DNA of 62,915 nucleotides, the filler included, from Perkinsus chesapeaki ATCC PRA-425 (Eukaryota; Protista; Perkinsozoa), in NCBI GenBank assembly GCA_013115145.1. It is 10 parts of 10 records of this genome, joined end to end, with 100 filler letters (N's around TTAATTAATTAA, not from the genome) between each part and the next. Parts side by side here need not be neighbours in the genome. Positions count along the whole stretch, not along the records: positions 22,612 to 44,257 come from JAAPAO010000592.1; 9 more parts are not named here. One strand, written 5' to 3'. The notes beneath the pieces were generated by a model, which worked only from the letters and a program-made list of their open reading frames with translations, did not search any database and had not been told where the DNA came from. Positions within the stretch are counted from its first letter, which is position 1. The number at the start of each line of letters is the position of its first letter. Below, piece after piece: positions 1 to 62,915 of the stretch. Made by a program: the position numbers and the translations under genes.

Positions 1-14178: not shown

Positions 14179-16717
14179 NNNNNNNNNNNNNNNNNNNNNN
14201 NNNNNNNNNNNNNNNNNNNNNNTTAATTAATTAANNNNNNNNNNNNNNNNNNNNNNNNNNNNNNNNNNNNNNNNNNNNTGAGCTGCTTCTGCTTCAGCAT
14301 GGAACGCGTCTGCTGCTTCTCTGTCTTCCGGTAAGTTGTAAGTCCTACGGACCGCGCGCCACTAAATTCTTCCAAATAAAATATTTGCTCGAATTTTCCA
14401 GATTGATGAATTCGAAAGTCGGTCTCACAGAAAATGTAAAAACGATTCCCCCTTATAAAAGACTAACCTCTCAAACACTTGTCTTATCCCACCGTCATTG
14501 CCTTGGACTTCCTCAGGAGGCAAATTTGAGGATGAAGAAGGTGGGGATGAAAATCTGATAGAAAAAGCGTAAAAACCTCTCTCAGACGTGAGAACCTCAA
14601 GCGGTAATTCTGATCTACACGGGAAAGCTTGGAATAATGAGTTTGAATAATAAGTAAGTTATATTAATAATAAATGAATGTAGAGTTGTAGCGCTTCAAA
14701 ATGCAAGTCGATATTGCTCTTATTAACAACTTTCTAAACCGCATTAAAGCTAATACTTTCACCAAGTCCGTAATGCACGGTTTAAGCTAAGATACTCCTA
14801 CCTTTCAGTTTCGCTCTGCCATGCATCCATCATTTTAACTTTATCACCAAAGTTAACTAGTCTATTGCCGGTATCCTCACCTCCTCCCATAGTCCTAGCT
14901 GCTGATTGCATCATCTTTTCATACAGTGACGCTTTCTCTTCTAACTTCCTAAAGGGCCAACCTCACCAAAGCATCTTTAAGAAAGTTAGACAATCGAGAC
15001 ACTATCTGCCTCCTTACGCTCACAAGCTGAGCCAAAAAGTATCTTTTCGTTTCATTCGATTCCATGAAACGGTCACCAATCAACAGTTGATAACTACCGA
15101 GCAGATGAGCAATGTTATGATATTGCGTTGGCCTAAATCTATTAAAAGAGAGTGCAACCATCATCCATGATCCGATAATATTCACCAGGGTAGGCAAGCT
15201 GAAGCCTATAATACACAAGATGCTACTGCCATGTGGCTCCTTGTCATCATCCTAGACGACGACGACGACCCAACAGAAATAGCTTTAGAAATGGTAAAAT
15301 GTATCCTCACCAACTTGACCATTGATGAATATCTTTTCATTTCCCCCCAAAAAAGTTCCGATGAAATCACTCCAACTCCTACGAGTTCGGCCAGAAAGCC
15401 GTTGCCAAGTTCATTATTTTAATACCAGATTTCCTCCAAATCCCGCCCCCCTATTACTTCCTCACAGTCTCACTTCTATCCTCATCCTCAGTACTTCTGG
15501 CGTGTTTTCTAGATAACTTTGATTCTTTTTTCAATGGTCGTGCTGCCATACCATCATTCTTTTTACGTCTACTGGCATCCGATTCGCCATCAAAAAGCAA
15601 TCAACTTCAGCGCAATCTTCAAACACAGATTTCGGGTTTCGGTCTTGACTATGCAGAATAACAATGAAAAAGTGACGAGTAAACAGTTTACACGACATGA
15701 TGCCCAGCAATGATTCCCCGGAAAGATACTCCAACGGTTGCTTTATCGCACCGTGAAGGATTCTTTGGAGATTGATCGCAATTTTAGCAGCTCCGAAGCT
15801 CTTCATTTGTTTAGTTCATGTTGCAACGTCTTATTGCATCATATCATTTTTAAAAACTAAATCAGTAATATTATATAATAACACCTGATGGCTGTGTGTG
15901 TCGACTGTGTCTCCGTGTGTCGACTTACTAACATGTCAGGGTGAGACCAGTACTACTGTAGTACTATACTTGGACGTGTTTTAGGGGGCGGCGGCCTCCT
16001 GTGATTATATAATAAATGGACATTAAGGTCGTACTGTTTGCTCTTGCCGCAGTATTGATCCGCAAATTAATAGAACTTATACCAGCTCATGCTGGCATGC
16101 GTCCGACACATAATAAAAGTAATTGTATATTATTATAGCAAATGCTCCCCCACTTCCAGAAAGACTCCAGAGCGAGCCATAACCATTAAACTTTCGTGCC
16201 CCTCGACGAAGCAATATAAAGATAATAATATCTATTAACACGTACAAACGATATTTTGTCGTTAAATTCCCCCGCTGGGAATAAAATGCTCATTAGTTCG
16301 CATGCCCCCAAATGACGTACTAGTTGTTCCATACCGCTCCCTCCGCTATCACCTTGAAAATATTGATATCCTGTTTCCCCGATCCACCATAGGCCTTTGA
16401 AAGATCAACCCTTTCAGCCTTCTTTGGTATTAATGCCGATTCGGTTAGCCACCCGAGAGACATTCAATTACTGTGGAAAATGAAAAAGTCCCGAACATTA
16501 AGAAAGAGCTTAGAAATGTGCAATGAAGCTCCCATTGCTCTCCGCTAGGGTTGGGATTGTAACCATTCCATGTTCCTTGGATTTCTGCTCAATGCCGCCA
16601 GCAGACCGATCCCTCCAGTCTTCTCCTCAGAGAATCTTGGTATTCTTGCAGATCTTGCATTCTTTCAACGCAATAGCGCATTTTCCATTTTTGTTTTACC
16701 GATCGTCATCTTTTACA

Positions 16718-16921
16718 ATGCGATTACTCATCACATTCATCATCGTAGCTTTATCACATCCAAAGAGACCTCCACGCCACGCTGCTTTACCGAGAAGGTC
16801 TAATGGGCAACGACATTTAAGACGACTGTTAGCGAGGGAGGATAAACATGATAGAAAAATGGAAAGAATACAAAGACGTGACAGAATGATGAAAAAGGAT
16901 GAGTTGTTCATGACGGATTAA
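16718..16921 (+). CDS. Small secreted Arg/Lys-rich peptide (67 aa), paralog A
   Basis: MRLLITFIIVALSHPKRPPRH...QRHLRRLLAREDKHDRKMERIQRRDRMMKKDELFMTD*: hydrophobic N-terminus then a charged helix. Similar to 17263-17511. Confidence 0.6.
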   Translation: MRLLITFIIVALSHPKRPPRHAALPRRSNGQRHLRRLLAREDKHDRKMERIQRRDRMMKKDELFMTD

Positions 16922-17262
16922 TAATCCTGAATCAGGATTACTGTTGATGATGAGATTGTTGGATTGAGTATATTAGTTATTACAATGTTAAAGTACAGCA
17001 GCTACGGCCAAGTAGATAATAGTGTGTTATCACACAACAGCTGCTGCCATCACACAACAACAACGCAGTGATAATTACGCCTCGGTATGATCACTGTTGA
17101 TGATGAGATTGAGTCGAGTGTGTTAGTTATGATAAAGTGCATGATACGCGACATAAACGCAACAGCTTCAGTTTCCAGGTTCTGGGAGGCGTCTCGCTAA
17201 ATCGATTACTAGGCAGATACGTGAAGCTGTAGTTTACCGTCTCGTTGCAATAAGCTTCCATT

Positions 17263-17511
17263 ATGCGTTCTTTTTCGACAATAATCGCACTAACTCTCGT
17301 AGCGGTGTCATACTCAAGCCGCCCAAGGAGACGTAGCAATGTGCAAGCAATGTCCCCGTCAGCACAACGCTTGAGGAACCGAAAGCAAAGAGATCTGGCC
17401 AGATACAGGAGACTTGACGCGAAGATGGAAAAGAGGGAGAGAAAGGATGAGATAGAGAAAATGAAGAGGAAGGAAGAGATGGAGAGAGTGGGAGAATATA
17501 TGTATTTATGA
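17263..17511 (+). CDS. Small secreted Arg/Lys-rich peptide (82 aa), paralog B
   Basis: MRSFSTIIALTLVAVSYSSRPRRRSN...RRLDAKMEKRERKDEIEKMKRKEEMERVGEYMYL*. Shares MR..T.I..L..S..RP.R and KME...R.D...K motifs with paralog A. Confidence 0.6.
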   Translation: MRSFSTIIALTLVAVSYSSRPRRRSNVQAMSPSAQRLRNRKQRDLARYRRLDAKMEKRERKDEIEKMKRKEEMERVGEYMYL

Positions 17512-17742
17512 AATGTTCATGATGACTTTGATGTTGCTAACTAGGCGGAGTTGAGTGTAGAAGTAATTAAACTAAGCCCTATATGTAACAGCTATAACAA
17601 AAAAATTGCAAACCTGCATTGTGCACACGGAAGGCCGATCCAGAAAGTTCGGGCAGCTCGTGTTATGGCGCTACACACCCACCCTCCCAGCTGCCACAAC
17701 GGACTGATGGGTGATAACTACTGTGGACGCAACAGTAATATA

Positions 17743-19151
17743 TCAAAAACCACGAGCCAAAATGAGCACAATAAACAATGGCATTTTCAATGATAATCTC
17801 ATTTGACTAGCCGAACCGGTACATCTGTCAGCTTGTGCTACTCGTCCCTGGCACATGGCACTTGCCACTTGCTGGAGCAGAGGGCTTACTTGAAATGGCC
17901 AACCAGATGAGCATATAGTTTCTGCAGTCTTAATATCAAACTTACATGCCTGGAAGTACTTCAAACAGTCAGCAGTACAAAGATTGTAGGAGCTGTCGTG
18001 TTGAGTTGACGCCGACTCGTTGCACCTAATCATAAGGCAAACGCGCTATATAAAGTATCTCCTCCATCCTCAGTTGTCAACTAGACGGATTGAAGGCTTC
18101 TCGCGGGGAGAGCTGAAATGAAATATTGTCAAGGTATATGCAAGTAGACGACTGCTTGCGGGCGCAGAAATGGTGAATTTCCACTTTCCGTCCAGTTTCC
18201 CACTTCGGTCTGTCGCCACAAATGCATGTTAAAAATGGGTATTTAGAAACCCAAGAGACGAACGCATCTTAACGCTTTACGAGCTTTTTCAGCAGCCTAC
18301 TTCGGGAAGTTAATTCTGCAAACGGCGGATCTGAAAGCCTCGACGCACTCAATATTTTGACTAAACCGAACCTGCAAGAATGAGAAAGTTTCGTACTAGG
18401 AGAGCTTCAAGGTATACGGTGACATTTTATATGCGACATACACTGTTGTGATGTCCGAGTCTGTGCCACGCACGGTATTTCTGGGAGCAGCGGTCCAAGT
18501 TAGTGACGCTAATTACAACGTGAAGGTTACCGTGGTTTAAAATGCGATAAGTTGAGTAGTGGAGCTGCTTAATTCATTGGCGTGGTGATATTGATGCTTA
18601 TCTATACGCTTGAGGTCACTCGGTACTATATCCAAGACACGTCGCGTTACGCAGGGAGGCTCTAAACTCAGGCGCAATCTGTTATACAAGCGCCGCAGAG
18701 TCGACGTTGATTTTTCCGATCTACTCAAATAGGTATATTGGAGACCCTCTTACCTGTTGTGGTGGAATGCATGCCTGATAGAACACATAGTCCTTACAAA
18801 ATGAAATGTGATGTTTGTAGTAGGACGGTGGCACGCACACTCCGGTATATCTACCCAGCAATGTCCGGCAGCAGTTTGGTAGTAGCAGACGACTACACGC
18901 CGGAACCAACTGGCAGATCACATAAAGGATATTCGGAATCAACCGACCGTTCGATCGGGACGTAATCGGTCAAATCCATAGCTAGATAGAATCCGTTGAT
19001 GTCCACTTGATTGCCTGACCTCAGTCTTTAACGGTACTTAGTTCGAAGTAGAGCTACCTTCCGAGTCGTAGAGGAGTTGGTTGGCTGTCTCATTCGCATT
19101 GGTTTGTGCTCTTGTCAAGGGGAGAAAAGATATGATCAGAAGGATAAACAT
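17743..19151 (-). CDS. Secreted/GPI-anchored cysteine-rich protein with a Frizzled-like (Mid1/FAM155-type) CRD, multi-exon
   Basis: Signal peptide MFILLIISFLPLTRA. Exons ISFCKDYVFYQACIPP, VRFSQNIECVEAFRSAVCRINFPK and CNESASTQHDSSYNLCTADCLKYFQACKF. Hydrophobic C-terminal tail MPLFIVLILARGF*. Confidence 0.6.
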
Positions 19152-19977
19152 AGAATGAAGTCCTAACAGTGTGCTCACAGGATTCGACGATAGCAACTTA
19201 AGTTATCCATAACTGTTACATTGCAGAAGGTAGCTTCTGCACCTACAAGTAGAGACGCGGCGTCGCCCGCCAGCTCTCTGTTAGCACAAGCGGTATTCTT
19301 CACCGTATTAAGCGGAGAATCCTCCAAAAGCTTCCGCAGCAGTGGGAGGGTGAGTTTGACAATTAACGATGGGAATTGTTACTAGTGGGGGTTAGTGCAT
19401 ACGCGGGCAATCGTCTTTGCGTTAGACAGGAAATGTGAACGCATGCACAAGGGGTGGGCCCTCGTTATTTTAGCTTCTGAAGTTACGTATGCAGTTACGG
19501 CATTGGGATCAGCTGTTGAATGATGAGTGTTGTAATATGCTGATGATGATCATGGATCATGAGCATAACACAGAAAAGGCAAAGCATCCCAGGCAAACTC
19601 GTAGAGCTTCTGCAGTAGTCTACTACCAGTAGAGGCGAAGGCGCTCAAGTACGTAGTAGACAACCACTCGTGGAGACCAGCGTTGCATGAAGATCAACTC
19701 GTTAGCTATAGTAAACAGATAGTATGATGTTATTCAAAAAACTGGTCCAGACGCTTAACGGGACTCCAGGAAACTATTCACTGACTGCAGCAGGCCTTGA
19801 GCGGCAGAAGATAGTTAACAGACAAATTCGACAACACATTCCAGGGTCCTCCTTTACTGACTCTGTACAGCTCTGAAGCCCTGCATGCACTTTTGGCAAC
19901 GCTGAGCTGAGAAAGACTTTCGTAGAACCCGGAACCGTTGTCGAGGACTTTCAGAAACTCATTCTCTTAAGATCAAC

Positions 19978-20430
19978 ATGGCTATGATGATGAAGCAAGT
20001 CTTGTTTGTGCGGGTCTTAATCATCTGTGGTGATGCCCAACCCGCTGACGGTCTGGCCTTCAGGTTGCGCTACGTCTATTTGGCTGAACTGGTAGTCGAT
20101 GTTTACTTCACCTTTCTACCGACGTTACCGGACGTCGACCATGATCGATTTAGAATCGGAGTTTCCACTACAGAGACGTATCTCACAATAACTGGGACCT
20201 TCCAGTTCGACCAAGCAGGTGAAGCTTTTACCCTCGAGTTGGCGGATAACACTCGCCAAGATTTCATCGGGCAGTTTAACAACCTAAACATTCCGGGATT
20301 TCATCTGGCTAGTACAGCTTTGCAACAAGGTAGATTTAACTACGTAACGAGAAATCTTGAGATCGACATTGGTGATCCCGGTTATCCATTGGTCCTTCCG
20401 TTCTGGAACTTCCCTCCAGCTCTAGGTTAG
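19978..20430 (+). CDS. Intronless predicted secreted protein (150 aa), unknown function
   Basis: Single ORF with hydrophobic N-terminus (MMMKQVLFVRVLIICGDA) and alternating beta-strand pattern. Confidence 0.55.
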   Translation: MAMMMKQVLFVRVLIICGDAQPADGLAFRLRYVYLAELVVDVYFTFLPTLPDVDHDRFRIGVSTTETYLTITGTFQFDQAGEAFTLELADNTRQDFIGQFNNLNIPGFHLASTALQQGRFNYVTRNLEIDIGDPGYPLVLPFWNFPPALG

Positions 20431-20905
20431 AGCTGGAAGCTAGAGCACACGGCGTGTGCCACACGCTAACAGCGTGTGCAGGATGACGACTTGCGCGTCT
20501 ACCACGAATCGTTGAAGCTGCCAGCAAGGGATCCTTGAGATGGTTATACGATTCTGATTCGTTGAAGTGGTCTCTAATCATGTATCACCCTACTACGTGG
20601 AGACACCTCGTCATATCCAATCAGATATAATTGGCTCATCAGAGGGTACTTATACTTTCATTAGAAACAGTCTGAGTTGCGTTTTAGTTGTCTAACAAAA
20701 TAGTGCATTCGACTGGATTTTCATGTCGCGATGCATCACTCTATTTTTATCATTCCTTCCACTTTTCATATCGTTCAACTTTAACCTTTTTCTGCACGAC
20801 ACGTAACTCGTCAAAGTAAAACTCGCTTGATGCCATCGAGTCGATGGTAGCAAGTTTATTCTTAGACAAATAATGAGTGCACTGAATCAGTGGCTAACAT
20901 AAGTA

Positions 20906-21121
20906 TGTTATCGGGTTCGGGTGACAAGTTAATAGGTGAGGGAATAGGAGCTGAGATGCGTTAACACAACAGGAAGTGTCTTGAGGGCAGGTAGCTTACG
21001 CTAGAGAGTGTAGCGAGAACAAAGAACACGCCAAGGGCCGGCGAATACCAGCCGCGCCGCCCGCTTAGCTATAGATCAAATATAGCACGCATGCACACCA
21101 ACTGCGCAGAGTCCTACAACA
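20906..21121 (-). mobile_element. Candidate 3' LTR (216 bp) of a Ty3/gypsy element
   Basis: On the minus strand it starts TGTTG directly after a polypurine tract GAAGGGGTAGAA (21122-21133) and ends AACA (TGTT...AACA termini), downstream of an integrase ORF. Partner LTR not in window. Confidence 0.65.
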
Positions 21122-21233
21122 TTCTACCCCTTCAAAATTATGAGACAGACATGAAATGAATGAGTAGACAGACATAACATTGTTAACTACATGTGAGAGT
21201 TGTGCGCGACCACAAACAGCCATTGATTTATCA

Positions 21234-22511
21234 TCACAGTTGCGACTCAAACTCTCCAGGTGATGGATGTTCATAGTCTGAGAAATCAAAGTTATATGGA
21301 TGCAACTTACCAACAGAATCTCTATCTAGACGTAGTTGACCATTCGGAAGATCTTCAGTAGTCACCGCGAGAGGAAACATGATTTCGTGCTCTAAATGCC
21401 ATGTCGGTGGGAAATAATTCTCTTTGCAAATAATGTCTCCACCAGGACGGGTAGCTCGATAATATTCAACTAAATATTTATGGTCTTCAAGTGACTGTTG
21501 AAGTATTTCGCCAATACTATAACCTTCTCCAAGAAGATTTTCAACAAAGTAGAGATTATCGTGTATTTTCTGTATCCACCCGTATCTATCCAATGCCAAT
21601 GACATAGTATGGTAAGGAATATGCTTGATGTAACCTCTGCGATAACCAGCATGACCCATGATAAGCTCGACGACACGGTGAGGACTCAAACCCTGTTCTG
21701 GGCAAGCCTCGTAGACTATAGCTACCATATCTCGATCATCTGCAGTCGTACCAACAGGTAGATAGTCGCCGTATAACGTTCTATCTACTAACGCAAAATG
21801 TCGAGATGTGTCCAACTCTTGAGGTATGGTATCCAGTGCATCACCACCAGAACTACTGTAACCAGTTGCTGCCGAAGTTGTTACCGGTTCCAATCCTTTA
21901 TCCTTGGGCTTAACGTCCTTGGGCTCCTTCTGACCGCTAGGATGAGGTATAGGAGTATTCGGTGCTTCGGGACCATCCACATCCATGGCTGCTCGAACAG
22001 GCATTATAGGAGTCTCTACATCAGTTTGACCATTAGGGTCCAGAAGCCCAGAGAGGTTCAAGTGAATAAGCCTATCAACGTTTATTCTTGAACTTGGACT
22101 CGGCGGACCATGGGTAACTGACTTCAATAATACCGTATTATTGCAAGGATCCGCAACCACATAAGGACCACGCCAACGGTAACTCAGTTTACTCTGTCTT
22201 TGTGGAGAACGTAAGCCAACTAGATCGCCTTCGCTGAAGTCCGGGAGAGATCTATTTTGATCATACTTATTTTTTGCATGTAAGCGAGCATCAATCAACG
22301 CCAATCTAACACACACATGAGCCATCTTCATAGATTCAACCATATCTACCGCCATAGAGTCAATTTCAATGTCTGTTGGATCAGGTATGAGCTCCGCCCT
22401 TCGAACCATCAGATCAGGTAGGGAAGGAGGATTTCGATCACCGTGAGTAATGAAGTATGGTGAGAAGAGTCTACCAGTTCCAACATTCGTATTATGAGCA
22501 AAAGTTACTGG
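21234..22511 (-). mobile_element. Ty3/gypsy pol 3' end: integrase C-terminus with GPY motif and long C-terminal extension; 5' part lost in gap
   Basis: Frame is open from the gap: PVTFAHNTNVGTGRLFSPYFITHG...LSYRWRGPYVV...RINVDRL, then a Pro-rich linker and about 190 aa extra domain. Confidence 0.85.
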
Positions 22512-22611
22512 NNNNNNNNNNNNNNNNNNNNNNNNNNNNNNNNNNNNNNNNNNNNTTAATTAATTAANNNNNNNNNNNNNNNNNNNNNNNNNNNNNNNNN
22601 NNNNNNNNNNN

Positions 22612-22683
<72 letters not shown>
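22612..22683 (+). repeat. (TAC)n microsatellite
   Basis: 24 perfect TAC units directly after the gap. Confidence 0.97.
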
Positions 22684-22688
<5 letters not shown>

Positions 22689-22734
22689 GAACCACCTTCA
22701 CAGTGAAGGTGGTTCTAGAAGTGAAGGCTTCACT
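22682..22734. repeat. Perfect palindrome with 20-bp arms and 1-nt centre, plus a second with 7-bp arms
   Basis: ACTTCTAGAACCACCTTCAC-A-GTGAAGGTGGTTCTAGAAGT, then AGTGAAG-G-CTTCACT. Confidence 0.95.
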
Positions 22735-24091
22735 CCTTGATTAGGTACTAACCACAATGTGCTTCTTAGCAAGCGCCATTGAAATCGCCAAGTAGTCAAC
22801 AGAATTCGCCATCTCAGTCCATTCGTGTGGCACAGGTTCCGGGAAGCCCTCGAACATCTTGTCATCAATGACATCACTTACTTTAATCATAGCCCGGAGT
22901 CTACTGCTCATGACTATCTTATTAGGTACAGTGCTCTTTATTCTTATTATTACTGGAGTCACCTAGATACCGAACCGGTTTTATGACCCTGTGGAAGGAC
23001 GGCAGCTGCACTGGTGGTGGTTGCAGCACACCTGACTGTACCGAGGACCCCTTGCACTTTCAGGCGGTCTACTGTAAGCTTCCCATGTGTGTTGATTGCC
23101 TAGAGCCTAGACTCCATCTCATCTTTCCAACATACTTTCCTCTCTCGCAGTGTTCTAATTCTTAACGTATAGTGCCTCAGGCCCCATGGACACTAACTTC
23201 CAGGCGTACGTGGAGACGTTGTTAGAATCAGCTGATACAGACTCTACAGATGAGTAGCCTCGTTTGGTAGAGTAAGGTTTACATTACTGTCCTCAGTACT
23301 GTTATGGAGTGTCGGAATCGGCTAATAGCCGAGGGTGAAGAGCCGCTCCACCCCCAGGATGCAGTGCCTGTTGCAGATCCTTATGGTAGCTTAGTTAGCG
23401 ATCTATGACTATTTGTACTCATTAGGAAATGTCAACTCATGGTGCCGAATCCGAGATACCTTGATAGAGTCACCTTTGACCAGCATAACAATGTGCGTTT
23501 GGACTGTAAGCCTCCACCTTCCCCTCCTTCCCAAAGGGTGACTTCTCAGGCCAGTTTGCTGGCTGGAATGCAAATGCTGGCCGTTACAGCGGTATCAATA
23601 GTGGAATTAACAGATCGTCTCAAGTTATCAGATTTGTTCAAGGTTGGCATCGAACTTCTTTCCGTGTCGTACCGTAATTGGTGTCCTTTAGAAACCCCGA
23701 ACGATGACAGAGCTCACCAACGGCAACAGACAGCAAGCTCGCAGTGATGCCGTCGTCGACCAAGTCTAATGTTGCTGTCCTTTCACTCTGGCTCCAGTTG
23801 GAAGCATACACACATCTACTCAGGCTGTGTCCTAATCAAAGATAGACGATCACCAAAGTTTTCAATTAATTTTGTGTAGCAGCCGACCCCTGGCACTCGG
23901 GGATAGAAAAGATTCTCCGTTTCAACTGTCTGAGGACTTGTGCTGCCGTAAATCGGTTATACTGGCCGTCATTAGATCTCTTGAAGGCAGGCCTCCCGCC
24001 GATGGGGCCGCGGTTACTCGGACAACTCTTTACAAACACCAAAGTCAACATGAGTATAGAAAATACATTGTTGTTGATGTTGATAGCGAAT

Positions 24092-25404
24092 TTATGAGAA
24101 TAATATCCATTCCTTCAGTTTAGGAAACATCTCTTTTAGACCTTTACAGTCATCACAGGTGTATTCAGCCAGGTTGGGTATCCCTCTGAGATCACAGTGG
24201 GTGAGGGCCAGCCCGGTGATCGCATCCAAGCCTCGCTTAGTAATGTCTTTAGCTCCAAACACTGACAACCAGTGAAGCTTCTTATTGCACTTGCCAATAG
24301 TCTCGAGTACAGAGTCGTCCATTTGCTTGCACCAAGTAAGATTTAAATGCTTGAGATTGGGCATGCGTTCAAGGAAGGCTACAGCCGTGGCACTAGTCAG
24401 GTTTATGTGCCCACAGAGGTCTAGAACTTCCAACTTCTCCAAATCCTCAAGAGCTTTGTAACCGTCATCAGAGAACTGCGTTGTAGCGTACAAACGGAGG
24501 ACCTTAAGTGAGCTGCCATAGGAGGCACCGATCGCCATGAGAGATGCGTCACTGATCTTGGGACATCTAGTGAGGTCGAAAGTCTCCAGTGGTGCTCGAC
24601 CAGGCTGGGCGCATGCTGCCATCACGACTCTATCAGTTGTAGCTTTGACACCCGACAGGGAGAGGTAGCGAAGACCTCGATTCGCACGCATGAGGTGGCA
24701 CAGGGCTGTATCCGATGTGATAGCTGCGGACCAGTATAAATCTGAAGGATAATACATGCTCATCTCCTGTAAATCTGACATTTCCGAAATACACACAACT
24801 TGTGCGTCATTCACTATGAATGTTGTTGCATCACTTTCCCGTGCATAGGTTAGCATTCTCTGCGAGCTATGGACTCAATGGCAGCCAAAGCCTCTCTACA
24901 CATGTTAATACTGATCATAAAACATGTGTCAATAATATCAATACATAATATATGATCAGTAATAAAGTATCACTACAGTACTCGTAATTGCAGTTGAGTG
25001 ACGGATAAAGTCATGCGCTTTGAGGAGGAAGAAGAAGCAGAAAGCAGCTCACCTAGGTGTTCCAGATTCCCTGTGTGATGCGCCAGTCCAGTCACCGCGG
25101 CATCATCCAGCCACTGACAAGCGCTCAAATCGAGATGCTTCAGATTCTCGAGGTTCATCTCGGCAATCACCGAAGATAAATTATCGTGGCAAAAATGAAG
25201 TTTGCAGTTTGTAGCTTGGCCACATACAGCTGGATGGCTGACAGCAGCTTTGATCAGAGCAGCCGAGTCTAAGAACTGTAGCCGACGGGAAACGGCGTCA
25301 CGGAAATGACTGCTTAGGATGGATATGTCTGGGAGAGCGGCGAGGTCGAGATAGCCTAGGATGCGGCTGAGAATATCTACATCTAGCGAAACCAGTGTAG
25401 TCAT
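24092..25404 (-). CDS. F-box/leucine-rich-repeat protein (FBXL/AMN1-like), spliced
   Basis: N-terminal F-box-like LVSLDVDILSRILGYLD, then Cys-containing LRRs (LKHLDLSACQWLDD, LETFDLTRCPKISDASL, LKHLNLTWCKQMDDSVL). Confidence 0.85.
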
Positions 25405-25539
25405 TATAGCGGCACAATGGGTAGGAGAGTCCCAAATAAAAACAAACAACTGACAACCAAGGACCTAAGGTGGGTAATTAAACGCAAGATTCAGAGGAGG
25501 AGGAGGAGGAAATACTAAGGTAAAAGGTGAACGGTCGGT

Positions 25540-26960
25540 GCAAGTGGCAGCAATGAGGCAATACGATGTCCTCCACTATGGTTGACTAAATGCTACGCCA
25601 GGATCGGGACAGCCTCCAGCCAAGACGAACGAAACCTAGGATAGCAGGGAGGTTTGGGAAGTTACCCCAAAGGGTACAGTTCTGAAGATCGACAGATTCA
25701 GATAACAAACCGCATTCAGTCGAGGCTGCACATAGGGACTGAAATAAAAGGAAGCTATTTATCTGACGGCCAGCTAAGTGAACCTACGTGGAATATGGTT
25801 CTGGCGTCATTCTCTCGGCCAATACTTCTCAGGGCCTCAGCATACCATAAAAGGGTGGAGGTAAGGTAGGTTGCCGAGGGGGAGGATAGTAGTGCGTTAC
25901 CCCTGAACATGAGCCGAATAATCTCCAAGCTGCATGCGGCGGCGGCGGCATTGTGGAGATATGAAGAGTAGCCTGTACGATATTATAAGCGCCAATTCTC
26001 ACAGCTCATGTGGCGTAGCCCTCTTATTGTCCTGTTTTGGGTTCTGCATAGCGCCCTTACTGCAGCAGTACAGTGGGGCATCTTGCTCGAAAGCTACGAC
26101 ACTTGAGGCGAACCTATGGACTTATATAGGCTGAAGGATGAAGGAGTGACCAGCATCACCTCCAGTCCGTAGAAGAGACAAAGCCGATCTCAGCTAAGCG
26201 AAGGATGCTGGGACCAACACGCTCCCCACCCCAGTAGGCAGTTAGTGCCTGAAACGGTCGCTGCTTGCCGGGAGGAGAGGCGGATAAGGGTATCGTACCT
26301 GCCGCTTCCTGTTCCAGGCATGCTTCCATATCTCATTAAGAAGGTGCCTAGCGTAGGCTCTGAGGGGAAACAGACTTCGAATACAGATAATCACTGGACG
26401 ACAGTATATTAACCGATTAACCTATTGATCAAAGTATAGTTACATATGTGTTGTTCGGGTTTTAAACTTATATCATCTAACCAATAGCAATAATATAATG
26501 ATGTGGGTGATGATATAAAGTAAGGTACTAGTTATACGGTAAGACTTACCCCCACATCTTGCTCTTCTCTACCCAATGAAGATGCTCAGCTACTCGTTGC
26601 AACCGATCACAGGCCGCCCAGCATAAAACCTTACCAGCATAAACATATATTATGGCGCACTTAAGAGTGCCTTACCGCAGTGAAGGTATGGACACGTGGA
26701 CGGCCATATGAGTCCCTTGAATCGTCATTGAGGCTCTGTTGGTTGACCCTAACAGCACGTCTGCAGTTTAGAGTCCATCAATGGGCATGTTACCATTCCC
26801 TATCAGCTCCATCAATACCACTGTAGCCACCAGAGTCATCGTTGTCGTCCTCGGCGAGAGTCAAGAGGCGAAGGTCATCGTCAAAATACAGCCCGTTTGA
26901 ACGACTAAAAGGGAACGGATTAAGCGATAGCCATGCTCCTAGTTGGTCGACGGGCAATCT
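25540..26960 (-). CDS. Possible RMC1/Mic1-like protein, multi-exon (weak similarity)
   Basis: NPFPFSRSNGLYFDDDLRLL resembles the RMC1 N-terminus and YLTSTLLWYAEALRSIG resembles the Mic1 domain helix. Recognition from memory only; exon structure not resolved. Confidence 0.25.
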
Positions 26961-28046
26961 CATTCGATATTGACAGGTGAAGCAACAAGGATAGGGAAAG
27001 ATGTAGTAGACCCTTTGGAGCCCCTCGATGGCGTATCGATTCACCTGTCTCCATAATTAGGTTTCTCCTCTCCTGGAGGGGGCGGTGGGGCATGGGTGTA
27101 GGTCACGAACATCTGGAAGGCTTCGACGGCCTTCGTGCCTACTACAGACTAACCACAAAGCCCGGCCTACCTCTCTAACCTACCGAATTTCTCCAGCCTA
27201 TCGAAGACCTTTGGACTGCAGATGTCCTTTAGGCGGACATCAAAGAAGCCATGGGCCAATGCTACGCAGAACAGGCCGTACCTACACCAGCTAGCCGTTG
27301 ATAATGCAGGTAAATGCTAGGTGTACATGGGGATGTTTGGGTCATTGACGTTCATGCTGGCATCACCGCTCGGGTTTGGTCTACCAGCACCGTTGTCTCC
27401 TATACCGCCAACGACCACTTCGCCGACGCCTTGGTAACTGAAGCAGCGGCCGAAGTGACACAAGAATACGGCAGAGATGATAGCGGCAACTCACCCCGCA
27501 AGATAGATGACCCTCTCGGCGGGAACGTCAGAGTCCCCTATGAGACCTGAGACTGGATAAGGAAGTTAATAAGGACCGCTGGCTCACTGTAGACTGGCTG
27601 CACATTCATACCACTACTGTAGCAAAGGTTCTTAACATACTCTAGGAACCGTCGAACCATAGTAAAGAGGCCGAATTGCCGCAACACCTGCGGGAAGGGG
27701 TGATTCGACTATTTCACACTGGAAGGAGCTACCTGAAGGCTCATGCATATGTCTAAGAGATGGCAAGCTCTCTCGTCTCTAGTTGGGGGAGATGAGGGGC
27801 CTAAAGCTCAAGCTGGGGGGTCCGACAGTATGGTACTGTACCTAGGGGAATGCCTGTAGTGAAGCTAGTGACCAGACCACCACACTCATCACTTTGCAAA
27901 AGGGATAATGTTATGGCAGACCTGCACAGCAGCAAACTGGTAGTGTATTGGAGACAGCAGTGACCAACCTGGCTAGTATGTCCTGATAGTCCACCGGGAG
28001 GACCAGATTCATGCACCATTGCTTCCAGTATTTCAGCGTTTTATCC

Positions 28047-30600
28047 TCAAACTCTTTGCACACCTACACCAGTACAGTACTGTACAGAGCAGCAGCAGCA
28101 ACAACAACAGCTCACCTGAGTAAGCGAGTTAGCAAAGGACTCATCCTGCCCAAATACGATATAAACTGGATCGTGAACGAGGAACGGCACTTCCTCTATA
28201 ATAGTCTGAAGAACATCAGTCACGTAGTGGTCAGTAATGGTGGCAGTGAAACTGACCCTAATGCTGGCATTGGAGGTCATTCTCCAAGTATCGGTGGGGC
28301 CACAGAAGCGTATGTGATGGCTGCCTCTAGTCTGATAGCCATCAGTGGAGTTGTAGTTGAAGGTAGGCCTCACTCTAACCTGTAGAAGGCAGTCACTACA
28401 CTGTACAGGGCAGCACTAGAGTGAAGTTACAGTAATCATAGGATCGCCTCTGATCCGAGTGATGACACGAAATAGCTGAAACGGTCTGAACATCCTATCA
28501 TAGTGTACAAACTTGGGGGCAAAGTCTTTGATCTGCCAACAACAACAACATAGAGGAAATAAGTAGTGGATAGGATGCTACCTGGACCACATCGTTATTA
28601 CGACTGCTCAACGTTGTGACTAGAATGGCTGTATTTGGGATGTATCTGAATAGCGGTGATAATGCTGGTATTGATGCTGATGCGGGCACCACCGTCTAAG
28701 CGGGGCAATACAGGAAGATAGACATGAGCAGGTGTAAGTAAAATAAGGTAGGATGACAGAAGGATGGTAAATCGACCCGCCGACTTGTCTCAAGAAACGC
28801 AGTTACGGAGGGATAGTCGTACTTTTGCTCGGATCGGACTTGACCTTGCAGCACAACGTCGAAAAAGCCAGACTCCTCGCTATCATTGTTGAGGAGGGAG
28901 TTGAATATAGGGTCACCGTCAAATCTATGGAGATACAAGTAAGGCTAATGGCTAATGGGCGAACGCCAACGCGTCTATACCTGTCCATACAGCACCATAC
29001 CACTCGACTACGCCTATCTATCAGGGCTCCGTATGTACCTATAGCCGAAATGCTGAAATTAGACCTCGACCTTGAAGGGTACCATTCCCAACGACACCCA
29101 GTTGAAGAGGCGCACTGCCTATTGATGAGGAGGAAGAAGGCACTGCTGCACTGGTTAAGGGGGCGATGGAGACTTCCTGGCCCACTGGTGGGTTAGAGAG
29201 GGTCTTGGCAGCGATGCCGAAGGACGCTAGTCTGGGCCCTCCTCCTCCTGTGGAGGGAGTGGGCCCAGGTAATGAGGGGAAGGATGAGGGGGCCTCTATC
29301 CTCGCAAGGGCACCAAAAAACTTATCTTGGCTCTGCTGGCAAGGGATAGTCCAACTCAAACACTACAACACAATAACATAATACTGTAGGACAGAAACTC
29401 TTCACATGGTAAAGGCATCACACATAATCAGTATGAGGGTCTTCCTCAGACTGGCGGACACGGCCCCATCTGCTCCCAGGGGGAACTCGAAGCCTATTGG
29501 CCACTCGGAGCAGCATCTCATAGTGCTTCTTATCCCGGGTCCTAAAGAGCTGATGAAAGAGCCGCGGCGATGAGGAGGGAATTCGTCTTACGCGTATTTC
29601 TCCCTCATAGGGGCCCCTTTGAGGATTTCCTTTTGCTGTGCTTTCGCCACTAACAACAGACGCAGTTGCCACACTCCAAATCGGGCAACGTACGCTTATA
29701 AAGCTTATCGCCTTCACACTCCTGCTCCTCTGAAGTGATAGGCTCGGGCATGGCACACATCGACACCTGAGCGGCAATAGCCGTGTGGCAGAGGCTCAAC
29801 TAGCAGCCCGTCACCTTCGATATTCTTACGCACTCACCGAACATAGAATACCGACGCTTGATGCGAGTCGGCCGCCTAAACGAGCACAGAAGGACGAGTA
29901 GGAGGACGGGGCTGAAGGGGGTTACTTCGTGACAGGATCAACTGGGGCAACGTTGGTTATATGAATGGGTGCCTCGACAGTAACGATATTAGAAGGCTTC
30001 TTGGCCCCTTTGGGTAGCACATCCCGCTTCATTAAGTTAGAAGGTAAAGGCCGCCAAAAGGACCTCACCTACCAAAGGCGTGCATCTCTCTAGGTGATAG
30101 TCAGCCTTACCATATTGCAGCCAGTTACTATCACTTGATTCTTCTGCCAAAGCACATGCCGTATCACACCATGCTTGCCGGCATCTCGGCCATAGAGGAC
30201 CTGCAATAACCATTCCCAGCCTCGCCAGCTGCCATGCAGACCTGGACCAAGTCTCCTGGTTTGATGTTAAATATCTTGGTCATGTTAATATGCTCTGGCT
30301 CCTTGTTCTTGATCTCCTTGGGCATCGACGGCTCCTTCCCCACCTACACCACGACTCCAAACACACCAAGTGTCTTCTGGCCACCTTCAAAAACTCTCTT
30401 GGCCGTATCTTGGTGTATTTATTCCGCAGCTTAGTCCTCATAGCCTTATGAAGGAAAGGCAGGTACTTCAGCGCACTGACGCTGGTAGGCATAGTGGAAA
30501 GAGAAGGAGAGGCAACCCACTGCTCGGATGTGGGCAGGTGTACACAGCTCAAAGGTTGCACAAGGAGACATAAATATGGAACAGAGTGAACAACAGGTTA
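28047..30600 (-). CDS. Probable multi-exon hypothetical protein(s)
   Basis: Series of exon-sized open segments (AYVARFGVWQLRLLLVAKAQQKEILKG; RLFHQLFRTRDKKHYEMLLRVANRL; TDVLQTIIEEVPFLVHDPVYIVFGQDESFANSL). No family recognised; boundaries approximate. Confidence 0.3.
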
Positions 30601-30698
30601 TTAGAGTTTGGATTGGGGCGGCGGCGACGGCGGCGGTTGGTGGTGGAGTGGGGTCGATGTGGACTCAGGGTTCTTCTCCTCTGGGAGATGCTCGGCGT

Positions 30699-33600
30699 TC
30701 AGGACATACCGAGTGAGCCACCTACAGAAGAGTTCCGATCATCAGCCTTGATAGGTCCGTAAAACGTCCACATGCAACTGCCACGACATTTAGGTTTCGC
30801 ATTCTCTCCACCTTCCTCCCTCGACAAGTGTTCAAGGACACATGGTATATTTTTCACAACTGTGTATACCTCACTGGTCCATCTCCCAAGTAGCATGCAT
30901 AACGCCTTCTATTGTCTTATAATGATGTCCCTCCTTAGGCAGCATACACAACCTTGCTATGCCCCCAAGGCCTTTGATGGCCCCGAAAAGCCCCTCAGAC
31001 TGGTTGGGTGCTGTCCCCGAATTTGTGTCGCTCTGGCCGTGTATCAGCAGCAGCGGTGCTGTCTTGTTGGCCGCAATCTTATCCGCCCAAGTGAATGGAG
31101 ACATGTTTTGGTACCTTCAAGGTGATTATGGGGAAAGAGCGGTATGAAGAAGGGTTGTAAACATCCTACACCTCAGTAGCATCCCAATAGTTCCTCTCTT
31201 CCCTCTGGAATCCAAATGGTGTAAGGCTCCTATTATAGGCTCCCGATCTCCCTATACCAGCCCGGAACAACCCCGGTCGAGTATGCGCGATTAGATTCGC
31301 TACCATAATAGCAATGGCTCCAACACAACTGTTGCCTGTCATCTGCCTACCTGTCATGAACCCACCATACGAGTGTCCCCCAACTGCTATCCTAGCCGGG
31401 TCCACACCCCCGCTGGCTGTTGCAGCTGCCACCTAAGCATGTCATCTTATGGGACGGAGGCGTGGAGTGTTCCCCACCGCAGCCTCTCCGTTCATCACTA
31501 ACTGCTGGATAAAAGTGTCATTGGCAGTGTCTCCATCCCCTATTATAGGCATTGATGGGTTGTCCAATACCTATACTAAATTCACTAATAGGGATGGATG
31601 CCCAGCCTACTGCCCAGCCCTTGCTTATCCACAGGAGAGGTCTGGCCCATGTTGCCCTATTGAACCTGTATTTGGATACCCTCACCTGCCCAGCGGACTT
31701 CTGTGAAGAGTATCTATCAGAGCATCATGCAGACCTTTCCGTGGCTCAAAGTGATACGATTCCGGATAGGCCCAAACTATACAAGGTGGAGGCCGGCCCT
31801 CCGTGGCTGCCTTTTTAGGGATATACAGAGTAGCTGTCAGATCCACACCGTCCTCTCTTTTATAATGAATGACCTGCTCCGACGGGTTCCTGATCCTCTC
31901 TGTAAGTTACTAACCTTCTTCTCCGCCAGAATGTCAAACAATGCCTTCTGCTTAGCCCTCGGGTCCTTATTAACCGTGACTGGCCTCTCCTTACCGGTGG
32001 TCATGTCCCGGAGGAAACGCTGTGCATCCAAGTCCAAGACAGTCCAATCCTTCTAGTCGATTGCTCACCTCCCTAGGCTGAGTTATACTCTCCCTTGCAA
32101 AAAGGAGATGACCACCATCATCACCAACAAGTCGAATAGGTTCCTCAAAGTGATATCCCCTCACTGGGTTGGCCCGCCCATCAACCTCATCCCTACTAAT
32201 CACCATCATCACCCTCCCCTCCTACCCCTACCTTATATCCACCCCGTCCTCCTCAGTACCAAGACAACAGCGCCAAACACGCCGGTGAGAAAGCCTCGGC
32301 TTGGTCCTGACCGTCCAGACATAGCTCCTCCATTTATCGGCGCCTACTTTGTATCATCAAGTTGCACACGGAGGTAGTCAACAAATGGCCTGAGGCCTTG
32401 GTCGGAAGCTCCGTCCCCAAACAGGACCAGACTGCCGTCCTGGACTTGCTGTAGCACCTGCTTAGCCATGGCCTACAGCAATGACCACGGCGACGCTTTG
32501 GTGGCCTACGGCTCTGTTAAAGGGACCACCACGGACCGTCTCGAAATGGCCCATACTGGTGTAGGCATCATCGTACTTATCACAATGCAGGAGGATGCAA
32601 CCATTTGTGGGGTTAACATCCACCTATTGAGGAGCCATTGCGAACCTCTATCAAAGCCAAGAAAGCACCTCCGAAGATGCATTCCGGTTGAATGTGAAGT
32701 GTTCGATCCCCTTCGCGGCCTGTGTAGGCTCCCCCTCTAATGCATGCGGCTTCATCCACACCCTCTGGGTCTTATCCTTGAACCTCCACTCTCTCCATAT
32801 AATATCCCCCTCCTCTGTGAACCGTAGATGGCTTTGCATTCCTGAACAATGCCTACATCCCTGCCACCACTACACCCCCGCCTTGGCCGCCGCCCCACTC
32901 ATCTCGGACCGGAACAGCACCCTCGCCTTATTAACATCCCATGGCTCCTCCTCCCTCATCACCATAGCCGTGTCCCTGTGATCCACTCCCATACCTACCC
33001 TCTACCAATTACATTAACTAAAATGCCTAACGACCTACGTCGAGGATCACCACCGTCACCATCAGCCACTACAAACGCTAAGGTATGGGCTTTGGTCGGC
33101 ACCTGGTGGAAATGACTTCGGAAACAGGCGCCCAGCCGATGGCGGGCTACCCAACGAAAGCCTCTAGGGCCCGGGGCACAGGCATCAAAGCGATTGGGAC
33201 GGTCCTCTTGGGCGGGCCGGTGATACAATGGGAAACACTCAGCCTGTCCCTCAGATAAAGACAGCACACTGAACTGGCGGCCGAAGCGGGACACCAGTAG
33301 CGATCCTGAGGCCGGGGTGGTGGGAGCCATCACTGCCGAGCGGGCTCACTGCTGAACGGCGGGCCGGTTATCTCAGTAACAAGCAACTGGAGGGATGATG
33401 GGATGATATTTAAGGGGGATGTATGCTCACATAGCGATCATCAGGGGAGAAAGAGGAATCACAGACCATCGATGGTGAGCCTATAGGCCTTGTAGTGCCG
33501 CCGCTGCCAAGGGAGTGCAAGTACCTTATAACGGGATTGCTTGGTAAGGACATTGCCCAATGGGGAAGAGTAAGCGAGCTAATAGTGGTAGACCAGTGTG

Positions 33601-34835
33601 AGTTAATGGATAATGCAATAACCATGGCCGCCGCCATTTACGCCCCATCATTTGTGGCCTACATCTGTGTGTTGGTATAATAAGCAAATAACATATCATC
33701 ACGAGCTGACTTCAATGTATCTATCCAATACCACTCTCCTCTCCTCCCCTTCCATCCCCTACTTACTAGCATAGGTCCTAGCCTCCTGCTTCTTCCCATG
33801 GCATTCCTTGCTCACAGGACCCTCTGGCACTGCGAACCTATTACGCCAACCTCGCTAGCCTCAACTACCATCCACTCTACATTCTATCAACCTTATTATC
33901 AATATCCTTCATGCTGCTCTCCGGCACACAGTAAAGTAAGAGTGTCTTCCCGTCAGATGACCAAAGGTACGGACATGCCCCCGTGGCTGCGTTGAGTCGG
34001 TAACCCTCAGCAATACGAGTCTGTAGGCGGCCTATGGACGGTGCCAGGCTACTTCACCACCTACCGCCTTCCCTGTAGTGACGTCTATAATATAGAGACT
34101 GATGGCAGAGGAGGCATCTACAATGGGAAGCTAGTACGGTGGCCGAGAGGCGTCGACTTCATATACCACCTTTTACGGTAACTGCAAGCTTGTCCCCCTG
34201 CGGTGACCACTTTACAAAGGCATACTTTATACCATCACCCAGTGGCAATCCAGAGATAGTAACAGGAGCTACTGCAGAGGTGACATGAGCTAAGCAGCAG
34301 CCCTACCAGTAGTGCTGCCATCTAGAGGCTCAATAGAAGGGCCGATCCAGTCATACCAGACCAGCGACGTAGGCATTCTAGTTACGGCGTCAAAGTCCAA
34401 GCCTGCCAGCCGATGCTTATTATTGCCCTCAAGACATACTTCAGCCAGAGATTTCTGAGGACACTCCTTCTTCCCTCCACCGCTCCCAGCTACTACAAAA
34501 GGCGTGTGTCTGCCATACTGTATAAAGTGACGTGCTCCATCAGGACCACCAACAGCAGGTCCTAGGGAGAATACAGGATCAGGTGGGGTCAGGACCAACT
34601 CTTCTAAGGGAGGCCCAGGGCGCCTGAACCCCTCACTATTAGGAGGCGGCTCGCATGCAGCTACTGAGAAAACTACACCCTTCACCTCTGAAAAGGTATA
34701 AATACTACCACTGGGATTGGCGGACGAGAAGCGATGCAGCCCAATCATGGCCGTAGAGAGGCCCAGAGTAGCTGCCATTCGAGGGGTGCATCGGGACGCC
34801 AGGCGACCTCCGAGCAACCGAACCGCTGCTGACAT
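30699..34835 (-). CDS. S9D-type prolyl-oligopeptidase family peptidase (glutamyl endopeptidase/CGEP-like), multi-exon
   Basis: IAVGGHSYGGFMT (nucleophile Ser), GRSGAYNRSLTPFGFQREER, MSPFTWADK, LLLIHGQSDTNSGT (Asp) and LPKEGHHY (His). N-terminal propeller segments match (GFRRP..EELVLTPP, HRLAGLDF, FSPDDRY, DGDGGDP). Arg-rich, acid-free N-terminus. 3' end approximate. Confidence 0.9.
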
Positions 34836-34938
34836 GAGACCCACGCTGCCATGAAATCTCCGGCACTCAACACTACAAGTGGTGGTAAGAAACGCTTTAC
34901 ACGGATGGAATGGTACGTTAGTATATAAGAATAGTATA

Positions 34939-37563
34939 CTAGGCGCTGATGGAACGCAGCTTCTGAGGGGTAGACTGAGCCCTACCACACCCTGATTTAA
35001 CCTGACCAACCATAATACAGGGAAACCTCTCCACCCTGCTTACAATCGCAATGTCCCAAGGGCCACGCATCTCCGTTTTATAGCACTGGCTCTTAATGAG
35101 AAGATAAGGGCAAGCGAAACACATCTAACGAGGTTGATGGGGGCAGCAGCAGTAGCAGTTTATAGTTAGTAGTACCAATGCTATGAGAACCTGGAATGCT
35201 ATGGCACCTATCTTGCTCTGCATCCACAGGCCCAGCGTGGCCACGAAACAAATACCAGGAGTTAGTACCTGTAGATGGGCTCTAGTGTGGGCAGCAAAAT
35301 TATTGTATAATACTACCTTGGTGTAGGTATTCCGACTATTATCATATACCCACTTGAATGCAAAAGGAATGAAGGCGAATGCTAGCATAGCAAAGAAGGC
35401 GAAGGCAAACACATAGTCGGGGGTGCCTAGGGAGGGAAGAGGAGGGTCCGAGGGTATAGAGAGGTTGGTACGTAATCTCGATGCCAGTATTATAGCGGCG
35501 AACATAGCTGCATTGAGGCCTACTGTGGAGTCCACCAGCCAAGCTTGACGAACTTGAGAGCTGCTCATCTGATAAGGAAGAGTGGATGGAGGTATATAAT
35601 GATAGTGGGCCAGAGTACCACGGCGCTGCTGGGGACAGGACGGTACACAAAGGCATAATCATGTATTAGGGCATGAATCTAAGGAGATGGATACGAAGGG
35701 AGTTGGTAGAGGTATTATCAAATGGGGTACCACTAATAATATGACAGCCACAGCTATAATAGTATCCTCACTCCATGATGATGTTAATGTTTGCAGTATA
35801 GGGCTGAGTACCCATAATGTACCTTATAGAATATGTAATGGACCCTACACACTACAGTGTATACCCTATATACCCTAACCCACCATCCTATTAGTCCTAT
35901 ATACCCTAACCCACCATCCTATTAGCCCTATATACCCTAACCCACCATCCTATTAGCCCTATATACCCTAACCCACCATCCTATTATCCCTATATACCCT
36001 AACCCACCATCCTATTAGCCCTATATACCCTNNNNNNNNNNNNNNNNNNNNNNNNNNNNNNNNNNNNNNNNNNNNNNNNNNNNNNNNNNNNNNNNNNNNN
36101 NNNNNNNNNNNNNNNNNNNNNNNNNNNNACCCTATATACCCTAACCCACCATCCTATTATCCCTATATACCCTAACCCACCATCCTATTAGCCCTATATA
36201 CCCTAACCCACCATCCTATTAGTCCTATATACCCTAACCCACCATCCTATTAGTCCCTATATACCCTAACCCACCATCCTATTAGCCCTATATACCCTAA
36301 CCCACCATCCTATTAGTCCCTATATACCCTAACCCACCATCCTATTAGTCCCTATATACCCTAACCCACCATCCTATTAGTCCCTAATTATTACCAAATA
36401 CATGAAGTGCTGATTTAGTATCCTCCCATAACCGTTCCCGCAGTTTGATTTTCTCCGATACCATAACTGCTGCAGGTGGGGTCTCAAAAAGTGAGCAGTC
36501 CGGCAGTGTATCTGATTCTGTCCCTTGTCTCCTGCCTTCTTGAACCGCCCTATATTACCACCCAAGTCCACACCAGTAACAGCCTGATCCTCCGACTCTT
36601 GCCGTATGCTCTCAGCAGGTGCCGACAGCAGTCGGACACTTCTCGTATGCGGTTGGTCCGTCTGTGGCACCCTTTCTGGTCGAGGCGGCCGCAACGGCGA
36701 CAACAGGTCATCCTGACCAACTGTACCAGTGGACTTACCAGCGTATTGAACATACCTTCAAGCGATGGTGTCGGTCGGGAGTGTGGATACATCGGAAGGC
36801 TGCCTCGGCAGCGTAACGTGTTGAGCCCCCGTGGATATTCTTGTAGTAAGCAACTTAAAAAGCGGAACCGTCAATGCCCATAGAGGAAGCATCCTATTAC
36901 GATTCCGGGTGTTGGAGACCACCAGCTGGGCACCTGCCGCTCGGAGCAACGCGGACCTACCGAAAGTTCGAAATGAAGAAGTGCTCCACCAGCCGACCTG
37001 CAAGAGTATCCCAGTAACAGAAGCCCTACGTCTGCAGCGAGGAGGGCCGGTGGCTCTATGGCCTCGGCACGAAGCCATAACCATACTATAACAAATATGG
37101 CGATAACCTAATGGAGTTAATAGGGAAGAGAAAGAGGATACGATGATGCCTACTGACAAGTGCTGTGCTATGCAGGCAGTCTTGGCCACCAAGGGCCAGT
37201 AACGATACCTCTTCAAATTGGTATTCATACGCAGGCTACTAAGGAAGGCTTCTTGGCTACAGTAGTTATCTGGGTAGGACTGTGGCTCATACCTAGGGTA
37301 ATGTAAAGTAAAACAGGTATCAAGGATGCCTACAGTATCTTCCTAAAGCCACTGGTATCGGTGGAGCTCTGTACCGCCGCATTAACGGATCCGCTACTTG
37401 GAGGGCCTGCCGACTCTATTGGTGTAACACATCTGCCGTCAAAACGGTCATTGCGGAAGAATACAGTGGCCGATGGGGGCGGCATAGACTGATGTACAAG
37501 ACGATATTGATGTGATTGGACCCAGCGAGGATATTTATTGGAGGTTAAGTGGCGAAGATTCAT
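34939..37563 (-). CDS. PIGC: Phosphatidylinositol N-acetylglucosaminyltransferase subunit C (PIG-C/GPI2), multi-exon
   Basis: Exons FRKIL|YEPQSYPDNY..FLSSLRMNTNLKRYRYWPLV, VLSPILQTLTSSWSEDT, IHALIHDY, GLNAAMFAAIILASRL and FACPYLLIKSQCYKTEMRGPWDIA match PIG-C motifs in order. Confidence 0.9.
35864..36385. repeat. 31-bp minisatellite in a PIG-C intron (spans a 97-N gap)
   Basis: Unit CCCTATATACCCTAACCCACCATCCTATTAG with small variants. It begins just after the intron donor on the minus strand. Confidence 0.97.
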
Positions 37564-37837
37564 GTTAGGTTCGCGTTATACCGATGTGCAAATCCGATGA
37601 CTTCCACGCCAGTGAGGCCTAAATGATACCACAGCTATCAAAGCCAAATAGGTCTTCGGCGGCGTAAGTCCCTGGGAACCACTGAAGCATCTTGCAACCT
37701 TGTAAAATCTTGAGCTTCTTATTCCCTGTCACGAACCGACGAGTTGTTGTTGTTGACGCTGGTGTGTGTACTGCCAATTGTCGATGATTTAGTGTATCTT
37801 CGTTGATAGGGCACCCGAAATGGAATAGCCCCTGGGG

Positions 37838-40700
37838 ATGGACAATAACAACCCTAATATGGTTGTTGAGTATCTCAATGGGAATGACATCGGCTGTAAT
37901 GTATTAGTAGTCCCTTTTTGTTACGTGGCTGCTGCTGTCATGTCTGAGCCGCTAAATAACAAGGAAGCTCTGCTTTCTAACCTCTGTACTATGCTTTTGG
38001 ATCATTATAAAGGTACTATGGGTAATGGGGACACTAGAGGCAATCTAATGATAGGGGCAGTCGAAGGAGCAAATAAGGTTGAAAGTAATAACGCATCATC
38101 TTCACTTGATACGGTATCTCAATGGATCCGTACCACACCAGGGGCAATGGTAATAATAAATGCCGCATATATGCAGTATTATACTTTATATAGGATCTTA
38201 TTGTGGAACTAAGTAATACCAAACCAGCTATCTCAACGGGTGGTGACCAGGGCTCTATGGCCGTACAAGGTGTCACTAGTGCCACTGGGCCTAGTGAACC
38301 TAAGGAGGAAGAGGATCCACAAACAACAACAGCAGGCAACCTATCAATGCCTACCGGAAAACCTCCTCTAGCTAAGAGGTAATAACGGGTATGTATAGGA
38401 GGATACTTCGGTAGTGGTATCAGGCTATCACGCCCACCTATGATGTCGGTACCTGAGCATGCTCCTGCTACTATGCCACAGGATAACAATGCAGCCATGC
38501 GATTGACTGTTGCAAATAGCAGCAGCAGCAGCACTATCACAGTAGGGTGGAATGATAAAGGGCGATGGTGTTGTATAGGATTGCACTTGTTCTTCAGTTG
38601 GATGATTTAGTTAATGAGATAATATTATTATTGGCTAATACTCAATGGATGTGTGCATCTTTGGCACAGATATTGCCATTGCTCAAACCAGAGAGTAAAA
38701 GCTTTATCCGACAACAACAGGTTACCATTACCTTCCCATACCACACAATACGATATTACTCTATTATAGGTTACCCAAGGGAATCTAATATCCGCAGCTC
38801 ATGGGGACCTTACCCTTGTCACGGGTACTGATATTGTCGTATATACGGGCTCAGTTGATAGGCTGGCCGCCTTACTACAGCAACAGCCACAACAGCAACC
38901 ACAGACCCCTCTGTGGCTTACGACACCACAGCAACAGTTCGTAAGCATATGAAGTTTTATCCCATTGATACCAAGAATAATCATCAGGTGGTAGCGTCAC
39001 CTTTATTCGGACAGAGCCCGTTTAGTGCTGGGCAGGGTGGGTACACTAGCATGATATCGCAGGGTGGCATATTAGCATCACCACTACCACCACAGCAAAC
39101 CATACAACAGGTAGTAGTTATCATAATCTTGCTCATCATCATAGTTAATTGATGTAGGCTATGAGGCTTCAAGCAGCCCAAGCTGTAGCTGCTGCTGGAT
39201 CGATGGCAGTTACTCCCCAAGGCTTGCAACATGCAGGTATTGCCAGGCCTATACCGGGCCCAGGTAATAGATAATGTAGTATATTTTTTGATAATGTTAG
39301 TAGTGCTGTGTTCATTAGGCCAAACCCAACCTAAAAGAGGTGTACTAGATATGGATACTCTTAGTTCATCGCCCCAGCTGGCAGCATTGGTTAAGGAAGT
39401 GAGTGGATGATGATGATAATGCTGCTGCTTTTGTTTGGATAGTAGTCTTGTACATATCCATAAGGTTTCTTTCCTGCTTCTGACTGCTGGTGGACCTTCT
39501 AGACAGCTACTGTTATCAGAGCTGGGCACGCGTATTTCCACGCAATCTAGGTGGGCTGCTTATTACCATCCATCAACAACGGCTACTCCAGTTTTGGTGT
39601 GTAGGGTTTTTTTGAAGCTTAATAGAACTCGGCTCGGCCAGCTGCTTTTGCGATTCCCTAAAGACTTTCTTATTGAAGGACAGAAAGCCAGTGGAAAGGT
39701 AATGCCCATGTAGCAGTGGAATGCTCAAAGCAGATTCCATTGCTCTTTCGTAGGTCACATTAATTCGACCAGAGGTAATCCAGTGCCCATCTACCCCTGT
39801 ACCATTGGAGAAGGACCTTATGGTTGATAATAACGTACCAACAGACAACAACAACAACAACAATGATCTCTCGGACGCTGTAGCTGCTGTCGCATGCTCC
39901 TTGCCTTGCTTGCCATCCCTTTATATTAGCCCCCTCCTGGTATGTCATCCAAGCCTGTCATGGGCAAGAGTGACGTCATTCATAACACATTCTCCCAAAC
40001 TGGAGGTTTTTTTGTGAGTCTGCCTGCTGCATCGCTTTAGTGAGTGTCTATTGTGATTAGGGAGCACCCAGTCAGAGTGGACCGATAGGAGCATCGTCTA
40101 CGACCACAGTAAAGCCTGGAAGCTACCAGAAGAACACCAGGCTAGCTGACCTTGGATCGGGCTTATCGGTCGATGTTGCTGGGGCGCTATCGCGCATCCA
40201 GCAGCAGCAACAGCAACAACAGGGAAGGGACGTACAAGGCAGCAACAGCAACACGCAGGTAATGTGATAGGCGGTTATCGCTATGTAGGTATGTTGGCTG
40301 TTAGTTGTATTTGGCACCACAACAGTTGATATCATCACCGTTGCCGTTGGTAAGCCCAGGTACTGCACTTGGCATGACCCCTTTTTCCGCAGTACCAAGG
40401 TAATAATAATGTATTATGTTGACAACAGTATTATGGGCTTTAGATCGGTGGCAGAAGGTGTCCTACAGACACCAGCATTAGGAAGACAAGAATAAGCAGT
40501 ATGTTATCAATACTCTTTACTCAGTAAATACTACTAGAAGGGCAGTGTCAGAGGCAACAACAAGAACTGCTGCAGCAGCAGCTGCTGTGAAGCGCTGTTG
40601 TTACTGCTGTTGTATGTCGTCCTTATGTCACCATATAGAGTGTCAGTTGTTAATGCTGCTACTACTTTAGTTGTCTTGTTCTTCTCCTACTCCTTCTCGC
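37838..40700 (+). CDS. Multi-exon low-complexity (Q/N/T/S-rich) protein with a possible OST-HTH/LOTUS-like domain
   Basis: Open exon segments rich in Q/T/N. Segment SFLLLTAGGPSRQLLLSELGTRI..YYHP..RLGQLLLRFPKDFLI fits an OST-HTH winged-helix pattern. Boundaries approximate. Confidence 0.4.
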
Positions 40701-40930
40701 CCTACTACCCCCTACGTACAATTTAGCCCTTATCAACATTGCTATCGATTATGTTGCTCACGCTTTAAGCGAACGCAGAAGAACTATCCTTAATAGTAAC
40801 AGCATCTGTCTTGCTGCTATCTTCTCCGAAGGTTACTGCTAAGTACCCACCTATCAAATGTCTATTATCACATAATCACAAGCTTGCGTTGTTGTAGTCA
40901 GTTATATCACAATATCTAGTATCATCTACA

Positions 40931-42783
40931 ATGACATTATTTCTATCTGTTCACTTTATCCTTGCCGGTCTTATCGCCACCAAATCGGTGATGGCCTATG
41001 AGGAACCACTTAATACACAAATTCAGTATACATCAATCGATCCAAAGGTATTGTTCTCACCACCCAGTCGCTGGGAAGTGCCCGATTCTCAGGCAGATTG
41101 TGCGGAAGTGATGAGATCGTTGATTTCGTCAGTGATGGAAGTTGCCACACAACTTAGCACGCTGAAAGATACTTCCTATGCTATGGCAGGTCGCAGGTTG
41201 GCCTCCTCTCTACTGGGAGATTTGTGTGTCTTTTTCAGGGGATATGACTGGACGGCTCTCGGGTACTCATTACACGGCATCAGAGTTGGCCAACACTAGC
41301 TCTGTGCTCTTCCCGCTGGTATCGAGTGCTACACAGATGGTCTGGGGACTCGTGGCCCACATTTCCCATGTTATGATGACTCGGCAGGAATTATGTGTCA
41401 CTGAAGAGAGCAAAGAGTTGGTTCACTTAGCCATACTGTCAGTGTCAGAGGCGATGAAGAGCCTAACGAGTGGGGCTGATGCTTCTTCCGTCACTTCTGC
41501 CTAGTATTTCAGGATCAATGTGGCATATGGTTAACTTGGGCTCGTTTGGTGACTATGGATCACCCTACCGGAATATAGGGCTCCTGTTGGATATCTATCA
41601 TCCACTGTTTCAAGCAATCAACTTGGTTAACGACGCAGTGGAGCAACTCGGTCTCGACAGGTCTCCAAGAGTCACTTTCGGCGGCCACGAGCCTGATGGA
41701 ATGTTCACTCGTACAGTGGTGATGTATAGAAAATTGTTCCCGGAGAAGGCCCACTTGGACAAAGGCCTGCTCCGCACCCTTTTAAGGCTTCTACCGAAGG
41801 ATTCTTCACTGTGCGATTTTGGTGCATTAGATGGAAGATACGCCACATGGCTCAACGATACTGGCCTTATAAAGGCCTTTGCTATTGATGGTGTTCGAGG
41901 CATATCAGAGCTCACAAATGGGGCCGTTACAGAAGCCGATCTCACTACTAGTAACTTGAAGCTGTGGACGACCTTTGACTGTGTTCTATCCCTTGAAGTG
42001 GCAGAGCATATACCTAAGCAGTACGAAGGTGTATTCCTAGATAACCTTGGACGGCATGCTCAACGGTGTTTGATAATATCATGGGCACTACCAGATTCCC
42101 TAGGGGAAGGTCATGTTAACAGTCTTGCGGAAGGGGAATCTCACAGAAGGATAGTTGAACGAATCGGTATGGTACGAGATGAAAATGCAACACTGTTATT
42201 GCGTAAAAGTGCCGATATTGATTGGATAGGCAGTACTGTAGCAATGTATATTAGACCATCATCACCTCACTATATAAATACATCCTATATGCCTAAGATG
42301 TCGAGTTTTATTATCAAAATGAGTCTGTTACCAGACCGACTTATAGAATCGGTTCACGAAATCCGGGGAATGGGCATTCTTGGGTTCACGATGGAACTTT
42401 TACCTGCTTTCGGTGGTTGTGGTCTTAGCATTTTGGCTTGCTTTCGACGAAAGCCTTTCGTAGCCTTATCACCCAGAGCCTCTTTTCCCACTTTTTCCCC
42501 TGCCGGTGAACTGTATATGGATCGAAGAACTCTCCTCTTCACACGGGAGCTGGACTGTGATCGCGTTTGGTGGACGTCGCTTGAGCTGAATGATAATGGG
42601 TCTTCACTCGAGGACAACCCTATAAAGTGGGCAACAGCGCCGCGTGCATTTGTCAATGTTCGCTTGATTCAGAAACTGTTATCGTTCTTAGTAGCTCCGG
42701 TCCTGTCCATCAGACTGATGGCATCAGTAGTGAAGATGACGAAACAAGTAGCGACCTATTCCTTGCTTGCATACACCGAATGA
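40931..42783 (+). CDS. Class I SAM-dependent methyltransferase with N-terminal signal peptide; ORF continues into an unrelated C-terminal region
   Basis: Signal MTLFLSVHFILAGLIATKSVMA; motif I LCDFGALDGRY; FDCVLSLEVAEHIP; IISWA..GEGHVN. Further exon-like sequence extends to about 43020. Confidence 0.75.
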
Positions 42784-43319
42784 CGCCGGATGGAGAATTT
42801 TCCGTTTTGTGGGCGATTGAGCAAGATGATATACTGGACTTCGATTGCACATTCCGTCGCTGGGACGAAAGCTTGCAGCAGTTGGTTTTTTCTTCTTAAC
42901 GACGACAGCGGTGGGTGTATGGGAGACCTTGAAGTTGAGTCTACAGTGGACTGTCTACTTAGTAGACATCTGGAATCCAGGTTCTCGATGACTGACCAGT
43001 ATGAGGTCAACTGTGTTTAGCCCAGTCACGCAGATTCGCAGCTATGCTGTACGAGATTTTACTTTTGAACTTTTCTCTCTCTGAGGTTCCACAACAAGGT
43101 TCCTGTGCTATTGATCTTGAAATAGTCTTGTAGTTTTCCAATATTTGATGCTTGCGTTGTAATTCGATTCAGGATTCTTGGGTCAGTGTCATCATAGTAT
43201 GATGATCACACCACTAGTACCTTCATTCATGGCTGCTAGTTGCCCGGCCCGTTCGTTGTGGACAACTTCGAATAAGACTCATTCGGCGCCTCACACTGTG
43301 AGGCTCACAGTGAGGCCCT

Positions 43320-44257
43320 CACTTGGTGAGGCCAACACTTGACAATGTCAAGTTGACATACGAGGGGTACAATTACGAGAAGAAGACTCCTAGGTCAGCC
43401 CGTCCGGCACGACCTACTGGTACTGCACCAGTCGCAGTTCTTCTGCAGGTTTAATCGTTAAGGGCGATGCCTTCCATGACCTTTCTTAAAGAAAGTTTCT
43501 CCTGTGACAGGAGTCCTGTCTTGGTAAGTTACCAATGGTAACTAGAGGTATTAAAGGGCATGATTGTTCGGCCCCCAATGCGGCGGTTGATATTCTGAGG
43601 GCCACTTTCCGGTCACCGGATTGAAGCCCCACCGTGGGGGCCCCACATGCATCTGCGACCTATCTTTGACGAGGTAGTCTCGTCGGTTGAGAAAGAGGTG
43701 GTCGAACAGCTGGCACCAGTAAGGACATGCTTGAATACGATGCATGCGCATCGTAAAAGAGCTGATCCAAACCCACTGGCTCTGCTAAGTCGTACTGATT
43801 TCTCTATTCCTGCTGAATTCAAGACCGCAGCTATCGGCGGACAGGAGTACACTACTCTCGCGCTGGACTCTGGCTCCCTCAATCCCGATCGTATCACATG
43901 CTACTACAATCCAGGCTGGAATATCCAGCTGTCTTGAAGGAACTTCTAGCGGCGTGCTCTGAGTTTCACAGTGAAACTTTCACTAGTCTCTAGACGTGGC
44001 TTTCGATCACTGCGCCCAAATTTGATAACTGTTTTTGTGGAAGTTGCGTTCACTAAACGGGTTATAGATCCAGTTTCCGAACCCATTCCGAAACCGTTCT
44101 TTTGCGGCAGACTGGGGAATTTGGCGGCGAGTGACGGTGTATTTTTGCGGAGTGCTTTAGGATTCACCCCGGCTTGAGGCCCTCAAGTTGTGGCGACGAA
44201 CCAAGGTGTCCGTCGGAAAGAGCTGGTGGCGGATCCATAATGAACACAATGCAGATG
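43320..44257 (+). mobile_element. Degenerate Mutator-like (MULE) transposase with FLYWCH-like zinc finger
   Basis: Across frameshifts: LTYEGYNYEKK..SGTTYWYCTSRSS..GHDC, then PIFDEVV..LAPVRTCLNTMHAHRKRADPNP..FSIPAEFKT..LALDSGSLNPDRITCY, then ELLAACSEFH..DVAF, matching the usual MULE layout up to the first catalytic Asp. Confidence 0.65.
43481..43543. repeat. Three adjacent X-n-revcomp(X)-n-X modules inserted in the FLYWCH coding region
   Basis: CTTTCTT-A-AAGAAAG-TTTCT; C-TCCTGT-G-ACAGGA-G-TCCTGT-C; T-TGGTAA-G-TTACCA-A-TGGTAA-C. Confidence 0.95.
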
Positions 44258-45201
44258 NNNNNNNNNNNNNNNNNNNNNNNNNNNNNNNNNNNNNNNNNNN
44301 NTTAATTAATTAANNNNNNNNNNNNNNNNNNNNNNNNNNNNNNNNNNNNNNNNNNNNATTCCACTTCGAATAGCCTACTTTTGGCAATGCCGCTGATCTT
44401 CTATGATCGTTAGCTTTACATGTAATTAATCGTGATTGCGGTCTTCGTGTCTCTACTAATTTACTTCGAACTAATTGGAGGCCGGTGGGGTGTCGCGTAG
44501 CGTAAGCCCCATCCGGCCGACCCCCCTTATGTAATGAATTGTTTTTTCCTTTTTTGTTGTATACTTAATAATTGAATGAACTATTAAATAACACATGAAT
44601 AATTATTAACAGAGATAACAGTAGTTGTGTTAATTTCAATTAAGCAATGATCGTTCGGTGTCTTTTCAGTTTTTATTGAACTCAGCTTTGCCCTAAGTTA
44701 GGGCTCCTATTATATGCGGTCCTCCTGTAACAGCTCCCGGACTTCGATGATCAAAGCTCGCTACTACTCTAGAGACATGTCTGATAAGCAAGTACCATGT
44801 AAGATCTCATCATTTATATTCATTGTTATTCAACCCTTTTCAGGTAGTCGCTCGAATTGAAGTCAAGCTCCATATGCTGTCTCTTGGGAATCATCTGGTA
44901 CAGACAAGTAAGGTGAGTCTATTTGGGATAGTATATTTCACTTAAGGCCTCTTTGTGTACGTAGTACTTTTTAATTTCGTTTTACTTCCACACTATAGCT
45001 AGTATATAGGTATCAAAATTGCTGAAGTTCAGTGTTTCGAATACAACATCTCGTTCGTCTTAACTCAATGTCAACTTTCGTATATCTCACATCAACCTAG
45101 CAAGTTCTCATGTCGTGATCAGAACTGGCACCATTGAAACTATACAAGGCAAGGCATGTCTATGCCCATAACGAAAATTACTTTGCCGTTCATCAGAGAA
45201 A

Positions 45202-45262
45202 GCACGCGAGTAGTTAAGGCTCTTGCGTGGCACTCGGATGCCCCAGGTTCGAACCACAGGTC
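45202..45262 (+). pseudogene. tRNA-like element (A/B box), possible SINE head or tRNA pseudogene
   Basis: AGTAGTTAAGGC (A-box/D-loop-like) and CAGGTTCGAACC (B-box) at tRNA spacing, but anticodon, T and acceptor stems do not pair well. Confidence 0.4.
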
Positions 45263-45471
45263 ATTTATTTTCTCCAATGATCATTAGATAGTAACAAACA
45301 ATAGTTATAGTAATAGTGTTATGTAGTACGATACTATCTTGAAACAGCTTTGTGTATCCCATTTGCACACTACTGCAAGGCATCACATATCCTATCTTGT
45401 TTTGTTAACTCAATCAGTCGCATCCTCTGCATATAATCACTTCAGTTATTCGTTGTTGTTGTTGACAAAAA

Positions 45472-47619
45472 ATGCCCGTCCTCGGTAAAGACAGCACCGT
45501 TATGCAGGAAGTTTTTGAGCTGAAGACTATCAGCTATCACGACTTGCCTGATGACATGTCGGGATCCAGTGCAGCGACCATGGACGCCAAATTAATCGTC
45601 AGGTTGCTGCACTGTAAGGCTCCCGAAAAAGCGGTCAGGTAAGAATGACTTGTAGAAACTACTGCCACGAATTTATCTGTTAGATTCAACAAGTTCGGTG
45701 GTGCGCAAGGTACCAATCCGAACAAGAAGGTTATGGTGGAGCAGTGTTACCATCGTTGGGTGCTCTGCTATGATATTCTGACCGGCGAGCCTGTAATAAC
45801 GTAGTGTTGGGTAGTAGTAATTTGATATCTTCAGGTGGTCGTTATCACCCACAGTGCGAAGGAGAGCCACCAGCTCTTGACATTCGTCGGTGACCTCTAC
45901 CCAGGGGCGACAGCAGCTTTGGTCGAACCAGAGACAGTTGGTGTCTTGGATAACGGCTTAAAGTTGCTGTCGTCCCCTGATAGGTTGGTACCTATCAAGG
46001 CTGAAGAGGTCACGACGGAGATTCCAAGTGGGATAGAACATTTTACTCAATATCGAGTATATAATTTCCACTTGGAGAGTCTTGAGCTGGTGAGGGCCAC
46101 AATCCTCAACGATATCTGTCCTGGTGTACTTTGTGACGCCCAAAGTGCACCAGGAGGAAAACGTTGTGGATGTGTGTCAAACAGTGGGAAGACTGATCGA
46201 TGGGCAATTCAGCTTGGCTTTACTACACCAAGTCTGAACAATCCCATTACGATCGTCTCCCACCGTGTGACTGCCCTTTTCGTGGATGAGAAAGCATCTG
46301 TGGTAAGATCACTTCGCTCTTCCGATTATTTCATTCATTCTCTTGTAGGGTATTTGTCGTTGGAGTGCCCGGCAGCTACGACCGACAATTAAGCAAATAT
46401 TATCATATATTTGCAATCATGGCGGATTCGTAGTTACGGCTTGGGTGAAACCTGGGAGGCAGGCTGCAGTTGGTGATGAGGTTGGTGCCATCACAGAGTC
46501 TAAACTTCACGTTTGCTCTCTGCGGCCTTCCAATCCCGAGGTTATTAACGTCACCAAGGATATGAGGTAAGATATTCCAGATTTTGTAATAGTATCTTCT
46601 TATTCACAGGATGAAGCTGGTTGTCCAAGATCCTAACAACCTCAACATCCAACCCGCCCAAATCCAAGGACCACAACGACAAGGAGCACAACCGGTAGGC
46701 TTTGGTATAACATGAGTTTTTCGTCACGCCCCATAATGCTTCCGACACTACTGCGTATGTTTTTAGGTTAATGTACCACCTTTACCACCACAACAGCAAC
46801 AACCAGTTCCACCACCGCAACAACCGGTCTTACCACAACAACAACCACAACCGGTACAACAACAACCACAACCCGTACAACAACAACAACAACAACCACA
46901 ACCCGTACAACAACAACAACAACAACAACAACAACCACAACAACAACAACAACCAGTTCTGCCACCACAGCAACCAGTTCCACCACCGCAACAACCAGTT
47001 CTGCTACCACAACCGCTACAACAACCACTGCCTCAACAACAACAACAACAACAACAACAATTAGAACCACAACAACAAGCACTGCCCCAACAGCAGCCAC
47101 AACTCCAACATGATCAGCTAATACAATTATTACAACAACAAATGCTGCAAATTCAACAATTACAACAACAAATGGTACAGCAGCAACAACAACTGGCCGC
47201 GCTGCAACAACCTCAACCACCACAGCAACCACAACCACCACAAGAGCAACAGGAGGAGCAGCGGCAACCACAACTACAGCAGCATCAACAAGAGCAGCAA
47301 CCTCAAGGGGAGCAGGTGGGAAAGCAGCAAGAGATTCAAGACCCACAACAGAAGCAACAGCAGCAACACAGACAGAATGTTAATAGGCAAGGAGGCGATC
47401 AAGGTGGATTCGTGGGCTCTGTAATGCGAACGATAATATGAGTTGGTGGATATATTATTTCAGATATTCCGCAATCAAGAACCACCAGCGGTGCGCGAAC
47501 GTCGCCTCGCTGCTGAAGCCGCTGCTGCTCGTGCTGCTGCTGCCGATTCAGGACCAGCGAATGAAAATGCTGACCCTGCAGCTGCTGCGGAAGTCGAACA
47601 CGAGAGTGACGACGAGTGA
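45472..47619 (+). CDS. Multi-exon protein: uncharacterised Cys-containing globular domain plus long poly-Q/P tail
   Basis: Exons MPVLGKD..CKAPEKAV|FNKFGG..CYHRWVLCYDILTG|VVITHSAKESHQ..ICPGVLCDAQSAPGGKRCGC..|AWVKPGR..KLHVCSL|MKLVVQDPNN|VNVPPLPPQQQQ (about 220 Q/P-rich codons)|IFRNQEPP..ESDDE*, with plausible GT-AG junctions. Confidence 0.6.
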
Positions 47620-49289
47620 AGGACACTTATCTAAGTCTTTCATAATTATAAGACTATAACCTATTCTCAACGTAAGTGAATTATTTCTAATAAATAGTAA
47701 AACTTTTTTCGCAGATACCTAAATAGTAATCATTCCTTTACGCCGTAATGACGAAGATTTAGCTTTTAGATTCAAGTGATATGACTATTCCGTGTGATCA
47801 ACTACTCCGCATGAAGTCCCTGTTGGGCGCGTCGTGTTTTTACTTTATTAGCGTTGAGTTTAGTAGCACTAAATTGGTTTATTAGTACAGTATTGTTTTC
47901 CCTCAGTAGCGCTCATCTTTGTTCACCCTATGACATCCTTCCCCTTCAACTTTACCGCATACCAAGGTTCAGAATCGGGACTTCAAATCGAGGTATTTCA
48001 AACAATCCACGTAAGGCATTCACCAGTTACTTTTTTATTTAATCCACTCTTGCTCCGACTTTTATAGGAAGAGGTTTTACCGCAACTGTAGTATCTTGCG
48101 TGAAATGGTAAATTACTTTAGTACGTAAGGTTGTTTCTTACAGTGAGCTATTAATATGATATTAAATGTTCATTAGTAAGTGATGTTGAATACTTTCAGG
48201 AATATAAAGCGTGTATGACACATTGACTTTAATTTGGCAGTTGCATAATGGTGGTCTATTAATCATATCGTTCGCGCCTAACTTATTGCTCGTATAACAT
48301 ACGCACTACTATCAAGTTCTCAGCGAGTTTTGGATGTTGCGCATCAATCTTCGTTAAAATTGAAGTAGCTCGCAATTAAAGAAAGCCTCAGAACGCTATT
48401 CGGGTACCACTGTGACAGTACCACATGACATATTGTACTGTAGAATTTGCACAACTGCAATCCTATCAGCGATTGTCCAGTACCCCATCCTTGGGACATA
48501 ATTTCAAGCCCCGCAGGTAGCGCCGGCTAGCACTTTGCATATGCGGACACCGCTAGGTGGCAGAAACCATTTTTCCCCATTGTTTTTCAGCGAGCGGGTA
48601 GGGCCCCACGAGCGTCCAANNNNNNNNNNNNNNNNNNNNNNNNNNNNNNNNNNNNNNNNNNNNTTAATTAATTAANNNNNNNNNNNNNNNNNNNNNNNNN
48701 NNNNNNNNNNNNNNNNNNNTTTTGATTCAATCATTGCTTCGCTCCGCTAAGCTCGCGCTCGCGCTCGCCAAGCTTCGCGCACTGATTGACAACAAAAACA
48801 CGTCGTTCGTGCAATATGCAGGAAAAGCGCACAATCTCATATTTTTAGAACATAATGATACCGATAGTGAAACTAAGGCGGGAAATGGGACGCCCATTTA
48901 CGTAAAGTTTATCTTGACTATCCCGGTATTCTACCGATCAATTTTTTGATATTTTTTTGGCATTTTTGTCGATTTTGCCTATTTTTCCGCTAATTTTTTT
49001 TCCATTGCGGAAATTGCGGAAATTTCCGCAATGGAAATTCCCGCAAATTGCCAACAGCATACCCAGTATCCTTTCACCTATCAACTGCATCTTTCTTTTA
49101 CTTCCTATGTCTCGAGTTCCAGTGTCGTTGGTAGTGTCAATTCGGTACCCCAGACATTCACTAGTGGCGTCCGCACGGTGGTACCAAAGACAATTGAAAG
49201 GTATGTCCCCATGACTGTCCCCTAGCGCTAGTTGTAAATATATGTAGATTGATAAGTCTGTTTTGTGAACTATTTAAGATCTCCAGTGG

Positions 49290-50280
49290 AGATTCTCCAC
49301 TTTGATCTAAAGTTCATGAGTGACCCGAAACCGAGTAGTGTTCTCAATATCTCGACAACTGACATTTGCTTTGCCATAACATACAATACACATCGAGGGA
49401 AAGGGCATCGAGTACCTCAATGCGGTAACCTCATTGGTAAGACACACCTGACCTGAGATACTCTGACGGGTCAGGGACTCTGACTCAGAGTCCACAGGTG
49501 ACCTTGAGTCAATATCCTATGGAGCGCTGAGAGCCATCCGGGGAGAGGTTTGTATATGGTTGACGGTATCGCTGCGATACTATCGCATTGTATCCACACT
49601 CTGCGTCCTGGACTTGGCAGAATACTGCCAGCTCTATCGCGTTATTTGGTTGATTTGCTCATGCTGAAATAGTTGGGATATCCTTACCAAGTCATTTCTA
49701 TCGGAATGTACGCTTTTCGTCAAGTCCTGTTGCAGTAAGTTACTGCCAGTAACCGTAGGCCCACTGAGCAGTGTAGCTTGTAAAACTGGACTCCAAGCAA
49801 GTCAACAAATAAGTTGGATTGAAGCAATCGGACTAGTAATACGATTCTCGTATACCAGCCAAAAATTTTCGAGAAATCCAGGAAAACAATCTGTTGCACT
49901 CGGACTCATCCAGTGTGTTCTAATAGTCTCGAGGGCATCTCAGAATTGGCAGACCTCGGATTTCTTGAGTAGCCTCTCAAACTCCAGCCTCACATTAAAT
50001 GTCAAAAGTATGCTCAATTCGTCTCGCAGAACCGCTTGAAGCGGTTCGCTTCTATCTCTTTCCGATCAGTCTCACTGCGTGTCATGTAGTGACCTACCCT
50101 GTAGTCAAAGATATTCCAGCGCAGACCCTTCCGAGAAGCTATGGAAAGAGGCATTTTGGAAGAACACGGAGCCATTTCGGCGATGGTGCAAGCAGCTTGC
50201 GCAAGCTCTCGTTTCAATTATTTATTAGTGATGAAACTGGGGTTATTCGGCAATCTGACACCGATGCTGTGTTCATGTAG
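49290..50280 (-). pseudogene. Degenerate DNA-transposase relic, possibly MULE C-terminus with SWIM-like finger
   Basis: Broken frames include RLEFERLLKKSEVCQF*DALETIRTHWMSPSATDCFPGFLENFWL (resembles eF...l..i...w...f..yF...W) and YRIEVLDALSLDVYCMLWQSKC (SWIM-like). Many stops. Confidence 0.35.
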
Positions 50281-50631
50281 CTAGACTACACTGTTAAACT
50301 GTGCCATTCTTGGATGAGGAAGAAATCATCACTGAGTGCGATGTTAGGCCTAAAATTTTGGAAATCAATGCTTCATATGGGGATCTACAATTAGGGTCTG
50401 CCGCTTTGAAATTTCACGTGAAATTTCACTTCTGAAATTTCATGAAATTTCAGAAATTTCATGAGGCCGATNNNNNNNNNNNNNNNNNNNNNNNNNNNNN
50501 NNNNNNNNNNNNNNNTTAATTAATTAANNNNNNNNNNNNNNNNNNNNNNNNNNNNNNNNNNNNNNNNNNNNTTGCAACTGTACGGATAAGAGCCATACTG
50601 ATTACCATTCTACCAGCTTGCACTGTACGAT

Positions 50632-52011
50632 ATGATCCTCACTCGGCCCAAAGTACTATCTGACTGCGCTCGGTATCCTCGCACTTGTACAAGGTGTCAG
50701 GTCGATAAGGTAACATTGCGCCATAGAGTTGGAGAACTAGGATCGACGGCATCGAGATGTTCAAGACCTAATGAATTATTAATTATTGATTATGCTGGAC
50801 CGATAAATTGGCCCGGACAGACTCCTGAAGATTCGAGATATATCTTACTGGTGATTGATGCTCATACTAGGTGGTTGCACCTGGAAGCAGTCCATTCTGA
50901 TGACGCCCTTACCACTGCGAAGGTCATATGGAAGGCCCATATCTGCGTACACGGACCTCCGGCTATTCTTCACTCGGATAGAGGAGTACATTTTACCGCC
51001 AACATTATCAATGAGCTATGTAAGTTCTCCTCGATGACCCATACGTTCGGCTCTGTGCGGAACCCAAGAGTCCAAGGCCTAGTCGAGAGAACAGTACGAG
51101 AAGTGAAGACAGCTCTACGAGTCAGCAGTGAACGACTTCGACAAGAAGGACGAGGCTGGTGGGAGCAGTTACCTGCAGTGGCTATGGTACATAATACAGC
51201 GAGTCCGGCTTACGTTGGATCCGTTGGAGATCTATCGCCTTATCACCTTACCTACGGCAGACCAGCGCCAAACCTGTTCGCCGGAGGAAATCCGCCCCAG
51301 AACGGGAATGAGGACGTGGACGCCTACGTGGAGGAGCTGCGCCACAATATTAGTTTGGCGCATCAGATTTGGGATACTGTGAGACAGCTCGAGATCGCCA
51401 AGCGGCAGGACGAGTTTCGCCTCGGCAGTACGGTCGATGATATCCAGATAGGTAATTATGTCCTCCGAGTTCTTTCTAAGGATGTGCCTGGTGGGCAAAA
51501 GCCTGAGGTGAGAGGGCCGTATGTTATATCTGGAAGGATTGGTATCAATCACTATACTGTGGAGGGCTTGGATGATACTATTCCGGCCCACCAGTTGAAG
51601 CTGATATCTTTGGATGAAGAGATGCGTCAAGGCTTGGAGGGAGAAGTCTCAGACCCCAGATTTCGTCGCATTGGGGTGACTAATCTTTGGAGAAGACTTA
51701 TAAAGGTTCCGATGGAGCAGTTGTTGCCGAAGGATTTGGTTCTATATGAGGTAGCCGATGAGCAGAACCCTCTTAACTTCTTTTATGATGTGGCCGAGGT
51801 GGTTGAAAATAGACAGACCACACGGGAGCTGATGATCCGCTTGTGGATGGTCGATGCTCTTGGAAGATGGATTGAAGGTCCTCCAGACCGCACTCTAATC
51901 GTTGGTTATGATAGGATCGTCGCGAACAAGCTAGTGTTGACACAACAGAAGCGGGTGCCTAAAGTACTGCTGAGATCGCTTATGATTCGCGACGAGGGGG
52001 CGAATATGTAG
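50632..52011 (+). mobile_element. Ty3/gypsy integrase, intact core, with GPY motif and C-terminal extension
   Basis: CTRC (Zn-binding half), IIDYAGP (D), HSDRGVHF (D), GLVERTVREVK (E), HNT..SPYHLTYGR, RGPYVI. The ORF reads through the PPT into the LTR. Confidence 0.93.
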
Positions 52012-52181
52012 AGGAATACCCCTCTATTATGATATCACTCCCCAATGATGATAACACAACTTTATATTAGTTTTAAGTTTATATGATGATCCAGATGACA
52101 CTAAGTATTACTAAGTATGTAGAGGCTTATATCAGCGCATTATTAATCTTTGTTGTAGTAGCGCTCGCCTCATTAGCTACA
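52007..52181 (+). mobile_element. Candidate 3' LTR (TGTAG...CTACA, 175 bp)
   Basis: Starts after PPT-like GAGGGGGCGAATA with TGTAG. First inverted CTACA ends at 52181; an alternative CTACA ends at 52567. Confidence 0.55.
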
Positions 52182-53843
52182 TGGATTGATCGATGAGAGA
52201 CGGAGACGTAGATATCTCCGTGATTTTTATCCATTACACTATAATACTGTATCAGCAAATATGCCCGTGTTGGATTCTACGGAACGTACGGACGCAAGGC
52301 GATTCATATTATCAAAGTAGTGTCAGGATAGGCAGGACTTCACCACGCATGGTATGAAATTTTTCGATAAAGTAAGCCATGGTACCATGAGACCAAAGAC
52401 ATAAACACTTGCTAACTGATAGTTCATTGCAATGAGTCACCCAATTTCGGATAATCGGAAGCATCCGAATCGCTCCAAAGTAGGAAGGCTAGTTGAAGGA
52501 CATCACTGCCGGATTTCAAGGTGATAACACTCATTTGCTCAATCTACTACCTTGCAGCAAGGCTACAATATTGTATTTAGATTGCTTGTAAAAGCTTGTA
52601 TTTGCGGGTTGGAGATATTTCTTAACTTGCCACTATATAATAGCATATATACTACTTATTAAATCCATTCAATATGGTTAGGAGTACTGCCCGTTCCGTT
52701 GCGGTTGGGATGGCAATAGGATTCAGAGGGTCAGTTATGTGATCCTCAATTTACTGGGGTTATTTATATATTATTTTTAAGAAGGAAGAGATCTGGGTTC
52801 TTCTAATTTACCGTGGTATCGAATTCATCAATATATATTTATTTCCGAATTGTCAAGGTTATATTTCATTCTTCCTTGTTTTCATAGCACTAGTACATTT
52901 TTGAATGGACATAGATAAATGCGGACAACTACTGCTGTGGTTATCTCAATTAACAGGAAACTAGAACCAATGCCTTGGCAGAAAATCAATTGGCTGTTCT
53001 TATCTTTTGTTTGTCGACTACATTCGAATACATGCAAATAAATAAAAGTATCATCTACTCATCATGACACGTTTCCCATTCTCCATTTGCTTATAATCCG
53101 GGCGTGTTTTCCTCCTCAGTCTCTCTCTCAGCGGAGGAGTCCTTGCCCTGCTGGAAATACTTGATACTGAAGGGGAAGCGTTTGCAGGAGGTGTTTCTTC
53201 ATTTGAGCTGCCCTGAAACTAACCAATTGGAGATATAGGGTAGGTGTTTCGTGCCTCAGTCCCGAGTTTTTTAGCAGAGCTCTCACTCAGATTTTCGTCG
53301 GGCATTGGAGTTTGGAAGACATCGTGATCTATTAACCGGAAAATAGTGTGGTCAGTCAACGAGCAAGCTTACCTGATTGTTGACTACTACAGCTTTCAGC
53401 TTCTGAGCAATTCTCCTCCTCACTCAAAAGTTCTGGACAATTAGCGGCATTGGTTTCCTGACAGCAGTCAGGTCTCATATTTAATAAGTGTTGTAACTTA
53501 CGATGCTGCCATTCTTACGTAATATGGCCACGTCGCAGGATTCGGGTTCATTCTGGAATCTCTCCGGAACTGAAAAGTCTGCTGCAAGTGAGCGCCCTCG
53601 AGCCGGTCAATGCGAATTGCTCACAGTTCATTGTCCTCGATTCCATGGATAATTCCATTTCTGAAGGATGCCATCAGAGAAAGCCGCCGAGAAGGCTTGT
53701 CGTTAGCCGCTGTAAGATCTCGCTTCCCGACAGCGAAAACAACNNNNNNNNNNNNNNNNNNNNNNNNNNNNNNNNNNNNNNNNNNNNTTAATTAATTAAN
53801 NNNNNNNNNNNNNNNNNNNNNNNNNNNNNNNNNNNNNNNNNNN

Positions 53844-53880
53844 GCAGTAGCGACATCGGAGCCTCCGATGTCGCTACTGC
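53844..53880. repeat. Perfect palindrome with at least 18-bp arms and 1-nt centre at contig start
   Basis: GCAGTAGCGACATCGGAG-C-CTCCGATGTCGCTACTGC; the left arm runs into the gap. Confidence 0.95.
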
Positions 53881-53937
53881 CGCGCTTATGAGTAGTCTGA
53901 GGTAAAGAAGACCTTTCGGCTTCATCGTATAGCTGAG

Positions 53938-55256
53938 TTGGGTTCGGCCAAGACCCATGAGAGCAGGGCAGTCTTCGCATTGAAGCGTCGCGAGGCTGCC
54001 GATATGAAACTTAAGCCAAATGTCGAAATCCTTTCCACCGGAAACTATGAGTCAGGTGCGGTCAAGAACGATCCCCACAAGTTGCCCCTACAAGTATCTG
54101 TGCCGTTCGATGGGCCATCCACGGTCTTGCCGTATACTATGTTCCGTACGGCAATGGTTACTGCTAGGAAATTCTATAAATTGACTGAAGACGAGATGGT
54201 GATTTACCTCTTCAGAAACCTGTCGCCTGGCCTTGGTCTGGATATCACGACTGACATTGGGGAGGCAGACGCCACGCTGACTGCTATTTGGTCGGCGTTG
54301 GATGAACGTTATGCTTCTATGGACACGCCGTCAGGGGTGGCTACGCGTTGGGAGCGCCTATATATGCGGACCGGTGAGAATGTGAGCGATTTCTGTCGTC
54401 GCTTGCGTAATGAAGCACACCTATTCCGTTCGGTAACCGGTGTCATCCTAACCCCAGAGTTGGTTGCTGCCAGATTCTTGGGAGGCCTGAGAAAACTTTT
54501 CTCAGAAAAGAGCTGAGGGCTAGTCTGGAAAGTGTGTACATGCACAGGCTCACTTCCCTTACCTTAGAGGAGGTACGGGAGGCGGCGATCTACGCCGAGA
54601 ACAAGGACCGCCGTGGGTCTCCGGACCCGAGTGTCAACCGGCGGGACCACACCAAGAAACCCAAGTCAGTTGAAAGCCATACGGAAGCACCGGCTGTCAC
54701 TGGTAAACCCTCTAGTTCTTGCGGTAATTGCCTTGAACACAATATCAAGGGCGCGGACAAGCACACCCGGGATACCTGTTGGAAAGACCCGGCCAACTCG
54801 GCCATCGTGCCTGCTTGGTACAAGCTTCGTCCGAAAAGTAAAAATGATGGTGCTGATGGCAAAACTGATGGTAAAGTCTTCTTTTCGAAGGATTCCAGCC
54901 TGCGTTACCTGAGAGGAACTGCAGCAGGTTTCGGTATCCGACTAGTGATAGATACTGGTGCTGACTACACTATCATGTCTCGACAGGCGGCTGAAGATTG
55001 TCGTGTATCTCATCTTGAGCTCCTGAACGAGCCCATCATGATTGGTTCACTCAGCAGTTCGGCATCTCTGCGTCTGTCTGAGAGAGGCAGACTTCAGGTG
55101 TCCGTCGAAGGGGAGTCGGGCCATTGTACCACGGTTACCATTTATGTTTATCTGGTGAACGGAGAGCTTTTGCATGAGTCGCTCAGGAATGCGACCGTCT
55201 TACTTGGTATGGGCACTTTATCAGAGATAAAGGGAGAAGACTGTCTTTTGAGGTGA
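53938..55256 (+). mobile_element. LTR-retrotransposon Gag + zinc knuckle + aspartic protease, one frameshift, no RT following
   Basis: Retrotransposon-gag region (WSALDERY..WERLYMRTGENVSDFCRRLRNEA..RFLGGL), a -1 shift near 54500, CGNCLEHNIKGADKHTRDTC knuckle, LVIDTGADYTIMS protease site and LLGMGTL. Confidence 0.88.
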
Positions 55257-55595
55257 GGAGGGGGAAGGGCAACACTTTGGCCGGTAGCTGAATAGTACTG
55301 TGGCGCTCTCGAAAAAGCGGAAAGAATATAATGATGGCAATACCACGAACTGTGCTAGTGAAGGGTTTTATTGTGATTCCTAATAAATAATGGTCGATCG
55401 TCATTGTCGTTTACCGTCCCTTATGTAAATCCTGACCGTTCATTAGCCATAGAATCTGCGAAATAATACTAGGTATTACACAACCAGCACCCTAGGGGGA
55501 ACTAGTGTGAATCTTTCGGTCATTCGAGCATGATAATTTCCATCCAGGGCTTTCGAGGCAGTGGACACAAGCGGTGCGTTCGTTATCGTCGACAG

Positions 55596-55641
55596 GACAT
55601 GCTCCGAAATTCGGAGCATGTCAGTGGAGAATCTCCACTGA
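55596..55641. repeat. Two adjacent palindromes with 1-nt centres (13-bp and 10-bp arms)
   Basis: GACATGCTCCGAA-A-TTCGGAGCATGTC and TCAGTGGAGA-A-TCTCCACTGA. Confidence 0.95.
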
Positions 55642-56296
55642 GCCATTTCCAAGCTATTGTCCACTGGCCGTTCTCTCTAACCGCTGTCAGCAATAAGGAC
55701 CCGGTAGCCACCATAGTGTGCGATGTACTCAACGTAAAGGCTTTTTTCCAGTTTTGCAAAAGCACTCTTGCTCACTTACACATACACTGCGCGCCATCGC
55801 GGATAACAGTGAAGAAAACGTTAAGTGACGAGAAGTGCTCAAGATTGTAACGACTAGTATNNNNNNNNNNNNNNNNNNNNNNNNNNNNNNNNNNNNNNNN
55901 NNNNTTAATTAATTAANNNNNNNNNNNNNNNNNNNNNNNNNNNNNNNNNNNNNNNNNNNNCTAGGCTATATTGTAAATTAACTGAAACCCCATCAAAGTT
56001 ATTTTTTTGCAATTCGCAAGCAGGTCATTGTCCTTGATTCCTTGGATATCGTATAAGGCTATATTGTCAGGGTTCAGGCACATAAGTGTAGCAGAGCCCC
56101 GGTAGTACCAAACGCAATTACTCTCAATAAAGCTGCTAAGTGTTGCGATAATAAAGCGTTAACACGCTTGTGTTAACGCTTAGGCTTGTGTACATTGTTT
56201 GGGAGTACGACTTCTCGCCAACGGTCACCTTGGTCGCTTCAGTCTTGAGGAATTGATGCCTTTCGCCCCAAAAAGCCGCGGGAAGCCAGTGTAGCA

Positions 56297-56900
56297 ATGG
56301 GCGACATTGATGAACTAACTGATATTAATCGATTGATTGGTAGATACACTACGACAACTGCATTGCAAATAGATAGATCCTACCACAAAAGAAGAAAGCA
56401 GGTTATCAGTTACGCATCTGAGATGGCCAGGAAAATTCCGAGGCTGCCGCAGGATGCCAAGGTGCTCGATTATAGAAATGCTCAACGAGTATCTGTGGAA
56501 GATCAAACTGCCCGAGGTGAGAAGAGGCGGGGAGTAGAGCTCAAAGCGGCGTAGATAATTGCCTGTTGTAGGTACACGTACATCGTCTTCAGTTGTCTTC
56601 CTTGAAGACAGTTCTGCTTCTTCGTCTAACAACTCGGTCAATGGACCCGAATATCCAACGAAGAATACCGTCGTCCCTCTCCTACAGGGGTACATTAGCG
56701 ATGACGAGAACGATGTGCAGAATTCATCTGAGGAAGAACGTACGAATTCAAGTCTTGTAGATGACACGGTGCCTTTTCAGCCACTCCCCCGGGTCTGGGC
56801 GATGCAGGGACTTCCTCTATACGAATACCGAGACGCCGTAGACGCCTAGACTACAACGCATTTGGGAAGGACGGAAGCCGCAAGTACCTTGATGAGCCAG
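56297..56900 (+). CDS. Possible hypothetical protein (charged and S/E-rich exons)
   Basis: Two consecutive same-strand ORFs (85 and 96 aa) with protein-like composition; no family recognised. Confidence 0.3.
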
Positions 56901-58110
56901 AGAGCGAATGAGGTAATATACATCAATTTGACTAACCCACTACGTGTTGTTAACGAGTAGTTCTCTTTAGTGCAAGCCACAGACGGCAGCGGAGGTTGAA
57001 ATAAGACATTAGCTACCGATGCCTACTAATTCGTTAATGCCGAAAGACTTCGTCTGCCTGAACGGTCTTGTGTAATGAGTGGGATAAACCGATAAGGGTC
57101 TTATCATAAGACTATAAACGGAAAGGTTTCTGGATGTCCGCTATTCAGCGATCGAAGCTCGCAAGTCCCAAATTTTAGAATATTTCTCGAAATTTCAATT
57201 CTTGTCAAGTCTTTGTGTCGACGGCATCTCCCAGACTCTGGGCACCTCTCAGCTATCTTTGAGGAAGTGGACACAGATGCACTGACATCAGCCAAACGAT
57301 TTACATCATCAACAGTGTGCCCAAGCAGCGTGGCACCATCACAGTTCTATAACAATAGCCTACTATAATGATGATGTAAAAGGTGTACTCTTTTACTTTA
57401 GAAGGCTGATGACTTCATCAGCCTTCCCACTGGGATGATCCCAGTCGTCGCACTCTGAAGCTTTCATGTTACCTGGGCTCTTTGCAATTGTCATTCGTGA
57501 GGCTCTCGCACATGGAAGGCCGCTAGTACGCAGAATTACGATGTGTGAGTGACACACCTAAGCACAGTATAACTGTAACGGCAAAACTTCAACTTGTGAG
57601 CTCGTCTAATCTCTGCACGCATGCGCAAAGACGCAGGTTCTAGCCGCCGTCACGGAAACTTTAATGGACTTTTTCTCTTCTCGAGAGTGTTCATTCTTCT
57701 CCCTTCTTCCACTGGCATCTACTAGTGCCCACCGGTTCCTTGGTGTCCGTTGAGGTATGTGGATCTTATAGGCATTCATGTTCCGGTTAATAATGTCAGC
57801 CCCATCACGGAATAATGTTGCTTCCTGTGAAGCAGATATGAAGGCTGAAGATGGCAACAGTCCAGACAGCACTGCTGCCATTTCGGACATTCCCACTACG
57901 GCTCCAGATTCTCCCACCAGCACTGAGGCATCCTTCGAAACCGCTATTGGTGAACCATATGAACAGGCAGCAGCAGAGACATCATCATTGGTGTCAAGCG
58001 ATAGCGATTCTGAGTCCTCCTGGGCTAGCTCATTGGTGAAGAGTATCTTTCAACCTCTTGATCAACTCATAAAGGCAGCGGTAATATCGGGGAGCTCCTG
58101 TTCTTGAATA

Positions 58111-58450
58111 ATTCATACCACTCTTTACTTTATATTCATACCGCTCTTTACTTTATATTCATACCGCTCTTTACTTTATATTCATACCGCTCTGNNNNNN
58201 NNNNNNNNNNNNNNNNNNNNNNNNNNNNNNNNNNNNNNNNNNNNNNNNNNNNNNNNNNNNNNNNNNNNNNNNNNNNNNNNNNNNNNNNNNNNATATTCAT
58301 ACCGCTCTTTACTTTATATTCATACCGCTCTTTACTTTATATTCATACCGCTCTTTACTTTATATTCATACCGCTCTTTACTTTATATTCATACCGCTCT
58401 TTACTTTATATTTATACCGCTCTTTATTTTATATTCATACCACTCTTTAC
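58111..58450. repeat. 23-bp minisatellite (spans a 98-N gap)
   Basis: Unit ATTCATACCGCTCTTTACTTTAT, near-perfect copies on both sides of the gap. Confidence 0.97.
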
Positions 58451-58619
58451 CCAGAGAAGGCTGCGTCGTCGTGAGCGTTGTAACATTCTTATATTAGTTC
58501 CCATATCCGGTGTAGTAGTGTATGGTGGTGCAGATGGTGGTGGCTTGTAGGATTGGCCAACCAACCGACGAATTCGTTCCACTTTGCGACCGGTTCTAGT
58601 GGATTGTGACCACTCTCCC

Positions 58620-59782
58620 TCGTTCAGGATGCTAAAAGCCGTGCTGCTCGAGAAACCGCCGCTCAAGCTCGGGAGTTCCGTGACATCTGGCGGAAAATCT
58701 TCGAACGATCGGACTTAGGGTCCCTCTCTAAAATGGACTTGGTAATAAGGTTCAGAATAGCTTGTCAACTATGCGACATTTCGCTCGATAATGTATACGA
58801 TAATTTACCTCAAGTCACCCTGCCCGATCCAGAGAGGGCCCTGCGGTATCTGACCGCCACTCAAGTGGCCTATGCTGCTTTCGGCAAATCTAAAAAGGCG
58901 GAGTGTGCCCTGCAACCGGACTATGTTTTGGAATATTGTCCTCAAATTGCTGATGTGGTATTTATATCGACGCAGTGCGGTCAGAACAGGCCAGTATTCT
59001 ACGTCTTGCACTCTGTGACCAACGCTGTCGTTGTGGTGGTCCGCGGCACTAAGAGCGTTGCGGACGCGGTTACGGACTCCTTCTGTGATACAGCACGGTT
59101 TACCGACTCTCCTATCGATGAGGGGTACGAGGTTCATAGAGGTATGGGAATCGCGGCGAATTTCGTGGCGCGGACGGGTATGCCGTATGTTCTGAAAGCT
59201 CTGGATAAGTGGAAGTCGAATAGGTTGATTTTATTGGGGCATTCACTTGGCGCCGGTACCGCAATTCTGACGGGAGTGTTGCTGGCCAGAGTTCTCGCGG
59301 TTAAGGTCGAATGCTATACGTTCGGGTGTCCGCCGATCACCACGAAGAGGGACATGCCATGTCCTGCCAATCTAACTATGACCACTTTCGTGAATGAGGA
59401 TGATATAGTGGCGCGGCTGTCATTGAGAGGCATCGATGAAGTTCTGAATTCCATCAACCCCAAAGATAGGGAGATGGCCCCGCGAACATATATACCGGGA
59501 ACGGTGTATTTGCTGAAGTCTGATGATAGTAATAACACCACTGTGGTGTATAAGACGGACGGTTCCTGTCCAGCTTTAAGTGCCGAAGCGATGCTTTATT
59601 ATTGCATGCAGATAAGTGGTAATAGAGCGATGGCTATGAAAAGTCTCAACGACCACGGCACTGCAGAATACCAGAAAAAGTTGACTGCGTTGGTCAGAAG
59701 TGCCGATGAGGAATGGCAAGGTGACCTGGCCGAGGCTGCCGCTAGTGGCGGTGACTTGAGTGCTGCTGCACAGATTTGTTAG
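58620..59782 (+). CDS. Class 3 lipase (Lipase_3, DAG-lipase-like), paralog 1
   Basis: VVVVRGTKSVADAVTD, VHRGM, GHSLGAG nucleophile elbow, TFVNEDDIVARLS (Asp), YIPG and NDHG (His). Frame is open upstream of the annotated Met (QDAKSRAARE..). An N-terminal exon may be 57778-58107. Confidence 0.9.
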
Positions 59783-59955
59783 TAGTAGCTGTTTTGTATT
59801 CTTCTTTAAACTGTCCCTTATTACTATTTTGTATCTTTATTGTGACATAATAAATACTGCCGTTTTTAAGCCGTGCTTTTCCCCCCCAATGCTCAGAGTT
59901 CTATCCAGTGTACACCTGTCTTCGAGGCTGCCTGAGTCCTATAGTTGATTTCCCT

Positions 59956-61329
59956 ATGTGGTTCAGTCGCTCGCTGCGGTATACCATCACCACTGTAACG
60001 GCCGCATCTTTCGCGGTGACTCAAATGCCATGGAAAAATAGTGGCAAATCATTCTGCGAGGAGGATCCTGAGGGACGATCCGATACGCCCACTAGCGGTT
60101 TGGTCAAGTTCCTAGATCGAGCTGCGATAGGCTTGGTACGTCACGGGGGGCAGCGGTGCATTTGAGATGTTATCCTATTTCAGGACAGAAGCACGCGTCA
60201 CGCTATGGAGACTTCGGCCAATCTTTGCATCATTGAGTCGATTCTGAGGGGTCTACTGGGTCGGACCGGTATACAGGGATTGACTTTGACTGAGGCTTTG
60301 AAGTTCCTCATTAAAATGTGCCGAGGAGACCCCACCGTCACCAACCCGGACTTGCATACCCAAGGATGTGCGGCTAAGCTCGATAACCCTGCGGAGGTTC
60401 GTGCGTATATGCGGGCAGCGTCATCAGCTTATGGCGCGGAGTTCCTGAATGCCTTGGGCATCGAGAAGATTACGGGGCATGCCCGGCTGGATGAGCCCCT
60501 CGACCTGTCCTGCATCATGGCCCATTGCCCTGATATCTGTGAGGTGATCCATATGTCCCAACCTAAAGGTGCCAATGAGCCTGCTTATTTTATAGCTGTT
60601 GATAAGGATAATACTGTGATATTATCCATACGTGGCAGTGCTGGTGTATCTGATATGATAACTGATTTGATGTGTGATAATACAGAACTGTCTTCTTCGC
60701 CAGAGGATAGACGTTACTTAGTTCACAGAGGAATAGGTGCGGCTGCCAGGAATACAGCAAGCGATGCCTTCCCTCTTATAAGAGATATAATGAGTAGTCG
60801 AGGCGCCAATAAATTGGTAATTACCGGCCACTCCCTGGGCGCCGGTGTTGCTCTCTTGACCAGCATACTGTTGGCGCGCGAGTTGCCCTGCAGTGTTGAG
60901 TGTTATGCATTTGCTCCTCCTCCTGTTACCACAACAACCTCCCCGACGACTTGTCAAAATCTAACCCTGCAGTCGTTCGTTAATCAAGATGATCTGATCC
61001 CACGACTCTCCTTGAGAGGGGCTGAGGATTTGTTCGATACGATTACGCCGGAGGAAACCAAGAGGAGCATGGCAGGCAAGGCCGTGACACTGATGATACC
61101 GGGCCAGATATATGTATTTGATCCGACCATGGACGATACTATATGGGCGACGGATGGTTACAATCCGTCCCTGGGGCCGCAAGCTATGGTGTATTATTGT
61201 CAAAGACTGTGTGGGAAACCGTTTGGTAAAAGACTTGATGCATCTAAATGTTTATCCGACCATCTTCCTGATATCTACGAGTCTAGGCTGCAAAGGCTTG
61301 TTGAGATCTACGATGATAATTCTGCCTAA
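59956..61329 (+). CDS. Class 3 lipase, paralog 2, two exons
   Basis: Exon 1 MWFSRSLRYTITTVTAASFAV..AIGL splices in phase (GTACGT..TTTCAG) to DRSTRHAMETSA. Motifs ILSIRGSAGVSDMITD, VHRGI, GHSLGAG, SFVNQDDLIPRLS and SDHL. Confidence 0.92.
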
Positions 61330-61614
61330 TATGTTTCTACACCATTTTAAGAACTAGTTAGTAAAAGCCAAGACCAAATTAATATAGCCCAGAACAAATT
61401 AGTAAAAGNNNNNNNNNNNNNNNNNNNNNNNNNNNNNNNNNNNNNNNNNNNNTTAATTAATTAANNNNNNNNNNNNNNNNNNNNNNNNNNNNNNNNNNNN
61501 NNNNNNNNACAAAGATTTACTTATCGTGATAGACAACTTTCTTCCTTAGCTAACTGATGTCACGACGGAGCGAAGTAAAGCTCGTTTCGCAACTTTCCCA
61601 CTTCCATCTCCGAG

Positions 61615-62915
61615 ATGGAACAGGCCGGCCTCCCCTCTGACATCTTGCTCACTAGTGATTCCTCAACATACGGGAAGGCCGCCGGCGACGGTGCGGGGCG
61701 GGGGGATGCCTTAACCCCTCTAACCCTTCACTTGATCATCATCATGGGTTTAGTAACGACAGCGCTTGTTGTTGTTGTTCATTGTTTTGTTGTACGTTTT
61801 AGTTTATCATTTGTCAACGTGTCCATAATTCCCTCATCCGGGTTTACCTGCTTATTCAGATCTTCTCATTCTTCTTCAACTGGATCTGCTACTGCTGGAT
61901 TACGGATCATTTGTGTTTGTATAATTGTTATTTGTATAATAGGTATTGAAGTATGGTGGTGGTGTAGTGATGGTGTGGATGGAGGTATCAAATCATATAT
62001 AGGAATATCTAATAATGATATAACAATAACAACAACACAAGAACAATATAGAGGGACACGTGTTATTATTACTGGTGGTAATTTAACTGATAATATGAGT
62101 GGTAGGCCAACATATATCGAATATATATCCCCAATAACATCATCATCATCAGTAGGAGGAGCATCATATATGAATGATAATAATATTGAATGGTCAAGAA
62201 TACAATGTATTGGTTGGCATAGAAATAGATCTTGTGCATTTGATAATATATATTATCATAAAACTAATGATGAATTTTATATTATATTACCATTAGATCC
62301 AATATTAAGAGGTTATATAATGAGAGCACCTTATAATGGTTATGCTATTAATTATAATAATACTAATACTAATCATCATGATAATACTGGTATACCTGTT
62401 ACTGAGGATAGTATTAATGATCTTATTAAAGGTTGCTCTGTTGATCCTAAAGATTGGAGCCCATTCCGTCCAAGTATAAAGTTATTTAATAATACAAAGA
62501 TAGTTGATGTATGGTTAAAGCAGCAGCATGATGATATTATTAATATAGATGATATATCTGGTACATTTAACTTGTTTTGGGCGTTTAATGTTGGTCATGC
62601 TATCTATGATAATATATATCCATTCTGGATAACTATTATTAGATTTGGTTATTTAAATAAAAGTATTAAACTATTCCCACGTGGTGAAGGTAATGGTAAA
62701 CGATCAGATAATGACTATGAACATTTAACGGTTATTGATGCTATAAGTCATTCACAAGTTACTTTTATTGATGATATCATTGATAATTCAACCTATCGAT
62801 TTAACAGGCTCTTAGTAGGGTGCCGTTGGATGGGTCATAGGAATCAACAAAGGCATATGGGTATGCCAGGATCATATTCATATGAGAATGCATTATATTG
62901 GTATGGTCAAAGGAT
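61615..62915 (+). CDS. Glycosyltransferase family 61-like membrane protein, open at window end
   Basis: Stop-free frame from ATG 61615 to the end (absent from the ORF track because it lacks a stop). Hydrophobic segments, then RSCAFDNIYY, FNVGHAIYDNIYPFW and YRFNRLLVG, typical of GT61 (EOGT/POMGNT2-like). Confidence 0.7.
   Translation, partial: MEQAGLPSDILLTSDSSTYGKAAGDGAGRGDALTPLTLHLIIIMGLVTTALVVVVHCFVVRFSLSFVNVSIIPSSGFTCLFRSSHSSSTGSATAGLRIICVCIIVICIIGIEVWWWCSDGVDGGIKSYIGISNNDITITTTQEQYRGTRVIITGGNLTDNMSGRPTYIEYISPITSSSSVGGASYMNDNNIEWSRIQCIGWHRNRSCAFDNIYYHKTNDEFYIILPLDPILRGYIMRAPYNGYAINYNNTNTNHHDNTGIPVTEDSINDLIKGCSVDPKDWSPFRPSIKLFNNTKIVDVWLKQQHDDIINIDDISGTFNLFWAFNVGHAIYDNIYPFWITIIRFGYLNKSIKLFPRGEGNGKRSDNDYEHLTVIDAISHSQVTFIDDIIDNSTYRFNRLLVGCRWMGHRNQQRHMGMPGSYSYENALYWYGQR

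What the first reader, a model, noticed from the sequence alone, without database searches (positions are those of the whole stretch)
43288..43984. MULE relic riddled with footprints; collapsing them restores the FLYWCH reading frame
Seen: within about 700 bp there are four perfect 22-mers (43338, 43499, 43521, 43963), one variant (43481-43500), a mutated core CCCCAC-C-GTGGGG-G-CCCCAC (43627-43646) and a chain of fold-backs at 43288-43331. As written, 43481-43543 reads LS*RKFLL*QESCLGKLPMVT. Removing 14 nt from each of the three modules gives GDAFHD-LSPVLVT-RGIKGHDCSAPNAAVDILR with no stops. Collapsing 43627-43646 puts KPH in frame with MHLRPIFDEV. This is direct internal evidence that the motifs are secondary +14-nt insertions into a once-coding gene. 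Inference: this locus was hit at least six times, so it is either a hotspot or a target of transposon-inactivating scarring.
Basis: partly seen in the sequence, partly recalled or inferred. Interest (0 to 1): 0.88.

Follow-up and report, generated by a model that had tools for sequence, protein, structure and literature searches.

The report
Transposon excision scars in a dead MULE
A dead Mutator-like transposon gene in the clam parasite Perkinsus chesapeaki carries at least 16 identical-format 14-base scars, each being what a cut-and-paste transposon with an 8-base target duplication should leave when it jumps out through DNA hairpins; the chemistry is known, but so uniform and dense a natural record of it is unusual.

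Summary
Every motif has the form F(T) = T[1-7] + revcomp(T) + T[2-8], for an 8-nt local sequence T, a net gain of 14 nt.

- **Count:** the contig holds 7 perfect copies (8 with a nested one), where chance predicts 0. Another 8 have 1-2 mismatches. All but two lie in 42440-44194.
- **Fixed size:** only n=8 occurs perfectly: 10 copies across two Perkinsus species. One 1-mismatch n=9 copy occurs in P. marinus.
- **Host gene:** sister proteins from P. marinus and P. olseni (FLYWCH + MULE domains) align without gaps across every collapsed site, so the motifs are secondary insertions into a MULE gene.
- **Other damage:** the relic also has two frameshifts and two stop codons unrelated to the motifs.
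- **Mechanism:** F(T) is the product expected from three steps: insertion with an 8-bp target duplication, hAT/MULE-type excision leaving hairpins on the flanks, and joining of the two unfolded hairpin tails on the inverted duplication.
- **Independent support:** a variant scar at 22682-22734 keeps both tails.
- **Not introns:** spliced-leader mRNA retains module 42707.

Verdict: excision footprints, most likely of a MULE-family element. This is a new variant of a known kind. The clustering at MULE loci in three species is unexplained.

The parts
43277..44019 (+). Relic of the 5' part of a FLYWCH-MULE transposase gene. The DDE/MULE domain itself is not in the contig, and homology stops near 44019.
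   Evidence: tblastn of P0001, P0002 and P0003. Pfam FLYWCH and MULE on the sister proteins.
42440..42461 (.). Perfect footprint module, T = GCTTTCGT. It lies directly upstream of a spliced-leader acceptor.
42707..42728 (.). Perfect module, T = CCATCAGT. It is retained in spliced-leader mRNA.
   Evidence: records 17 and 22
42938..42989 (.). Two degenerate modules, 42938-42959 (1 mismatch) and 42968-42989 (2 mismatches), with an extra 8-arm palindrome centred on 42960 between them. Both are retained in mRNA.
43060..43075 (.). Candidate classical short footprint, TACTTTT-GA-ACTTTTC, with 1+1 palindromic (P) nucleotides. Weak evidence.
   Evidence: 2 hits of this class against 0.6 expected
43190..43211 (.). 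Module with 1 mismatch, T = CATCATAC.
43288..43323 (.). Two nested perfect modules. The inner one is 43289-43310 (T = CCTCACAG). The outer one has T = GCCTCACT.
43338..43359 (.). Perfect module, T = CTTGACAT, inside the FLYWCH coding region.
43481..43542 (.). Three abutting modules: 43481-43502 (2 mismatches), 43499-43520 and 43521-43542 (both perfect). They were inserted into about 20 bp of original coding sequence.
43608..43620 (.). A 13-nt palindrome at a residual frameshift that module collapse does not explain.
43626..43647 (.). Module with 2 mismatches, T = GCCCCACA. Collapsing it joins KPH to MHLRPIFDEV.
43908..43929 (.). Module with 1 mismatch, T = AATCCAGC.
43963..43984 (.). Perfect module, T = GTTTCACT.
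44173..44194 (.). Doubtful module (2 mismatches). Its third arm is the start of the multi-copy repeat, and a similar palindrome lies upstream of another copy of that repeat.
22682..22734 (.). Variant footprint, T = CCTTCACT. A 20+1+20 palindrome and a 7+1+7 palindrome are joined on a shared AGT, so both unfolded hairpin tails are preserved.
42462..43003 (+). Trans-spliced transcript. Acceptor AGs lie at 42462 and 42475, and the GT..AG intron 42627-42672 is removed. It has no long open reading frame.
44189..44257 (.). Start of a roughly 28-copy expressed repeat that ends the contig.
   Evidence: depth 2154 against 77, with many different left flanks

Best explanation
**What the motifs are.** Each 22-mer is the scar left when a cut-and-paste DNA transposon inserted and later excised.

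**Proposed steps.**
1. The element inserted and duplicated an 8-bp target T.
2. It excised by the hAT/MULE/RAG-type route. The first nick falls 1 nt into the flank, and each flank is sealed as a hairpin. The tip base of each hairpin is the complement of the base that adjoined the element.
3. Both hairpins were unfolded into 3' tails. The left tail carries revcomp(T) and the right tail carries T, so they anneal over 8 nt.
4. Flap trimming and ligation give T[1-7] + revcomp(T) + T[2-8], a net gain of 14 nt.

**The agent.** It is most likely a MULE-family element, autonomous or a derivative. hAT and Merlin elements are not excluded.

**Where the scars sit.** At least 16 such cycles hit a 1.75-kb stretch made of a FLYWCH-MULE pseudogene and its upstream region.

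**Shown:**
- the geometry of the modules;
- the fixed 8-nt size;
- that the modules are secondary insertions;
- that one module is retained in mRNA.

**Inferred:**
- the hairpin and microhomology route;
- the identity of the element;
- the cause of the clustering.
For: 1. **Fixed size.** Perfect modules exist only for n=8: 10 in P. chesapeaki plus P. olseni DNA, against 0 expected. There are none for n=6 or n=9-13, and the single n=7 match is a CAG/CTG repeat. With up to 1 mismatch there are 15 at n=8 and one at n=9. This matches the 8- or 9-bp duplications of the FLYWCH-MULE Muta1 (PMC5225508).
2. **Centre rule.** Both palindrome centres are always the complement of the outer base of T. The same rule is reported for Ac/Ds footprints (PMC5873905).
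3. **Simulation.** A strand-level simulation of the two-tail model reproduces F(T) in 1000 of 1000 random cases.
4. **Variant scar.** The scar at 22682-22734 preserves both tails, joined on a different 3-nt microhomology, and obeys the same T rule. Chance expectation is 0.0.
5. **Target preference.** Symmetrised target sites show T at position 3 and A at position 6 in 18 of 30 counts. A two-fold symmetric preference is typical of DDE transposases.
6. **Secondary insertion.** Sister proteins align without gaps across collapsed sites.
7. **Known MULE chemistry.** Muta1 forms flank hairpins and appears to cut outside its terminal inverted repeat (PMC5499845, PMC5225508).
8. **Association with MULE loci.** Modules lie in or within 0.9 kb of MULE coding homology in the window and in L003 (P. 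marinus). In L001 (P. olseni) one lies about 230 bp upstream and two lie about 0.6 and 1.1 kb downstream of it.
Against: - No 'filled' site was found, meaning an element still flanked by an 8-bp duplication.
- No terminal inverted repeats or target duplication could be found for the intact P. marinus MULE.
- Experimental MULE excisions in yeast are mostly precise. Palindrome arms as long as 7 nt have been reported for hAT, not for MULE (PMC5225508, PMC5873905).
- The near-exclusive use of one repair product is assumed to reflect microhomology joining. The DNA repair genes of Perkinsus were not examined.
- The extreme clustering, including three hits within 20 bp and nested hits, is not predicted by the model without an added targeting assumption.
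Confidence: 0.78

Rival explanations
1. Replication or repair template switching (fold-back synthesis) with no transposon involved. A polymerase copies T, switches to the opposite strand, copies back, then switches again. The result is a direct-inverted-direct triplication.
For: The direct-inverted-direct layout is what double template switches produce. Chains and nested modules could arise if palindromes promote further switching.
Against: The unit length is fixed at 8 nt in all 10 perfect cases from two species. Both turns carry a constant 1-nt offset. There is a symmetric target-site preference. The variant at 22682-22734 has a 20-nt tail on one side and 7 nt on the other, yet follows the same T rule. 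Template switching predicts variable lengths.
Confidence: 0.08
2. A dedicated process aimed at transposon DNA. Examples are a domesticated transposase, or homing of elements to transposase-binding sites. Either would repeatedly cut MULE sequences and scar them, acting as self-inactivation or as a defence.
For: 15 of 17 events in the 21.6-kb contig fall in the 1.75-kb MULE stretch. MULE loci of P. olseni and P. marinus also carry clusters. In the relic's coding part, modules outnumber all other disabling lesions, about 9 to 4.
Against: One clear scar lies 20 kb away, next to a microsatellite. One MULE locus, L002, has none. Only 36 kb of Perkinsus DNA was examined. Relaxed selection and local hopping could contribute to clustering. 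No candidate enzyme was identified.
Confidence: 0.1
3. The 14-nt hairpin inserts are very small introns or programmed eliminated sequences, removed from RNA or from somatic DNA. This would resemble the hairpin-forming non-canonical introns of Amoebophrya.
For: The layout resembles Amoebophrya introner elements, where a direct repeat overlaps the 5' arm and recurs 1 nt after the 3' arm (PMC7789003).
Against: Mature mRNA contigs carry the spliced leader, and one has a neighbouring GT..AG intron removed. These contigs keep module 42707-42728, and one of them (record 17) also keeps the modules at 42938 and 42968. The relic has independent stops and frameshifts. DNA contigs from two data sets keep all modules.
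Confidence: 0.02
4. Assembly or sequencing artefact, such as hairpin chimeras.
For: The contig is short and ends in repeats.
Against: The same sequence occurs in two independent DNA data sets and in 454 cDNA from environmental samples. The same motif type occurs in assemblies of two other species.
Confidence: 0.01

Closest known systems
Ac/Ds (hAT) excision footprints in plants, S. cerevisiae and Candida albicans
   Same: Palindromic insertions centred on the complement of the base next to the element. An 8-bp target duplication. Microhomology use at the joint. Palindrome arms of up to 20 nt in yeast (PMC5873905).
   Different: Experimental footprints are heterogeneous and mostly carry 1-3 palindromic nucleotides. 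Here one product dominates, the full inverted duplication joined on 8 nt. It is found as a fossil record in a natural genome. No hAT element was identified here.
Muta1, the FLYWCH-type MULE of Aedes aegypti
   Same: The same transposase architecture as the sister proteins (FLYWCH plus MULE/DDE). Target duplications of 8 or 9 bp. Hairpins on flanking DNA. Cleavage apparently outside the terminal repeat. Repair guided by homology in the duplication (PMC5499845, PMC5225508).
   Different: In yeast about 90% of Muta1 excisions are precise, using the direct duplication. The inverted-duplication product F(T) was not reported. The Perkinsus proteins are only about 28-33% identical to animal FLYWCH-MULEs.
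P nucleotides at V(D)J coding joints (RAG)
   Same: Flank hairpins are opened off-centre, which gives palindromic additions.
   Different: There is no target duplication, so there is no third arm. The additions are normally 1-4 nt.
Introner elements and non-canonical introns of Amoebophrya
   Same: Short inverted repeats with direct repeats at the borders, in a related alveolate lineage (PMC7789003).
   Different: Those are family-specific repeated sequences that are spliced from RNA. The modules here are built from local sequence and stay in mRNA.

Membership tests
MULE (Mutator-like) transposon relic, the host sequence | N-terminal FLYWCH/WRKY-type zinc finger | tested here: met
   The window aligns to P0001 and P0002. 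Their N-termini hit PF04500 above its cutoff: 26.8 and 24.9 bits against 23.6. A local FLYWCH-MULE profile gives 30.8 bits on the collapsed reading. Uncollapsed window pieces alone give no Pfam hit.
MULE (Mutator-like) transposon relic, the host sequence | MULE/DDE catalytic domain (PF10551) | tested here: not met
   Homology ends near 44019, before the domain. The domain is present in sisters P0002 and P0003. The window holds only the 5' part of the gene.
MULE (Mutator-like) transposon relic, the host sequence | Terminal inverted repeats flanked by 8-10 bp target duplications | tested here: inconclusive
   No long inverted repeats occur in 42500-44257. The contig ends at 44257. None was found around the intact P. 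marinus copy either.
Hairpin-type (hAT/MULE) excision footprint | Two copies of a fixed-length target duplication flank the scar | tested here: met
   T[1-7] and T[2-8] flank every module. The length is 8 in 10 of 10 perfect cases, with one 9.
Hairpin-type (hAT/MULE) excision footprint | Palindromic additions centred on the complement of the base that adjoined the element | tested here: met
   True of both centres in all perfect modules and in the variant scar.
Hairpin-type (hAT/MULE) excision footprint | The pre-insertion state is a single T (empty site) | tested here: met
   This is shown at the protein level only. Sister proteins align without gaps across 8 collapsed sites. No orthologous empty allele was available.
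Hairpin-type (hAT/MULE) excision footprint | An element of the responsible family seen occupying such sites | not testable with these tools
   Only about 36 kb of Perkinsus DNA could be fetched. The multi-copy repeat at 44189 runs off the contig, and a metagenome scan for it found nothing.

The most novel reading that the evidence does not exclude
In Perkinsus, MULE DNA may itself be a homing target. Transposase-binding sites or the palindromic scars could attract new insertions. Repeated insertion and excision would then progressively destroy resident copies. The invariant 22-nt signature would record otherwise invisible excision events across the genome.
Probability: 0.2. Interest if true: 0.72.

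Novelty: new variant of a known kind. Interest (0 to 1): 0.55.

Why it matters
- **A countable record.** Excision events normally leave small, variable marks that cannot be recognised later. Here the scar has one exact, recognisable format. Past insertion-excision cycles could therefore be counted across Perkinsus genomes.
- **First hints on Perkinsus DNA handling.** The scars give sequence-level evidence for hairpin-forming cut-and-paste transposition in Perkinsozoa. They also suggest a break-repair route dominated by microhomology.
- **Possible self-targeting.** The clustering in MULE loci of three species hints at self-targeting of a transposon family.
- **Annotation.** The public gene model FOL47_008889 fuses a methyltransferase to a fragment of the relic. 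It ends at a stop codon created by a scar.

Tried and rejected
- Rfam found nothing in 42000-44257.
- Bacterial promoter and terminator scans were uninformative.
- Pfam on the uncollapsed window pieces gave no FLYWCH hit. The pieces are too short.
- A search for terminal inverted repeats plus an 8- or 9-bp duplication around the intact P. marinus MULE found nothing.
- A metagenome scan for the repeat at 44189 found nothing.
- A homologue search with P0002 returned almost no further Perkinsus copies. No larger sample of Perkinsus DNA could be fetched, so the background density rests on about 36 kb.
- Summed tblastn scores across frames discriminate poorly. The random maximum was 226 bits against 230 for P0001. 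The best single HSP is the cleaner measure.
- Short classical footprints with 0-4 palindromic nucleotides are not enriched over chance, apart from a candidate at 43060.
- The upstream transcript has no long open reading frame, with or without collapse. An upstream protein-coding gene was therefore rejected.
- Literature searches on Perkinsus end-joining genes gave nothing useful.
- PMC321453 (Yu et al. 2004) is not held in the library.

Full report
**Source.** The piece 22612-44257 is a whole 21,646-bp contig of Perkinsus chesapeaki.
- The methyltransferase upstream of the finding matches 'FOL47_008889 [Perkinsus chesapeaki]'. That protein's longest contig has exactly this length.
- cDNA contigs laid on the window carry the dinoflagellate-type spliced leader at acceptor AGs at 40918, 42462 and 42475. 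They lack short GT..AG introns of 45-49 nt.

**Observation.** Reading the region and scanning for odd palindromes shows that every motif is two overlapping 15-nt palindromes whose centres lie 7 nt apart.
- Stated exactly, F(T) = T[1-7] + revcomp(T[1-8]) + T[2-8], where T is a local 8-mer. The net gain is 14 nt.
- F(T) reads the same on both strands.
- Perfect copies lie at 42440, 42707, 43289, 43338, 43499, 43521 and 43963. Zero are expected in 200 shuffles.
- One-mismatch copies lie at 42938, 43190 and 43908.
- Two-mismatch copies lie at 42968, 43302, 43481, 43626 and 44173, with a lone one at 30239.
- Iterative collapse shows that the 'chain' at 43288-43323 is one perfect module inserted into another. 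It gives 16 events in 42300-44257.

**What the motifs interrupt.** An exhaustive search with the 96-aa open reading frame 43647-43934 found three relatives.

| Protein | Species | Pfam domains |
|---|---|---|
| P0001 | P. marinus | FLYWCH |
| P0002 | P. olseni | FLYWCH + MULE |
| P0003 | P. marinus (Pmar_PMAR029490), 776 aa | MULE |

- Aligned to the DNA, the original sequence needs three frames and many gaps.
- After removing 14 nt from eight modules, P0001 aligns without gaps over 120 residues, across sites 43626, 43908 and 43963. It aligns with one gap over a further 81 residues, across 43481, 43499 and 43521.
- The best HSP (159 and 149 bits) exceeds all 300 random sets of eight 14-nt deletions.
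- A profile built from 19 FLYWCH-MULE N-termini rises from 9.1 to 14.6 bits. It reaches 30.8 bits when one further break is bridged with X.
- The sister open reading frames carry no module at these sites.
- The modules are therefore secondary insertions into a once-coding MULE gene.
- Lesions unrelated to modules remain: a -1 shift in a C-run near 43395, a shift at the 13-nt palindrome 43608-43620, and two in-frame stops (TW*GQ and EFH*SLD).
- Homology stops near 44019, before the DDE domain.

**What makes the modules.**
1. *Fixed size.* Across the window and three fetched Perkinsus loci, perfect modules exist only for n=8. There are 10, including three in the P. olseni locus L001. None exist for n=6 or n=9-13, and the single n=7 match is a CAG/CTG repeat. 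With one mismatch allowed, n=8 gives 15 and n=9 gives one, in the P. marinus locus L003. A fixed 8-nt unit with a rare 9 points to an enzyme-set target duplication. The FLYWCH-MULE Muta1 makes duplications of 8 or 9 bp (PMC5225508).
2. *Centre rule.* Both palindrome centres are the complement of the outermost base of T. [quoted passage not shown]
3. *A working model.* Take hairpin-sealed flanks with a 1-nt offset. Unfold both hairpins into 3' tails, and anneal revcomp(T) on one tail with T on the other. This reproduces F(T) in 1000 of 1000 simulated cases.
4. *An independent scar.* At 22682-22734 there is a 20+1+20 palindrome followed by AGTGAAG-G-CTTCACT, overlapping on AGT. Both palindromes obey the same rule for a single T = CCTTCACT (0.0 expected). 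Here the two tails were joined on a different microhomology, so both remain visible.
5. *Target preference.* Symmetrised targets show T at position 3 and A at position 6 in 18 of 30 counts.

Muta1 is known to form flank hairpins, appears to cut outside its terminal repeat, and uses duplication homology in repair (PMC5499845, PMC5225508). In yeast that repair usually restores the site precisely. If the same holds here, the visible F(T) scars are a minority of all excision cycles.

**Rivals.**
- *Tiny introns.* Excluded for the modules at 42707, 42938 and 42968. Spliced-leader cDNA contigs retain them, and one of those contigs has the neighbouring intron removed.
- *Artefact.* Excluded by two DNA data sets, by cDNA, and by two other species' assemblies.
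- *Template switching.* It does not predict a fixed 8-nt unit or the asymmetric variant scar.
- *A dedicated scarring process.* Not needed for the geometry, but it bears on the clustering.

**Clustering (unexplained).**
- 15 of 17 events in the contig lie in its last 1.75 kb. They include three hits within about 20 bp of original sequence, and nested hits.
- L001 (P. olseni) has three perfect modules around its MULE gene.
- L003 (P. marinus) has a cluster of palindromes 400-650 bp upstream of its intact MULE open reading frame.
- L002 has none.
- Possible causes are relaxed selection on dead transposon DNA, local hopping of a nearby element, tethering to transposase-binding sites, and a preference for palindromic targets.
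- A roughly 28-copy expressed repeat starts at 44189, and a 2-copy stretch starts at 44027. The relic may be a deletion derivative that ends in a shared terminal region, but the contig stops there.

**Agent.** A MULE is favoured by the association with MULE loci, the 8/9-bp unit and the known hairpin chemistry. hAT (8 bp, hairpin) and Merlin (8-9 bp, present in P. marinus according to PMC8101967, chemistry unknown) are not excluded. No occupied site was seen.

**Verdict.** The motifs are excision footprints of one exact format, a special outcome of a known mechanism. They are recorded at unusual density in and around a MULE pseudogene, and they also occur at MULE loci of two sister species.

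Noticed in passing
window 42190-43486: The public gene model FOL47_008889 (P0027) joins the methyltransferase exon to 'LIVKGDAFHDLS' from the MULE relic across about 1.25 kb. It ends at a stop codon created by module 43481. This is probably a chimeric annotation.
   Followed up: partly
window 44189-44257 (and 44027 onward): Depth jumps from about 77 to about 2154 at 44189, and many different left flanks meet there. This marks a roughly 28-copy repeat that is also present in cDNA. One other copy shares sequence from 44027. Another copy has a similar TTGAGG-n-CCTCAA palindrome upstream.
   Followed up: partly
window 40918, 42462, 42475; introns 41046-41090, 41187-41235, 42627-42672: Spliced-leader acceptor sites and three short GT..AG introns are supported by environmental cDNA contigs identical to the window.
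   Followed up: partly
window 24905-24965: An AT-rich 30+1+30 palindrome, 77% complementary, with a single-base centre. It may be an old long-armed scar or a fold-back element.
   Followed up: no
L003:4300-4610: A dense run of palindromes upstream of the intact P. marinus MULE open reading frame. It includes a 9-nt-unit module at 4335 and 8-nt-unit modules at 4388 and 4503. The annotated protein starts inside the FLYWCH motif, and the alignment to P0001 begins 45 nt upstream of the called start (4944 against 4989).
   Followed up: partly
L001:2880-2916: The module at 2895 is preceded by a further inverted arm (CACTAT-C-ATAGTG), which makes a four-arm chain like the one at window 43288.
   Followed up: no
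P0003 residues about 560-776: From reading the sequence only, the C-terminal part of the P. marinus MULE protein looks like a Ulp1-type cysteine protease domain, as in some plant MULEs. This was not tested.
   Followed up: no
window 39863-40199: DNA contigs of both data sets show a joint that skips about 335 nt in a CAG-rich low-complexity region. This may be a length variant or an assembly collapse.
   Followed up: no
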